A stretch of DNA of 64,000 nucleotides from Pseudomonadota bacterium (GTDB lineage: Bacteria > Pseudomonadota > Gammaproteobacteria > Burkholderiales > Burkholderiaceae_B), in contig JAEXOO010000042.1 in assembly GCA_023439305.1 (NCBI GenBank), forward strand, positions 43,321 to 107,320, written 5' to 3'. Positions 1 to 64,000 of this stretch are shown here, piece after piece (positions within the stretch are counted from its first letter, which is position 1; every line of letters starts with the position of its first letter). The position numbers were made by a program, and so were the translations under genes. Below the pieces are notes generated by a model. It did no database searches, had not been told where the DNA came from, and saw only the letters and a program-made list of their open reading frames with translations.

Positions 1-724
1 TGAGCAGATTGGGCCATTGCTCGGAGCGCAACGTGGGCGCGGGCCGCGCCCACACCTGATCGGCGCGCGACGCCAGAACCAGAAGCCACGCTGCCTGCAC
101 GATCAGGCCCAGCAGGGTGCCCCACAGCAAGGGACCTATACCCGGATCAGCGCCAGCCGCCAGCACCAGCACCAGAATCACGAAAGCCGGCACACTGTCC
201 AGCAAAGTATTGATATGCCGTTCATGCGCCCGCAGACGCGCGGCACTTAGCCCTATCATCAGCGTCAGCACCGCCGCCGGTGCAAACGCAAACAGCAACT
301 CCTGACTCATGTGGCGGGCTTGCGGACTCAGTCCCTTACCGGCCAGATCCAGCACCCAGGGCCAGCTGATCCAGATCAGCCCCCCCAACACGCAGCCCAG
401 CACTATGCACCAGGCTTTTATTTCGCCCAGGAACTGCTTGCGCGCCTGGGGCTCCAGTTTGCGCAGGCGCACCAGAACCGGGATCAGCACCACGGACATC
501 GATCCCACCAAGGTCAAAGGCAACCAATTGGCCATGACCATGGTGAACTGATAGGCGTCTACCGCATCACTGACACCATAGCGATAGGCGACAGCCATCT
601 CTTTCAGAGCGCCCGCCGCCTTGCCCAGCAACAGAAAAAACGCCACCCGCATCGCGCCCATGGCGATGCGGCGATGGTCGGCATGCAAGCCGGAAAGGCG
701 TTTTTTCAGGCTGGGAGGGGTCAA
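1..724 (-). CDS. MurJ/MviN-family (MOP superfamily) flippase, partial; runs off left edge
   Basis: Minus-strand frame is open from nt 724 to nt 1. It is absent from the ORF track because there is no stop in the window. My translation: [87 protein letters not shown].... The GxxKExxxAxxYGxxxxxDAY N-terminus followed by multiple TM segments is typical of MurJ. Start is uncertain: TTG at 724 (forms TTGA with the upstream stop) or in-frame ATG at 661. Confidence 0.6.
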
Positions 725-1746
725 CTCAGGAACGCCACATACCAAGGCATGGCGGCGTCCAATCCTTGCTGGATGGAATGACTGGGCTCATAGCCCAGTT
801 GATCGCGAGCCTTGGAGATGTCCGCCTGCGAATGACGCACGTCGCCGGCGCGGAAATCCGCATGGACCGGCTCGCGCGTGTAAGACACGCCGTTGGCGGC
901 CAGCGCCGTCTGCAGGTACTGGAACAACTGGTTCAGGCTGGTGCGGGCGTTCACGGCCACGTTATAGACTTCGGCGGTGCTTTCCTTCTGGTTCAGGGCC
1001 GCCAGAATATTCATCTGCACGACGTTGTCGACAAAGCAGAAATCGCGGCTGGTTTCACCGTCGCCATTGATCTGCAGCGTCTGGTCCTGAATCATGGCCG
1101 AAACCCACTTCGGGATCACGGCCGCATACGCGCCATTGGGGTCCTGTCGTTTGCCGAAGACATTGAAATAGCGCAGTCCCACGCTGGAAAAGCCGTAGGC
1201 GCGGGCAAACACATCCGCATACAGTTCATTGACGAACTTGGTGACGGCATACGGCGACAGGGGGCGACCGATGCGATCCTCTACCTTGGGCAGGCCCGGG
1301 TGGTCACCATAGGTGGAGCTGGATGCCGCATAGACAAAGGCCTGCACCCGGGCATCGCGCGCCGCCAACAGCATATTCAGCGAACCACCCACATTGACGT
1401 CGTTCGAGGTCAGTGGATCATTCAATGAGCGCGGCACCGAACCCAGCGCCGCCTGATGCAGCACGTAATTGACACCTTCCACGGCTTGCCGGCAGGTGTC
1501 GAGCTTACGGATATCGCCTTCAATGAAGCGAAAGCGCGCCCAGCGCTCGGCACCGACCTGATCCCGCACTTCGTCCAGGTTGTACTGATGTCCGGTAGCA
1601 AAGTTATCCAGGCCCACAACCTGCTGATCCAGCATCAGCAGGGTTTCCAGCAGATTCGAGCCGATGAAACCCGCGCAACCCGTGACCAGCCAGGTCTTGG
1701 GCTGCGCGCGCAACTGCCGCTTCGCTTGTTCAAATGCAACGCTCAT
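721..1746 (-). CDS. NAD-dependent UDP-GlcNAc/UDP-GlcNAcA 4-epimerase (WbpP/TviC-like SDR)
   Basis: 341 aa. Has the N-terminal Rossmann motif [32 protein letters not shown], and catalytic YAVTK. The overall pattern matches WbpP/TviC epimerases. Confidence 0.85.
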
Positions 1747-1758
1747 GGCTATATCCGT

Positions 1759-3039
1759 TTAGAGGCGCAGGTCCGATTCTTCGCGGTCGAACACATATTT
1801 CAGGTCATACAGCACATGGTCGGGCTTGCCCCATTGGCGCACGCCCTGAACCCCCAGTTCCTTGAACTGGTGGTGAGCCACCGCCACGATGACGCCGTCA
1901 TAGGCGCCGGCCTGCGGATTTTCCACGGGCGTGATGCCGTATTCGTGCTCGGCTTCCTTGGGATCGACCCACGGATCGTAAACGTCCACATCCACGTCGT
2001 ACTGCTTGAGTTCTTGGACAATGTCCACGATGCGCGTGTTGCGCAGATCGGGGCAGTTTTCCTTGAAGGCCAGGCCCAGCAGCAGCACGCGCGCACCCTG
2101 CACCTGGATGCGGCGCTTGGTCATGGCCTTGACCAGTTGGGACGCCACATAAGCGCCCATGGAGTCATTCAAACGACGGCCGGCCAGAATGATCTCGGGG
2201 TGATAGCCGATGGCCTGCGCCTTGTGCGTCAGGTAGTACGGGTCCACGCCGATACAGTGGCCACCCACCAGGCCGGGACGGAAGGGCAGGAAGTTCCATT
2301 TGGTGCCGGCAGCCTGCAGGACGTCCAGCGTATCGATGCCCATACGATTGAAGATCAGGGCCAACTCGTTGATCAGGGCGATATTGACGTCGCGCTGAGT
2401 ATTTTCAATGACCTTGGCGGCTTCTGCCACACGGATGGAGCTGGCCTTGAACGTGCCGACCACGATGATTTCGCGGTACAGGGCATCGACCAGCTCGGCC
2501 ACCTCGGGGGTGGAGCCCGAAGTCACCTTCTTGATGGTGGAGACGCGGTGTTCTTTGTCGCCCGGATTGATGCGTTCAGGGCTGTAGCCGGCGTAGAAAT
2601 CTTCGTTGTAGCGCAGGCCCGATACCTCTTCCAGCACGGGAACGCAGACTTCCTCGGTGGCGCCGGGATAGACCGTGGATTCGTAGATGACGATATCGCC
2701 GCGCTTGAGCACTTTGCCGATGGTTTCGGACGCGCGCACCAGCGGCGTCAGATCAGGCTGCTTGAACTGGTCGATGGGTGTGGGCACCGTCACGATAAAA
2801 ACATTGGACTGCGCCAGCTCATCGGCCTCGCAGGAATAGCTCAGGCCCTTGGCCTGAGCCAGTTCCCCGGCATCCACTTCCAGCGTGCGGTCCACGCCGT
2901 CCTTCAGTTCGGCCACGCGGCGGGTATTGATATCAAAGCCCAGGACAGTGCGTTTCTTGCCGAATTCGACCGCCAGGGGCAGACCCACATAACCCAGGCC
3001 AACCACGGCCAATTTCACGTTCTCAAGTTGCAACTTCAT
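1759..3039 (-). CDS. UDP-N-acetyl-D-glucosamine 6-dehydrogenase family (WbpO/TviB-like nucleotide-sugar dehydrogenase)
   Basis: 426 aa. Has [22 protein letters not shown]-binding motif and [12 protein letters not shown] catalytic-Cys motif. GGAGA RBS lies before the ATG at 3039. Confidence 0.85.
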
Positions 3040-3086
3040 TCTCCAATAAGCGGAATGCGCAAGGATTTATCACGATGGCCGGGAAG

Positions 3087-4226
3087 CTAGTCCCGGTCCG
3101 CCCGCCGGCGAACCGAGGGCAGCAGCAGCCATGTGGGCCGCCGCCAGGACACCAGGCGAGAATACAGCCAGATATAGACCAGAGAAAAGGCCAGCATGCT
3201 GGCGCACAACGCCCAGGTATTGTCCCACCAGATCGTGGCAGGAACCAGGCCGATCAAGGCCAGCACCCACAAGTAGGGCGAGGTCATCGCGTTACAAAAA
3301 GTGGGCAGCGCGCCTGCGCTGTCACGGCTGAACGTGGCGCGCACCAGTCGGCGGAATACCAATTGATGCAAGTGCAAGGCATCGGGTTGGTCTACCGGCA
3401 CGCCGCGCTTGAAACGGCGGCGCCAGATCGAAAACAGGGTTTCAAAGACCGGATAGAACAGGACGGCCAGCGCATAGAAGGGCGATACGCTGGGGTTGCG
3501 CACTACCAGCTGCACCGCCAGCTCGGCCAGCATGAAACCGAGAAAATAAGCGCCGCCATCGCCCAGGAACACCCGTCCGAACGGGAAATTCCAGACCAGA
3601 AAGCCCAGGGTGGCAGAGGCCAGCGAGGCGGCAATCAGAAAAATGGGGTAATCCTGCACCTGCAAGGCCACCAAGGCGAGCGACAGCGCCATCAAGGTCG
3701 CGATCATGCCGGCCAGCCCATTCATGCCGTCGATGATGTTCAAGGCGTGCGTACAGCCGCCCACCGCAATCATGGTGAACAATAAAGAGATGGGCCAGAA
3801 GCCGAGGACCCAATCCGCCCAGGTCACGCCCACGCGCGACACGCCTCCCAGCAGCCACCAGGCGATTGCCGCCGACAGGAAAGCCGCCAGCAGGCGCTTG
3901 AGCGAGCCCACATCCTTGGTAATGTCCTCGACCAGCCCGGCCACGAACACCGGCATAGCTGCCAGGAAAAGCACCGGCCACAGCCAGGTCAGGGTCATGT
4001 TGCTGGGGCCCAGCACCAGCAACCCGGCCAGGCTGCCCGCGACCACCGCCAAGCCGCCGACGCGGGGGGTAGGACGGGAATGAGAGGCCTGGGGCTTGCT
4101 GAGATCGCTATCCCCGGTCAATCGGCCGTGCCAGCGCTCGGAGGCCACGATAAGCCCGCCGACCATGAAAGCCACGACACAGATATACAACCAGGTAAAG
4201 GACTCCCCCATTTGAGGTAAGGACAC
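3087..4226 (-). CDS. Glycosyltransferase family 4 polyprenyl-phosphate HexNAc-1-phosphate transferase (WbpL/WecA/MraY-like initiating enzyme)
   Basis: 379 aa polytopic membrane protein. Contains NIIDGMNGLAG and FLGDGGAYFLGF motifs characteristic of the MraY/WecA family. The ORF-track start is GTG at 4226; an alternative ATG is at 4211. Confidence 0.75.
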   Translation of the reverse strand: MSLPQMGESFTWLYICVVAFMVGGLIVASERWHGRLTGDSDLSKPQASHSRPTPRVGGLAVVAGSLAGLLVLGPSNMTLTWLWPVLFLAAMPVFVAGLVEDITKDVGSLKRLLAAFLSAAIAWWLLGGVSRVGVTWADWVLGFWPISLLFTMIAVGGCTHALNIIDGMNGLAGMIATLMALSLALVALQVQDYPIFLIAASLASATLGFLVWNFPFGRVFLGDGGAYFLGFMLAELAVQLVVRNPSVSPFYALAVLFYPVFETLFSIWRRRFKRGVPVDQPDALHLHQLVFRRLVRATFSRDSAGALPTFCNAMTSPYLWVLALIGLVPATIWWDNTWALCASMLAFSLVYIWLYSRLVSWRRPTWLLLPSVRRRADRD

Positions 4227-4435
4227 TGCGCGACACCCTGAACGTTAGGACTGCATTATTATCAACCTGCGCTTCCCGTCCTGTCCGTGACCAGTCGCTT
4301 TAAATGCAACAAAATCTGAACAGCACAGGATAACGCCCCCTCAAGACGCAAGCCACGCTCCGTCTGAGGCCCCGAAAACCGGCAAGCCCGCTAATTTGCA
4401 CCAGCGCAGGCCCGAAATCAAGCATTTTGCAGGCC

Positions 4436-5392
4436 TCAGGTATTGGCCTGAACCAGCTCCTCGGTGGGGGTCAGCTCATTGCCGCATTCCGTCAGCAGGC
4501 GACGCAGCCAGCGATGGCTGGGCGAGTGCCGGTTGCGCTCGTGCCAGAGCTGGTAAAAGCGCATGGGCGGAAACTCCACCGGCGCCTCCAGAATGGCCAG
4601 CGGCAGCAGCTTGCAATAGAACTCGGCAAAGTGCCGGGCGGTGGTGAACACCAGATCGGTGTTCTGCAACAGATACGGTGCGGCCGAGAACGATTGCACG
4701 ATGACGCTTTCATCGCGCTGGATGCGCAAAGCCGACAAGGTCGTGTCGATGACGCCGCGCTGGTTGATCGAATACGGCATGGGCACCACGTGGCGCGCGC
4801 GCAGGTAATCTTCCAGGGTCAGGCCCTTGCGCGCCAGAGGATGCGTTGCCGCCACCAGACACACGATCTGGTCCTCCAGCAAGACCGACAGGTGCATGCG
4901 ATCGGGCGGCTCGGGCCAATTGCCGATGACCACGTCCAGGTCGCCTTCGGCCAGCGAGCGCTCGAAGTCGAAATTGGCGTCCAGAGCATGCAGGTTCAGG
5001 CGCGCTTCAGGCGCTTCACGACGCATGCGCTCGACCACGCTGCCGATGAACATGGGCGCCAGATAATCCGGCGCGCCGATATGGAATTCGCTGCGGCTGA
5101 CCTGGGGGTCGAAATTGCCGGGCGCATTGACCATGCAGTCGATCTCTGCCAGCGCGCCCTTGGCATGCGCCAACAAGGCGATCGCCCGCTCCGTAGGCAC
5201 CATGCCGCCTTTTTCACGCACCAGCAGCGGATCGCCGATAATGTCGCGCAGACGCCGCAACGCCGCACTGATGGCGGGCTGGGATTGATTCATCTTGAAC
5301 GCGGTCCGTGAAACGCTGCGTTCGGTCACGAGCAAGCAAAATACCCTTAACAGGTAGGTATCGAGCGGGTTATCCCCACGTCGGGCGGCCAT
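4436..5392 (-). CDS. LysR-family transcriptional regulator
   Basis: N-terminal wHTH (LLRVFCLLVTERSVSRTAFKMNQSQPAISAALRRLR) plus a LysR substrate-binding domain. ATG at 5392 is preceded by GGAGAG. Divergent from uraD. Confidence 0.85.
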   Translation of the reverse strand: MAARRGDNPLDTYLLRVFCLLVTERSVSRTAFKMNQSQPAISAALRRLRDIIGDPLLVREKGGMVPTERAIALLAHAKGALAEIDCMVNAPGNFDPQVSRSEFHIGAPDYLAPMFIGSVVERMRREAPEARLNLHALDANFDFERSLAEGDLDVVIGNWPEPPDRMHLSVLLEDQIVCLVAATHPLARKGLTLEDYLRARHVVPMPYSINQRGVIDTTLSALRIQRDESVIVQSFSAAPYLLQNTDLVFTTARHFAEFYCKLLPLAILEAPVEFPPMRFYQLWHERNRHSPSHRWLRRLLTECGNELTPTEELVQANT

Positions 5393-5685
5393 CAAACGCT
5401 CTCCTTCTTACGAGTTTTTCTGCCCTGATATTGACACATGCGCGGAATACGTCATGGCATATATCATTTATAAGTCTAATTCTATTTTATTTATGATCAG
5501 AAATCTTAAACTGGTCGCACATAAAAAGACCATAGGCTGGAGACATACCAATATAAGCGTTTCGGCATCGCAAGCCCGGCTGCCCCCCCGCCCATTCACT
5601 CAATCCTGGTGCGGCCAGCCCTTCCGACGCTTGCCCGAATACGTTTTGGCTAGCTATAAATACTCTTAGAAAATCGGACTTAACC

Positions 5686-6213
5686 ATGACCCAAACCCTG
5701 ACCCCCGACACCGCCCTGGCCGAACTGTCCAGCCTGGAACAGGCCCAGTTTGTAGACAAGCTGGAAGGCATCTTCGAACACTCCCCCTGGGTCGCCGAGC
5801 GCACCTGGAGCAAGCGTCCCTTTCGCAGCGTGGACGAACTGCACGCCACCATGGTGGATGTCATGAACAGCGCCTCGCACGACGAAAAAAAGAACCTCAT
5901 CTGTGCTCACCCTGAACTGGCCGGCAAGGAAGCTGAAGAAGGCACCCTGACCACCGCTTCCACGGGCGAGCAGCGCGGCGCCGGCCTGGATCAATGCACA
6001 GCTGACGAACTGGCCCGCCTGCGCGGCCTGAACGCCAGCTACCGTGACCGCTTCGGCTTTCCCTTCGTGATCGCCGTCAAGGGCTTGACCCGCCACCAGA
6101 TCATGGACACAGTGGATGCTCGCCTGGACAACGACTCCGACACGGAATTCGAGGCCTGCCTGCGCGAAATCGGCAAAATCGCCCGTTTCCGTCTGGACGC
6201 CTTGTTTGCCTGA
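5686..6213 (+). CDS. uraD: 2-oxo-4-hydroxy-4-carboxy-5-ureidoimidazoline (OHCU) decarboxylase
   Basis: 175 aa. Motifs FEHSPWVAE, AHPELAG and YRDRFGFPFVIAVKG are typical of OHCU decarboxylase. Confidence 0.85.
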   Translation: MTQTLTPDTALAELSSLEQAQFVDKLEGIFEHSPWVAERTWSKRPFRSVDELHATMVDVMNSASHDEKKNLICAHPELAGKEAEEGTLTTASTGEQRGAGLDQCTADELARLRGLNASYRDRFGFPFVIAVKGLTRHQIMDTVDARLDNDSDTEFEACLREIGKIARFRLDALFA

Positions 6214-6267
6214 TCTCTGTCTGACCCCGGCGTAGCTCACGCCTCGACGGTAGACCCCAGCATTCGC

Positions 6268-6313
6268 GGGACCGAAAGCAGGCAGCAGCCACGCTTCGGT
6301 CCCGTTTTTGTTT
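6268..6313 (+). terminator. Intrinsic terminator after uraD
   Basis: Stem GGGACCGAA (6268-6276) pairs with TTCGGTCCC (6295-6303) across an 18-nt loop, followed by GTTTTTGTTT. Confidence 0.6.
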
Positions 6314-6379
6314 CCCTCTCAACCCGGCCCTGCGCGGCGCGGCCTCTGAACCCCGCTCCGGCCATCACTAGGATATGTC

Positions 6380-6892
6380 ATGACCATCACCCTGAAACTG
6401 GAAACTCTGACCGCCGACGCTTTCACGCCCTTCGGCGACGTCATCGAGGCGTCCGATGCCGTGAATCACTTCACCATCAATGAAGGCAATACCGAGCGCT
6501 ACCACGACCTGGCCAACATCGAGCCGGGCGCCGACGGCCGCGCCATCGTGTCCATCTTCCGCGGACTGCCGCGCAGCCTGCCCTTCACGGTCGAAATGAT
6601 GGAACGCCACCCCAAGGGCAGCCAGGCCTTCATCCCCCAGTCGGGCCAACCTTATCTGGTCATCGTCGCGCCGGCCGGCGAGACTCCCAAAGCCGCTGAC
6701 CTGCGCCTGTTCCTGGCGCGCGGCGACCAGGGCGTGAACTACGCCACCGGCGTATGGCATCACCCCTTGATGGCCCTGAACCAGGTTGCCGACTTCATCG
6801 TGATCGACCGCAAGGGACCAGGCGACAACTGTGACGTGATCCAACTGGAAGAACACGCCATCATCGCCGAACTGGAAACCGTTCAGGCATGA
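6380..6892 (+). CDS. allA: Ureidoglycolate lyase
   Basis: 170 aa. Motifs FTPFGDVIE, MERHPKGSQAFIP and GVWHHPL match the AllA family. Confidence 0.85.
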   Translation: MTITLKLETLTADAFTPFGDVIEASDAVNHFTINEGNTERYHDLANIEPGADGRAIVSIFRGLPRSLPFTVEMMERHPKGSQAFIPQSGQPYLVIVAPAGETPKAADLRLFLARGDQGVNYATGVWHHPLMALNQVADFIVIDRKGPGDNCDVIQLEEHAIIAELETVQA

Positions 6893-7680
6893 GCGAATCC
6901 TGTCCGATCACTCCGGACATCGAAGCTATCTACGCCGGCCGGCCGGCCGGCATGGATGCCGCCGAATGGCGCGCCCGGGTCAACCTGGCGGCCTGCTACC
7001 GACTGGCGGCACAGCAAGGCTGGGACGACATCATCTATACGCATGTCTCCTTGCGCCTGCCGGGACGCGACGATGTTTTTCTCATCAATCCGTTCGGACT
7101 GCGCTTTGACGAAATCACAGCCTCCAATCTGCTGCTGATCGACACCCGAGGCCATGTCGTGGACGGCACGGACCGCAAGGCCAATCCCAGCGGCTTCGCC
7201 ATTCACGGCGCCGTGCATCGCGCCCGCGAGGACGCCCATTGCGTCATTCACTTGCACACGGACGCCACCATTGCCGTCTCCGCTCTGGAATGCGGTTTGC
7301 TGCCTCTGTCCCAACACGCAATGCGCTTCTGGAACGACATCGCGTACCACGAATACGCAGGGCTGGCTTTCCCGGCGCAGGAACAGGCGCTCCTGGTCCA
7401 GGAATTGGGCAGGCATCCGGCCATGCTGCTGCGCAATCATGGGGGCCTGACCTGCGGGCGCACGGTGGCCGAGGCCTATATCCTGATGGACACTCTGGAG
7501 CGCGCCTGCCGCATCCAGCTATCCGCCATGGCCGCCGGCACAGACTTGCACACGCCCGGGCGCGATGTCCTGGACCTGACCCATGGTCAGCTCCTGCCCG
7601 GCTCTCAGCCCGAAGGCTTGCTAGAATGGCCTGCTCTGCTGCGCAAGCTGCACCAGTCCGAGCCGGACTTCTGCCTGTAG
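6889..7680 (+). CDS. Class II aldolase/adducin-domain protein (metal-dependent)
   Basis: 263 aa. Motifs YTHVSLR, INPFG, AIHGAVH, CVIHLHT and LRNHGGLTCG match the class II aldolase/adducin fold. The ATGA overlap with allA implies translational coupling. Confidence 0.8.
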   Translation: MSESCPITPDIEAIYAGRPAGMDAAEWRARVNLAACYRLAAQQGWDDIIYTHVSLRLPGRDDVFLINPFGLRFDEITASNLLLIDTRGHVVDGTDRKANPSGFAIHGAVHRAREDAHCVIHLHTDATIAVSALECGLLPLSQHAMRFWNDIAYHEYAGLAFPAQEQALLVQELGRHPAMLLRNHGGLTCGRTVAEAYILMDTLERACRIQLSAMAAGTDLHTPGRDVLDLTHGQLLPGSQPEGLLEWPALLRKLHQSEPDFCL

Positions 7681-7711
7681 CAGACAATTCCAACAATTCA
7701 ACGGAGCAATC

Positions 7712-7897
7712 ATGCCTACCATCAACGTACAATTGTTCGACGGCCGTCCCGTAGAGACCAAGCGCGCTCTGGCCGAAGCCTTGACCAACGAAGCCTGCCG
7801 CGTGCTGGGCTGCGGCCCTGAAGCCGTGGATGTGGTCTTCACCGACGTCAAGCGCGAGAACTGGGCGACAGCCGGCGTACTGTGGTCGGATAAATAA
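7712..7897 (+). CDS. 4-oxalocrotonate tautomerase family enzyme
   Basis: 61 aa. Starts MPTINVQLF, so Pro-1 follows Met removal. Size and beta-alpha-beta pattern are typical of 4-OT. Confidence 0.8.
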   Translation: MPTINVQLFDGRPVETKRALAEALTNEACRVLGCGPEAVDVVFTDVKRENWATAGVLWSDK

Positions 7898-7919
7898 GGC
7901 GCTTTTCCGTCTTGTTCCC

Positions 7920-7944
7920 AGCGGCCTTCCTGGCCGCTTTTTTT
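7920..7944 (+). terminator. Intrinsic terminator after the tautomerase gene
   Basis: AGCGGCC-TTCCT-GGCCGCT hairpin followed by T7. Confidence 0.7.
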
Positions 7945-8399
7945 ATGCCCGAATGCGGCGCAGGCTCTGGAGTGCATGCACTGACCTTATATTGAAATCT
8001 CAACTAGCATAGATTTTTGACAGTTGCTAGGTGGGCAATACCCCTACCTGCTTGAAAGCAGCGCCAAATATGACAAATTGATGCCATAACCCTTATCACA
8101 GCCCCTTTATTAACAGGCTTATCTGAAATTGGCACCTAATCGTCACCCCCTATAAGTATTTGCATATTCCACTTATCAAGCGGTACCTTCTTCCGGTGAT
8201 ACCCCCCATCCGATACCTTAACGCTTGCACGGCCAGACATCGCCGTGCGTGCAGGTTGTGCCGTGCCGCATTCTCCCACCCAGCAATGCCCACCTCCCCA
8301 CTCTATATACCTGCCTGACCGACTCCGCCGCGTCGCGTCCTCACATGAGTCACGCCGCGACCTCCGGACGTCCATAACGTATCACTAAGGAGACCCCTG

Positions 8400-9869
8400 A
8401 TGTCTGCGAACCCCCAAGTTAGTCAACCTGAAGACTGCGACGGCGTAGACCAACGCCTGCCCGCCGGTCGACTGGCGACCCTCGGACTTCAGCACGTCAT
8501 GGTGATGTACGCCGGCGCCGTTGCCGTGCCCCTGATCATCGGTGAAGCGCTGGGCCTGACCAAAGACCAGATCGCCCTGCTCATCAATGCCGACCTGCTT
8601 TGCTGTGGCCTGATCACCATCATCCAGGCCCGCGGCGCGGGCATCTTCGGCATCAAGCTGCCTGTCATGATGGGTGTCTCCTTTGCTGCCGTCAGCCCCA
8701 TGGTCGCCATCGGCCTGGATCCCAACCTGGGCCTGACCGGCATTTTCGGCGCCACTATTCTCGCCGGCATTTTCAGCATCCTGATCGCCCCGGTTTTCAG
8801 CCGCCTGATGGGCCTGTTCCCGCCCGTGGTCACCGGCATCATCATCACCGTCATCGGCGTCACCTTGATGCGTGTGGGCCTGAACTGGATCGGCGGCGGC
8901 GCCCCGACCATTCTGGATCCCGCCACCGGCCTGCGCGTGGCCAATCCCGAGTACGGCTCCATGGAAAACCTGGCCATCGCCCTGACCGTGCTGACCATCA
9001 TTCTGGTGATCACCAAGTTCGCCCGCGGCTTCCTGGCCAACGTCGCCGTCCTGATCGGCTTGCTGGCCGGCTTCTTCATTTCGCTGGCCCTGGGCCGCAT
9101 CAGCTTCGAAGGTCTGGATCAGACCAGCTGGTTCTCCATCGTCACCCCCTTCGAATTCGGCGTCCCTACCTTCAGCTGGGGCCTGTTGGGCGCCGCTGCC
9201 GTACTGTCCCTGATCATGGTCGTGATCATGGTGGAATCGCTGGGCATGTTCCTGGCCCTGGGCTCCATCTGCGGCCGCCCACCTACCCGCGAAGATCTGG
9301 TCCGAGGCCTGCGCACCGACGGGCTGGGCACCCTGGTCGGCGGCATCATGAACACCTTCCCGCACAGCTCCTTCTCGCAGAACGTAGGCCTGGTCAGCGT
9401 GACCGGCGTGCGTAGCCGCTGGGTCTGCGTGGCCGGCGGCGTATTCCTGATGGTTCTTGGCCTGTTCCCCAAGATGGCCTTCGTGGTGGCTTCCATCCCC
9501 AACTACGTCCTGGGCGGCGCCGGTATCGTGATGTTCGGCATGGTCGCAGCGACCGGCATCAAGATCCTGACCTCCGCCAACCTGAACCGCAACCGCTACA
9601 ACCCTTACATCATTGCCATCAGCCTGGGCTTTGGCATGATCCCCCTGGTTGCCGAGCACTTGCTGGACAAGATGCCAGCCGTGCTGGCCCCGCTGCTGCA
9701 TAGCGGCATCCTGCTGGCTGCCGTGTCCGCCATCGTGCTGAACCTGTTCTTCAATGGCATCGAGAAATTCGCCAGCCATGGACATGAAGTGGAGTCCACC
9801 TCCGCCGAAGCCAAAAAACAGGATGCAGCCTCCGCCAAGGACAATCAGCATCTGGCTTCCCAACACTAA
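8400..9869 (+). CDS. NCS2-family nucleobase:cation symporter (xanthine/uric acid permease type)
   Basis: 489 aa polytopic protein. Motifs LGLQHVMVMYAGAVAVPLIIG and SFSQNVGLVSVTGV are NCS2 signatures. AAGGAG RBS precedes the start. Confidence 0.9.
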   Translation: MSANPQVSQPEDCDGVDQRLPAGRLATLGLQHVMVMYAGAVAVPLIIGEALGLTKDQIALLINADLLCCGLITIIQARGAGIFGIKLPVMMGVSFAAVSPMVAIGLDPNLGLTGIFGATILAGIFSILIAPVFSRLMGLFPPVVTGIIITVIGVTLMRVGLNWIGGGAPTILDPATGLRVANPEYGSMENLAIALTVLTIILVITKFARGFLANVAVLIGLLAGFFISLALGRISFEGLDQTSWFSIVTPFEFGVPTFSWGLLGAAAVLSLIMVVIMVESLGMFLALGSICGRPPTREDLVRGLRTDGLGTLVGGIMNTFPHSSFSQNVGLVSVTGVRSRWVCVAGGVFLMVLGLFPKMAFVVASIPNYVLGGAGIVMFGMVAATGIKILTSANLNRNRYNPYIIAISLGFGMIPLVAEHLLDKMPAVLAPLLHSGILLAAVSAIVLNLFFNGIEKFASHGHEVESTSAEAKKQDAASAKDNQHLASQH

Positions 9870-9883
9870 TCTCTCCTGAATCC

Positions 9884-9916
9884 AAGGCCGCCTTGCCCAA
9901 GGCGGCCTTCTTCTTT
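9884..9916 (+). terminator. Terminator-like hairpin after the permease
   Basis: AAGGCCGCC (9884-9892) pairs with GGCGGCCTT (9901-9909), followed by the T-rich tail CTTCTTT. Confidence 0.55.
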
Positions 9917-10064
9917 ACCCAAAGCAGTCCATCCGTAAAAGTATCGATTGCTTTATATGTAAACAAAAAATACGAATAGCTACAGGAAAATTCAAATTCA
10001 GCGCTTCATGCAAAAAGGGCACAAGACCCGAAGCGCCATACCAAGCACATCAAGAGGAGACTTC

Positions 10065-10937
10065 ATGAAATACCTACGCCCTACCCTGATCGCTTCCGCT
10101 ACCCTGGCCGCCACCCTGGCTTCACACTCGCAGGCCGCCACCTGGAGCGACAACTTTCTGGGCTACCGCTACAGCTCGGCCTACACCGAGCCCATGAATG
10201 ATCGCGACATCGAAAAGCACATCCTGAGCTTCACGCACGTCAGCGGCTACAGCCTCGGCCAGAATTTCTTCAACCTGGACATCCTGCAGTCCGACCGCCA
10301 CGACCCGTCGAACGGCAGCAAGAACAACGGCGCCACCGAGTTCTACGCCACCTATCGCCATCAACTGTCTCTAGGCAAGACGTTCGACAAAAACCTGGCA
10401 TTCGGCCCCGTGAAAGATGTGGCGATCACAGCTGGCTTCGACCTGAATACCAAGAACACCGCCTTTGCACCGCGCAAGCGCCTGCTGGTGGTGGGCCCGA
10501 CCTTCAAGTTCGACGTGCCCAAGGGCTTTGTCGACCTGAGCCTGTTGTACGGCAAGGAATGGAACCACTGCGGCCTGGGCGCACCCGCCTGCCCGGACAG
10601 CAAAATCTCCTTTGATTCCCAGTTCATGGCCAGCCTGGCCTGGAACATTCCGTTCGACGCAGGCGCCCTGCCGCTGAAGTTCCAGGGTTTTGCCAACTAC
10701 AACGGCCCCAAAGGCAAGGACTATGCCGGCATCAGCACCAAGTCTGAAGTCTTAGTGCGCACCTCGCTCATGGCCGACGTGGGCAAGCTGGCCTTCGACA
10801 AGAAAAACACCCTGTGGGTAGGCGTGGGCTACGAATACTGGCACAACAAGTTCGGCAACCGCTATATGGCCAATGGCAACGTCAAGCCTGGCATCAAAAC
10901 CAGCGCGCCGACCGTCCAGGTCGAATTCCACTTCTGA
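10065..10937 (+). CDS. Outer-membrane beta-barrel channel, Tsx/OmpK-like
   Basis: Signal peptide MKYLRPTLIASATLAATLASHSQA, alternating beta-strand pattern, EYWHNKFG, and C-terminal ...VEFHF (terminal Phe). ATG at 10065 follows GAGGAG. The ORF-track start at 10008 is probably too far upstream. Confidence 0.6.
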   Translation: MKYLRPTLIASATLAATLASHSQAATWSDNFLGYRYSSAYTEPMNDRDIEKHILSFTHVSGYSLGQNFFNLDILQSDRHDPSNGSKNNGATEFYATYRHQLSLGKTFDKNLAFGPVKDVAITAGFDLNTKNTAFAPRKRLLVVGPTFKFDVPKGFVDLSLLYGKEWNHCGLGAPACPDSKISFDSQFMASLAWNIPFDAGALPLKFQGFANYNGPKGKDYAGISTKSEVLVRTSLMADVGKLAFDKKNTLWVGVGYEYWHNKFGNRYMANGNVKPGIKTSAPTVQVEFHF

Positions 10938-10959
10938 TCGCTGTCGTCAGACTGCCAAA

Positions 10960-10979
10960 AACCGCTCTTCGGAGCGGTT
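10960..10979 (+). terminator. Hairpin after the porin gene
   Basis: AACCGCTC-TTCG-GAGCGGTT hairpin. The T-tract is poor. Confidence 0.45.
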
Positions 10980-11312
10980 GCTTCAGTTATGACCATTTAA
11001 GCCCCTAAGACCAAGCAAAAAACGTTGAGGTCGTGAGGCAGGCGGGCTGCGGGGACGGGATGCAAGCGTCGTGCTGTTTGACGGCGGCCCTCGTTGCTCG
11101 TCTGGGAGACGAGCAACCCGCCGGAGTTCACGACGCGCCCGTCAACGCGGACTGACAAGGGAACCGGCGCACAAGCGCCGGCAAGCCGTCAGCCCAGGCC
11201 GGCCCTGCAGCACCTTGGATGGCGTCTTCAACAAACAAGGCCGTTGTCCATCCCGCCATGCACATTCCGACCCTTGGACAAACCGCATTCCAAGAGGCCT
11301 CAATAAAAGCCA

Positions 11313-12230
11313 TCAGAACTGCACTTCCCCATCCCAATACCCAGGCGTGTTGTAGATGGCGCGCAGGTAATCGATGAAGCGACGCACCTTGGCCGGCAGA
11401 TAGCGCTGCTGCTGGTACACCGCCTGTATGTCGTAGCTGGGCATTTCGTAGTCGTCCAGCACCGTGACCAGCTCGCCGCGCTTGAGCTCGGGCTGGATCT
11501 CCCAGGTAGAGCGCCAACCTATGCCCCAACCCTGCTTGACCCAGTTGAACAACAGCTCGCCATCGTTGCAGTCCAGGTCGCCATCGACCCGCACCGCAGT
11601 AGCCTTGCCATCGCGCATGAAGGTCCAGCCGCGCTGCTGACCGCCTTGCAGATTGAAGGCAAGGCAGTTGTGGCGCACCAGGTCTTCTGGCACGCGCGGC
11701 ACGCCATAGCGCTCGAAGTACTCGGGAGTTCCGCAAACCACGCGACGGTTCGGGTACAGGCGCACTGCCACGTAATTGGGATCGGTAACCTCGCCGATCC
11801 GCAACGCCATGTCATAGCCTTCGCGCACCAGGTCTACCACGCTGTCGGTGAAATTAAAGGACAGCTTCAGTTCGGGATAGCGTTTTTTGAAGGCAATGGC
11901 ATGCGGGGCCACATGACGGCGCCCGAACGCGGCGGGCGCGGACACCACCAGATGGCCCCGAACTACCTTACGCTGCGCGCTGATACTGGCCTCGGCCTCG
12001 TCGAAGTCCCGCAGTATCTGTTTGCACTGCTCCAGGAACTGCTCGCCCAGATCAGTCAGGGTCAGCCCGCGTGTGGAGCGATGCATCAAACGCACGCCAA
12101 GCCGCTGCTCAAGCGCATCCAGGCGCCTTCCCATGACCACGGGGGTCACGCCTTCCACGACGGAAGCCGCCGCAAAACTGCCTTTTTCCGCCACCAGGGC
12201 GAAGCTTCGTATCTCGGTATAACGACTCAT
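11313..12230 (-). CDS. LysR-family transcriptional regulator, divergent from gcl
   Basis: 305 aa. wHTH is IRSFALVAEKGSFAAASVVEGVTPVVMGRRLDALEQRLGVRL, followed by a LysR effector domain. Confidence 0.85.
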   Translation of the reverse strand: MSRYTEIRSFALVAEKGSFAAASVVEGVTPVVMGRRLDALEQRLGVRLMHRSTRGLTLTDLGEQFLEQCKQILRDFDEAEASISAQRKVVRGHLVVSAPAAFGRRHVAPHAIAFKKRYPELKLSFNFTDSVVDLVREGYDMALRIGEVTDPNYVAVRLYPNRRVVCGTPEYFERYGVPRVPEDLVRHNCLAFNLQGGQQRGWTFMRDGKATAVRVDGDLDCNDGELLFNWVKQGWGIGWRSTWEIQPELKRGELVTVLDDYEMPSYDIQAVYQQQRYLPAKVRRFIDYLRAIYNTPGYWDGEVQF

Positions 12231-12340
12231 TCAATACTCCAGGTATCGATAGAAACAATCGTACCACCAATTCAAAGCCCTGCCCCCACTCCTTATCATC
12301 GAGTTGTGAATTTCGTCAACCGATGATCTAGGAGACATCA

Positions 12341-14116
12341 ATGGCTCGAATGAGAGCAGTGGACGCCGCCGCCGCGATCCTGCGCAAAGAAGGCGTGAGC
12401 ACCGTATTTGGCGTGCCCGGCGCCGCCATCAACCCCTTCTACTCCGCACTGCGCAAAGAAGGTGGCTTTGATCACATTCTCGCCCGCCACGTGGAAGGTG
12501 CTTCCCACATGGCCGAAGGTTATACCCGTTCTGCTCCCGGCAACATCGGCGTGTGTATCGGCACCTCCGGCCCAGCCGGAACAGACATGATCACCGGCCT
12601 GTACTCCGCGTCGGCCGACTCGATCCCAATCCTGTGCATCACCGGCCAGGCTCCCCGTTCGCGCCTGTACAAGGAAGACTTCCAGGCCGTGGACATCGAG
12701 TCCATCGCCAAACCCGTCACCAAGTGGGCCGTCACCGTACGCGAACCCGATCTGATTCCCCGCGTGTTCCAACAAGCGTTCCACATCATGCGCTCCGGCC
12801 GCCCCGGCCCCGTGCTGATCGACATGCCTATCGACGTGCAACTGGCCGAAATCGAATTCGACCTGGACACCTATTCGCCTCTGGCCGCCTACAAGCCTCT
12901 GGCAACCCGCGCCCAGGCTGAGAAAGCCATCGAGATGCTGAACGCCTCCGAGCGCCCATTGCTGGTGTCCGGCGGCGGCGTGATCAACGCCGACGCTTCG
13001 GCTCTGCTGCAGGAGTTCGCCGAGCTGGTCAACGTGCCCGTGATCCCGACCCTGATGGGCTGGGGCACCATCCCCGACGATCACCCCCTGATGGCCGGCA
13101 TGGTCGGTCTGCAGACCGCCCACCGCTACGGCAACCAGACCCTGTTGGCTTCGGACTTCGTGTTCGGCATCGGCAACCGCTGGGCCAACCGCCATACCGG
13201 TTCCGTAGACGTCTACACCGAAGGTCGCAAGTTCGTGCACGTGGACATCGAACCCACGCAGATCGGCCGCGTGTTCGGTCCTGACCTGGGCATCGCCTCG
13301 GACGCCGGCGCTGCGCTGGAACTGTTCATCGAAGTAGCCAAGGAATACAAGGCCGCCGGCAAGCTGCGCGACCGCGCCGAATGGGTTGCCGACTGCCAGA
13401 AGCGCAAGGCAACGCTGCAGCGCAAGACCAACTTCGACAACGTGCCCCTGAAGCCCCAGCGCGTCTACGAAGAAATGAACCGCGCCTTCGGCCCTTCGAC
13501 CCGCTACGTGACCACCATCGGTCTGTCGCAGATCGCCGCCGCGCAGTTCCTGCACGTCTACCAGCCACGCAACTGGATCAACTGCGGCCAGGCCGGCCCT
13601 CTGGGCTGGACCATCCCCGCCGCCCTGGGCGTCGTGGCTGCCGATCCTTCGCGCGAAGTCGTGGCCATTTCCGGCGACTACGACTTCCAGTTCATGATCG
13701 AAGAACTGGCCGTGGGCGCTCAGTTCAAGCTGCCGTACCTGCACATTCTGGTTAACAACGCCTACCTGGGTCTGATCCGTCAGGCACAGCGCGGCTTCGA
13801 CATGGACTACTGCGTGCAACTGGCCTTTGATAACATCAATGCGCCGGAGACCAACGGCTACGGCGTGGACCACGTCACCGTCGTCGAAGGCCTGGGTTGC
13901 AAGGCCATCCGCGTGCACAAACCCGAAGAGATCCAGCCTGCCATCGAGAAAGCCCGCGCCCTGATGAAGGAATTCAGCGTGCCCGTCGTGATCGAACTGA
14001 TCCTGGAGCGCGTCACCAACATCGCCATGGGTACCGAGCTGCACAACGTGACCGAGTTCGAAGCCCTGGCCGAAACCGGTATCGATGCGCCCACCGCTAT
14101 CTCGCTGATGGACTGA
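12341..14116 (+). CDS. gcl: Glyoxylate carboligase (tartronate-semialdehyde synthase)
   Basis: 591 aa ThDP enzyme. [19 protein letters not shown]...[11 protein letters not shown] and the ThDP motif [33 protein letters not shown] are closely Gcl-like. Confidence 0.95.
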
Positions 14117-14142
14117 TTGTTGATTTGAAACGGAGTACCACA

Positions 14143-14922
14143 ATGCCAAAATTTGCTGCCAACCTGACCATGCTGTTCAACGAGCACGACTTCCTGGATC
14201 GTTTCCAGGCAGCGGCCGACGCCGGCTTCAAGGGAGTGGAATACCTGTTCCCCTATGCCTACGACAAGCAGCAGCTGGCCGAACAACTGCAGAAAAACGG
14301 CCTGACCCAGGTCCTGCACAACCTGCCGGCCGGCGACTGGGACGGCGGCGAGCGCGGCATCGCGGTACTCCCCGAGCGCGTGGGCGAATTCCAGGACGGC
14401 GTAGGCCGCGCCATCGAATATGCCACGGCCCTGGGCTGCAAGCAGGTCAACTGCCTGGCCGGCAAAGTGCCCGCCGGCCTGGACGCCGACACCGCTCATT
14501 CGACCTTCGTCAACAACCTTCAGTTTGCCGCCGGCAAGCTGAAGGACGCCGGCATCCGCCTGCTGGTCGAACCCATCAACACCTACGACATTCCCGGCTT
14601 CTACCTGAACCGCACCGAACAGGCCGCAGCGCTGCTGCAGGACGTCGGCTCGGACAACCTGTTCATCCAGTACGACATCTACCACGCTCAGCGTCAGGAA
14701 GGCGAACTGGCCAACACCATCAAGAAGCACCTGAACAAGATCGCGCACATCCAGCTGGCCGACAACCCCGGTCGCAACGAACCCGGCACGGGCGAAATCA
14801 ACTACGCCTGGCTGTTCAAGCACATCGACGGTACCGGCTACGACGGCTGGATCGGCTGCGAGTACAAGCCAGCGGGCGTCACCAAGGACGGCCTGGGCTG
14901 GATCCAGGCCCTGACCGCCTGA
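14143..14922 (+). CDS. hyi: Hydroxypyruvate isomerase
   Basis: 259 aa starting MPKFAANLTMLF, with VEYLFPY and GWIGCEYKP. ATG at 14143 is chosen rather than the track start at 13897, which lies inside gcl. Confidence 0.9.
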   Translation: MPKFAANLTMLFNEHDFLDRFQAAADAGFKGVEYLFPYAYDKQQLAEQLQKNGLTQVLHNLPAGDWDGGERGIAVLPERVGEFQDGVGRAIEYATALGCKQVNCLAGKVPAGLDADTAHSTFVNNLQFAAGKLKDAGIRLLVEPINTYDIPGFYLNRTEQAAALLQDVGSDNLFIQYDIYHAQRQEGELANTIKKHLNKIAHIQLADNPGRNEPGTGEINYAWLFKHIDGTGYDGWIGCEYKPAGVTKDGLGWIQALTA

Positions 14923-14963
14923 TCAGTCGGCTCACTGCGCACTAACAACTAGGAGATTACAAA

Positions 14964-15848
14964 ATGGCAAAAATCGGTTTTATCGGTCTGGGCATCATGG
15001 GCGCTCCCATGGCAGTCAACCTGATCAAGGGCGGCCACGAGCTGTTCGCCTTCACCCGCGGCCCATTCCCCAAGAGCGTCAGCGAAGCCGGCGCCACCGT
15101 GTGCGAGAACGGTGCTGAAGTCACCCGCCAGGCTGACATCATCATCACCATGGTGCCGGACACCCCCCATGTCGAAGACGCCCTGTTCGGCGAAAACGGC
15201 ATTGCCGCCGGCCTGTCCAAAGGCAAGATTGTGGTGGACATGAGCTCCATCTCGCCCGTGGCCACCAAAGACTTCGCCAAGCGCATCGCTGAGCTGGGCG
15301 GCGAATACCTGGACGCCCCGGTATCGGGCGGCGAAGTCGGCGCCAAGGCCGCTTCCCTGACCATCATGGTGGGCGGCAAGCAGGACGTCTTCGACAAGGT
15401 CAAGCCGCTGTTCGAACTGATGGGCAAGAATATCACCCTGGTGGGCGGCGTCGGCGACGGCCAGATCACCAAGGTGGCCAATCAGATCATTGTGGCCCTG
15501 ACCATCGAAGCCGTGGGCGAAGCCCTGCTGCTGGCCTCCAAGGCCGGCGCCGACGCAGGCAAGGTCCGTGAAGCCCTGATGGGCGGTTTCGCCAACTCCC
15601 GCATCCTGGAAGTGCACGGCGAACGCATGGTCAAGCGCACCTTCGATCCCGGCTTCCGCATCGAACTGCACCAGAAAGACCTGAACCTGGCCCTGACCAC
15701 CGCACGTCAGCTGGGCGTGGCTCTGCCCAGCACCGCCATCGCCCAGGAACTGTTCAACACCTGCGCAGCCCACGGCGGCGCCGGTCAAGACCACTCCGCA
15801 CTGGTTCGCGCCCTGGAAATCATGGCCAACCACGAAATCGGTCAATAA
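14964..15848 (+). CDS. glxR: 2-hydroxy-3-oxopropionate (tartronate semialdehyde) reductase
   Basis: 294 aa. Has the IGFIGLGIMGAPMAVNL Rossmann motif and the 3-hydroxyisobutyrate-dehydrogenase-family motif DAPVSGG. AGGAGA RBS precedes the start. Confidence 0.9.
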   Translation: MAKIGFIGLGIMGAPMAVNLIKGGHELFAFTRGPFPKSVSEAGATVCENGAEVTRQADIIITMVPDTPHVEDALFGENGIAAGLSKGKIVVDMSSISPVATKDFAKRIAELGGEYLDAPVSGGEVGAKAASLTIMVGGKQDVFDKVKPLFELMGKNITLVGGVGDGQITKVANQIIVALTIEAVGEALLLASKAGADAGKVREALMGGFANSRILEVHGERMVKRTFDPGFRIELHQKDLNLALTTARQLGVALPSTAIAQELFNTCAAHGGAGQDHSALVRALEIMANHEIGQ

Positions 15849-15861
15849 GGACCGCGCTCTG

Positions 15862-15886
15862 AAAGCGGGCTGCGGCCCGCTTTTTT
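15862..15886 (+). terminator. Intrinsic terminator after glxR
   Basis: AAAGCGGGC-TGCG-GCCCGCTTT hairpin followed by TTT. Confidence 0.8.
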
Positions 15887-16085
15887 ACCGCCGTGCCGCC
15901 TCAAGGCCCAGAGCTTCCTGGAAGCACGTTGCCAACAGCGCGGCGCAGCGGTAGGTTATAGCGCGGCGATCAGGCTCTCTCTTCGCCGCGCTTGTTCCGT
16001 TCGTTTAGATGGACGCCCTGCCATTCCCACGGATGCGACCATATCGCGCAGTGGCCAAGGACATGACGCCGACCCTGCGCTAGGA

Positions 16086-17369
16086 ATGCCCATGAAAATC
16101 GAGCCACAAGACTTACTCAGCAAAATGTTCCAGGCTGCCGTCAATGCGGCTCAGCCCGAACACTGTATTCCCCCCTATCTGCCCGAAGCGCCCAAGGGGC
16201 GCACCATCGTCATCGGCGCCGGCAAAGCATCCGCCGCCATGGCTCAGGCGTTGGAGCGGCACTGGGACAAAGGCCCCATCAGCGGCGTCGTCGTGACGCG
16301 CTATGGCTACAGCGTGCCTTGCGACCACATCACCATCCTGGAAGCCGCGCATCCCGTTCCCGATCAGGCCGGCGAAGACGCCGCGCACGAAATTCTGCGC
16401 ACGGTCAGCAATCTGAGCGAAGACGACCTCGTGATCTGCCTGATCTCCGGCGGCGGCTCGTCGCTGCTGCCCCTGGCCGGCGACGGTGTCACCTTGGCGG
16501 ACAAGCAGGCCATCAACAAGGCCCTGCTCAAATCGGGCGCATCGATCGGCGAAATGAACTGCGTGCGCCGCCACCTGTCCGCCATCAAGGGCGGCCGGCT
16601 GGCGGCTGCCTGCGCGCCGGCCCGCGTCTTGAACCTGCTGATTTCAGACGTGCCGGGCGACAACCCCATGGATATCGCCTCCGGCCCTACCGTGGCCGAT
16701 CCGACCACCTGCGAGCAGGCCCTGGAAATCATCCGCCGTTACGGCATTGACATCCCCGCCGCCGCCCGCGCTCTGCTCGAGAGCGGTGCAGGCGAAACAA
16801 TCAAACCCGATGACGCCCGCCTGGCGCGAGTCACGACGCACCTGGTCGCCACGCCCCAGCTCGCCTTGCAGGCCGCCGCCCGCGTGGCCGAAAGCGTAGG
16901 CGTGCAACCTGTACTCCTGGGCGACAGCATTGAAGGCGAAGCGCGCGACGTGGGCAAGGTCATGGCCGGTATCGCGCTCAGCGTCGCCCAGCACGGCCAG
17001 CCGGCCAAGGCTCCTTGCGTGCTGCTGTCAGGCGGCGAAACCACGGTCACCATACGCGGCCAGGGCCGCGGCGGCCGCAACGTCGAATTCCTGCTGTCCA
17101 CGGCGGTAGCCCTGAACAGCGCGCCCGGCATCTACGGCCTGGCCGGAGACACTGACGGCGTGGACGGCCAGGAAGAAATTGCGGGCGCCTTCTGCAGCCC
17201 CGACACACTGGAACGCGCCTGGAAACAAGGCATACGCCCGCGCGACAGCCTGGACAACAACGACGGCCACGGCTTCTTCGAGGCCCTGGACGACTCCCTG
17301 GTCACCGGTCCCACCCTGACCAACGTCAACGATTTCCGCGCAATCTTGGTTTTACCCCACAGCGAATAA
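16086..17369 (+). CDS. ttuD: Glycerate 2-kinase (MOFRL/TtuD-type)
   Basis: 427 aa. Motifs VIGAGKASAAMA, LISGGGSSLL, LSGGETTV and GGRNVEFLL match the DUF4147+MOFRL glycerate kinase family. Confidence 0.85.
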   Translation: MPMKIEPQDLLSKMFQAAVNAAQPEHCIPPYLPEAPKGRTIVIGAGKASAAMAQALERHWDKGPISGVVVTRYGYSVPCDHITILEAAHPVPDQAGEDAAHEILRTVSNLSEDDLVICLISGGGSSLLPLAGDGVTLADKQAINKALLKSGASIGEMNCVRRHLSAIKGGRLAAACAPARVLNLLISDVPGDNPMDIASGPTVADPTTCEQALEIIRRYGIDIPAAARALLESGAGETIKPDDARLARVTTHLVATPQLALQAAARVAESVGVQPVLLGDSIEGEARDVGKVMAGIALSVAQHGQPAKAPCVLLSGGETTVTIRGQGRGGRNVEFLLSTAVALNSAPGIYGLAGDTDGVDGQEEIAGAFCSPDTLERAWKQGIRPRDSLDNNDGHGFFEALDDSLVTGPTLTNVNDFRAILVLPHSE

Positions 17370-17391
17370 CGCATTTCATAAAGGACTGGAC

Positions 17392-17793
17392 ATGAGAGAC
17401 ACGAAGGCCCTGACGCTCGATGACGCCAAACGTATCGCCGCCGCTGCGGAAGCTGAAGCCCTGAACAACAACTGGGCAGTCAGCATCGCGATCTGCGACG
17501 CCGGCGGTCACGCCCTCTGGATGCAGCGCATGGACGGCGCGCCCCTGATGAGCGCCAGCGTTGCCCCGGAAAAAGCCCGCACCTGCGTGCTGAGCGGCAA
17601 GCCCAGCAAAGTCTACGAAGACATGGTCAACAACGGACGCATTGCCGCCCTGGCCATGCCCGTGGTTCCCCTGGAAGGCGGAGAGCCTGTGGTGGTGAAC
17701 GGCCTGGTAATCGGCGCCGTCGGCGTGTCCGGCGTGAAAGCCGGTGAAGACGCCCAGGTCGCCCGCGCCGGCGTGTCCGCCCTGACTGCCTGA
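17392..17793 (+). CDS. glcG: GlcG/HbpS-like (DUF336) protein
   Basis: 133 aa. Has the typical AVSIAICDAGGHALW...GAVGVSG pattern. Confidence 0.8.
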   Translation: MRDTKALTLDDAKRIAAAAEAEALNNNWAVSIAICDAGGHALWMQRMDGAPLMSASVAPEKARTCVLSGKPSKVYEDMVNNGRIAALAMPVVPLEGGEPVVVNGLVIGAVGVSGVKAGEDAQVARAGVSALTA

Positions 17794-17810
17794 CCCCGCA
17801 AGGACAACAC

Positions 17811-19238
17811 ATGAAACGTCAACGTCAATCCCGCATCCTGGCTACGCTGGGCCCTGCCAGCTCCACCCCGGAGCGTATCCGTGAACTGTTCGAGGCCGGC
17901 GCCGATGTGTTCCGCCTGAACTTCAGCCACGGCACGCACGAAGACCACGCCGCCCGCTTCCATACGATCCGCCAGATCGAAAAGGAAACCGGACGCACCA
18001 TCGGCATTCTGATGGATCTGCAAGGCCCCAAGCTGCGCGTAGGCAAAATGAAAGATGGCCGTGTTCAACTGGAAACCGGTCAGAAATTCCGCCTGGACCT
18101 GGACTCGGCCGAAGGCGACAGCACCCGCGCCTACCTGCCTCACCCAGAAATCTTCGCCGCTCTGGAAAACGGAACCGACCTGCTGCTGGACGACGGCAAG
18201 CTGCGTTTGCGCGTCGACAGCTTCGGCCCTGATTTCGCTGAAACCACGGTCATGGTCGGCGGCCCGCTGTCCGATCGCAAGGGCGTGAACGTCCCAGGCG
18301 TGGTGCTGCCTATTTCCCCTCTGACCGAAAAAGACCTGATCGACCTGAAATTCGGCCTGGAGCTGGGCGTGGACTGGGTGGCCCTGTCGTTCGTGCAGCG
18401 CCCCGGCGACATCCGCGAAGCGCGCGAGATCATCGGCGACAAGGCCTGGATCATGGCCAAGCTGGAAAAGCCCCAGGCCCTGGACCACCTGGAAGAAATC
18501 GTGCATCTGTGCGATGGCGTCATGGTCGCCCGTGGCGACCTGGGCGTGGAAGTGCCCCCTCAGCGCGTGCCCGTGCTGCAACGCCAGATCGTGCGCACGG
18601 CACGCGCTGCCGGCCGCCCGGTCGTTGTGGCCACGCAAATGCTGGAATCCATGATCACCTCGCCCGTGCCTACGCGCGCCGAAGCCTCCGACGTGGCCAC
18701 AGCCATCTACTCGGGCGCCGACGCCGTCATGTTGTCGGCCGAATCCGCCTCGGGTCAGTTCCCGCTTGAAGCCGTCTCCATCATGGACAGCATCATCAAG
18801 GAAATCGAGAACGATCCCAGCTGGCGAGCCATCCTGGAAGCCAACCACAGTTCAGCCGAAGCCACCACGGCAGACGCCATCTGTTGCGCCCTGCGTCGCG
18901 TGGCCAGCATCCTGGAACCGGCTACCACGGTAGCCTACACCACGACCGGCTTCAGCGCCCTGCGCGCCAGCCGCGAACGGCCCACTGCACCCATCCTGGC
19001 ATTGACGCCGCGCCTGGAGACCGCTCGTCGCCTGGCCCTGGCCTGGGGCGTGCATGCGATTCCTTGCGAAGACGTCAGCGACCTGACCGAAATGATCGAT
19101 CACGCCATCGACGTGGCCGTGCGTCACGACTTCGCGGCAGGCGGCGACACCATCGTCATGATCGCGGGCGTGCCTTTCGGCAACAGCGGCAAAACCAACT
19201 TGCTGCATGTAGCCACGGTACCCGGCGCCAAAGCCTGA
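17811..19238 (+). CDS. pyk: Pyruvate kinase
   Basis: 475 aa. Motifs ILATLGPAS, FRLNFSHG, LQGPKLRVG and MVARGDLGVE are present. Confidence 0.9.
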   Translation: MKRQRQSRILATLGPASSTPERIRELFEAGADVFRLNFSHGTHEDHAARFHTIRQIEKETGRTIGILMDLQGPKLRVGKMKDGRVQLETGQKFRLDLDSAEGDSTRAYLPHPEIFAALENGTDLLLDDGKLRLRVDSFGPDFAETTVMVGGPLSDRKGVNVPGVVLPISPLTEKDLIDLKFGLELGVDWVALSFVQRPGDIREAREIIGDKAWIMAKLEKPQALDHLEEIVHLCDGVMVARGDLGVEVPPQRVPVLQRQIVRTARAAGRPVVVATQMLESMITSPVPTRAEASDVATAIYSGADAVMLSAESASGQFPLEAVSIMDSIIKEIENDPSWRAILEANHSSAEATTADAICCALRRVASILEPATTVAYTTTGFSALRASRERPTAPILALTPRLETARRLALAWGVHAIPCEDVSDLTEMIDHAIDVAVRHDFAAGGDTIVMIAGVPFGNSGKTNLLHVATVPGAKA

Positions 19239-19255
19239 TTGTTCCGGCCGTGGCT

Positions 19256-19292
19256 ACAGCACACTGCCCGCCGCGTGCGGGCAGTGTGCTGT
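19256..19292 (+). terminator. Perfect 16-bp GC-rich hairpin after pyk
   Basis: ACAGCACACTGCCCGC-CGCGT-GCGGGCAGTGTGCTGT. Only a weak T-tract follows. Confidence 0.55.
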
Positions 19293-19387
19293 TCAAAGGT
19301 ATGGAGCGGACATCGGCGCATGCTGCCTGCCAACAGGACGCCTGCTGCGCACTGAGCCTGGAAACGAAAGAGTTGAATCCGGCACGC

Positions 19388-19542
19388 AAAAAAAAACCCG
19401 AGATCAAGAGATCTCGGGCAAATCCACCAAAGGAGGAGGGTGGAGGAGACAATCGTGGCATGTCGGGCTACTAGATGAAGTATCGAGCCAGAAAGCTAGG
19501 GTAATTACGGTTGTTTTTCCCGCTTTCTTTTCGACATCCGAT
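19388..19542 (-). ncRNA. Candidate trans-acting sRNA with a tandem CUCCUCC (anti-SD) motif
   Basis: The minus strand has a terminator: CCCGAGAUC-UCUU-GAUCUCGGG (19418-19397) plus U9 (19396-19388). A preceding hairpin, UCCACC (19444-19439) with GGUGGA (19428-19423), has the loop CUCCUCCUUU. A promoter-like element lies upstream. There is no credible ORF. The 5' end is inferred only. Confidence 0.45.
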
Positions 19543-19548
19543 AACTGA

Positions 19549-19577
19549 AGTGTATCTACAAAATTTGTGCAATGCAA
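19549..19577 (-). promoter_or_regulatory. Sigma70-like promoter for the candidate sRNA
   Basis: On the minus strand: TTGCAT (19577-19572), 17-nt spacer, TACACT (19554-19549). Confidence 0.35.
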
Positions 19578-19723
19578 GATAAATACACGACAGCCCGCAT
19601 GAACCAAGAAGTTGTGGCGTTAACGCATCATTTCCTAGCGCAAATAAGGCCACAGGTATCTAGTCGTTATCCCTAAGCCTCCAAATCATTACCAGCAAGC
19701 CTCTCCGTCCCGCACAGAATCAA

Positions 19724-19750
19724 TAAAAAAAACCGCCCTCAGGCGGTTTT
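19724..19750 (-). terminator. Intrinsic (bidirectional-looking) terminator after coq7
   Basis: AACCGCC-CTCA-GGCGGTT hairpin flanked by A9 on the left (a U-run on the minus strand) and T4 on the right. Confidence 0.8.
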
Positions 19751-19775
19751 CCTATTAAAGACCGCCAGCACAAGC

Positions 19776-20444
19776 CTACAGACGATAAGCGGTGGTAGTC
19801 ATGACCTTGGACATGAAACGCATTGCGGTCTTGATAGGCGGTGGCAGTCCTGCCGCACCATTATGTTCGGCCGTACGACGGTGTTCGATTTCGTCATCGC
19901 GCATTTGCTCGACAATGCGACGGGAACGCGCATCCGACTCGGGCAGGGACTGCAGGTGGCTTTCCAAATGCTCTTCGACCTGACGTTCGGTCTCGGCCAT
20001 GAAGCCCATGTTGTAGGGAACGCCCGCTCGGCTGGCCAGCAGACCCAGGGCGAATGAGCCGGCATACCACAAGGGATTGAACACGCTTGGTCGGCTGTCC
20101 AGCTCGCGCAGGCGGTCGTCGCACCAGGCCAGGTGGTCGACCTCTTCCTGGGCGGCATGCAGCAGTACCTTGGTCGCCGTGGGATCTTTGCACAGCATGG
20201 CCTGGCTGCGATATAGGGCTTGGGCGCAGATCTCGCCCACATGGTTCACGCGCATCAGACCGGCGGCATGGCGTGATTCTTGCGGCGTAATGTCGGACAC
20301 TTCCTTGCCGGCCGGATTGGGGCGCGACGCGCGAGCCGAGCGGCCCAGCACATCCAGCGCACGGTTGGTTTCGGTCAGGAATTGGTCAAACAGGCTGTTG
20401 CGCCGATGCAGGCGGGCGCTGCCGGCAGGAAGGGAACGGTTCAT
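19776..20444 (-). CDS. coq7: Demethoxyubiquinone hydroxylase (di-iron Coq7)
   Basis: 222 aa from ATG 20444 (MNRSLPAG...). Di-iron carboxylate motifs are NHVGEICAQALY, EEVDHLAW, ETERQVEEHL and DDEIEHRR. The track ORF extends further upstream, which is implausible. Confidence 0.85.
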   Translation of the reverse strand: MNRSLPAGSARLHRRNSLFDQFLTETNRALDVLGRSARASRPNPAGKEVSDITPQESRHAAGLMRVNHVGEICAQALYRSQAMLCKDPTATKVLLHAAQEEVDHLAWCDDRLRELDSRPSVFNPLWYAGSFALGLLASRAGVPYNMGFMAETERQVEEHLESHLQSLPESDARSRRIVEQMRDDEIEHRRTAEHNGAAGLPPPIKTAMRFMSKVMTTTAYRL

Positions 20445-20476
20445 GGGACCTACCTGTAAAACAGAATCAATCGCTA

Positions 20477-21115
20477 TTATTGCCGCAAAAAGGCCATCAC
20501 GGCCTTGATCTCGGCCAAGAGCCAGAACAGAGGCAGCACGCAGGCCATCACCACCAGGCCTATGCCGGCGATTTCCTGGTCGGACTGCAAATAGAAGTTG
20601 CACAGGCGAGCAGGGTTCTCGACGTACAACAGGCCGACAATGGCCATCATCCAGCAAAAATTGCCCAAGAAGAACAGGCGGAACACCAGATGTGCGCGCC
20701 GCCAGGACTCCATGAACAGCATGCCCATCAAGACCAAGCCCACATATTTGCCCAAGGCCAAGGGCGTGGACACCAGCACATCGTCCAGCGCCTTGGGTAC
20801 CATCCAGTAAGCAGCGGCGAAACTGACGAGGATCAGGCCAGGCAGACCGTATTCGTTCAGGGCGTAATAAGGACGCAGCAAGGCCTGCATGACAGGGCCG
20901 CGTCCAGCTCCTTGAAAGCTCAGGGCCAACTGCAAAACGATGCCCGACAAGACCAGCAAGGGAATGTGCACCAGCATGTGCAGACTCATCAGGGCCGTCA
21001 ATGGGCGGTCCCAGTAGGCGGCGATCGCAAACAGCAGCGCAGCCAGCAGCGCCAGGAGACTACCCAGATAGGGCCGCAGACGACGGGGCGCGGGGGAGAC
21101 TCGCAACTGGATCAT
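20477..21115 (-). CDS. Polytopic membrane protein, possibly a CtaG(caa3)-like oxidase assembly factor
   Basis: 212 aa with about 6 TM segments. The SLHMLVHIPLLVLSG motif resembles the HMxxH motif of Bacillus-type CtaG proteins. Overlaps the SCO gene by 4 nt. The functional call is tentative. Confidence 0.5.
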   Translation of the reverse strand: MIQLRVSPAPRRLRPYLGSLLALLAALLFAIAAYWDRPLTALMSLHMLVHIPLLVLSGIVLQLALSFQGAGRGPVMQALLRPYYALNEYGLPGLILVSFAAAYWMVPKALDDVLVSTPLALGKYVGLVLMGMLFMESWRRAHLVFRLFFLGNFCWMMAIVGLLYVENPARLCNFYLQSDQEIAGIGLVVMACVLPLFWLLAEIKAVMAFLRQ

Positions 21116-21744
21116 TGCTTCGCCTCGGTTTGAAGCTCCAAGGCCTGGCGCGCATAGGCCAGGGCCAGGAGAGGCTCGCCATAATCCACAATGCGGCCCA
21201 GGCGGGGCTCAGAGGTGACGACATGATAGGCGGCATTGTGCTCGTATTCGTCGAACGGCGCAGGAATCACAATAATGCCGAAATCGTCCAGAACCCGTTG
21301 TCGCTCTTCTCCGGGAGCCATCGTGACAAATTCCCAGACGGCAGGATCGGCTTTCATGGAATGACCGTATCGTTGCAGGCGATCGGCCGAATCCGAGGGG
21401 TCGAAACTGATGCTGAGCAGTCGCACTTTATCTTGCAAACCCTGGTCCAGAATCGCTTGCTGCAGCTGCTGATACTCTCCGCCCATGGCCAGGCACAGGG
21501 TGACGCAGCGAGTATAGATGAAGTTTACGATAGCGACTCGCCCATCCTGGTGCAGGACATCGTGCAGGCTGCGAGTGCGATTGGAGGGCGTAATGACCGA
21601 CACATCGGAAATGAGTCGGGGCGAGGCGGCCACGTCATTGCGACGGGCCGTCTCGGCGGTCAGTGCAGAGAAGCCCTGCGTCAAGTGCGCCAGCGCCCCG
21701 ATACCCAGGAGACACACCAGCACAATACTTGCCAGGAGCTTCAT
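21112..21744 (-). CDS. SCO1/SenC-family thioredoxin-fold copper chaperone
   Basis: 210 aa. N-terminal anchor, NFIYTRCVTLC (CxxxC), and a downstream His (EYEHNAAYHVV), in an oxidase context. Confidence 0.75.
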   Translation of the reverse strand: MKLLASIVLVCLLGIGALAHLTQGFSALTAETARRNDVAASPRLISDVSVITPSNRTRSLHDVLHQDGRVAIVNFIYTRCVTLCLAMGGEYQQLQQAILDQGLQDKVRLLSISFDPSDSADRLQRYGHSMKADPAVWEFVTMAPGEERQRVLDDFGIIVIPAPFDEYEHNAAYHVVTSEPRLGRIVDYGEPLLALAYARQALELQTEAKQ

Positions 21745-21765
21745 GCCTGACCTCTCAGTACAACT

Positions 21766-22365
21766 TTACTGTTCCATGGGAGCCAGGTCGGCGTCGCCAT
21801 TCCAGTGATCGGTCTTTTCAGCGGTTTTTTCACGTTCAGCTTTGACAAAGGCCTCATCCACAGGATCGGCGCTGTTGTCACCCAATTCAGTACGCAGGTA
21901 GTTTACGACAGCCGTCATTTCCGCGTCATTGAACTTCTCGCGGAACTCGGGCATGGCGCCATTGTACTTGTTGCCCTTGACCGTGAGCTCACCCGTGATG
22001 CCGTGCAGCAGAATCTGGACCAGCACTTCAGGCTTGCGCAGCACCCACTCGGAACCGACCAGAGGAGGGAATACGCCTGGAATACCGGCACCCGTAGCCT
22101 GGTGACAGGCGGCGCACTGAGCGACGAACAACTGGTGGCCGTCGATCTTGCCACCCTCTGCGCCTTCAGGGGCCTTGAAGTCGGCCGCAATGCGGTTGTC
22201 GCCCACAGTGGCGTCGTGGCTCAGGTCGCTGCTGAATATATAGTAGATGCCCCACAGGAACAGGCCTGCAATGATCAGCAGAACCACCCAGGGCACCGGC
22301 GCCGCATTCTCTTCCGGATCGGCATTCTCGCGCAGTTGCGCGTCGTACTTGTGTTTGTCAGTCAT
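21766..22365 (-). CDS. Membrane-anchored monoheme c-type cytochrome
   Basis: 199 aa. One TM segment (VPWVVLLIIAGLFLWGIYYIF), a single CAACH heme motif, and distal-ligand context NGAMPEF. Confidence 0.8.
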   Translation of the reverse strand: MTDKHKYDAQLRENADPEENAAPVPWVVLLIIAGLFLWGIYYIFSSDLSHDATVGDNRIAADFKAPEGAEGGKIDGHQLFVAQCAACHQATGAGIPGVFPPLVGSEWVLRKPEVLVQILLHGITGELTVKGNKYNGAMPEFREKFNDAEMTAVVNYLRTELGDNSADPVDEAFVKAEREKTAEKTDHWNGDADLAPMEQ

Positions 22366-22420
22366 TCTAATTCTCCGATGCGCCCCGTCTGCCGGGGCGC
22401 ATTAGCTCGACAGTGCCTGA

Positions 22421-23011
22421 TTATTTGAGAACGCTGGCTGGCGATACGGGATACGTACGGTCCAGCGCCAACAGGTATTGCACCAGGTCCAGGGCCTCTG
22501 GCTTGGCCACGACCACCTTGCCTTCCGGAGCAAAGGCGCCGGGCAGGTTGACGACCTTATCGCCGGCCTCGGCCTTGTCCTTGAGTTCGAACATGAAGGG
22601 GTAGGCGGGCATGTTGCTGCCGGGCGTATAGGCGCGCGGCTGGTACAAGTGGCCCAGGTGCCAGTCCACGCTGGGCTGACGGGCGCCGATGTTCATCAGG
22701 TCCGGACCTGTGCGCATCGTGCCCAACAGGTGGGGCGTGTCGTAGTAGTAGTCGCCGGCCACAGAGGCGCGACCCCAGCCACGCTGGAAGTCAGGCGCCT
22801 GGTTCTGGCTGCGCGGCTGCTGCGAGTGACAGTACACACAGCCCATGTTGATGTACTGCTGACGGCCACGCAGCTCAACGCTGGTGTAAGGCTTCAGGCC
22901 TTCGGAAGGCTGCACCTTTTCGACTTGCAGATAAGGGATGACGACCAGAGCCGAGGTGGCCAGGGCGAGCGTCACCATGGCGCCGCCCAACAGTTTGTAT
23001 TCGCTTTCCAT
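22421..23011 (-). CDS. ccoO: cbb3-type cytochrome c oxidase subunit II (CcoO/FixO-like)
   Basis: 196 aa. N-terminal TM segment, MGCVYCHSQQPRS heme motif, and GPDLMNIGAR. Confidence 0.85.
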   Translation of the reverse strand: MESEYKLLGGAMVTLALATSALVVIPYLQVEKVQPSEGLKPYTSVELRGRQQYINMGCVYCHSQQPRSQNQAPDFQRGWGRASVAGDYYYDTPHLLGTMRTGPDLMNIGARQPSVDWHLGHLYQPRAYTPGSNMPAYPFMFELKDKAEAGDKVVNLPGAFAPEGKVVVAKPEALDLVQYLLALDRTYPVSPASVLK

Positions 23012-23018
23012 GACTAAA

Positions 23019-24674
23019 TCAGGCCTCCACTACATTGCGAGTTGCCGAGCGCTGGTGAAACAGGGCTGGACCAATACGACGGCTGCCATAGCGCAGAGCC
23101 ATTGCCACAAAGTGGAAGGCAAACACAAGGTGGCCCAGGGTCATCAGACCGCCACCCAGAGAACGCGATTTCAGGTAAGGCATCGTGACAAAAACGGATT
23201 CCATGAAGGGCTTGGCGGCATCCAGCATGGCCAGGCCTTGCAGCCAGCCGCCGATGCTCAGGCCCACGGCGTAGATGCCGAAGCCGACCACCACCAGCCA
23301 GAAGTGCAGGGAGATCAATTTGGGGTAAGGCCATTCCCAGGACATGACGCGAGGCATCACGTAGTAGATCGCGCCGAACATCACCACGGTGAAGAAGCCG
23401 TACAGACCGATGTGGGCGTGGGCGACCGTGAAGTGGGTGAAGTGGGTGATCGTGTTGATGCTGCGCAGGGCCTCAAAGGAACCCTGGATGGAACTGACGG
23501 TGTACATCATGCCGCCCAGCACGATGAAGCGCAGCGTGGGCGAGTGGATCAGGGTGCGGAAGTGACCCTTCATGGTGTAGTGCTGGTTGATGGAGAAGGC
23601 CAGCACGGGAATGATCATCATCATGCTTTGCACGATGGACAGAGTGACCATCCACTGGGGCACAGGACCGCCGACCAGGTGGTGACCGCCGACCTGGCCG
23701 TAGAAGAACGCCAGACCCCAGAAACCCACCAGAGACAGGTTGTAGGAGGCAATTGGACGACCGATGATCTTGGGCAGGAAGTAGTACACCGAGGCCAGCG
23801 CCATGGGCGTGTAGAACAGGCCCAGCACGTTGTGGCCGAACCACCAGTTCATGGTGGCTTGCTCGACGCCTACGTGCACGGCGGGCAGGTTGCCGACCAG
23901 GAACAGGATGGGGAACCAGAACAACGCAGCGCCCATATACCAGACGGACACGTACAGGTGGTGCGTGCGGCGGTTCTGCAGGGTGAACACCAGGGGCAGA
24001 GCAGCCATAGCGCCGCCGATCACCATCAGGATGTCGACCTGCCAAGGCATTTCCAGCCATTCCATGCCATCGGTGATGCCCACGGCGATGCTGCCCAGGC
24101 CGGCGATCAGGCCGGCATTCCACAAGGCGCCGCCCAGGATGGCGAAACGAGCGCCGATCAGAGGCGTCTTGAACAGGCGAGGCAACATCCACATGGCGAC
24201 GCCGAAGGCCGCCATGGGCGCCCAGCCGTAGGCCACAGCGTTCAGGTGCAGCGTGCGCATGCGGCCAAAGGTCATCCAGGCCTGCTGAACCAGGAAATCG
24301 GGCTCGTGCAGCTTGATCGAGCTGATCAGACCCGCCGTGGAGGCGACGATCAGCCAGACGACGGCACAGGACAGGAACATGAAGGTGACGTAGGCGGAGG
24401 AGCGGTCCGCTTCCACGCGTTCAGCCAGTTCCACGCTGAGCGTCTGACGATCTTCGGCCGAAATGGCCGTCTGGCCCATTTCCTTTTGCAGCGCCAGGCG
24501 CTGTTCAGGGGTGGCGGAGGGATCGTCCACTTGGCCGATTTCGCCCTTGGAGAAGATCTCCTTGGCGGCGGCCGGGCTGTCGTCGAAGAAATTGCGGCGT
24601 AACGACCAGATGAAGACAAAGAGTCCTGTTACGGACAATATGAAAGCTAGAAGCAGTATTGAAACGGTATTCAC
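23019..24674 (-). CDS. ccoN: cbb3-type cytochrome c oxidase subunit I (CcoN) with an N-terminal CcoS/FixS-like domain
   Basis: 551 aa with a GTG start. Residues 1-33, (M)NTVSILLLAFILSVTGLFVFIWSLRRNFFDD, match the CcoS/FixS pattern (TM + FxW..R...(F/Y)DD). A roughly 60-aa hydrophilic linker follows, then the CcoN core (LISSIKLHEPDF, WWFGHNVLG, HFTVAHAHIGLYGF). Confidence 0.85.
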   Translation of the reverse strand: MNTVSILLLAFILSVTGLFVFIWSLRRNFFDDSPAAAKEIFSKGEIGQVDDPSATPEQRLALQKEMGQTAISAEDRQTLSVELAERVEADRSSAYVTFMFLSCAVVWLIVASTAGLISSIKLHEPDFLVQQAWMTFGRMRTLHLNAVAYGWAPMAAFGVAMWMLPRLFKTPLIGARFAILGGALWNAGLIAGLGSIAVGITDGMEWLEMPWQVDILMVIGGAMAALPLVFTLQNRRTHHLYVSVWYMGAALFWFPILFLVGNLPAVHVGVEQATMNWWFGHNVLGLFYTPMALASVYYFLPKIIGRPIASYNLSLVGFWGLAFFYGQVGGHHLVGGPVPQWMVTLSIVQSMMMIIPVLAFSINQHYTMKGHFRTLIHSPTLRFIVLGGMMYTVSSIQGSFEALRSINTITHFTHFTVAHAHIGLYGFFTVVMFGAIYYVMPRVMSWEWPYPKLISLHFWLVVVGFGIYAVGLSIGGWLQGLAMLDAAKPFMESVFVTMPYLKSRSLGGGLMTLGHLVFAFHFVAMALRYGSRRIGPALFHQRSATRNVVEA

Positions 24675-25236
24675 AATGATCCAGGCCTGGTTAATGTGAA
24701 GCTGCCAAGCAGCTCAGCGGCACTTGACGCGTCGCAGATCAAAAGAGAGTGGACGCAAAAAATCTGCGACTGCCTAGGTCGCGAGAGCCGCCATGTTAAA
24801 ACACCCGTCTGTTACGTCTTGACAAAGCCCCCATAATAAGAAGGGTTTATTGAGACAAAACAAATACGGGCACGACTTTTTTTGGTATATGGGCAGCGGC
24901 CATTATAGGCGAGGGTAAACCCGTGTGACATGGCTGTTTCAATTTCACCCGTACCAGCGAGTCAGTTTATCCTAGGACAAAAAAGAAAACCACTCGGAAC
25001 TTGAGGCTTTGTCTGATCGGCTGTCTGTGTCCGGCATAGCAAATCCGATATGACGTCGTCACATTTTCGTCACATCCATATAAGCTGATAGCCCCTATAA
25101 ACAAGTGAAATAGGTTTGCGCCCGACCCATCCTGTCAGCCCGGCGCATTCCCGTGGGCCAGTCAAAAACGTACAATCAAGGCCAAGACACTCTGCGGGGC
25201 GTGCCACGCGCCCCGGTTCGAATCAAGGACAGCACT

Positions 25237-25659
25237 ATGGAATGCACAATCGATTGGGGCGGCGCCGACGGCATGCTCTTTATTGCCCGCACGGGCAGCG
25301 GCCACGTCACCGCCATGGACGGCGCCCCTGAAGGCGGCGGCAACAACCTGGCTCCCCGCCCCATGGAAATGCTGCTCACCGGCGCCGGCGGCTGCGCGGC
25401 CTACGACGTGGTGCTGATCCTGAAACGTGGCCGCCACGCCATTACCGGCTGCCAGGTCAAACTGTCGGCAGAACGGGCCGAGACCGACCCTAAAGTCTTC
25501 ACCCGCATCCATTTCACCTTCGTGGTGACCGGCAAGGACCTGCCGCAAGCGGCTGTGGAACGTGCCGTGCAGTTGTCCCACGACAAATACTGCTCAGCCT
25601 CCGCCATGTTGGGCAAGACGGCTGAAATCACCTATTCCATCGACCTGCAGCAAGCCTGA
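25237..25659 (+). CDS. OsmC/Ohr-family peroxiredoxin-like protein
   Basis: 140 aa from ATG 25237 (AAGGA RBS). Conserved Cys pair in the GGCAAYD and KYCSAS contexts. Confidence 0.85.
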
Positions 25660-25666
25660 GACCGCC

Positions 25667-26467
25667 ATGTCCGCACATCCCTACGAAGACCTGCTGCGCC
25701 TGGTCTACACCCAAGGCACCCCCAAGACCGACCGCACCGGCACCGGCACACGCTCGGTGTTCGGCCACCAGATGCGCTTCGATCTGTCGCAGGGCTTTCC
25801 CTTGATCACCACCAAGAAACTGCACACTCGCAGCATCTTCATTGAACTGCTGTGGTTCCTGCGCGGGGAATCCAATGTGCGCTGGCTGCAAGAGCGTGGC
25901 GTGAGCATCTGGGATGAATGGGCGGACGAACAGGGCAACCTGGGCCCGGTCTATGGCGTGCAATGGCGCTCCTGGCCCACGCCTGACGGCGGCCATATCG
26001 ATCAGATCAGCCAGATTGTGGATCAGATACGCCGTAACCCCGACTCGCGCCGCCTGATCGTGTCGGCCTGGAACGTGGCCGATGTCGGTCAGATGGCTCT
26101 GCCGCCCTGCCACGCCCTGTTCCAGTTCTACGTGGCCGACGGCAAGCTGTCCTGCCAGCTTTACCAGCGTAGCGCCGACATCTTCCTGGGCGTGCCCTTC
26201 AACATCGCCAGCTACGCGCTGCTGACGCACATGGTGGCCCAGCAATGCGACCTGGAGGTGGGCGATTTCATCTGGACCGGCGGCGACTGCCACTTGTATT
26301 CCAACCACTTCGAGCAGGCCGAACTACAGTTGTCGCGCGAGCCACGCCCCTACCCCACGCTGTCCATCAAGCGCAAGCCCGACAGCCTGTTCGACTACGA
26401 ATTCGACGACTTCGAAATCCAGAACTACGACCCTCACCCCCATATCAAGGCCCCCGTCGCCGTATGA
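25667..26467 (+). CDS. thyA: Thymidylate synthase
   Basis: 266 aa. Motifs [19 protein letters not shown] and [19 protein letters not shown] are present. Confidence 0.95.
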
Positions 26468-26958
26468 CACCGCACCCCGCCATCCGCCTGGTCGTCGCTT
26501 ACGCGGCCAACCGCTGCATCGGCAAGGACAACGCCCTGCCCTGGCGCCTTCCTTCCGATCTGCAACACTTCAAGCGCGTCACCATGGGCCTGCCCATCAT
26601 CATGGGCCGCAAGACCTGGGAATCGCTGGGCCGCCCGCTGCCAGGCCGCCCCAACCTGGTCATCAGCCGCAACGCCGCCTACGACGCGCCCGGCGCGCAG
26701 GTCTACACTGACCTTGACAGCGCGCTGGCCGCCTGCGCCGATTACGCCACCGTCTGCATCATCGGTGGCGAACAATTGTTCCGCCTGGCGTTGCCCGCGG
26801 CCGACGAACTGATCGCCACCGAGATCCATGCCAATGTGGACGGCGACACCTTTTTTCCTGAGCTGCCCGCCGCAAACTGGACCCAGACCGAACGTCTGCC
26901 CCAGCCTGCCGAAAACGGCCTGGAATTCGACTTCGTCACCTATCGGCGCGTTCCATAA
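26464..26958 (+). CDS. folA: Dihydrofolate reductase
   Basis: 164 aa. Motifs [24 protein letters not shown] and [11 protein letters not shown] are present. ATGA overlap with thyA. Confidence 0.9.
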
Positions 26959-27114
26959 ACTGGCTCCGCCCGCCCGGCCGGCACCTGCCGGCGATTGACT
27001 AGGGTTTGTGCCCAGCGGCGGGCGCTTTCCAGCCGCATCCAGAAACGACACAATACAGACTGCTTGCTCAGCCAAGCGTCAGGTTTCGTGTGTCTTTCTT
27101 TTCTGGAATGCGTC

Positions 27115-28440
27115 ATGATCCGTCCCCCCGCCAGCCCCGACCTGTCCTCGCTCTGGATGCCCTTCACGGCCAACCGGCAGTTCAAACAGAACCCCAAGCT
27201 TCTGGCCCGCGCCAAAGGCATGTATTACTACACCACGGACGGGCGTCCCGTCCTGGACGGCACAGCGGGGCTATGGTGTGTCAATGCCGGACACGGTCGC
27301 GCGCACATCATCGAGGCGCTGACGCGCCAGACCATGAATCTGGACTATGCGCCCAGCTTCCAGCTAGGACATGAAGACGCCTTTCATGCCGCTCAAGCGG
27401 TCGCCCGCTTGATGCCCGACGGCCTGGACCGCATTTTCTTCACGAACTCCGGCTCTGAATCCGTCGATACCGCCCTGAAGATTGCGCTAGCCTACCATCG
27501 TGCCCGTGGACAAGGGCAACGTACCCGTTTCATCGGTCGCGAGCGCAGCTATCACGGCGTCGGCCTGGGCGGAATTTCCGTCGGCGGCATCGCCGCCAAC
27601 CGCAAGGCCTTTTCGCCCATGTTGATCCCGGGCGTGGACCATCTGCCGCACACCCACAATCTGGAGCACAACGCGTTCAGTCAGGGCCAGCCGGCCTGGG
27701 GCGCGCACCTGGCCGATCACCTGGAGCACCTGATCGCCCTGCACGATGCCAGCAATATCGCCGCCGTGATCGTCGAGCCGCTGGCCGGCTCGACTGGCGT
27801 ACTGATTCCGCCGCAAGGCTACCTGGAGCGGCTGCGTCAGATCACCGCCAAGCACGGCATACTGCTGATCTTCGATGAGGTCATCACGGCGTTCGGACGC
27901 CTGGGGGACAACACCGCCAGCGAATACTTCCACGTTGTCCCCGATCTGATCACCCTGGCCAAGGGCATCAGCAATGCCGCCGTGCCCGCGGGCGCCGTCG
28001 CCGTGCGCCGCGACATCCACGACACCGTGGTCGAAGCCGCCAGCCAGGGCATCGAGTTCTTCCATGGCTATACGTTTTCCGCTCATCCGCTGGCCACGGC
28101 CGCCATCCTGGCCACACTTGAAATCTATCAGGACGAAGCCCTATTCCAGCGCGCCCGCCGGCTCAGTCCTTACTTCGAACAAGCAGCCCATTCCCTGCGC
28201 GGCAGCCCTCACATCATCGACATCCGCAACCTGGGACTGGTAGCCGGCATAGAGCTGGCCAGCCGCGTCGGATCGCCCGGCGCGCGCGCTGCCGAAGTCT
28301 TCGACGCCTGCTTCGAACAGGGCGTGCTGGTGCGCTACACCGGCGATACTATCGCCGTCTCCCCGCCCCTGATCGTGGATCACGAGCAGATCGATCATAT
28401 TTTCCACACGCTACGCAGCGTGTTGAAGAACGTGCGCTAG
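27115..28440 (+). CDS. Class III aminotransferase (omega-amino acid/beta-alanine:pyruvate type)
   Basis: 441 aa from ATG 27115. Motifs FTNSGSESVDTA, LIFDEVITAFGRLG and TLAKGISNAAVP (PLP lysine) are present. Confidence 0.85.
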   Translation: MIRPPASPDLSSLWMPFTANRQFKQNPKLLARAKGMYYYTTDGRPVLDGTAGLWCVNAGHGRAHIIEALTRQTMNLDYAPSFQLGHEDAFHAAQAVARLMPDGLDRIFFTNSGSESVDTALKIALAYHRARGQGQRTRFIGRERSYHGVGLGGISVGGIAANRKAFSPMLIPGVDHLPHTHNLEHNAFSQGQPAWGAHLADHLEHLIALHDASNIAAVIVEPLAGSTGVLIPPQGYLERLRQITAKHGILLIFDEVITAFGRLGDNTASEYFHVVPDLITLAKGISNAAVPAGAVAVRRDIHDTVVEAASQGIEFFHGYTFSAHPLATAAILATLEIYQDEALFQRARRLSPYFEQAAHSLRGSPHIIDIRNLGLVAGIELASRVGSPGARAAEVFDACFEQGVLVRYTGDTIAVSPPLIVDHEQIDHIFHTLRSVLKNVR

Positions 28441-28598
28441 ACCGGAAGAAGCAATAGCCTTTTCAGCCCCTGTCATACTGGGTTTTGAGCAGTTGGACGA
28501 CATCTTATGGCAAGCCGGGCCAATAAAAGACCTTTATGAGCCGTTCATAAAGATCGGTCATTATCGGCACATCTTATTGTCGGCACCTACCTGCGTTC

Positions 28599-28624
28599 AA
28601 AAAAATGCCTCCCGAAGGAGGCAT
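28599..28624 (-). terminator. Intrinsic terminator after gcvH
   Basis: Minus strand reads AUGCCUCC-UUCG-GGAGGCAU followed by a U-run (plus-strand A7 at 28599-28605). Confidence 0.75.
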
Positions 28625-28653
28625 TCGCTTACACCACTTTCAAGCCTGAACGC

Positions 28654-29028
28654 TTACTCGGCCACGGCCTCGTAACCAGGGCCGTCCAGCAAAGCATTCA
28701 GGTCGGCGGGATTGTCGGCCTTGAGCTTGAAGATCCAGGTGTCGAACGCGGCGTCATTGACCAAGTTAGGCGCATCCGCCAGGGCCTCGTTGAATGCGAC
28801 TACTTCGCCCGCCACAGGAGCATAGATATCCGAGGCGGCCTTGACCGACTCCACCACACCGGCAGTTTCCCCGGCAGCCAGGCGCGTGCCGGGCGTGAAC
28901 TCGCCGACAAACACCAGATCGCCCAATTGATCCTGGGCGAAATCCGTGATGCCGACCAGCACCACATCACCTTCGGTCTTGGCCCACTCGTGGGTGGCCA
29001 CATATTTTCTGTCGTCAGGTAGCTGCAT
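28654..29028 (-). CDS. gcvH: Glycine cleavage system H protein (lipoyl carrier)
   Basis: 124 aa. Motifs YVATHEWAK, GITDFAQDQLGD and ESVKAASD (lipoyl-Lys motif) are present. Confidence 0.9.
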   Translation of the reverse strand: MQLPDDRKYVATHEWAKTEGDVVLVGITDFAQDQLGDLVFVGEFTPGTRLAAGETAGVVESVKAASDIYAPVAGEVVAFNEALADAPNLVNDAAFDTWIFKLKADNPADLNALLDGPGYEAVAE

Positions 29029-29099
29029 ATGCCCCTCTCAAAAACAAATAAGCAAAGATCCTGGTGCCGGCCCTGATTCAGGCCGAGCGCATCCCTGCA

Positions 29100-30332
29100 C
29101 TATAAACCGCGCGCCGGATCGGCGCTGAGCGAACGCGCGCATGCCGCCGCCGATGCCCAGGCCCACTGGAAGTTATAGCCGCCCAGCCAGCCGGTGACAT
29201 CCACCGCTTCCCCAATGAAGAACAGGCCCGGCACCTTGCGGGCCTCCATGCTCTTCTGATTGAGTTCGCGCGTGTCCACCCCGCCGCTCATGACTTCGGC
29301 CTTCTTATAACCGGCCGTGCCGCTGGGCTTGAGCTGCCAGTCGTTGATGACCTGCCCCACCGTGCGCAGCACGCGGTCAGGCAAATCCGCCAGGCGCTGC
29401 TGCCCCACGCCCTTGGGCAGGAGATCAGACGTATCCAGCCATTGCTCCACCAGGCGCCGCGGCCACAAGGTCGAAAGCACGGTCACCAACAGTTGGCGAT
29501 TACCAGGCTTGAGATCCAGCAATTGCTGGCCGATATCCTGTCCTGGCGCCAAGTCGATGCTGATGCCCTCGCCCGACTTCCAATAGCTGGAGATCTGCAG
29601 AATGCCCGGCCCCGACAGGCCGCGATGCGTGAACAGCAGATCTTCCAGAAAGGTCTGGCGCTGCTTGCCGGCGCCGGTGCCGACCTCGACCTCCAGCGCC
29701 ATGCCGCTGAGGGACGAGAACGGCTTCCAGTCGCGCCCGTCGAAGGTCAAAGGCACCAGGGCGGGATGCGGCTCGACGACTTTCAGGCCGAAATGGCGCG
29801 CCACGCGCAACGCGTAGTCCGTGGAGCCCAACTGGGGAATCGCCATGCCGCCGGTGGCAATGACTACCTGCCGGGCCTCCAACTCGCCGTGGCTGGTGTG
29901 CAGCACGAAGCCGGCGTCACTGCGGCCGATGGACTGCACCGAGCAAGGCATGCGCCAGGACACCTGCCCTTTCAGGCACTCCTGACGCAGCATCTGGATA
30001 ATCGATTCGCTGGAGTCGTCACAGAACAGCTGGCCTTTGTGCTTCTCGTGAAAGCCAATATTGTAGGATCGCACCAGCTCCAGAAAATCCCGAGGCGTGT
30101 AGGCCGCCAGGGCAGAACGGCAGAAATGCGGGTTCTGCGAAATGAAGTTTTCCGGGGATGTGCCCGTGTTGGTGAAATTGCAGCGCCCGCCACCGGAAAT
30201 ACGGATTTTCTCGGCCAGTTTTTCCGCGTGGTCGATCAGTACGACCCGCAGGCCTCGCTGGCCGGCAATACTGGCGGCCAGCATGCCGGCCGCCCCTGCG
30301 CCGATAACGGCGACGTCAAAAAAAGGTATCAC
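29100..30332 (-). CDS. BaiN/RdsA (HI0933/YhiN) family FAD-dependent oxidoreductase
   Basis: 410 aa. Motifs VIGAGAAGMLAA, ISGGGRCNFTN and GGYNFQWAWASG-like C-terminus are present. Confidence 0.85.
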   Translation of the reverse strand: MIPFFDVAVIGAGAAGMLAASIAGQRGLRVVLIDHAEKLAEKIRISGGGRCNFTNTGTSPENFISQNPHFCRSALAAYTPRDFLELVRSYNIGFHEKHKGQLFCDDSSESIIQMLRQECLKGQVSWRMPCSVQSIGRSDAGFVLHTSHGELEARQVVIATGGMAIPQLGSTDYALRVARHFGLKVVEPHPALVPLTFDGRDWKPFSSLSGMALEVEVGTGAGKQRQTFLEDLLFTHRGLSGPGILQISSYWKSGEGISIDLAPGQDIGQQLLDLKPGNRQLLVTVLSTLWPRRLVEQWLDTSDLLPKGVGQQRLADLPDRVLRTVGQVINDWQLKPSGTAGYKKAEVMSGGVDTRELNQKSMEARKVPGLFFIGEAVDVTGWLGGYNFQWAWASAAACARSLSADPARGL

Positions 30333-30338
30333 GCTGAT

Positions 30339-32612
30339 TTACTCGCTGGCCTCGGATTCACGCACGCAATCGACGTAATAACGGGGCAGACCGTCCGGGC
30401 CGATGTCTTGGGCCAGGCCGTGCACATAGGTTTCAAAGCCGGGGAAACGGGCATTGAATTCGCGGGCGAACTGCAGATATTCCACGATGCGCGAATTGAA
30501 GCGCTCGCCGGGAATCAACAGCGGGATGCCAGGCGGATAAGGCGTAAGCAGCACGCCGGTGACGCGACCTTCCAGTTCGTCGATACCGACGCGTTCGATT
30601 TCGCGGTGTGCCATCTTGGCATAAGCGTCGGACGGCTTCATGGCCGGCACCATGTCGCTCAGGTAGACCTCGGTCGTCAGGCGAGCCAGATCGTACTTGT
30701 GATAGGCCTCGTGGATCTGTTGGCACAGGTCGCGCAAGCCCATGCGCTCGTACGTTGGCTGCGCCTTGCAGAAATCCGGCAAAATGCGCCACATGGGCTG
30801 ATTGCGGTCGTAGTCGTCCTTGAACTGCTGCAACGCCGTCAGCAATGTGTTCCAACGGCCCTTAGTGATGCCGATGGTAAACAGGATGAAGAAAGAATAC
30901 AGACCAGTTTTCTCGACCACCACACCATGTTCGGCCAGATACTTGGACACCAGGGCGGCGGGAATGCCGTGCTCCGCAAACGTGCCGGAGATATCCAGAC
31001 CGGGGGTGATCACGGTGGCCTTGACCGGGTCCAGCATATTGAAGCCGGCCGGCAGCTTGCCGAAACCATGCCATTCGGCACCCGAGCGCAGGATCCAGTC
31101 GTCGCGATCGCCTATGCCTTCTTCAGGCAGGCGGTCCGGCCCCCAGACCTTAAACCACCAATCGCTCTCGCCGTATTCACTGGATACCTTGCGCATGGCG
31201 CGGCGAAAGTCCATGGCCTCACGGATGCTTTCCTCGACCAGCGCCGTGCCTCCGGGTGGCTCCATCATGGCAGCGGCCACATCGCAGGACGCAATAATGG
31301 CGTACTGCGGGCTGGTGCTGGTGTGCATCAGGTAGGCTTCGTTGAAGACGTTGCGATCCAACTGACGGCTTTCCGCATCCTGCACCGTGATCTGGGAGGC
31401 CTGGGACAGGCCCGCCAGCATCTTGTGTGTGGAATGCGTGGCGTAGATCATGGTGTCCTTGCTGCGCGGACGATCAGCGCCGATGGCGTGCATGTCGTGG
31501 TAGAAATCATGGAAAGCCGCGTGCGGCAGCCAGGCTTCGTCGAAATGCAGGGTGTCGATTTCCGAGTCCAGCGTGTCCTTGATCATCTCGACGTTGTAGA
31601 TGACCCCATCGTAGGTCGACTGGGTCAGCGTCAGGATGCGCGGCTTCTTGTTCTTGGCATTGCGCGCGAACGGATTGGCCTCGATCTTGCGGCGGATGTT
31701 GTCGGGGTGGAACTCATCCTGCGGAATGGGGCCGATAATGCCCAGGTGATTGCGCGTGGGGCGCAGGAACACCGGAATGGCGCCCGTCATGGTGATGGCG
31801 TGCAGAATGGACTTGTGACAGTTGCGGTCCACCACCACCACGTCGTCGTTGGCCACATTGGCATGCCAGACGATCTTGTTGGACGTAGATGTGCCGTTGG
31901 TGACGAAGAAGCAGTGATCCGCATGGAAAATACGGGCGGCGTTGCGCTCGGCCTCGGCCACCGGGCCGGTGTGGTCCAGCAGTTGGCCCAGTTCGTCGAC
32001 GGCGTTGCAGACGTCGGCGCGCAGCATGTTTTCGCCAAAGAACTGGTGGAACATCTGGCCCACCGGACTTTTCAGGAAGGCCACGCCGCCCGAATGCCCG
32101 GGACAGTGCCAGGAATACGACCCGTCCGAGGCGTAGTCCACCAACTCGCGGAAAAACGGCGGCGCCAAGCCGTCCAGGTAGGCGCGCGCCTCGCGGATGA
32201 TGTGTCGGGCCACGAACTCGGGCGTGTCCTCGAACATGTGGATGAAGCCATGCAGCTCGCGCAGAATATCGTTGGGGATATGCTGCGAGGTACGCGTTTC
32301 CCCGTACAGGTAGATGGGGATGTCCTCGTTGCGGAATCGCAGCTCGCCGATGAAAGAGCGCAGGTTCTTGATGGCGTAGGCGACATCCTCCGGGTCGTCC
32401 ACGTCGAATTCCTCATCGTCGATCGACAGGATGAAGGCGCTCGCGCGGCTTTGCTGCTGCGCAAAAGAACTAAGGTCACCATAACTGGTGACCCCGAGAA
32501 CCTCAACGCCTTCGGCCTCTATCGCGGAGGCCAGGGCTCGGATGCCCAGGCCTGACGCGTTTTCGGAGCGGTAGTCTTCGTCGATGATGACGATGGGAAA
32601 ACGAAACTTCAT
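30339..32612 (-). CDS. Orn/Lys/Arg decarboxylase, large fold-I PLP enzyme (LdcC/SpeC/AdiA family)
   Basis: 757 aa from ATG 32612 (MKFRFPIVIIDEDY, a wing domain). PLP site is ATHSTHKMLAGLSQAS. The track ORF start at 32738 lies inside dcd and is rejected. Confidence 0.9.
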   Translation of the reverse strand: MKFRFPIVIIDEDYRSENASGLGIRALASAIEAEGVEVLGVTSYGDLSSFAQQQSRASAFILSIDDEEFDVDDPEDVAYAIKNLRSFIGELRFRNEDIPIYLYGETRTSQHIPNDILRELHGFIHMFEDTPEFVARHIIREARAYLDGLAPPFFRELVDYASDGSYSWHCPGHSGGVAFLKSPVGQMFHQFFGENMLRADVCNAVDELGQLLDHTGPVAEAERNAARIFHADHCFFVTNGTSTSNKIVWHANVANDDVVVVDRNCHKSILHAITMTGAIPVFLRPTRNHLGIIGPIPQDEFHPDNIRRKIEANPFARNAKNKKPRILTLTQSTYDGVIYNVEMIKDTLDSEIDTLHFDEAWLPHAAFHDFYHDMHAIGADRPRSKDTMIYATHSTHKMLAGLSQASQITVQDAESRQLDRNVFNEAYLMHTSTSPQYAIIASCDVAAAMMEPPGGTALVEESIREAMDFRRAMRKVSSEYGESDWWFKVWGPDRLPEEGIGDRDDWILRSGAEWHGFGKLPAGFNMLDPVKATVITPGLDISGTFAEHGIPAALVSKYLAEHGVVVEKTGLYSFFILFTIGITKGRWNTLLTALQQFKDDYDRNQPMWRILPDFCKAQPTYERMGLRDLCQQIHEAYHKYDLARLTTEVYLSDMVPAMKPSDAYAKMAHREIERVGIDELEGRVTGVLLTPYPPGIPLLIPGERFNSRIVEYLQFAREFNARFPGFETYVHGLAQDIGPDGLPRYYVDCVRESEASE

Positions 32613-32622
32613 TCCAGAACTC

Positions 32623-33186
32623 CTAGGTACGGGGCAAGGTGACGCCCAGTTGACCCTGATATTTGCCGCCGCGGTCGCGGTACGACACTTCGCAGACTTC
32701 GTCGCTTTCGAAGAACAGCATCTGCGCGCATCCTTCACCGGCGTAGATCTTGGCCGGCAGCGGCGTGGTGTTGGAAAACTCCAGCGTCACATGGCCTTCC
32801 CATTCGGGTTCCAGGGGCGTGACGTTGACGATAATGCCGCAGCGCGCATACGTACTTTTGCCCAGGCACATGGTCAGAACGCTGCGCGGAATACGGAAGT
32901 ATTCAACCGTGCGGGCCAGCGCGAACGAGTTGGGCGGGATAATGCAGACATCGCCCTCGAAATCGACAAAGGACTTCTCGTCAAAGGCCTTGGGATCCAC
33001 GATGGTCGAATTGATATTGGTGAAAATCTTGAATTCGTTGGCGCAACGCACATCGTAGCCATAGCTGCTGGTGCCATAGCTGACGATACGCTGTCCGTTC
33101 ACGCTGCGCACCTGGCCGGCCTCGAAGGGTTCAATCATGCCTTCGGCAGCAGCCCGCCGAATCCAACGGTCGCTTTTGATACTCAT
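32623..33186 (-). CDS. dcd: dCTP deaminase
   Basis: 187 aa. Motifs [17 protein letters not shown] and [14 protein letters not shown] are present. Confidence 0.95.
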
Positions 33187-33314
33187 AGGAAATTAGCCGC
33201 CTTAAATCAGTAACCGGGTATTTTATCGTTTACAGACTACCGTGATTCACACGACGCGCAAAAACGACATTCATGCGCGCAGCGCGCCCGTTTCCCGGCG
33301 GGCGCGCCTTCCGT

Positions 33315-36300
33315 TCAATCCTGGGAGAACCAGCGGTAGATGAGGGCCAGGCCATTGACCGTGCCAGCGCTCAGTTCTGCGGTCAGCCCGCGCGCCAGTT
33401 TATAACTGGCGCGGCCTACTGTGCCGGTATCCGCCATGGCCTGCTGCAGACTGATCGTGATGTCCGCCGACAAGGCCTTGGAAATCGCGATGAACTTGCG
33501 TTCTTCGTCGCTGGTGCCGCTGTTCAGGGATTTGACCACACTTTCCACCGGCAGGATGCTGCCGGGACTGCCCAGGTCGCCGGAACGCATCGCTATTTCG
33601 TCAATGCCGAACTTGCGATAGAAAGGTTCGCCGTCGCCCAGGAAAGACGTGCCCACGCTCAGCAGCAAGGCAATATCGCCGCCCGAGTCGTCAGGACCGT
33701 GGCCCAGCAACAGCCAGGACAGTTTTTCGACTTCGCTGACCTCCGGATAGGAGACCAGATCAATGCGCGGCCGGCGCGCCGTCCCCGCGACCTTGACACC
33801 CGCCTGCACAGCCTGGTTGGTGCGCAGGGCCTCTATATCCAGAATAGGCGCGGTAATATCGCCCTGAAACGTCACCGTGCCCCGCCTGAGCAAGAGCTTC
33901 TGACCGTAGAGTTCGATGCGCCCGCCGCGCGTGCGCAACGCACCTATACCCGTCAGCTTGCCGCCTATCATCGTAATTTTCAGATTACCCACCAGGCCCG
34001 AGTTCACGCCGTAGCCGGTCAGGTAGAAGCGCGGTCCCAGGTCCACGTCGATTTCCATCGACATGTCCATGGTGCCTTCCACTTCTTCTTCCTGCAGCGT
34101 CTGTCCAGCGCGCAGCACCACAACATCACTGTCCACCGTGGGAATGCCGCCCAGCATGTCCAGGTTGAACCAGCCCGCGTCCGCCACCACCTTGCCGCGG
34201 ATGGCGATCCGCGGCAGATTCATGTCCAGATCCAGGCGGCCCGACATCATGGCGTAACGGTCGGCGCGCTGCAAAATCGGGAATCGGAAAATATCCACGC
34301 CAAAAGCGCCTTGTTGACTGGACAGATCCCATTGCCCCGACACCGTCAACTTGCCACCCTTGGCGTCCGGGCTTTCCTTAAGCCAGGTCGCGGTACGCCA
34401 CTCCTGGGGTTCGACGCGCAACGTGGCGGGAAAGGTCAGGCTGTCCAAACGGAAGACATCGCCGTCAAAGCGCGCATCCAGGCTGCCGTCCAGCAAGCGT
34501 ATGCCGTCATCCAGGCGCGTGAAGCGCAGGTCGCGGCCGGTGACCGTTCCACGACTGCTCCAGGCCCATTTTGCCCCCACATCGATGTTCACATCGGCAT
34601 TCAGGCGACCACCCAGTTCCATGGCATCGCCCAGGAAAAGGCTGGTCCAACCCAGGTCGTCGATATTGGCCTTGACGTTGATCTTCTTGGCATCGCCGTC
34701 GCGCAAGGCAACTCCGCCGCCCGGCGTGGCATGCACCAGAGTTTCCGCCGTAGCGGTCAGGTAGCCCATGCGCTCGGTGCGCACGTCCAGCGCGGCATCC
34801 AGACGGCTGCGGCCGCCCTGGCCCGGCGTCGCCTTCAGCACCAGACCCATTTCCTTCAACCCCAGAGGGAAAGGAGGCTCGGCCGGCACCTGTATGTCGC
34901 CGCTCACCCGCTGAATGCGGGCCTGCCCGCCCAATGCGCCGGCAAAGCTCAAGTTCCAGTCGGCCTTGACCTCGATCTCGTCAGGGCGCGTGTTCTTGCT
35001 CGCCGCAATCTTCACGCCACCTTTTTTTTCCTCCGCCTGATCTTCAATCCCCAGCTTGCGCATCAGGCGCTGAATACGAGGCTGAGAAAGCACCAGATCC
35101 GTCAGTTCACCCTGACTGGCCCATTGTCCGGCCTGATAACGGGATTCCTTATGGCGCAAGGCTACCCAGGCCTGGCCGTCCATAGTGGTGGCCAAGGTCG
35201 TTGCGCCGATCTTCACAGACCACGGCGTAGCGCCGGGCTGCGGCGCAAGGGGGTTGACCACCGCCGGCGACGCATCAGCCACGCGATCTGCAGCGGCAGA
35301 AGGCGCGATGGGCGCCGAAGCACCGGTTGCGCCTTGCTCTTGCGCCAGCTCCTGCACCCGTTCCTGCTCGGGAGCGGGAGGGGTCAGCGCGGCCGTGAAC
35401 AGCACAGGCAAGGCAGACTGAAGCTTGACCCCCAGACCGGCATGGCTGGCGTCCAGGCGCATGATACGACCATCCCAATTTGCGGCTTTGCCTTGGGCGG
35501 CGAAGTTCCAGTTGCCGGCCAGAGCCAGATCAGCCTGCGCCACACCCTGTCCCAGCAGGTCGCGCCGGTCTCCGCCCAGATCGTACTGGCCCTTGAGCTC
35601 CAACGCATGGCTGGCGACCGAGCCTTTCAACTTGCCTTCGGCCAAGGCCTTGCCCAACTCCAGGCCCGGCCACAGCTGTTCCGCGCGCGGCATCTGCACC
35701 TGCAGATCCAAGACGCTGTCGGGCGCGCCGAAACTGCCTTTCAGGGCAAGCCGGTTATCGCCGATCTTCAGGTCGGTCAGGGCATCGGACACGGTGACGC
35801 TGCGCCACCAATCCGCACTCCCCGGCTGGGCAGGAGACAGCACATGGGCCTTGACCTGCCCCTGCGCCGCCTGCTTGTTCCAGCGGCTGCCCTGCAGCAA
35901 TTGCACATCCACGTCAGCCGTCACAAGCTGGGCCTTGTCCACCAAGGTGACATCAAAACGGCCGTGGCCATTGATCAGCGCATCCGGCACCACATCGCCC
36001 AGCAGCGCATGCAGATCCAGCTTGTCGCTCTGGAACGAACCCGTGAAGCGGTCCTTGACGTGGCCCCCTTCCTGCTGGGCATCCCAGGTAAATCCGGCAT
36101 CCACCTTGGACTGGTCCGGCAACTGCAGCGCCAAGGTCGCCTGGCGCACAGGCACCGCGGCCAAAGGAGTCAGATCCGCCTTGGCATCCAGGCTGTAGCC
36201 TTGACCGCTGCCTTGCAGGGTCAGGGCTGCCTGATCCAGGGATCCGTCCAGCTTCAATTGCGCATTGATGACGCAATCGGGCAGCGGCTCGGGCTCCGGC

Positions 36301-37088
36301 ACAGCCACGGGATCGGTGATGCGCTCTTCTGCGCTCGCGGCCGGCGTATCCGGTGCGGCAGCCCGAGCATGGGGCTTAGCGAGCGCCGCCTTGGGCGCGT
36401 AGCCCGGCAAATACTGCCGGGCGCAGATGGGGGATTCGGGCGTCAGGCCACGCGCAATGATCTGCACATCGGCCCGAGCGGGAAACGGCGCCTCAAAGCG
36501 CTCCAGATCCAGTTCGCCTTGCAGGCCGGCGCGCATGAACTCGTTGGCCAGCATCAAGTCGTACAGGCGCAACTGCCCACCCTCGTTGCCCACCGACAGC
36601 GCGGCCGACAGATCGGCAATGGCCAGCGGCAAGGGCGCGCCGTCCTGGGTCAGCGTGAATTGCCCCACGGCCAGTTTATCCAACGCGATGTGCACTGGCA
36701 GCTCGGGCATCTGAAAAGGCTCCGAGGGCTTGACCTCAGTCGATGTCGTCAAAGCCACATCCACCTTGTGCGCGCTCAGCTCCACCACATGCAGACGCCG
36801 CTCCAGCAATTCCTTCCAGCGGGCCTGCAGATGCAGGCGCTCGATATCCACATGCGTATCGGGGAGATCCAGCACCAGTCGATCGACAGTCAAGCCATGC
36901 CAGACCGAGCCGCGCACGCCTTCGGCGCTGCCGTTGGCATAAGGCAAGGCGGTGCGCACGGCCCAGCGCGTGCCCGCCTCGCTGGCCAGCACCCAATACA
37001 CGAAGCCGCAAATCAACAGCAAGGCCGTGACCACAAAGGGTATGCCCCACAAGGCGAAACGACGGAACCAACGCCGTAGAAAAGCCAT
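33315..37088 (-). CDS. tamB: Translocation and assembly module protein TamB (DUF490)
   Basis: 1257 aa. N-terminal anchor, long beta-rich repetitive body, and a C-terminal DUF490-like region. Overlaps the tamA stop by 1 nt. Confidence 0.85.
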   Translation of the reverse strand: MAFLRRWFRRFALWGIPFVVTALLLICGFVYWVLASEAGTRWAVRTALPYANGSAEGVRGSVWHGLTVDRLVLDLPDTHVDIERLHLQARWKELLERRLHVVELSAHKVDVALTTSTEVKPSEPFQMPELPVHIALDKLAVGQFTLTQDGAPLPLAIADLSAALSVGNEGGQLRLYDLMLANEFMRAGLQGELDLERFEAPFPARADVQIIARGLTPESPICARQYLPGYAPKAALAKPHARAAAPDTPAASAEERITDPVAVPEPEPLPDCVINAQLKLDGSLDQAALTLQGSGQGYSLDAKADLTPLAAVPVRQATLALQLPDQSKVDAGFTWDAQQEGGHVKDRFTGSFQSDKLDLHALLGDVVPDALINGHGRFDVTLVDKAQLVTADVDVQLLQGSRWNKQAAQGQVKAHVLSPAQPGSADWWRSVTVSDALTDLKIGDNRLALKGSFGAPDSVLDLQVQMPRAEQLWPGLELGKALAEGKLKGSVASHALELKGQYDLGGDRRDLLGQGVAQADLALAGNWNFAAQGKAANWDGRIMRLDASHAGLGVKLQSALPVLFTAALTPPAPEQERVQELAQEQGATGASAPIAPSAAADRVADASPAVVNPLAPQPGATPWSVKIGATTLATTMDGQAWVALRHKESRYQAGQWASQGELTDLVLSQPRIQRLMRKLGIEDQAEEKKGGVKIAASKNTRPDEIEVKADWNLSFAGALGGQARIQRVSGDIQVPAEPPFPLGLKEMGLVLKATPGQGGRSRLDAALDVRTERMGYLTATAETLVHATPGGGVALRDGDAKKINVKANIDDLGWTSLFLGDAMELGGRLNADVNIDVGAKWAWSSRGTVTGRDLRFTRLDDGIRLLDGSLDARFDGDVFRLDSLTFPATLRVEPQEWRTATWLKESPDAKGGKLTVSGQWDLSSQQGAFGVDIFRFPILQRADRYAMMSGRLDLDMNLPRIAIRGKVVADAGWFNLDMLGGIPTVDSDVVVLRAGQTLQEEEVEGTMDMSMEIDVDLGPRFYLTGYGVNSGLVGNLKITMIGGKLTGIGALRTRGGRIELYGQKLLLRRGTVTFQGDITAPILDIEALRTNQAVQAGVKVAGTARRPRIDLVSYPEVSEVEKLSWLLLGHGPDDSGGDIALLLSVGTSFLGDGEPFYRKFGIDEIAMRSGDLGSPGSILPVESVVKSLNSGTSDEERKFIAISKALSADITISLQQAMADTGTVGRASYKLARGLTAELSAGTVNGLALIYRWFSQD

Positions 37089-38863
37089 CAGAATGCGATT
37101 CCCAAAGAAAAGCTCAGGCGCAGGCGCTTGTCACGCTGTCCGTACGCCACATCAATATTGAAAGGACCTGCCGGGGTACGCACCACCGCGCCCAGGCCAT
37201 ATCCCCAGGCCAGCTTCATATCGCTGAAACTGGTGGCGGCGTCGCCCACATCCACAAAGGCGCGCATGCCGTACATGCTGGTGAAGAAGTGCGTGTATTC
37301 CACGCTGGCCACCGCCATGGCGGGCGCTCCGACGACAGCGTCGTTCAGCTGCAAGCCGATGCTCTGGAACTTGTAGCCCCGAATGCTGCGCGCGCCCCCT
37401 GTACGGTAGCCGAAGTCCGGCGGCGTGCGATCGTTCATGCTCCAGACCTTGCCGACCTCGCCCCGGACGGACAAGACGTCCCACTCGCCAATGGGCCACC
37501 ATTGCTGCAAGCGCAGGTTGGCGCGGTAGAAAGGCTCACCCTTGTCCAGGGTGATGCCGGCGCCCAGCCCCAGATCCACCAGATTGCCCTCGCGCGGATC
37601 GTATTTTTTGTCTACATCGCGCCGCAGCCACTGCCAGGTGGCGATGGCCGATGGCACTTCCCGCGTAGGCAGGCCCGTGATTTTTGTCTTGTCCCAGGCG
37701 CCCAGCAAACCCCATTCGGTTTCGTACTCAACCCGGCTCTTGCCCGCCGCCTGGCGCTCCTGGCGCAGCTTCCAGCCTATGGCCGCACGGGCGGTATCCA
37801 GTCCTTCGATGTCGGAACGGTCGTACAGCAAACCCAGGCTGTTCTTGTAGCCGCCACGCGTAGGCGGCAAGTGGATATCGTAGAAGGCGCGCTGGCGCTT
37901 CTTGTCCACGCCCAGGCCCGCTTCGGTCCAGATCGGCAGACCCATTACGATATTCTGGCGGTACAGACCCTCCACTCGCACGCCGTGGTCGCTGTCCACG
38001 CCTAGAGAGCCCGTAAAACGCTTGGCCGGCGCTTCGGTCACGCGCACCAGCACGGGCAGTTCAACCTCGCCGTCGGCACGCACTTTCTGCAAGCTGGACT
38101 CATCATCCAGCGTAACGAAGGCGCCCCGAAAAAAAGAGGTGGAGGCCAGCGACTGCTGCCATTCGTCCAGCATGTCCTGATCGTAAGGGTCGCCCGGTTC
38201 GTACCGCACATAGTGCTCGATCAAGGACTGCGGCACTCGTTTCAAACCCGATGTGACCAATTCGCCCATACGCACACGCGGCCCGCTCTTGACTCTTAAC
38301 GTAAGGTCGGCGACATCCTCGTCGGCCAGAACCAATGCCCGCGTGCTTTCATAGCGGGCGTAATAGAAGTCCTGGCGCTGTACGCTTTCCAACAGATCCG
38401 ATTTGGCCGACGACCACACTTTGTTCAAGAAGGGGTCGCCCCGCTTCAAGGGGAAGTCGGTCTTGATGCCTTCTAAGCGCACACTGAATTCGGGCTGGGT
38501 GATCTGGCCCTTGAAATCCAGATCCACCTCGCGCACACGGGTCAACTCTCCGGGCTCGATAATGATGTCCCAGGTTTCGCCGCCTATGTCCTCGCCCACC
38601 TCAAGTGTCACGACCGAATCAAAATAGCCCTGGGTTTCCAGGGCCGAAACGGTGGCATCGTGCGCCCTGCGGCGCAGACGCGAGACTTCGCCAAGGTCCT
38701 GGTCTTCCGCCAGCCGGGTAATGGCGCTGACCGCGCGCTGGATTTCCTTGAGGGCCTCGGGCGGCACGCCGCCCGGATCAATAATGACTTCGGGCACAGA
38801 AGCCGCCCAAGCCGGTCGGCTCAGGGCCAGCATCACCAGCAGGCAGAGGCCAGGTTTGAACAT
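37088..38863 (-). CDS. tamA: Omp85-family outer-membrane protein TamA
   Basis: Signal peptide MFKPGLCLLVMLALSRPAWA, POTRA-like N-terminal part, and a beta-barrel ending ...SFSLGIAF. ATG at 38863 is used; a GTG at 38869 is the alternative start. Confidence 0.85.
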   Translation of the reverse strand: MFKPGLCLLVMLALSRPAWAASVPEVIIDPGGVPPEALKEIQRAVSAITRLAEDQDLGEVSRLRRRAHDATVSALETQGYFDSVVTLEVGEDIGGETWDIIIEPGELTRVREVDLDFKGQITQPEFSVRLEGIKTDFPLKRGDPFLNKVWSSAKSDLLESVQRQDFYYARYESTRALVLADEDVADLTLRVKSGPRVRMGELVTSGLKRVPQSLIEHYVRYEPGDPYDQDMLDEWQQSLASTSFFRGAFVTLDDESSLQKVRADGEVELPVLVRVTEAPAKRFTGSLGVDSDHGVRVEGLYRQNIVMGLPIWTEAGLGVDKKRQRAFYDIHLPPTRGGYKNSLGLLYDRSDIEGLDTARAAIGWKLRQERQAAGKSRVEYETEWGLLGAWDKTKITGLPTREVPSAIATWQWLRRDVDKKYDPREGNLVDLGLGAGITLDKGEPFYRANLRLQQWWPIGEWDVLSVRGEVGKVWSMNDRTPPDFGYRTGGARSIRGYKFQSIGLQLNDAVVGAPAMAVASVEYTHFFTSMYGMRAFVDVGDAATSFSDMKLAWGYGLGAVVRTPAGPFNIDVAYGQRDKRLRLSFSLGIAF

Positions 38864-38869
38864 AGGCAC

Positions 38870-39955
38870 TCAGAGCGGACGAGGGACGACCTTGGGCCGC
38901 TGACCCGACGTATCGGGCGGCAACTGCGAGAGATTGGCCGACACGCGGTTGGCGATCTCCTGGTACAGACGGGCTTCGGCGCTATCGGCCGAGGCAATGA
39001 CGGTCGGCGTGCCCGAATCGGTCTGGGCGCGGATGCTCATGGCCAGCGGCAAGGCGCCCAGCCAGGGTACATTGAACTGCGCCGCCATGTCGCGTCCGCC
39101 ATGCTGGCCAAAGACCGGGTCGGCATGACCGCAGTTCGAGCAGATGTGCACCGACATGTTCTCGACAATGCCCAGCACGGGCACATTGACCTTCTGGAAC
39201 ATGGACAGGCCGCGCTTGGCGTCAGCCAGCGCCAGGTCCTGCGGCGTCGTGACGATGACAGCGCCCGTCAGCGGCACCTTTTGCGACAGTGTCAGGGCGA
39301 TGTCCCCTGTGCCGGGAGGCATGTCGATGATGAGGTAATCCAGATTGTCCCAGCGGGTCTGGGCCAGCAATTGCGTCAACGCCTGGGTCGCCATGGGTCC
39401 GCGCCAGATCGCGGGCGCGTCCTCATCCAGCAGAAAGCCGATGGAATTGGCCTGCAGGCCATGGCCGATCAGCGGCTCCATCATCTTGCCGTCCGCGCTG
39501 CGCGGCTTTTCGTGCAGTCCCAGCATGATGGGCACGCTGGGGCCGTAGATGTCAGCATCCAGCAAGCCCACACGGGCGCCCTGCATATGCAGGGCCAGGG
39601 CCAGGTTCACGGAGGTGGTGCTCTTGCCCACGCCGCCCTTGCCCGACGCCACCGCAATGATGTTACGGATGTTGGGCATAGGACGCAGGCCTTCCTGCAC
39701 GGCGTGCACGCCGATGCGCGGCTCCAGATGCAACTGGGCCAACCGGGCGCCTATGTCCGCCAGAGCCTGCGCAATACGCTCGCGCAACTGTCCCTGGATA
39801 TCGTAGGCCGTGTAAGGCAGGAACAATGTGACCGACACCTGGTCGCCATCCACGCCGATCTCGCACCGGCCCGCATCCACCGACAGCTTCTTAAACGTGT
39901 TGGGGTCGGTTACCCCGGCCAGGGCCTGCAATACACGTTCGGAACTTACAGTCAT
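38870..39955 (-). CDS. apbC: Fe-S cluster carrier ATPase ApbC/Mrp
   Basis: 361 aa. Has the Walker A motif VASGKGGVGKST and the CSNCGH cluster-binding motif. Confidence 0.9.
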   Translation of the reverse strand: MTVSSERVLQALAGVTDPNTFKKLSVDAGRCEIGVDGDQVSVTLFLPYTAYDIQGQLRERIAQALADIGARLAQLHLEPRIGVHAVQEGLRPMPNIRNIIAVASGKGGVGKSTTSVNLALALHMQGARVGLLDADIYGPSVPIMLGLHEKPRSADGKMMEPLIGHGLQANSIGFLLDEDAPAIWRGPMATQALTQLLAQTRWDNLDYLIIDMPPGTGDIALTLSQKVPLTGAVIVTTPQDLALADAKRGLSMFQKVNVPVLGIVENMSVHICSNCGHADPVFGQHGGRDMAAQFNVPWLGALPLAMSIRAQTDSGTPTVIASADSAEARLYQEIANRVSANLSQLPPDTSGQRPKVVPRPL

Positions 39956-40057
39956 TTGTCCAAAACCTTGATATAAAGAAACATCACCATACCTTTAAAC
40001 CAGAAGAATAGCGGATCAAAGGGAATTTTTTTGTACAGATAGTGTCATACTAACCCT

Positions 40058-40324
40058 ATGAATACATTTAACCAGATTATCCGCACAGCCCTCTTTGTCT
40101 TGCTGACAATTTTCGGTGCAATCATGGCGTTTATTTTCATGGTTTCCACCGCGATTGCCATCGGCATCCTGTACATCGTGGCGCGCATCAGCGGCCGGCC
40201 CTTCGGCGTCAAAGCCTACTGGGACCAGCGCCGCCGCCCGGTCGCCCCCGCGATGCAGCCCGGCGCATCCCGTGCGCCGCGTGCGCAGGACGTCACCGAC
40301 ATCGAAATGCGCGAGATCCCCTAA
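40058..40324 (+). CDS. Hypothetical small membrane protein
   Basis: 88 aa with two predicted TM helices followed by a basic, Pro/Arg-rich tail. No obvious SD and no family recognised. Confidence 0.5.
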   Translation: MNTFNQIIRTALFVLLTIFGAIMAFIFMVSTAIAIGILYIVARISGRPFGVKAYWDQRRRPVAPAMQPGASRAPRAQDVTDIEMREIP

Positions 40325-40396
40325 GCGCCTCGTCCGCAGCAGGTGCGGCCTGCTGCGGACAGGCGCAGGCCCCGCCGCTGAAACAGCGGCGGGGCC
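40325..40396. repeat. Two tandem GC-rich perfect hairpins
   Basis: GTCCGCAGCAGG-TGCGG-CCTGCTGCGGAC (40332-40360, extendable by GCGCC/GGCGC) and GGCCCCGCCGCTG-AAA-CAGCGGCGGGGCC (40368-40396). Neither has a U-tract. Confidence 0.5.
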
Positions 40397-40546
40397 TGCG
40401 ATTGCGCTCTTGACTCCCCCTCAAGCCAGCCTGCCCTGTCGTGCCTGTACGACCGTGGCCCCACGGCCTGTCTGCCATTGCCAGCAGAAGCGCGCAATTC
40501 GACATAAAATCCCCCCTTCCCTTTTACACTTTTTTTCTTTTACGTC

Positions 40547-42616
40547 ATGTCACGAACGATATTTGTCACGACCGCCCTGCCGTACGCCAACGGCTCGTTC
40601 CACATCGGCCACATCATGGAATACATCCAGGCCGATATCTGGGTCCGGTCGATGCGAATGTCGGGACATACGCTGCATTTCGTCGGCGCCGACGACGCGC
40701 ACGGCGCGCCCATCATGCTCAAGGCCGAAAGCGAGGGCATCACGCCGGCCCAACTGGTGGATCGCATCGCTGCCGAACGCCCTGCCTACCTGAACGGCTT
40801 TCACATCAAGTTCGATCATTGGCACCGCACGGATTCGGACATCAATATCGCCCTGGCCCAGGACATCTACCGCTCGCTGCGAACCGCCGGCTTCATCGAC
40901 ACGCGCACCATCGAACAGTTCTATGACCCGGTCAAGGGCATGTTCCTGCCCGACCGCTACATCAAGGGCGAATGCCCCAAGTGCCATGCCAAGGATCAGT
41001 ACGGCGACAGTTGCGAAGTGTGCAGCGCCGTCTACGCGCCCACCGAACTGATCGAGCCCTATTCCACGCTGACCCGCGCGCGCCCCGTGCTCAAGACCTC
41101 CGAGCACTTCTTCTTTCGCCTGTCCGATCCGCGCTGCGTCGCCTTCCTGCAGGAATGGACCACCGGCGTCAATGCCCAGGGCAAGCCGCGACTGCAGTCC
41201 GAAGTGCTGGGCAAGACCCGCGAATGGCTGGGTACGGGCGAAGGCGCCGAGGCCTCCTTGAACGACTGGGACATCTCCCGCGACGAACCCTATTACGGCA
41301 TTCCCATCCCGGACGCCCCGGGCAAGTATTTTTATGTCTGGCTGGATGCGCCGGTAGGCTACCTGGCGTCTCTGAAATCCTACTGTGCCGAACAAGGCCT
41401 GGATTTCGACGCCTTGCTGGATCCGAACGGCTCCACCGAACAGGTGCACTTCATCGGCAAGGACATCGTGTACTTCCACGCCCTGTTCTGGCCCGCCATG
41501 CTGAAGTTCTCGGGCCGCAAGGTGCCCGACGCCCTGAACGTGCACGGCTTCATCACCGTCAGCGGCGAAAAGATGTCCAAGAGCCGCGGCACCGGCATTT
41601 CACCGCTGCGTTACCTGGAACTGGGCATGGACGCCGAATGGATGCGCTATTACATGGCCGCCAAGCTGAATTCGCACGTTGAAGACATGGATTTCAATCC
41701 TGAGGACTTCATCGCCCGCGTCAACAGCGACCTGATCGGCAAGTACGTCAACATCGCCAGTCGTGCCGCCAACTTCATCAGCAAGCACTTTGACGGCCAG
41801 CTTGCCTACCAGGGCGATACCGCCGCCTTGCAGACCGAACTGCAGGCCGTGGCCGAGAAAGTGCGCGCAGACCTGGAAAACCGCGAATACGGCCGCGCCG
41901 TGCGCCAGATCATGGCCCATGCCGATGTCATCAACCAGGCCTTCGACACAGCTCAGCCCTGGGTCATGGCCAAGGGCATAGGCACAGCCGAGCAAGCCCA
42001 GAAAGACGCGCTGCAGGATATCTGCTCACGCACGCTGGCCGGTTTCAAGGGCCTGTCTGTCATGCTGGCCGCCATTCTGCCGGCGCTGACCGACCGCGTA
42101 GCACGCGAACTGTTCGGCATGGATCGTTCTTTTGTCTGGAACGATGCAACCGAACTACCTGCCCATATCGCTCCCTTCAAGCACCTGATGCAGCGTGTGG
42201 ACAGCGCCCTGGTGGACGAGTTGCTGGCTCCCCCGCCCGCACCGGTTGTCGTGCCCGGCGGAGAAGCCATCGCCGACACCATCGACATCAAGGACTTCGC
42301 CAAGGTGGACCTGCGCATCGCCAAGATCGTGTCCTGCGAAGCGGTGGACGGCTCGGACAAGCTGCTGCGCTTGAGCCTGGACGCGGGCGAAGGCCGCCTG
42401 CGACAGGTGTTCTCCGGCATCAAGTCGGCCTACGAGCCTGAACAACTGGTGGGCAAGCTGACTGTGCTGGTGGCCAACCTGGCCCCGCGCAAAATGCGCT
42501 TCGGCATTTCCGAAGGCATGGTGCTGGCGGCCAGTCATGCCGACGAATCCGTCGACGACGGCATCTACGTGCTGGAGCCCTTCCCCGGCGCCCAGCCCGG
42601 CATGCGCATCCATTAA
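40547..42616 (+). CDS. metG: Methionine--tRNA ligase
   Basis: 689 aa. Has the HIGH motif ([11 protein letters not shown]), KMSKS, a zinc knuckle CPKCH...CEVC, and a C-terminal tRNA-binding domain. Confidence 0.95.
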
Positions 42617-42640
42617 CCATTTGTGCGCCTGAACAAAAAA

Positions 42641-42668
42641 ACCTCGCCCTAGGGCGAGGTTTTTTTTT
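42641..42668 (+). terminator. Intrinsic terminator after metG
   Basis: ACCTCGCCC-TA-GGGCGAGGT hairpin followed by T9. An A7 run upstream makes it look bidirectional. Confidence 0.85.
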
Positions 42669-42771
42669 GTCCTGATAGTCAGGACGAAATCATCACGCCA
42701 AGTCACCTTTGTTCGTGGGGCATGACTACCATAGGAAAGAGGCTCCGCCCTATGCGTCAACCTTTTAAAAC

Positions 42772-42791
42772 ATACCCTTATCGGGTATAAT
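42772..42791 (+). promoter_or_regulatory. Putative TA promoter -10 box with an overlapping inverted repeat (operator candidate)
   Basis: ATACCC-TTATC-GGGTAT inverted repeat (42772-42788) overlaps TATAAT (42786-42791). GGAG lies 6 nt before ATG 42803. Confidence 0.4.
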
Positions 42792-42802
42792 TGGAGCATG
42801 GC

Positions 42803-43174
42803 ATGGTTGTATTCAAAAGACGCTTTTTTGCACGCTGGCAAGCAGCCGAAAACCTGCAGGATAAAACACTCTGGTCCGTCATCGACGAAATGGAGCACGG
42901 CCTGATTGACGCCGACCTGGGCGGACTGCTTTACAAGAAACGAGTCGCCCGCCCCGGATATGGTCGTCGTGGCGGATACCGTATTCTGCTATCTGCTCGC
43001 CTGGGAGAGCGCTACATCTTCATGCATGGTTTCTCAAAGTCAGAAAGCGACAATATCCATCACTCCGAACGCACTGCTCTGCAATATGCCGGAAAAATAT
43101 TTCTAGGCTTGAATGGCCCAGACTTGACCACGGCCTTGAACCAGGAAGTGCTGATCAAACTGGCGGCAGCATGA
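42803..43174 (+). CDS. Type II toxin, RelE/ParE superfamily (HigB-like, toxin-first arrangement)
   Basis: About 123 aa from ATG 42803 (MVVFKRRFFARW...). The GGYRILLSARLGERYIFMHGFSKSE core is typical of the RelE-like toxins that pair with XRE antitoxins. The TGA overlaps the antitoxin ATG (ATGA). Confidence 0.8.
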   Translation: MVVFKRRFFARWQAAENLQDKTLWSVIDEMEHGLIDADLGGLLYKKRVARPGYGRRGGYRILLSARLGERYIFMHGFSKSESDNIHHSERTALQYAGKIFLGLNGPDLTTALNQEVLIKLAAA

Positions 43175-43476
43175 AATCACCTATCATCGATTCTCTTCGA
43201 AGCGACCTGGAAACATTGGTCGCATCCGGCGCTGTAGACAAAGTCACCTTGCGGGAGTTCGATCTGCTGCACCCGCCTCCCGTGCACGAACTCGGACCGG
43301 CCGACATCAAGGCGCTACGCGAACGCTTCAAGCTCAGCCAATCCATCTTCGCCCGATACTTGCATACCACGGCGTCGACCGTCCAAAAATGGGAGCGCGG
43401 CGAAAGCCGTCCCGCCGGCCCTGCTCTCAAACTACTCAATCTACTCGCTCAACGAGGCTTGAGTATCCTCGCCTGA
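43171..43476 (+). CDS. XRE-family HTH antitoxin (HigA/NadS-like)
   Basis: 101 aa. C-terminal HTH is LRERFKLSQSIFARYLHTTASTVQKWERGESRPAGPALKLLNLL. Confidence 0.8.
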   Translation: MKSPIIDSLRSDLETLVASGAVDKVTLREFDLLHPPPVHELGPADIKALRERFKLSQSIFARYLHTTASTVQKWERGESRPAGPALKLLNLLAQRGLSILA

Positions 43477-43483
43477 CGAGCCC

Positions 43484-44794
43484 TCACACAGGCTCGAACA
43501 CCGCCATGGACTCCACATGGCCGGTGTGCGGAAACAGGTTCAGCACACCGGCGGCGCGCAGGACGTAGCCGCCCCGGCGCACCAGGATGGCCGCATCGCG
43601 GGCCAACGTCAGGGGATCGCAGGACACATACACGATGCGCCGGGGGCGGCGTTCAGCCGGCAAGGCCGCCAAGACCTGGGCGATGGCGCGGGCCCCGTCA
43701 CGCGGCGGATCCATCAGCACCTTGTCGACCGGGCCCAGGGTGTCCCACCAGTGGAGGTCGACCTCGAACAAATTGCATTCTGTAAATGACACGCGCTCTT
43801 GCAAACCGTGTTCCAGCGCCGCCGCGCGGGCGCGCATCAGCAGGGCAGGACTGCCTTCGATGCCAAGGACCGATGCGCTGCGGCGCGCCAGGGGCAAGGT
43901 GAAATTGCCCAGACCGCAGAACAGGTCCAGGACACGATCCTGCTCCTGTGGGTCCAGCAAGCCCAGCGCCTGCGACACCAGGCGCTGATTGCTGGCAGGA
44001 TTGACCTGGGTGAAGTCGGTGGGTCGATAGGCAAAGCGCACATCAAACTCGGGCAAGGCGTAGGCCAGTTCCTGCCCCGCAGGCACCGGATCGAGCGATT
44101 GCGCCGATTCGGGCCCATGCGCCTGCGTCCACCATTGAATAGCATGCTCGCGCCCGAACGCGCGCAGGCGATCCCGGTCATCGGCGGACAAGGGCAGCAG
44201 ATGTCGAAGCACCAGCACACAGACAGCATCCCCCATGGCCAACTCGATCTTCGGAATCCGATGCGCGATGGACAACCCCGCCAGCAGGCTGCGCAAGGGC
44301 TCGAGCAGAGCGGACACCTTGCCCGGCAGGATCAGGCATTGGCGCAGATCCGCGACGTAGATGCTGCCGCGCTCCTTGAAGCCGATGCGCAGGCCTTCCC
44401 CGGGAACCAGATAGACAGACAGCCGCGCACGATAGCGATAGGCCCAATAGGCCCCATGCGCAGGCGCCAGAATGTGCCCGGGACGCAGCCTGCCGATACG
44501 CTGGAGGCTGTCCTCCAGGTAGCGCTGCTTGACCGCCACCTGAGCGCTGGGATCGAGATGCTGCAGGACACAGCCGCCACAGGTCCCTACATGCGGACAG
44601 GGCGGGACGACTCGCTGGCTGCTGACCCGCACAATGCTCTGCAACTGCCAGACCTGATGCTGGCCGCCGCCCGTCGGATGGGCCACGCGCACCCGTTCGC
44701 CCGGCAAGGCGCCCTGCACAAAATGCGTGCAAGCCGGCGCATGCGCGACGCCCCGCCCTTGCATATCCAGCGAATCGATCTCCAGTTCCATCAT
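43484..44794 (-). CDS. rlmD: 23S rRNA (uracil1939-C5)-methyltransferase
   Basis: About 436 aa from ATG 44794. Has the Fe-S Cys cluster CPHVGTCGGCVLQH, the SAM motif VLDLFCGLGNFTLPLA, and the catalytic YVSCDPLTLARD. Confidence 0.85.
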   Translation of the reverse strand: MMELEIDSLDMQGRGVAHAPACTHFVQGALPGERVRVAHPTGGGQHQVWQLQSIVRVSSQRVVPPCPHVGTCGGCVLQHLDPSAQVAVKQRYLEDSLQRIGRLRPGHILAPAHGAYWAYRYRARLSVYLVPGEGLRIGFKERGSIYVADLRQCLILPGKVSALLEPLRSLLAGLSIAHRIPKIELAMGDAVCVLVLRHLLPLSADDRDRLRAFGREHAIQWWTQAHGPESAQSLDPVPAGQELAYALPEFDVRFAYRPTDFTQVNPASNQRLVSQALGLLDPQEQDRVLDLFCGLGNFTLPLARRSASVLGIEGSPALLMRARAAALEHGLQERVSFTECNLFEVDLHWWDTLGPVDKVLMDPPRDGARAIAQVLAALPAERRPRRIVYVSCDPLTLARDAAILVRRGGYVLRAAGVLNLFPHTGHVESMAVFEPV

Positions 44795-44855
44795 GTCCTG
44801 CCGGCGCTCCTTGGCCCTCTTACACCTGTCGCTGGCATTGTAAAAGCGAACCGCT

Positions 44856-45998
44856 TCAGGCGGGGATGGGCTGGCGCGGCGCAGGCATGGCTTCAAACAG
44901 GCCGTCAGGCGCATAGACCGTAGCAAGCGGCTCAGCCAACTGGGCGCCATGACGCTGCACGATATCGGCGATGCGCAGCAGAATGTCTTCCTTTACATCC
45001 ATGAACTCGTTGTAATCCGTGCTGACCGTAAAGGCATACAAGGACAATTGCAGGGATCGCTCGCCGCAGCTGTCAAAATTGAAGGCGAAGAAATCCTGCT
45101 GTATGCCCTTGTGCTGGCGCAGCATCTGACGGCATTCCTGAACAATCAGGGACATGGCGCTCATGTCCATGTAGCGCAAATGCAGGGTTTCCATGATGCG
45201 CCGGGCCGTCATGCGGGAATGGTTGATGATGGGCTGCGTGTTGAACATGGCGTTGGGCACAAAGAAGGGCTTGCAGTCGAACCCGATCAGGCGCGTGGCC
45301 CGCCAACCTATGTGCTCCACCCCTCCGGCCAGCTCGGTGCCGGGAATGATGATGTATTCCCCTACTTTGAAAGGCCGGCTGGCAAAGATGGTCAGCCCGC
45401 CCAACAAGTTGGCCACCAGACTCTGCGCCGCAAAGCCGATGGCGATGCCGCCCACTCCGCCAAAGGCCAACACCCCCGCGATCGAAAAACCCAAGGCCTG
45501 CATGACCGTCAGCATTGCTGTCAGCACAATAGAGGCCCGCACCAGCTTGCCGATGGCGTCCGTGGCCGTCGGGTCCAGCTCCTGGCGGCGGGTTCGTGCG
45601 CGCGCCAGCAGATTATCCTGCACCTGGGTGCAGACCTTCAGAAAATACCAGGTGACGATGGCGATGACGGCCACCATGGGCGCGGTCGGCAGAATGGCCG
45701 CCAGCATGGACGACACATCATGTTCGACCAGCAGGCGCGCCGCGCCCGCCAGGCCCAGCACCCAGATCAGCACTTTGACTGGCCCAGGCCCGCTGGCCAG
45801 CAAGCCGTGCAACCAGACATGGCGTGCCGGATCCGTGCGCTGCGCCAGGCGCGTCACGACTCTGCCGGCGACCATCCCTGCCAGCAAGGCGAACAAAATA
45901 ATCATGAATACGGCCAAGACGTCGCCCCACTGCTCCAGCACGGCGGCGACTTTCTGGTAAAAAGCATGGTCTTTCACGGCGGTCGCTCCTGTTCTCAT
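44856..45998 (-). CDS. MscS-family mechanosensitive channel
   Basis: 380 aa. The pore-helix signature GVGGIAIGFAAQSLVANLLGGLTIFASRPFKVGEYI is present. Confidence 0.85.
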   Translation of the reverse strand: MRTGATAVKDHAFYQKVAAVLEQWGDVLAVFMIILFALLAGMVAGRVVTRLAQRTDPARHVWLHGLLASGPGPVKVLIWVLGLAGAARLLVEHDVSSMLAAILPTAPMVAVIAIVTWYFLKVCTQVQDNLLARARTRRQELDPTATDAIGKLVRASIVLTAMLTVMQALGFSIAGVLAFGGVGGIAIGFAAQSLVANLLGGLTIFASRPFKVGEYIIIPGTELAGGVEHIGWRATRLIGFDCKPFFVPNAMFNTQPIINHSRMTARRIMETLHLRYMDMSAMSLIVQECRQMLRQHKGIQQDFFAFNFDSCGERSLQLSLYAFTVSTDYNEFMDVKEDILLRIADIVQRHGAQLAEPLATVYAPDGLFEAMPAPRQPIPA

Positions 45999-46160
45999 GA
46001 ATTGAAAAGCGGACCGCTTGCGGTCCGCCGACTGTCCTTTTTACGGTAACAGCCGCCCGCGTATCGTTTCAAGTCGCCCTGCCGGTGCAAAGCCCGATAC
46101 ACTCTTGTGCAGGCGACGCTGGCACGTCGCATGTATCGAATTGCACCGAGGAGTCTGGCC

Positions 46161-47069
46161 ATGGAAAAAGCCACCCCAGCCGACCTGGATCGGCACCGCA
46201 GCGCCCAGCGCTCCACCTGGGTCAGTGTGGCGGTGAATGTGGGCTTGAGCCTGCTGCAGATCGCCATCGGCCTGTTCGCCAACTCGCGCGCCCTGATTGC
46301 GGATGCCATCCACTCTCTGTCCGACCTGATGTCGGACTTTGTGGTGCTGTACGCCAACCGCCACAGCCGCAAAGGGCCGGATGCCGACCACCCCTACGGG
46401 CATCTGCGCTACGAAACCGCCGCCACGCTGGCCATCGGCGTGCTGCTGATTGCCGTCGGCCTGGGCATGGTCTGGAATGCCATCTCCGCGTTGCAGAACC
46501 CGGACAGCATCGAGCCAGTGCATCCTGTCGCTCTTCTGGTCGCCATGACCGCCCTGTTGGGCAAGGAGCTGCTGTTCCGATACATGCTGCGCGTGGCCAA
46601 GCGGGTGCGTTCGACCATGCTGGTGGCCAATGCCTGGCATGCGCGCTCGGACGCCGCCTCGTCCCTGGTGGTCAGCCTGGGCGTGCTGGCCAATCTGGCG
46701 GGCCTGCCCCTGGCCGACCCCCTGGCTGCGAGCATCGTGGGGCTCATGATTCTGCGCATGGGCTGGAAGTTTTCCATCGGCGCCTTCCACGACCTGACCG
46801 ACCGCGCCGTAGACCACGACACTGAGCAACGCATCGCCGCTCTGCTGCGCGAAACCCCTGGCGTGCAAGGCATACACGAACTGCGCACCCGCAAGCTGGG
46901 CGACATGATCTGGGTCGAAGTGGACCTGGAAATGGACGGCAAGCTGACGATCGCCCAAGGCCATGCCATTGCCGTTCTGGCCCGCGAACGCGTCATGCAG
47001 GCCGAGCCCGTGCTGGACGTCATGACGCACTTCGACCCGGTCGATTTGCCGCCAGCCTCCAGGACTTGA
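46161..47069 (+). CDS. Cation diffusion facilitator (CDF) metal efflux transporter
   Basis: ATG at 46161 follows GAGGAG. HxxxD motifs are DAIHSLSD and NAWHARSD. The C-terminal cytoplasmic domain contains IHELRTRKLGD. Confidence 0.85.
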   Translation: MEKATPADLDRHRSAQRSTWVSVAVNVGLSLLQIAIGLFANSRALIADAIHSLSDLMSDFVVLYANRHSRKGPDADHPYGHLRYETAATLAIGVLLIAVGLGMVWNAISALQNPDSIEPVHPVALLVAMTALLGKELLFRYMLRVAKRVRSTMLVANAWHARSDAASSLVVSLGVLANLAGLPLADPLAASIVGLMILRMGWKFSIGAFHDLTDRAVDHDTEQRIAALLRETPGVQGIHELRTRKLGDMIWVEVDLEMDGKLTIAQGHAIAVLARERVMQAEPVLDVMTHFDPVDLPPASRT

Positions 47070-47120
47070 CCCTGACGTTACGTCAGTCCCGACCATGCCG
47101 TTCTTTACCTGGAGAACCGC

Positions 47121-47975
47121 ATGCCGTCATACCTCGCGCCCGAAACACCCAGCCCCAGCGCCCTGCGCATGGCCCTGATGCGCGCCGCGCATCAATTGCT
47201 CGATGAGCCCCGCGTCCTGCACGACCCTTATGCCTTGCGGATTCTAGGTGATCAGGCGCTCGACCTGATCGCCGATCCGTACGCGCTGAATGATCCTATG
47301 ACGCGCCCGCTGCGCGCGGCCATCGTCGGGCGCAGCCGCTGGGCCGAAGACGACATGGAACACGCGGTGCACCAAGGCGTGCAACGCCTGGTGCTGCTGG
47401 GCGCAGGCCTGGATACTTACAGCCTGCGCGCACCCAGCACCGTTCAAGTGCTGGAGATCGACCACCCAGCCATGCAGGACTGGAAACGACGCCGGCTCCA
47501 TGCCGCGCAGTTGCGCCTGCCCGAGCACGTTCGACTATTGCCTTGCGACCTTGCCCGCCAGGGTCTGGATACCTGTCTGGCGCAGGCCGGCGTCCCGCCG
47601 GACGAACCCATCTGCGTTGTCGCTCTAGGCTTGACGCCTTATCTGCGCGCCGAACGCGTCCAGCACCTGTTGGCCTGCACAGGCCGCTACCCGGCCGGCA
47701 CCCGCATTCTTTTTGATTTCCGCGTCAATCCGGCGGCGCTGCCGCCCATGGAACGCATGCTGGACGGCATGATGGCGCAGCAATGCGCAGCCGGCGGCGA
47801 ACCCTGGCTCAGCGCCTTTCAGCCCCATGATGTGGATGAATTGCTGAACCGTCTCGGATTTAGCCGCCGTACACTGTGGGACACGGAAACACTCAACCGC
47901 CATTACTTCCCGCAGCGACGCGACGGCCTGCAAAGCATAGGCGCGGGACTGCGCCTGGTGCGGGCGGCTGTCTGA
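47121..47975 (+). CDS. Class I SAM-dependent methyltransferase (LCM/TcmP-like O-methyltransferase family)
   Basis: 284 aa. Motifs VLLGAGLDTYSLR and EIDHP are present. Confidence 0.8.
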   Translation: MPSYLAPETPSPSALRMALMRAAHQLLDEPRVLHDPYALRILGDQALDLIADPYALNDPMTRPLRAAIVGRSRWAEDDMEHAVHQGVQRLVLLGAGLDTYSLRAPSTVQVLEIDHPAMQDWKRRRLHAAQLRLPEHVRLLPCDLARQGLDTCLAQAGVPPDEPICVVALGLTPYLRAERVQHLLACTGRYPAGTRILFDFRVNPAALPPMERMLDGMMAQQCAAGGEPWLSAFQPHDVDELLNRLGFSRRTLWDTETLNRHYFPQRRDGLQSIGAGLRLVRAAV

Positions 47976-47988
47976 CCCAGGTCTTGTA

Positions 47989-48957
47989 ATGTCCTCTAAT
48001 CCACCTTCCCCCCTGCTGCAGATCGGCGAGCTGGCCCGCCAGGCCCGCATGACAGTGCGCACCCTGCACCATTACGACGATATAGGCCTGCTGCGCCCGC
48101 GCCATCGCAGCGCTGCGGGCTATCGGCTGTACAGCCAGGACGATATAGGCCGCCTGCAACATATCCAGGCCCTGCGCTCGCTGGGCCTGGATCTGGCCCA
48201 AATCGCCCGGATTCTGGACACGCGCACCCAGGACATCATTCCCTTGCTGCAACGCCATATCGAGCATCTGGATCAGCAGATCAAGCAGCAAGAGCGTCGG
48301 CGGGACAGCTTGCGCCGCCTGACAAGCAGCTCGGGACTTGCCTCGGACTGGCATGAGCGCCTGGAATGGCTGGCTCTGTGCAATCGCTACCTGGACCCGG
48401 CACGCGATCAGGCCCTTGGCCTGCTCGATGCCAAGGGGCAACTGACGCCGGCCTGGCGCCGTCGGCTGCAGCGTCTGGAGCAATTGCGCCTGGCCCGCGT
48501 ACCGCCCGATCAGGTGCGTGCAGGGCGCGCGGCCGCACAGTGGATGCTGGCGCTGGAAGCTGAGACTCGAAGCGATGCCGGCCTGTTCCAGCAATTGCGT
48601 CGCATGTTCCGCGAAGAACCCCGCCTGAGCGCTCGTAGCGGCCTGAACCCCGAGTTAGACCATTACCTACTGCAAGCCTACGCCCATCATCGGCTGCGTC
48701 TGTTCAAACCCTACCTGACACCTTCCGCTTTCACCCATTTGTCCCAGCATTATCCCGATGCCTTGCCGTCCTGGCCCGACCTGATGGCCGAGCTGCTGAC
48801 CGCCGCGCAAGCGCAGTACCCGCCCGAACATCAAGCGGTACAAGATCTGCTGAGTCGTTGGCTGAGTCTGCAAGCCAGCTATACCCTGGACGCAGAAGCC
48901 GCCGACAGCATGCGCCGGGCCCAAGAAATCGAACCGGGGCTGCAAGAAGGCGCCTAG
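47989..48957 (+). CDS. MerR-family transcriptional regulator with a long C-terminal effector domain
   Basis: N-terminal IGELARQARMTVRTLHHYDDIGLL, followed by a coiled-coil and then an approximately 200-aa helical C-terminal domain. Any TipAS-like relationship is tentative. Confidence 0.8.
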   Translation: MSSNPPSPLLQIGELARQARMTVRTLHHYDDIGLLRPRHRSAAGYRLYSQDDIGRLQHIQALRSLGLDLAQIARILDTRTQDIIPLLQRHIEHLDQQIKQQERRRDSLRRLTSSSGLASDWHERLEWLALCNRYLDPARDQALGLLDAKGQLTPAWRRRLQRLEQLRLARVPPDQVRAGRAAAQWMLALEAETRSDAGLFQQLRRMFREEPRLSARSGLNPELDHYLLQAYAHHRLRLFKPYLTPSAFTHLSQHYPDALPSWPDLMAELLTAAQAQYPPEHQAVQDLLSRWLSLQASYTLDAEAADSMRRAQEIEPGLQEGA

Positions 48958-49017
48958 CTGCCGTCCGACGTGCTGCACCTGCTCAAACAGGCGCTGGCGG
49001 CACGCGGCCGGGCGGCA

Positions 49018-49935
49018 TCAGATATCTAGCTGAACCCGGGAACGGCGCTCAGGCGCCAGCATCTCGACCAGGACGCGCGCCAGGGCCGTGACCATCGGAT
49101 CGGCATGAGGACGGTGCAGAATGGCAAGCTCGAACGCATCGATGACGGGCAAGCCCTGGGCCCAGCCCAGCTCCACGTGATCGCTGGTGACGGCGCGGCG
49201 CGGCAGCAAGCTGATGCCCATGCCGTCAGCCACGGCGCCCTGGATGCCGCTCAGGCTGGAACTGGTGAAGCTGATACGCCAGCGTCGGCCCAGCGACTCC
49301 ACCGCACTGATGATTTCTTCGCGGTAGACTCCCCGGCGCGGGAAGGTCACCAGGGGAATCGGGTCCAGATGAAACGAGGGGTGGGCGGCGCTGTCCACCC
49401 AGGCGGTTTTTTCCGGCATGCAGGCCACGGCTTCGCGCGTATTGTGGCGCTGCTTGACCAGGACCAGATCCAGTTCACCCTGGTCATAGGCCGCCATCAA
49501 ATCGCTGCTCAGGCCGCTGGTGACTTCCAGCTTCACCTGCGGGAAGCGGCGGTTGAAGCCGGCCAGAGCCTGCGTCGTATGGCCGCCGGTGAAATCCTCG
49601 GGTACGCCCAAGCGCACTGTCACAGTCACGAAGGCCCCGGACAAGGCTTCCGCCAACTGATCATTCAAGGCCAACATCTGCCGCGCATAGCCCATCAAGG
49701 TCTGACCGGCCTCGGTCGCGGTAACGCCGCGGCTGCCGCGCTCCAGCAGGCGGTGTCCCACCATGTCTTCCAGGCGTCGCACTTTCTGGCTGATGGTGGA
49801 CTGGGTGGAATGCAAACGCGTCGCCGCCGTCGTAAAACTGCCGCAATCCACAACCATCAGCAAAGCGCGCAGCAGATCCAGGTCATACAAAGGCCTATTG
49901 GGTTTTTCACTGGAAATCATTTCCGCATTTGCCAT
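49018..49935 (-). CDS. LysR-family transcriptional regulator
   Basis: 305 aa. wHTH is LLRALLMVVDCGSFTTAATRLHSTQSTISQKVRRLE. Divergent from allE. Confidence 0.85.
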   Translation of the reverse strand: MANAEMISSEKPNRPLYDLDLLRALLMVVDCGSFTTAATRLHSTQSTISQKVRRLEDMVGHRLLERGSRGVTATEAGQTLMGYARQMLALNDQLAEALSGAFVTVTVRLGVPEDFTGGHTTQALAGFNRRFPQVKLEVTSGLSSDLMAAYDQGELDLVLVKQRHNTREAVACMPEKTAWVDSAAHPSFHLDPIPLVTFPRRGVYREEIISAVESLGRRWRISFTSSSLSGIQGAVADGMGISLLPRRAVTSDHVELGWAQGLPVIDAFELAILHRPHADPMVTALARVLVEMLAPERRSRVQLDI

Positions 49936-50124
49936 TCAAATAATATGCAGGATTTTTAGCATCTGCGACAAAGCTCGCGCAACCCCCGATCCAACTTGAT
50001 CCGCCTGCCTTCATCAGGCATATTTCCCATTTTGACAATACCTTAGCGCTTTTTCCCCAATGGCCCTCTAGGCCGACCGCCGTTCCCGGCAGGCCATTAC
50101 CCACACATTCACAAAATGAATAGT

Positions 50125-50176
50125 TGTAATTAATACATTTAATTTGTACATATAGCTGCACATCGCTATTGTGTAC
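50125..50176. promoter_or_regulatory. Cluster of TGTA..TACA-type palindromic boxes (candidate GntR/FadR-type operators) upstream of allE
   Basis: TGTAATTAATACA (50125-50137, 5 of 6 palindromic pairs), TGTACA (50145-50150), and TTGTGTAC (50169-50176), all in an AT-rich stretch. Confidence 0.3.
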
Positions 50177-50286
50177 TTGTCCCCGCGCATTGAAACGACG
50201 GCGTGCTCGCTCTCCAAGGGAGTCCGGCACCGTCCGCGCCGTGCAGCGCGACAGGCGTTTCTAACTGAATTTCCATCGGAACCGTT

Positions 50287-51123
50287 ATGTCCAAAGTCAA
50301 CTATTACGCCCCTCCCGGCGGTCACCCACCCCAGACCCAACTGCTGACCGACCGCGCCATGTTCACCGAGGCCTATGCCGTGCTGCCCAAAGGCGTGCTG
50401 CAGGACATCGTGACCAGCTTCCTGCCCGGCTGGGAAAAGACCCGTCTGTGGGTTCTGGCCCGTCCACTGTCCGGCTTCGCCGAAACCTTCTCCCAGTACA
50501 TCGTTGAAGTCAGCCCCGGCGGCGGCAGCAACAGTCCGGAAGCCGATCCCGAAGCCGAAGGCGTGGTGTTCGTGGTCAAGGGCCAGCTGGAACTGGTTCT
50601 GAACGGCACCAAGCACATCCTGGAAGAAGGCGGCTACGCATTCCTGCCCCCATCGACTGACTGGACGCTGCACAACCGCACGGGCGAACTGGCGAACTTC
50701 CACTGGATCCGCAAGCGCTACCAGCGCGTGGAAGGCCTGGACGCGCCTGAAGCCTTCGTGACCAACGAAAAAGACGTCACCCCCATGGTGATGCCTGACA
50801 CCGACGGCCGCTGGAGCACCACGCGCTTCACCGACATGTCCGACCTGCGTCACGACATGCACGTGAACATCGTGAACTTCGAACCCGGTGGCGTCATTCC
50901 TTTTGCCGAAACCCATGTGATGGAACACGGCCTGTACGTTCTGGAAGGCAAGGCCGTCTACCGCCTGAACCAGGACTGGGTAGAAGTGGAAGCGGGCGAC
51001 TTCATGTGGCTGCGCGCTTTCTGCCCGCAGGCCTGCTATGCCGGCGGCCCAAGCCGTTTCCGTTACCTGCTGTACAAAGACGTGAACCGTCATGCCAACC
51101 TGACGATCGGCGGCGCTCGTTAA
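50287..51123 (+). CDS. allE: (S)-ureidoglycine aminohydrolase (bicupin)
   Basis: 278 aa. Two cupin modules are present. AETHVMEHGLYVLEG and the overall pattern resemble YlbA/AllE. Confidence 0.85.
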   Translation: MSKVNYYAPPGGHPPQTQLLTDRAMFTEAYAVLPKGVLQDIVTSFLPGWEKTRLWVLARPLSGFAETFSQYIVEVSPGGGSNSPEADPEAEGVVFVVKGQLELVLNGTKHILEEGGYAFLPPSTDWTLHNRTGELANFHWIRKRYQRVEGLDAPEAFVTNEKDVTPMVMPDTDGRWSTTRFTDMSDLRHDMHVNIVNFEPGGVIPFAETHVMEHGLYVLEGKAVYRLNQDWVEVEAGDFMWLRAFCPQACYAGGPSRFRYLLYKDVNRHANLTIGGAR

Positions 51124-51143
51124 GCGCATTCCGCACGCAAAAA

Positions 51144-51172
51144 ACCCGCTGCTCCGGCAGCGGGTTTTTTTT
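51144..51172. terminator. Bidirectional intrinsic terminator between allE and the racemase gene
   Basis: ACCCGCTGC-TCCG-GCAGCGGGT hairpin flanked by A6 and T8. Confidence 0.85.
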
Positions 51173-51193
51173 ACGTTTGCGATGCGACCAGCA

Positions 51194-51961
51194 TCAGGCC
51201 CGTGCGGCCATGCCCGCCTCGTGCTCGGCATGCGACAGATGGGCAAACTCCCCCGTGAACGCTTTGCTGACGGGATACGCCAGGTCTCCATGTTTGCTGG
51301 TCTGTGCGCCAAGCCCTACCAGGGCTTCCGCCAGTTTGACGGCTGCGGCCACCCCTTCCACGATGGGCAGCCCCACTTCGCGGGAAATCTGCTCAGTCAG
51401 ATCGGCCATCCCGCCGCAACCCAGCACAATAGCGCCTATACCGTCTTCGTCCCGGGCGCGCTTGCATTCCGCAATAATGGCCTCCAGCGCCAGCCCAGGT
51501 TGTTCCTCCAGTTCCAGAACCGGGATCTCCGCAGCGCGCACACGCTTGCAATGCCCTTGGAAACCGTACATCTGCAACAGATGCTCTGCAATGACACAGG
51601 TACGCGTCAGAGTGGTGACAATGGAAAAACGCGTGCTGATGAAGCTGGCCGCATGGAAAGCGGCCTCGGCAATGCCGATCACTGGCGCACGGGTCAGCTC
51701 CCGCGCCGCCAGCAAGCCCGGATCACCGAAACACGCAATGATGTAGGCATCGGCCCCGCCTTGCTGCTGCGCCTGGCGTATTTCCTCCAGGACACCGACC
51801 GCGCTGATGGCCTCGTCAAAATGGGACTCGATCGATACCGGGCCGCTGCGCGGATTGCTGGCACTGATCAGTGTGCCCGGCGCCGCCACCCGCCGGGCGG
51901 CCAGCTCGATCTTATGCGTCATGGACGCCGTGGTATTGGGATTGATCAGCCGAATCTGCAT
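51194..51961 (-). CDS. Asp/Glu/hydantoin racemase family enzyme (allantoin/hydantoin racemase type)
   Basis: 255 aa. Two catalytic-Cys contexts, IIACFGDPG and VLGCGGMA, are present. Confidence 0.85.
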   Translation of the reverse strand: MQIRLINPNTTASMTHKIELAARRVAAPGTLISASNPRSGPVSIESHFDEAISAVGVLEEIRQAQQQGGADAYIIACFGDPGLLAARELTRAPVIGIAEAAFHAASFISTRFSIVTTLTRTCVIAEHLLQMYGFQGHCKRVRAAEIPVLELEEQPGLALEAIIAECKRARDEDGIGAIVLGCGGMADLTEQISREVGLPIVEGVAAAVKLAEALVGLGAQTSKHGDLAYPVSKAFTGEFAHLSHAEHEAGMAARA

Positions 51962-52750
51962 TCAAAGTCTCCGTTTTTTCTGTGTTGTGGTTTTGCCTGC
52001 CGGGGACAGGGATTGGTAGGCCCGGGAATCAAATTGACTTAGCACCGCCTTCAGATCAAAGGGTTCGGCGGGGCTGGGCTCCTGCACCACGCTGCGCTCC
52101 ACATCTTTCAGGTGGGTCTCCATCCACACACGGGCCTCGTCCGCACGGCGCTCACGCAACAGCGGCAGGATCTCGCCATGCTTGCTGGGCGGGCAGCCGC
52201 AGCTGTGCGGCGCGCCGAACGTGGCGATGACCAGCGAGGTGCGCGCCACCAGATCGCTCAGAAAGTGGCTGATGATCTCGTTATCGGCCAGTCGCGCCAG
52301 GGCCAGGTGGAACTGGCCTGACAGATAAATGGCGCGGCGGCGGTCATCGTCGCGCTCGGCCTGATTTTCCTGCTCCAGCAAGACTTCCAGCTCACTCAAG
52401 CGCTCCGGCGTAACTTTGGCGACGATGGACGCAATGGCCCCGCATTCCACGATCTGGCGCGAGGCGAATAGATCGCGGGCATCTTTGAGCGTGGGCTGGG
52501 CGACGCTGGCACCATGATTCATGCGCACATCCACCAGGCCTTTATGCGCCAGCTTCTGCAGCACCTTGCGAATACTGGTGCGGCTGACGCCGTAGGTTTC
52601 CGCCAGGGTGTCTTCGGGGAGTTTGGTGCCCGGCTCCAGCTGCAAGCCCACGATCGCCATGTACAGATGCGCGAAAATACCGTCATCCTTGGTCTGGCGC
52701 GTGTCATCCACTTCGTTCAGCACCGGGTCGAGTGATATTTTCCTGTTCAT
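51962..52750 (-). CDS. GntR-family regulator (FadR/FCD subfamily)
   Basis: 262 aa from ATG 52750. wHTH is LPEDTLAETYGVSRTSIRKVLQKLAHKGLV, followed by an FCD-like helical domain. The stop abuts the racemase ATG (TGAATG). Confidence 0.85.
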   Translation of the reverse strand: MNRKISLDPVLNEVDDTRQTKDDGIFAHLYMAIVGLQLEPGTKLPEDTLAETYGVSRTSIRKVLQKLAHKGLVDVRMNHGASVAQPTLKDARDLFASRQIVECGAIASIVAKVTPERLSELEVLLEQENQAERDDDRRRAIYLSGQFHLALARLADNEIISHFLSDLVARTSLVIATFGAPHSCGCPPSKHGEILPLLRERRADEARVWMETHLKDVERSVVQEPSPAEPFDLKAVLSQFDSRAYQSLSPAGKTTTQKKRRL

Positions 52751-52964
52751 CTTGTATCCAATAAATAAATTAAATCGTATCCAATTTTCGATCAACTTCA
52801 AGCACTATATAACAGCAACATCAGAATGTCAGCTCTTGTTCAGGAAAGATAGATACGTTGAAAAATACGAAACCAGGCTTGGAATCTCGATAACGTCCAG
52901 GTTCCGAAGCTCATGCTCACAGGGATCTAGGGAAAACGCTAGTGTCGGAAAACTACTTTATGCC

Positions 52965-52999
52965 TATAATTCGACACATGGTTGTATACATTATCGAAT
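52965..52999 (+). promoter_or_regulatory. Candidate promoter -10 box plus palindromic operator for the SSS operon
   Basis: TATAAT (52965-52970) is followed by ATTCGA...TCGAAT (52969-52974 / 52994-52999), which encloses the perfect palindrome TGTATACA (52983-52990). No good -35 element was seen. Confidence 0.3.
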
Positions 53000-53217
53000 G
53001 AAAAATTGCACAATCTGATGCACTTCCATCAGATAAAGTTAGCTCCGTAACGCCGACAACAATAACGCAGAATGGGCCTGCCGGAGACACAAGAACGTGA
53101 TGCCTGACCGGCGCCTGCCGGCTGGCCACGCTGAAGCGCTGCATCGCCCCGGCGATGCACGCGTCCTTTCCATGTGAACCAAGAAAACGCGCCGATACAG
53201 GCGTGGAGGAGACGGCT

Positions 53218-53346
53218 ATGTCCGAATACGGCCTGGCAATTTTCATTTTTGCCCTCGGGGCGGGAACCTCGCTGCTGCTGGTGGGGTACATCATGCGCAA
53301 CTACTTCCGCTACAAGCGTGAAGACGGCATCGTCAAGGAGCAGTAG
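53218..53346 (+). CDS. Small single-TM protein upstream of the SSS transporter
   Basis: 42 aa: MSEYGLAIFIFALGAGTSLLLVGYIMRNYFRYKREDGIVKEQ. A strong GGAGGAG RBS precedes it, and it ends 2 nt before the transporter ATG. Confidence 0.5.
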   Translation: MSEYGLAIFIFALGAGTSLLLVGYIMRNYFRYKREDGIVKEQ

Positions 53347-53348
53347 CC

Positions 53349-54782
53349 ATGGAGACGACTTTCATTTCTCCCGGCCTGGCCCTGGCTATCATCGGACTGA
53401 TGTCCGTGATGATCCTGGGCTTCGGCGTCTACGTGAGCAAGCGCCACGTCAAGAATGCCAACGACTTCCTGTATGCAGGACGCAATGTGGGTCTGGCGCT
53501 GGGCACGGCTACGCTGGTAGCGGCCTGGATCACGGGCAACACCACCATGGCCGCTCCCGAGCTCGCCTATAACGTGGGCCTGATCGGCTCGCTGGCCATC
53601 AGTACCATGGGCTTGTCGCTGGCCATGTTCGCCCCCTTGGCCAGCCGGATCAAACGGCTGATGCCCCAGGGCTATTCCAGCGGCGAATTCATCCGCCGCC
53701 GCTACGGCGACCTGGCCTGGAAACTGTACTTGGTCCTGGCCGTGTACTACTTCCTGGGTTTTCTGGTGACGCAGGCCATGGCCGGCGGCATTTTGCTGCA
53801 GGCGCTGTCGGGGGTGGACTACAAGATCGGCATGCTGACCATCATGGCCGTCTGCACCTACTACACCCTGAAAGGCGGCCTGAAGGCCATCCTGGCCACC
53901 GACTTCCTGCTCAGCCTGATCATTCTGGGCACGCTGTTCGCGGTAGCCGCCTGGTCCTACTGGAATTTCGACCTGAGCCAGATCTATACCCAGACCGCCG
54001 AATTGCGTCCGTCCACATTGAACATCCTGACCGCCGCCGGCCTGATGTTCGTCGGCGGCAACTTCCTGTTCGGCTGCGGCGAGATCTTCCATAGCAACAT
54101 CTGGTGGCAGCGCGTCTATGCCTCCAGCGAACGCACGGCATCGCGCTCCTTCGTGCTGGCCGGCCTGATCTGGTTTGCCGTACCCATCGTGGCCGGCTCT
54201 CTGGCGTTCATCGCCATCAGCCAGAAGTACAGCATCCCCCAGGTGAACATGATTTTCCCCGTCGTGGTGTCCCAGATCATGGGCGCAGGCGGAGCCGTGC
54301 TGGTGCTGATCATCATCTACGCCGCCCTGGCTTCCACCGTCAGCTCGCTGCTGACCGGCGCCGCCGGCCTGATCGTCAATGACATTTATCGTGGCGTGAT
54401 CAATCCCCAGGCCAGCGATCAGACGGTACAACGCTACGTGCGCTACGCCATCATCGTCCTGGCGATCGTGACCGCCGCCATTGCCTGGAACCCCTACGAA
54501 TCCATGTACCTGGTGCTGCTCTTGACCGGCCCCGCCGTGGCCGCCATGATCTGGCCCATCGTCTTCGGCATCTATACCCGCGAAACCAATCAAAGCTCGG
54601 CCTTCTGGGCGATGCTGCTGGGCACCGTCGCCGGACTGGCCGCCTACTTCTGGATTTCGCCCTACGCCGCCGCCATCGTGTCGGCCGTGCTCTCGGGACT
54701 GGTGGTCTACCTGAGCACCTTGATGAATCCGAATCGCGCCTTCCAATGGCGTCAACTGGACCACGAGCCTGCCGGCCGCTAA
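53349..54782 (+). CDS. Sodium:solute symporter (SSS) family transporter
   Basis: 477 aa with about 13 TM segments. DFLYAGRNVG is a typical SSS N-terminal motif. The substrate is not inferable from the sequence. Confidence 0.9.
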   Translation: METTFISPGLALAIIGLMSVMILGFGVYVSKRHVKNANDFLYAGRNVGLALGTATLVAAWITGNTTMAAPELAYNVGLIGSLAISTMGLSLAMFAPLASRIKRLMPQGYSSGEFIRRRYGDLAWKLYLVLAVYYFLGFLVTQAMAGGILLQALSGVDYKIGMLTIMAVCTYYTLKGGLKAILATDFLLSLIILGTLFAVAAWSYWNFDLSQIYTQTAELRPSTLNILTAAGLMFVGGNFLFGCGEIFHSNIWWQRVYASSERTASRSFVLAGLIWFAVPIVAGSLAFIAISQKYSIPQVNMIFPVVVSQIMGAGGAVLVLIIIYAALASTVSSLLTGAAGLIVNDIYRGVINPQASDQTVQRYVRYAIIVLAIVTAAIAWNPYESMYLVLLLTGPAVAAMIWPIVFGIYTRETNQSSAFWAMLLGTVAGLAAYFWISPYAAAIVSAVLSGLVVYLSTLMNPNRAFQWRQLDHEPAGR

Positions 54783-54799
54783 GCCGCCTGGAGACCAAC

Positions 54800-54937
54800 A
54801 TGACCGAATTCGTCCTGAACTTCAATCAGTCCATTTTCAGCCTCGTCATCATTGGCGCCATCGCTGGCGTCGGAGGCACTCTGCTGTTCCTGGTGGGGAT
54901 CTTGCTCAAAGAGATCCGCAACGGGGAACTGTGGTAA
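54800..54937 (+). CDS. Small single-TM protein downstream of the SSS transporter
   Basis: 45 aa: MTEFVLNFNQSIFSLVIIGAIAGVGGTLLFLVGILLKEIRNGELW. GGAGA lies 5 nt upstream. Confidence 0.5.
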   Translation: MTEFVLNFNQSIFSLVIIGAIAGVGGTLLFLVGILLKEIRNGELW

Positions 54938-54952
54938 TTCAAGGAGTCAACC

Positions 54953-55438
54953 ATGAACGATAAAGACTATCTGATGCAATCAATCCGCATCGCGGAAGAG
55001 AATGTGGCGCGTGGCGGCCAACCCTTCGGGGCCGTGCTGGTGCGCGACGGACAGGTGTTGGCCGAGGGCGTGAACGAAACCTATATCGACCACGACCCTA
55101 CCGCCCATGCCGAAATCCAGGCCCTGCGCAATGCCAGCCGTCAATGGCGCGAAAGCAGCCACCCCGGCACTACCATGTATGCCAGCGGCATTCCCTGCGC
55201 CATGTGCATGTCGGCCATGATCGCCGCCGGCGTGGATCGCGTGGTCTACTGCGCGGGCGACGATGCTGGCGCCCCGTATGGCTGGTCCACGGCGCACCTG
55301 TACGAGCGCATGCAGCGCCAGTTCGGCGATCAGGGCATCACGGTGGAGCACATGCCCTTGCCCGATAAGCAGCCCGTCTTTGAAGCCTGGAAAGAGCGCT
55401 TCGGAATGGGACCGAACGACGGGCTGAAGTTGGACTGA
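54953..55438 (+). CDS. CDA-fold deaminase, GuaD-type guanine deaminase-like
   Basis: 161 aa. PFGAVLV, DPTAHAE and PCAMC zinc motifs are present. The overall pattern resembles B. subtilis GuaD. Confidence 0.85.
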   Translation: MNDKDYLMQSIRIAEENVARGGQPFGAVLVRDGQVLAEGVNETYIDHDPTAHAEIQALRNASRQWRESSHPGTTMYASGIPCAMCMSAMIAAGVDRVVYCAGDDAGAPYGWSTAHLYERMQRQFGDQGITVEHMPLPDKQPVFEAWKERFGMGPNDGLKLD

Positions 55439-55448
55439 GCCCTTTTCG

Positions 55449-55474
55449 AACCCGCCTTACGGCGGGTTTTTTTT
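55449..55474 (+). terminator. Intrinsic terminator after the deaminase gene
   Basis: AACCCGCC-TTAC-GGCGGGTT hairpin followed by a T-run. Confidence 0.85.
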
Positions 55475-55577
55475 GATTTCATGCTCCGACGCTCGCTGTT
55501 TCATTCACATCACGATTGCCCTTTTACGATTTCCCCATTGCTCATTACCCAGAATTTTCTGATAATAAAAAGCTAAT

Positions 55578-55596
55578 GCGAATTATTATCATTAAT
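55578..55596. promoter_or_regulatory. Fur box candidate
   Basis: GCGAATTATTATCATTAAT matches the 19-bp consensus GATAATGATAATCATTATC at 13 of 19 positions (hand count). It lies 18 nt upstream of the receptor GTG start. Confidence 0.55.
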
Positions 55597-55613
55597 ATTT
55601 ATAGGGGTATTCT

Positions 55614-57797
55614 GTGCCTTTGCCGTCCCGTCCGTCGACTCAGACCTGCATCGCCCTGACCCTGCTGTCCATGTTCGGCACGGCCCAGGCTCAACACTCG
55701 GACGAAAGCGCCACCTTGGCGCCCATCACCGTCAAAAGCTCCGGACAGCAGGACGCGGTCGGATACGTCGCACAGGACAGCGTCACGGCCACCAAGACCG
55801 ACACGCCCATCATCGAAATCCCCCAATCTATTTCCGTCATCACGCAAGACCAGATGCGCGAACAAGGCGCGCAGACCCTGAACCAAGTTCTGCGCTATAC
55901 CTCCGGCGTCGCGCCCGAAACACGCGGTGCGGTGGCCTCCCGCCTGGATCAGTTCAATGTGCGCGGATTTTCCGCCACCACGCTGCTGGACGGCATGCGC
56001 GTATTCGGCTCGCGCGACGCCTTACCTCAAACTGACGCCTATCGCTTGCAGCGCGTGGATGTGCTGAAGGGACCATCCTCTGTCATGTTCGGTCAAGGCG
56101 GCCCGGGCGGCGTGGTGAACCAGATCAGCAAGCGCCCCACCCGCGAGCGCCTGAACGAAGTAGAACTGCAACTGGGCGATCACCATTACCGCCGCGCAAA
56201 TATGGATTTCTCGGGCGCCGTGGATAAAGACGAACAATGGCTGTACCGCCTGACAGGCTCCATCTACAAATCCAACGGCCAGATCAACGAGACCCGCGAA
56301 GAGCGTTATTTCATTGCGCCGGCGCTGACCTGGCAGCCCACGGCCGACACCCGCCTGACACTGCTGGCAAACTTCCAGCGCGATCCCCACATGGGGTCTT
56401 ATGGGTCGGTGCCCGGCATACGCAGCGTGTTCGACGCCCCCGATGGCATCCGCCTGGATCCGGACTTCTATGACGGCGACGCCGACTTCGAAACCAGCGA
56501 CCGCCGCCATCAGTCCATCGGCTACGAATTCGAGCATCGATTCAATCCTGCCGTCACCGTGCGTTCGCAAGCGCGCTACCTGCATGCCGAAGGTATCTAC
56601 CGCAGCGTCTATTCCAACGGCTATCTGCCCGGCGACAGCAGCTACCGCTATCTGAAGCGCAGCAAGGGCGGCACGGACGTCAACATGGACAGCTACACGC
56701 TGGACAACAATATCCAGGGCCGTTTTTCGACTGGTGCGCTGGATCACACGCTGGTAGCCGGCGTGGACTTCGCCCACCTGCAATCGGACACCCTGGCCAG
56801 CAGCTTCGATGCCGCCCCCCCGCTGGATATTTTCAATCCCGATTACCGGCAGCCTATAGGCCCGGTGAACTGGATCAGCGACACCCGCCAGCGCCAATAC
56901 CACACCGGCATCTACCTGCAGGACCAGATCCAGATCGACAAGTGGTCGCTGCTGCTGGGCGGGCGCTATGATTGGGCGCGCACCGTATCGGAGGCGCGCA
57001 GCCTGAGCAACGGCGCAATCACGCCCTCAGCAACCCGCTCCAAAGCCTTCACCGGACGGGCGGGCCTGATCTATAACTTCGACAACGGCGTCGCCCCCTA
57101 CTTCAGCTATGCCGAATCGTTCGAGCCGCAGTCGGGCACGGACGCACAAGACAAGCCATTCGACCCCTTGCGCGGCGAGCAATTTGAAGTCGGCGTGAAG
57201 TACCAGCCGCCCGGCACCCGCTCCCTGTATTCGGCCGCACTGTTCGACATCCGCCGCAAAAATATGCTGACCGCCATCCCCGGCTGCGTCGGCTCCAAAT
57301 GCCAGGAACAGACGGGCGAAGTACGCACTCAAGGCCTGGAGCTGGAAGCCCGCAGCGAATTTGCCCAGGGACTGAGCCTGATTGCTAACTATTCCTACAT
57401 CGCCAACGAATACACCAAGGACAACGCCACCCCCAGCCGCCCCAGCCTGGAAGGCATGACGCCCTACGGCACGCCCAAGCACCAGGCCTCGGTCTGGGCG
57501 CGCTACCAGCTCCAGTCCGGCCCGCTCAGCGGGCTGGGCATGGCCGCTGGGCTGCGCTATCGCGGCACCAGCTACGGCGGCTCCTACAACAACTTCAAAG
57601 TCCCGGCCAGTACGCTGGTGGATATGGCCCTGGACTATGACCTGGGCCGGGCCAGCCCTGCCCTGAAAGGCATGGACGTGGCGCTGAATGTCTCCAACCT
57701 TTTCGACACGCGCAATATCAGTTCGTGCACGTCGGAAGAGTGGTGCTGGTATGGCTACCAGCGCAGTGTGAAAGCCACCTTGCGCTATCGCTGGTAA
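55614..57797 (+). CDS. TonB-dependent siderophore receptor
   Basis: 727 aa with a GTG start. Signal peptide, plug motifs (DTPIIEIPQSISVIT, VDVLKGPSSVMFG), and a C-terminal ...ATLRYRW barrel terminus are present. Confidence 0.9.
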   Translation: MPLPSRPSTQTCIALTLLSMFGTAQAQHSDESATLAPITVKSSGQQDAVGYVAQDSVTATKTDTPIIEIPQSISVITQDQMREQGAQTLNQVLRYTSGVAPETRGAVASRLDQFNVRGFSATTLLDGMRVFGSRDALPQTDAYRLQRVDVLKGPSSVMFGQGGPGGVVNQISKRPTRERLNEVELQLGDHHYRRANMDFSGAVDKDEQWLYRLTGSIYKSNGQINETREERYFIAPALTWQPTADTRLTLLANFQRDPHMGSYGSVPGIRSVFDAPDGIRLDPDFYDGDADFETSDRRHQSIGYEFEHRFNPAVTVRSQARYLHAEGIYRSVYSNGYLPGDSSYRYLKRSKGGTDVNMDSYTLDNNIQGRFSTGALDHTLVAGVDFAHLQSDTLASSFDAAPPLDIFNPDYRQPIGPVNWISDTRQRQYHTGIYLQDQIQIDKWSLLLGGRYDWARTVSEARSLSNGAITPSATRSKAFTGRAGLIYNFDNGVAPYFSYAESFEPQSGTDAQDKPFDPLRGEQFEVGVKYQPPGTRSLYSAALFDIRRKNMLTAIPGCVGSKCQEQTGEVRTQGLELEARSEFAQGLSLIANYSYIANEYTKDNATPSRPSLEGMTPYGTPKHQASVWARYQLQSGPLSGLGMAAGLRYRGTSYGGSYNNFKVPASTLVDMALDYDLGRASPALKGMDVALNVSNLFDTRNISSCTSEEWCWYGYQRSVKATLRYRW

Positions 57798-57904
57798 ATC
57801 TGCAAGACGCCCTTCCGATTACGGGATTCAGGTGTCTCAAACGTCTTTATTAATAAGCCATCCGTTCTTTGGCCCCTTACAACAACCTTTTGAAAAGGAA
57901 ATCC

Positions 57905-59068
57905 ATGACCTCGAAACGCCCTGTCCCGCTGAAGATGCTGTTCGCCTCTGTGCTGGGCGCGCTCTTGCTGAGCGCCTGCCAGACTCCGCCGACGGCGCAG
58001 AACGCGGCCCCTGTCCAAACTGCGGCAGCGGCCGGCTCGCAGCCGTCATTCCGCCAGGACATCATCGCCGGCGCCTACGAAGTCCTGGCCGCCCCCGACA
58101 GCAAGCAATTGTTCGTGGCGGCCACGCCGGTTTTCGAAGACCGCACTCCCGGCTACGTCCATGTTCTGGATCAGGACACCTTGCGCGAATCCCAGCGCAT
58201 CCAGTTGCCGCGCCGCGCTTTTGCCCTGGGCCTGAATACGCGCACTCACACCCTGTACATCGGCAATACACTGGACGGCTCACTGACGGCTCTGGACAGC
58301 CGCAACGGCGCCATCAAGCACACCATCCAACTGGGCAAGGCCACACCCAAGGGCGGCTACGAGCACACCCGCAAGGTCATCGTGGATGAGCAGGACAACC
58401 GCATCTTCGTCACGAACCCCTCCGAGCCAGGCCGCGTCTGGATTGTGGACGGCGCGCAAGGCCGCCTAGTGCACAACATCGCCAATGTGGGCATGTGGCC
58501 AGCCGGCGCTGCCTACGACTCGAAAACCAAGCGCCTGTACGTAGGCCAAGGCGGAAAAGACGAAATCGCCGTCATCAACCCTGCATCGGGCACTGTTGAG
58601 CAGCGATTCAGCACCGGTGACGCCGTAGGCGCCAAACGCGAGGATTCGCGCCACTTCTTCGTCAATATCGCCCTGAACAGCGATGGCCAGAAGCTCTACG
58701 CCGCCGACGCCAACACCGGCAAGCTCTATGTATTCGACACCACCAGCGGCAAGGTACTCAATACCGTGGAAATCGGCCTGGGACTGCTGGACGTGGTCTA
58801 CAACCCCGCGCGCCAGGAGATTGTACTGACCAACCGCGGCGTGGATCGCGAGCATCCAGACGGCGTTGGCGCCGTTACCATCGTGGATGCCAACAGCCTG
58901 GCCATCAAGCAGCGTATTGACGCTCCTGTACACCCGAACAGCCTGTCGCTGAGCGCCGACGGCCAAACCTTGTTCGTCACGATCAAGGCGCCCCATGGCG
59001 ATAAGCACGCCGACGCCCGCAAGGGCGCGCTGGACAGCGTGCTGCGTATTGATCTGAAGCAGGTCTAG
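57905..59068 (+). CDS. YncE-like beta-propeller lipoprotein
   Basis: Lipobox LLLSAC. Repeated LYV/LFV...D...G..V propeller blades. ATG at 57905 follows AAGGA. Confidence 0.8.
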   Translation: MTSKRPVPLKMLFASVLGALLLSACQTPPTAQNAAPVQTAAAAGSQPSFRQDIIAGAYEVLAAPDSKQLFVAATPVFEDRTPGYVHVLDQDTLRESQRIQLPRRAFALGLNTRTHTLYIGNTLDGSLTALDSRNGAIKHTIQLGKATPKGGYEHTRKVIVDEQDNRIFVTNPSEPGRVWIVDGAQGRLVHNIANVGMWPAGAAYDSKTKRLYVGQGGKDEIAVINPASGTVEQRFSTGDAVGAKREDSRHFFVNIALNSDGQKLYAADANTGKLYVFDTTSGKVLNTVEIGLGLLDVVYNPARQEIVLTNRGVDREHPDGVGAVTIVDANSLAIKQRIDAPVHPNSLSLSADGQTLFVTIKAPHGDKHADARKGALDSVLRIDLKQV

Positions 59069-59152
59069 AACCTGTTGCGCCACTGCTGCACTGGCCCATG
59101 CCCTGCGGCAAGGCAATGTCTCGATACCGGGGGCAACACAAACCCGCAAGAT

Positions 59153-59191
59153 AAAAAAATCCCCCTGCCGCTTCTGCGACAGGGGGATTTT
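59153..59191. terminator. Bidirectional terminator between yncE-like and ilvD
   Basis: AATCCCCCTG pairs with CAGGGGGATT across a 12-nt loop, flanked by A7 and T4. Confidence 0.7.
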
Positions 59192-59208
59192 CTATCGGAC
59201 GGTCTGGC

Positions 59209-61068
59209 TTAACGATCCAGTTGCGACACGTCGCGCACAGCGCCGCGGTCAGCGGATGTAGCCAGAGCGGCATAGGCTTTCAGAGCCTGCGACACGACGC
59301 GTTCACGATTGACCGGCTTCCAGGCCTTGGCGCCACGCGACTGCATTTCAGCACGGCGAGCATCCATTTCCTGGTCGGAGATGGCCAGGTGAATGCGGCG
59401 GTTGGGGATATCGATCTCGATGGTGTCGCCATCCTGCACCAGGGCGATGTTGCCGCCCTCGGCCGCTTCGGGCGAAGCGTGGCCGATGACCAGACCGGAA
59501 GAGCCGCCGGAGAAACGACCGTCGGTCAGCAGGGCCGAGCTTTTGCCCAGGCCCATGGACTTCAGGTAGGACGTGGGGTAGAGCATTTCCTGCATGCCGG
59601 GGCCACCTTTGGGGCCTTCGTAGCGGATGATGACCACATCGCCAGCCTTAACTTCGCCGCCCAGAATGGCAGCCACGGAATCGTCCTGACTTTCGTAGAC
59701 GCGCGCCGTGCCGGTAAAGGTCAGGATGCTTTCGTCCACGCCCGCCGTCTTGACGACGCAGCCGTTGACGGCCAGGTTGCCGTACAGCACGGCCAGACCG
59801 CCGTCCTGCGAATAGGCATTGGCCTTGTCGCGGATACAACCGCCGGCGCGATCCGTGTCCAGGGTTTCGTAATAGCGATCCTGACTGAATGCCACTTGAG
59901 TGGGGATGCCGCCGGGGGCCGCACGATAGAAGTCGCTGACCGCCTTGACGTTATCGCCTTTGACATCCCAGCGCGTGATGGCTTCGCGCAGTGTGCCGCT
60001 GTGCACGTTACCCACGTCCAGATTCAGCAGATCAGCGCGTCCCAGCTCGGCCAGGATGGCAATGATGCCGCCGGCGCGGTGGACATCTTCCATGTGGTAC
60101 TCGGGGGTGGCGGGCGCCACCTTGCACAGGCAGGGAACGCGGCGCGAGATGCGGTCGATATCGGCCAGGGTGAAATCCACGCCGGCTTCCTGGGCGGCAG
60201 CCAAAAGGTGCAGCACCGTGTTGGTGGAGCCACCCATGGCCACGTCCAGGGTCATGGCGTTTTCGAAGGCGCTGAAATTGGCGATGCTGCGCGGCAGAAC
60301 GGATTCGTCGTCTTGCTCGTAGTAGCGCTTGGCCAGATCCACGATCAGGCTGCCGGCGCGCTCGAACAGACCGCGGCGGCGGGCGTGCGTAGCCACGATG
60401 GAGCCGTTGCCGGGCAGGGACAGGCCCAGCGCCTCGGTCAGGCAGTTCATGGAGTTGGCGGTGAACATGCCCGAGCAGGAGCCACAGGTCGGACAGGCGC
60501 TGCGCTCGACGCTTTCAGCCTGTTCGTCGGAGATATTGGGATCGGCCGCCTGGATCATGGCATCCACCAGGTCCAGCTTCTGAACCACGGTCTTGCCGTC
60601 GGGCGAATAGACCTTGCCTGCTTCCATGGGGCCGCCGGAGACAAACACCACGGGGATGTTCAGCCGCAACGCGGCCATCAGCATGCCGGGGGTGATCTTG
60701 TCGCAATTGGAAATGCACACCATGGCGTCGGCGCAATGCGCATTGACCATGTATTCGACCGAGTCGGCGATGAGTTCGCGCGAGGGCAGCGAATACAGCA
60801 TGCCGCCGTGGCCCATCGCGATGCCGTCATCCACGGCGATGGTGTTGAATTCCTTGGCCACGCCGCCGGCGGCTTCGATCTGGCGAGCGACCAGCTGCCC
60901 CATGTCCTTCAGGTGCACGTGGCCCGGCACGAATTGAGTGAACGAATTCACCACCGCAATGATGGGTTTGGAGAAATCGTCGTCTTTCATACCGGTGGCG
61001 CGCCACAGGGCACGCGCGCCGGCCATGTTGCGACCGTGGGTCGACGTACGGGAGCGATATTGAGGCAT
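59209..61068 (-). CDS. ilvD: Dihydroxy-acid dehydratase
   Basis: 619 aa. Motifs [37 protein letters not shown] and SGGSSG are present. Confidence 0.95.
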
Positions 61069-61233
61069 TACTGATCTCTGGGCAAAAAAACTGTGTAAAG
61101 ATGTCTATGATAATCGTCCGGAGACGCTTTGTGCGCGCCGGGGGCTTGTGACCATCATACTGCTCCTCGTATCCCAACGCCCGTCTCCAGCCCGTATGCT
61201 GCAAAAACATCAACTGACCACAGGAGACGTATC

Positions 61234-64000
61234 ATGCCGCAGGCCGCGCCTGACCTTTCCAACCTGCTCCGCCAGGACATCCGCTTTCTGGGCAAGGCCC
61301 TGGGCGAAGTCATCCGAGACAGCGAGGGAAAGGCCACCTTCACTCTGATCGAGGCCTTGCGCCGGGCCGCCGTCGGCTTTCGGCGCGAACACGATCCGCG
61401 GCAGGCCCGCATCCTGGAGCACGACATCCCATCGCTGAGCGATACCCAGGCGCGCTCAGTAGCGCGAGCCTTCGCATATTTCCTGCACCTGTCCAACATC
61501 GCCGAAGACCGCGACCAGAACCGGCGTCGCCTGGAGCACAGCCCGGAACAATTGCCCGGCAGCCTGGAGCACGCCATCCAGACGCTGATGGACGAAGGCC
61601 TGAGCGCGCGCAAAATCCGCCGCTACCTGCAGCAAGCCTGCGTCATGCCGGTTCTGACGGCTCACCCCACTGAAGTACAGCGCCAGAGCACGCTGGCCGT
61701 GCATATGGCCATTGCCGCCGAACTGCATCGCCTGGACCACGACGCCACCGGCATGCAGGCCGCCCGCATCCAGGAAAAACTGACCGGCCTGGTGTCCCTG
61801 CTGTGGCAGACGCGCATGCTGCGCGAGCACCGGCTGACCGTGCTGGACGAAATCGACAATGCCCTGGCCTATTACGGCTCCACGTTCCTGCCCACCATTC
61901 CGCAGCTCTACAGCGACCTGGACCGGCTGCTGGACAAGCCGCGCAAGAACCTGCTGGATCAGAAGGCCCGCCCCCTGCCCGCTTTCCTGCGCATGGGAAG
62001 CTGGATCGGCGGCGACCGAGACGGCAATCCCAATGTCGGCCCGGAAACCGTGGAGCAGGCCGTGCTGCGGCAATCCACCTGCGTGCTGCGCCATTACCTG
62101 GAGCAGATCCGACTGCTGGGCACGGAAATCTCCGTCTCCGACGGCCTGAGCCGCGTCAGCAAAGATCTGGCCGCCTTGTCGGCCCGCAGCCAGGATCCCT
62201 CGCCCCACCGCCTGGACGAACCCTACCGCCGCAGCTTCATCCATGTCTACGCGCGCCTGGCCAGCACGGCTCAAGGCCTGCTGGGCCGCGAACTGGCCGA
62301 TCGTCCCACCTACGCGGCCGAGCCCTACGCCACCGCGCAAGAATTTGCCGCCGAATTGCAGGTCATCGCCGACTCCCTGGCTGACAACAAGGGCGGCGCG
62401 ATTGCCGGACTGCGCCTGAATGCTTTGATCCAGGCGACCGAGGTATTCGGCTTTCACCTGGCGACCCTGGATCTACGGCAAAGCTCGGACGTGCACGAGC
62501 GCGTGCTGGATGAACTTTTCCGCGTGGCCGGCACCGAGTTCAACGACGAACCCGTCAGTTACCGCCACCTGTCCGAAGAAGACCGTATCACGCTGCTGCG
62601 CTCGGAATTGCGCCATCACAGGCCTTTGGTCTCGCCCTGGTTCCACTACTCGGAGGAAACCGAGAAAGAACTATCCATTCTGCGCAAAGCCGCCGAGTGC
62701 CGTCGCCGCTTCGGTGCACGCGCCATCGAACAGACCATCGTGTCGCACACCGAAACCCTGAGCGATCTGCTGGAAGTACTGGTGCTGCAACAAGAAACCG
62801 GACTGATCGTGCCCGGCTCCAGCCACCCCGACGAGCAAGGCCTGATGGTCGTCCCTCTGTTCGAGACCATACCCGACCTGGAGCGCGGTCCCGAAATCAT
62901 GCAGGAATGGCTGGACATGCCGGAAATCCGCCAACGTGTGCGTCAGGCCCAGGACAGCGTCCAGGAAGTGATGCTGGGCTATTCGGACAGCAACAAAGAC
63001 GGCGGCTACCTGACCTCGAACTGGACGCTGTACCGCGCCGAGCGCGAATTCGCGCAGGTATTCGCGCGCCGCAAGGTGCGCCTGCGCCTGTTCCATGGCC
63101 GCGGCGGTTCGGTAGGCCGTGGAGGCGGTTCCAGCTTCGACGCTATCCTGGCTCAGCCGCCCGGCACCGTGAACGGCCAGATCCGTCTGACAGAACAAGG
63201 TGAAATGATCCAGGGCCGCTACAAGGATGCCGACGTAGGACGCTGGCACCTGGAGCTGTTCGTGGCCGCCACGCTGGAAGCCAGCCTGGGCAGCCGCAGC
63301 CATGGCCGCCCCAGCGACGACGAGCAATTGGCCGCCTACGGCCAGGCCATGGCCTGGATGTCCGAACAGGCCCATCAGAGCTATCGCCAACTGGTCTACG
63401 GCACCGAACACTTCGACCAGTATTTCTTCCAGTCCACGCCCATTCAGGAAATCGCCGGCCTGAACATCGGTTCGCGTCCCTCCTCCCGCAAACCCAATCA
63501 GCGCATCGAAGACCTGCGCGCCATCCCCTGGAGCTTTTCCTGGGCGCAATGCCGTCTGCCCATTCCCGGCTGGTACGGCGTGGGCACGGCGCTGAGCCGT
63601 TACCTGGAATACGGCGTGCCCGACGATACGCTGACGCGTCAGCAACGCCTGGACCAATTGCAACAGATGGCCCGGGACTGGCCCTTCTTCCGCACTCTGC
63701 TGTCCAATATGGAGCAGGTGTTGGCCAAGACGGACCTGGACATTGCCGCCAAGTATGCCGAACTGGTCAAGGACGAGACCTTACGCGAACACGTCTTCAA
63801 GCAGATCCGCCACGAATTCCACCTGACCGTGGAAATGTTCCGCCAGGTCACCGGCCACGAGCTGCTGGCCAAGGACCAAGCCTTGCAGGACGCCCTGGCC
63901 GAACGCTTTGCCTACATCGATCCCTTGAACCACCTCCAGGTCGAGCTCTTGCGCCGCCACCGCAGCCAAAGCGAGAAAGCCCGCAAGACCATACGCAACG
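61234..64000 (+). CDS. ppc: Phosphoenolpyruvate carboxylase, partial; runs off right edge
   Basis: Not in the ORF track because there is no stop in the window. My translation from ATG 61234 (AGGAGA RBS): MPQAAPDLSNLLRQDIRFLGKALGEVIRD.... Signatures VLTAHPTEVQRQS (about 61660) and GSRPSSRK...LRAIPWSFSWAQCR (about 63480) are present. Confidence 0.9.
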   Translation, partial: MPQAAPDLSNLLRQDIRFLGKALGEVIRDSEGKATFTLIEALRRAAVGFRREHDPRQARILEHDIPSLSDTQARSVARAFAYFLHLSNIAEDRDQNRRRLEHSPEQLPGSLEHAIQTLMDEGLSARKIRRYLQQACVMPVLTAHPTEVQRQSTLAVHMAIAAELHRLDHDATGMQAARIQEKLTGLVSLLWQTRMLREHRLTVLDEIDNALAYYGSTFLPTIPQLYSDLDRLLDKPRKNLLDQKARPLPAFLRMGSWIGGDRDGNPNVGPETVEQAVLRQSTCVLRHYLEQIRLLGTEISVSDGLSRVSKDLAALSARSQDPSPHRLDEPYRRSFIHVYARLASTAQGLLGRELADRPTYAAEPYATAQEFAAELQVIADSLADNKGGAIAGLRLNALIQATEVFGFHLATLDLRQSSDVHERVLDELFRVAGTEFNDEPVSYRHLSEEDRITLLRSELRHHRPLVSPWFHYSEETEKELSILRKAAECRRRFGARAIEQTIVSHTETLSDLLEVLVLQQETGLIVPGSSHPDEQGLMVVPLFETIPDLERGPEIMQEWLDMPEIRQRVRQAQDSVQEVMLGYSDSNKDGGYLTSNWTLYRAEREFAQVFARRKVRLRLFHGRGGSVGRGGGSSFDAILAQPPGTVNGQIRLTEQGEMIQGRYKDADVGRWHLELFVAATLEASLGSRSHGRPSDDEQLAAYGQAMAWMSEQAHQSYRQLVYGTEHFDQYFFQSTPIQEIAGLNIGSRPSSRKPNQRIEDLRAIPWSFSWAQCRLPIPGWYGVGTALSRYLEYGVPDDTLTRQQRLDQLQQMARDWPFFRTLLSNMEQVLAKTDLDIAAKYAELVKDETLREHVFKQIRHEFHLTVEMFRQVTGHELLAKDQALQDALAERFAYIDPLNHLQVELLRRHRSQSEKARKTIRN

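Follow-up and report, generated by a model that had tools for sequence, protein, structure and literature searches.

A member of the betaproteobacterial small RNA family RF02278 in the coq7–pyk gap of an Alcaligenes-like genome

Identity of the RNA encoded between coq7 and pyk

The gap between coq7 and pyk in the DNA analysed here (64,000 nucleotides, called the window below) raises the question of whether it holds an RNA gene of its own and, if so, of which kind. A previous interpretation drawn from the letters alone (the sequence-only reading) had placed there a minus-strand, translation-blocking small RNA (sRNA) with anti-Shine-Dalgarno motifs. The gap is framed by the following features.

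17811–19238, plus strand: pyk (Pfam)
19726–19753, minus strand: terminator of coq7, separating coq7 from the sRNA promoter (terminator scan)
19776 to about 20408, minus strand: coq7 (Pfam PF03232, E = 1.9e-46)

The GC content of the gap is 0.43–0.48, against 0.60–0.70 in its flanks. The coq7 gene ends at 19776 and the core of the RNA starts at 19450 on the same strand, the sRNA lying directly downstream of coq7. The pyk stop codon is closely followed, before the sRNA terminator is reached, by a long GC-rich inverted repeat with a stem of ~16 bp (19256–19292), which is not a canonical intrinsic terminator because it has no U-run on either strand. On the other side, the coq7 neighbourhood (21112–24674, minus strand) looks rich in respiratory genes as judged from translations; the ORF at 21766–22365 (minus strand) has a CxxCH haem-c motif, and a 551-aa membrane ORF at 23019–24674 (minus strand) resembles haem-copper oxidase subunit I.

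An Rfam scan of the whole 64-kb window gave RF02278 ("Betaproteobacteria toxic sRNA") as the sole match at the gathering threshold (19389–19451, minus strand; 65.8 bits, cut-off 50; E = 5e-11). The alignment covers the full model (positions 1–64 of 64) with both hairpins and the CU-rich stretches visible, and only one copy of the family is visible in the window. The sequence-only reading had been reminded of the 'toxic small RNA' family and had called for a covariance-model test; the full-length match answers it in the affirmative. Together with a promoter homologous to that of Bordetella pertussis S17 (see below), the match also supports the broader proposal of a minus-strand anti-Shine-Dalgarno sRNA. 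The parts of the RNA are located as follows, all on the minus strand.

19388–19452: putative mature short sRNA (about 65 nt), counterpart of the short form S17S of S17 (RF02278 match, S17S alignment)
19442–19452: seed 'Site 1', UUGUCUCCUCC, at the 5' end (fold of short form)
19448–19442 and 19438–19432: CUCCUCC heptamers (sequence)
19444–19439 / 19428–19423: hairpin 1, 6-bp stem UCCACC/GGUGGA (sequence, folds)
19438–19429: hairpin 1 loop, CUCCUCCUUU, 10 nt, 'Site 2' (sequence, folds)
19388–19419: intrinsic terminator with a 10-bp stem (terminator scan)
19418–19397: terminator CCCGAGAUC-UCUU-GAUCUCGGG (sequence)
19409–19406: terminator loop UCUU, 'Site 3' (sequence)
19396–19388: U9 tail (sequence)

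All elements that had been listed before were found again at their coordinates when 19100–19850 was read on the minus strand, and the terminator was called independently by the terminator scan. The double-hairpin architecture of RF02278, a hairpin with a pyrimidine-rich loop followed by an intrinsic terminator with a U tail, is seen in the folds, in the RNAalifold consensus, and in the terminator scan. The CU-rich stretches typical of the family (PMC5688073) are also present, with UUGUCUCC unpaired at the 5' end and CUCCUCCUUU in the loop. In the fold of the short form, the first 8 nt of Site 1 are single-stranded and the last 3 belong to the hairpin stem, and the RNA folds with a z-score of −4.4 against shuffles. 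The host is betaproteobacterial, the flanking Pyk and Coq7 sharing 93% and 89% identity with their counterparts in Alcaligenes pakistanensis; among the matches listed, A. pakistanensis and A. phenolicus are the nearest genomes (Pyk, 93%; Coq7, 86–89%; DNA, about 82%), which assigns the window to an Alcaligenes-like organism within the Alcaligenaceae. The heptamer CUCCUCC is not over-represented in the window (5 occurrences against 8.1 expected), and the weight of the identification is carried by the covariance-model match and by conservation, not by the motifs themselves.

Three other families scored below their gathering cut-offs: RF02877 (Neisseria NmsRb/RcoF1/NgncR_163; 38.7 bits, cut-off 52), RF02837 (Burkholderia anti-hemB; 27.3 bits, cut-off 49.5), and RF02866 (Burkholderia ncS16; 22.2 bits, cut-off 48). 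Of these, the RF02877 RNAs NgncR_162/163 (NmsRa/b, RcoF1/2) are likewise Hfq-binding betaproteobacterial sRNAs, which use a single-stranded region and the loop of a stem-loop to occlude the ribosome-binding sites of metabolic and transport genes and so repress them, but they have three stem-loops, tandem siblings, and another seed sequence; the RNA in the window is related to them in design and is not a member of their family.

The exact 27-mer core (19450–19424) was found in at least 120 genome stretches, its carriers among the matches listed being Alcaligenaceae, Cupriavidus, Ralstonia, Pandoraea, Paraburkholderia, Limnobacter, and other Burkholderiales. It also occurs downstream of a coq7 fragment in a contig labelled as a Sphingomonadaceae MAG (JBLMWT010000194.1, locus L030), probably owing to contamination during binning and not to a copy of alphaproteobacterial origin. 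Conservation was assessed on an alignment of 31 coq7-linked Alcaligenaceae loci, and base pairs were counted in 28 long-form sequences, all among the matches listed. Across the 31 loci, a 33-nt core is invariant and is preceded by TGCC, which is invariant or nearly so. Hairpin 1 is invariant in all aligned loci and thus shows no covariation, the loci having been selected by exact match to it. In the 28 sequences, 5 of the 10 terminator pairs show compensatory changes with 99.6% of cells paired, and overall pairing extends to 98.8% of cells, compared with 47% at most for slid partners.

Linkage to coq7 is the rule in these relatives. Among the matches listed, 89 loci have at least 1500 nt of upstream flank, and 56 of these carry a same-strand coq7 no more than 1.5 kb upstream; the median gap, taken for the full set of 71 coq7-linked loci, is 332 nt. 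A convergent pyk downstream is confined, among these matches, to Alcaligenes and Paenalcaligenes. The unit had been described as an orphan: it stands as an independent sRNA gene, whereas the word orphan does not fit a linkage kept so widely. Within the Alcaligenaceae, the linkage is broken in a Pelistega MAG (L072), in which coq7 is downstream on the opposite strand, and no coq7 is within reach in Oligella (L015), Verticiella (L023, L109), and Pigmentiphaga (L066); Verticiella and Pigmentiphaga retain the promoter and the ATCGGATGTCGAAACG leader despite the missing linkage.

Altogether, the coq7–pyk gap holds a small regulatory RNA of the already described betaproteobacterial family RF02278, of which it is an ordinary member; the feature is real, almost certainly functional, and of a kind already known.

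Likeness to Bordetella pertussis S17

The sRNA S17 of B. pertussis, which adjoins coq7 (BP3152), has been characterized by 5'-RACE, TEX treatment, an rne-ts strain, and Hfq co-precipitation (PMC11722255, Sim et al., bioRxiv 2024). Its sigma-A promoter (TTGCAT, 17 bp, TACTAT) gives rise to an RNA of 190 nt (S17L), whose start was mapped by 5'-RACE to the A of ATCGGATGTTGAAACG in the construct sequence. RNase E cuts S17L, as demonstrated in B. pertussis and in Escherichia coli, to the stable, Hfq-associated S17S of 67 nt, the 5' end of which is the first U of UUGUCUCC (pS17S construct) (PMC11722255).

The locus in the window shares with S17 a same-strand coq7 as its upstream neighbour, the −35 hexamer TTGCAT with its 17-bp spacer, a predicted transcript start ATCGGATGT... 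with the +1 leader ATCGGAUGU, the two-hairpin layout with the U9 tail, and a cleavage-site sequence compatible with RNase E. S17S starts with TTGTCTCCTCC, and its counterpart in the window runs from 19452 onward; the two short forms are identical at 60 of 66 positions, including all of the first 33, so that the 5' region with Sites 1 and 2 is 100% conserved. The long form would be about 155 nt here against 190 nt in S17, and the interior of its 5' domain is unrelated in sequence. In addition, the −10 hexamer is TACACT rather than TACTAT, the terminator loop ('Site 3') is UCUU rather than GCAA, so that any Site 3 pairing would differ, and the downstream neighbour is pyk rather than a glycosyltransferase gene. 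The linker is 1 nt shorter (UUUG against UUUAG in S17), by which the stop codon of a putative 32-aa ORF is lost. BvgAS control is specific to Bordetella.

The family is also represented in Burkholderia cenocepacia by four copies, ncS03, ncS05, ncS27, and ncS62, described as 'double-hairpin RNAs' of 57–92 nt (PMC4603805, PMC5688073), with which the RNA in the window shares a full-length match to RF02278 above the gathering score. The Burkholderia copies differ in being present at 3–5 per genome, in being mostly short transcripts of 57–67 nt, in a few changed core nucleotides, and in not being reported to adjoin coq7. It is very probable that the RNA in the window belongs to RF02278 ('toxic small RNA' or double-hairpin RNA) as a trans-acting, probably Hfq-dependent sRNA, and that it corresponds to S17 by synteny.

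Predicted promoter, precursor and processing

The elements upstream of the core are listed below, all on the minus strand.

19577–19572: −35 hexamer TTGCAT (sequence)
19565–19578: conserved promoter box CTTGCATTGCACAA, containing TTGCAT (sequence and 31-locus alignment)
19554–19549: −10 hexamer TACACT, 17 bp after the −35 hexamer (sequence)
19542: putative transcription start, A of ATCGGAUGUCG (homology only)
19453–19542: 5' precursor domain of about 90 nt, closed by a long-range helix (alignments, minimum-free-energy fold)
19532–19539: 5' arm of the closing helix, GGAUGUCG (pair counts)
19457–19465: 3' arm of the closing helix, CGACAU-G-CC, including the conserved AUG of a 101-aa ORF (pair counts, minimum-free-energy fold)
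19452–19453: putative RNase E site CGA/UUGUC, with the cut between A and U (homology)

A generic sigma-70 scan returned no promoter site, both hexamers falling below its thresholds with 3/6 and 4/6 consensus matches by hand count. The pattern TTGCAT-N17-TANNNT occurs once in the window against 0.16 expected. In the 31 Alcaligenaceae loci among the matches listed, CTTGC of the −35 region and the GCA just after it are invariant (31/31), as are the T and A at the first two positions of the −10 hexamer, and its last T is nearly so. From A19542, seven nucleotides after the −10 hexamer, the window reads ATCGGATGTCGAAAAG, and its counterpart in S17L, ATCGGATGTTGAAACG, lies at the same distance; aligned at +1, the two are identical at 13 of 14 positions. 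The transcript start ATCGGATG is invariant in the same 31 loci, and the leader GGATG is invariant or nearly so. The arrangement TTGCAT-17 bp-TAnnnT with +1 at ATCGGAUG thus matches the mapped elements of S17 in sequence, and the promoter picked out by the sequence-only reading turns out to be the homologue of the mapped sigma-A promoter of B. pertussis. By this analogy, the candidate promoter is probably active as a housekeeping-sigma promoter.

Around the −35 hexamer, a longer conserved box, cTTGC(A/G)TnGCA(n)CAA, was observed, which in some lineages takes the form TTGC-N6-GCAA, a partial inverted repeat. A similar box was seen by eye in copies from distant Burkholderiales, such as Cupriavidus, Ralstonia, Pandoraea, Paraburkholderia, and Limnobacter, some of the copies being without coq7 linkage, and a common upstream motif was mentioned for the B. 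cenocepacia copies by Sass et al. (PMC5688073). The box may be an operator for a shared regulator.

Downstream of the start, the interior of the 5' domain varies in sequence and length, with indels, among the 31 loci listed. Its two ends can pair in a long-range helix, which is contained in the minimum-free-energy fold of the 155-nt transcript of the window. When RNAalifold was applied to the long-form alignment, hairpin 1 and the terminator were all that it predicted, the closing helix being absent, and explicit pair counts were used for this reason. In the 28 sequences among the matches listed, 96.8% of the cells of the closing helix are paired, against at most 47% in slid controls, and two pairs show compensatory changes (CG 18/UA 8/AU 1 and UA 22/UG 4/AU 1/CG 1). 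We mark the helix as inferred, because it was spotted by eye in the same sequences that were used for scoring, which favours it in the controls, and because the minimum-free-energy fold of B. pertussis prefers a different pairing over it. The stretch noted earlier as roughly 100 nt of AU-rich RNA (roughly 90 nt here) is more than AU-rich and appears to form a structured precursor domain closed by a covarying helix.

By homology with S17, the primary transcript would run from 19542 to 19388 (roughly 155 nt) and would be processed by RNase E to 19452–19388 (roughly 65 nt). The cleavage context CGA/UUGUC, predicted to be single-stranded after the helix, fits cleavage by RNase E. Applied to Bordetella genomosp. 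12, the same procedure yields a predicted long form of 189 nt, compared with 190 nt measured in B. pertussis. Again by homology, the active species would be the processed RNA of ~65 nt and not the transcript of ~150 nt foreseen in the sequence-only reading.

A different origin of the short RNA deserves consideration, namely that a promoter immediately preceding the core drives synthesis of the ~65-nt form, in which case the 5' domain and the distal promoter would be unrelated to it or dispensable. Processing is indeed not universal in RF02278, because ncS03, ncS05, and ncS62 of B. cenocepacia are transcripts of 57–67 nt with start sites determined by dRNA-seq, for which a processing site is not reported (PMC4603805, PMC5688073); ncS27 is processed to a shorter form (PMC5688073). 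For the locus in the window, however, the scan finds no promoter-like site; the distal promoter, +1, and leader are invariant across the 31 loci listed and match the mapped start of S17L, and compensatory changes accompany the pairing of the leader with the stretch that immediately precedes the core. Since the short form is also sensitive to TEX in B. pertussis (PMC11722255), direct synthesis is very improbable here, and we retain the processed precursor.

Proposed mode of action and alternative accounts

Based on the relatives, the following course of events is proposed. The housekeeping-sigma promoter TTGCAT-17-TACACT would start transcription at about A19542, and with termination at the U9 run of the intrinsic terminator the precursor would measure about 155 nt. 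The helix 19539–19532/19465–19457 would close the 5' domain and leave ACGA/UUGUCUCC single-stranded next to hairpin 1, and RNase E would cleave between ACGA and UUGUCUCC to release a stable RNA of about 65 nt (19452–19388), which is likely to associate with Hfq as S17S does. Its free 5' end UUGUCUCCUCC and the loop CUCCUCCUUU resemble the anti-Shine-Dalgarno end of 16S rRNA and would base-pair, on selected mRNAs, to ribosome-binding sites of the GGAGGAG(AC) type, so that initiation of their translation would be blocked. In the relatives studied, the targets are mainly transporters and catabolic or regulatory genes. In the S17 deletion mutant of B. pertussis, 92 genes rise, and for 70 of these the ribosome-binding site or its vicinity is complementary to Site 1 or Site 2; the direct repression of the sigma-54 activator BP2158 through Site 1 was demonstrated by compensatory mutations (PMC11722255). 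By analogy, it is most likely that the sRNA in the window blocks ribosome-binding sites of transporter and metabolic mRNAs.

Pairing of this kind could also be unselective, so that the RNA would act as a general toxin, a mimic of the 16S anti-Shine-Dalgarno sequence that titrates Shine-Dalgarno sequences globally and halts growth. The family owes its name to RNAs first noticed as toxic when cloned in E. coli, as quoted in PMC4603805 and PMC5688073, overexpression of ncS27 slows growth while an antisense RNA to its CU-rich region has the opposite effect (PMC5688073), and in our own reading the loop CACCCUCCUCCUUU resembles the 3' end of 16S rRNA. Growth inhibition is not universal among these RNAs, E. 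coli BL21 having tolerated S17S without toxicity (PMC11722255). Against a global effect, the 70 of 92 genes changed upon S17 deletion carry specific Site 1 or Site 2 matches (PMC11722255), and the growth effect of NcS27, which co-regulates carbon source use, is limited to certain substrates. General toxicity is thus very improbable, and a selective regulator remains the preferred reading.

Local candidates for such regulation were sought by exact seed complements, because a duplex-energy ranking over crude ORF starts proved noisy and was abandoned, its top matches being spurious GC-rich antisense ORFs. Long antisense ORFs of this sort, e.g., one of 411 aa opposite pyk (17613–18848, minus strand), arise as a by-product of high GC content. 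For the Site 1 complement GAGGAGAC, 3 occurrences were counted in the window against about one expected by chance, namely in the sRNA gene and before two plausible start codons. At 10054–10067 (plus strand), GAGGAGAC lies 3 nt before ATG 10065 of a 290-aa protein whose N-terminus looks like a signal peptide and whose C-terminal residue is phenylalanine, and which resembles an outer-membrane protein. At 53205–53220 (plus strand), the 9-nt match GGAGGAGAC, a motif listed for several S17 targets (PMC11722255 supplement), lies 4 nt before ATG 53218 of a 42-aa hydrophobic, membrane-type peptide directly ahead of a Na+/solute symporter gene (53349–54782). Neither candidate target protein has a family in Pfam or NCBIfam. 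The two starts are plausible local targets, on the basis of matches of 8–9 nt. Of the three other GGAGGAG sites in the window, only that at 53205 precedes a start codon; those at 24396 and 63480 were rejected as ribosome-binding sites because both are inside long ORFs. A search for a homologue of BP2158 found no sigma-54 activator signature GAFTGA in the window.

The position directly downstream of coq7 on the same strand, which recurs in most relatives, would also be expected if the element were not an independent gene but a conserved terminator or 3'-UTR element of coq7 (or of the convergent pyk) made by read-through. This is highly improbable, as a strong coq7 terminator precedes the sRNA promoter, the promoter itself is conserved, and copies of the core that are not near coq7, each with a promoter-like box of its own, exist in Cupriavidus, Ralstonia, Pandoraea, and Burkholderia; S17, moreover, is transcribed in vitro from its own promoter (PMC11722255).

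The notion that the locus instead encodes a small protein (the 101-aa ORF at 19156–19461, the 67-aa ORF at 19404–19607, or an S17-type peptide of 32 aa), the RNA features being incidental, can be put aside: although most relatives have an ATG at 19461 and the S17 authors noted a possible 32-aa ORF in S17L (PMC11722255), the two nearest Alcaligenes species carry TTG in place of the ATG and reach a stop in this frame after 18 codons, the ORF of other loci spans 18–158 aa and has unrelated sequence past the core, none of the three codon positions varies within the core and synonymous changes are absent from it, the 101-aa frame runs through the terminator, and the overlapping ORFs have no Pfam or NCBIfam family. 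The frame of the B. pertussis type, which is a different one from that of the 101-aa ORF, has an ATG in only 6 of the 31 loci among the matches listed, and in the window it has an upstream stop, no ATG, and, through the 1-nt deletion, no TAG stop. The conservation of AUG 19461 is attributed to its pairing in the closing helix and not to coding. The sequence-only reading would have yielded to a 101-aa ORF conserved as a protein, which the frame interrupted in the nearest Alcaligenes does not bear out.

Meaning for the organism and the family

For the source organism, the analysis places a member of a curated sRNA family in an Alcaligenes-like genome, which by itself adds little that is new, and provides a ready annotation together with testable target candidates. 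For the family, the S17 design, with a coq7-linked promoter, a long precursor, and a processed anti-Shine-Dalgarno RNA of 65 nt, would extend across the Alcaligenaceae. The covarying helix at the processing site, the family-wide promoter box, and the lack of conservation of the S17 peptide are of comparative value. As far as the available portions of the published descriptions extend, the covarying closing helix by the cleavage site, the box overlapping the −35 hexamer, and the coq7 linkage across several families go beyond them. One may speculate, although we consider it rather unlikely, that these features together reflect one transcription factor and a conserved maturation module shared by the family, with a tie to respiratory or quinone status. 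If this were true, the sRNA would be a regulator of transport and catabolism tied to the respiratory or quinone status of the cell.
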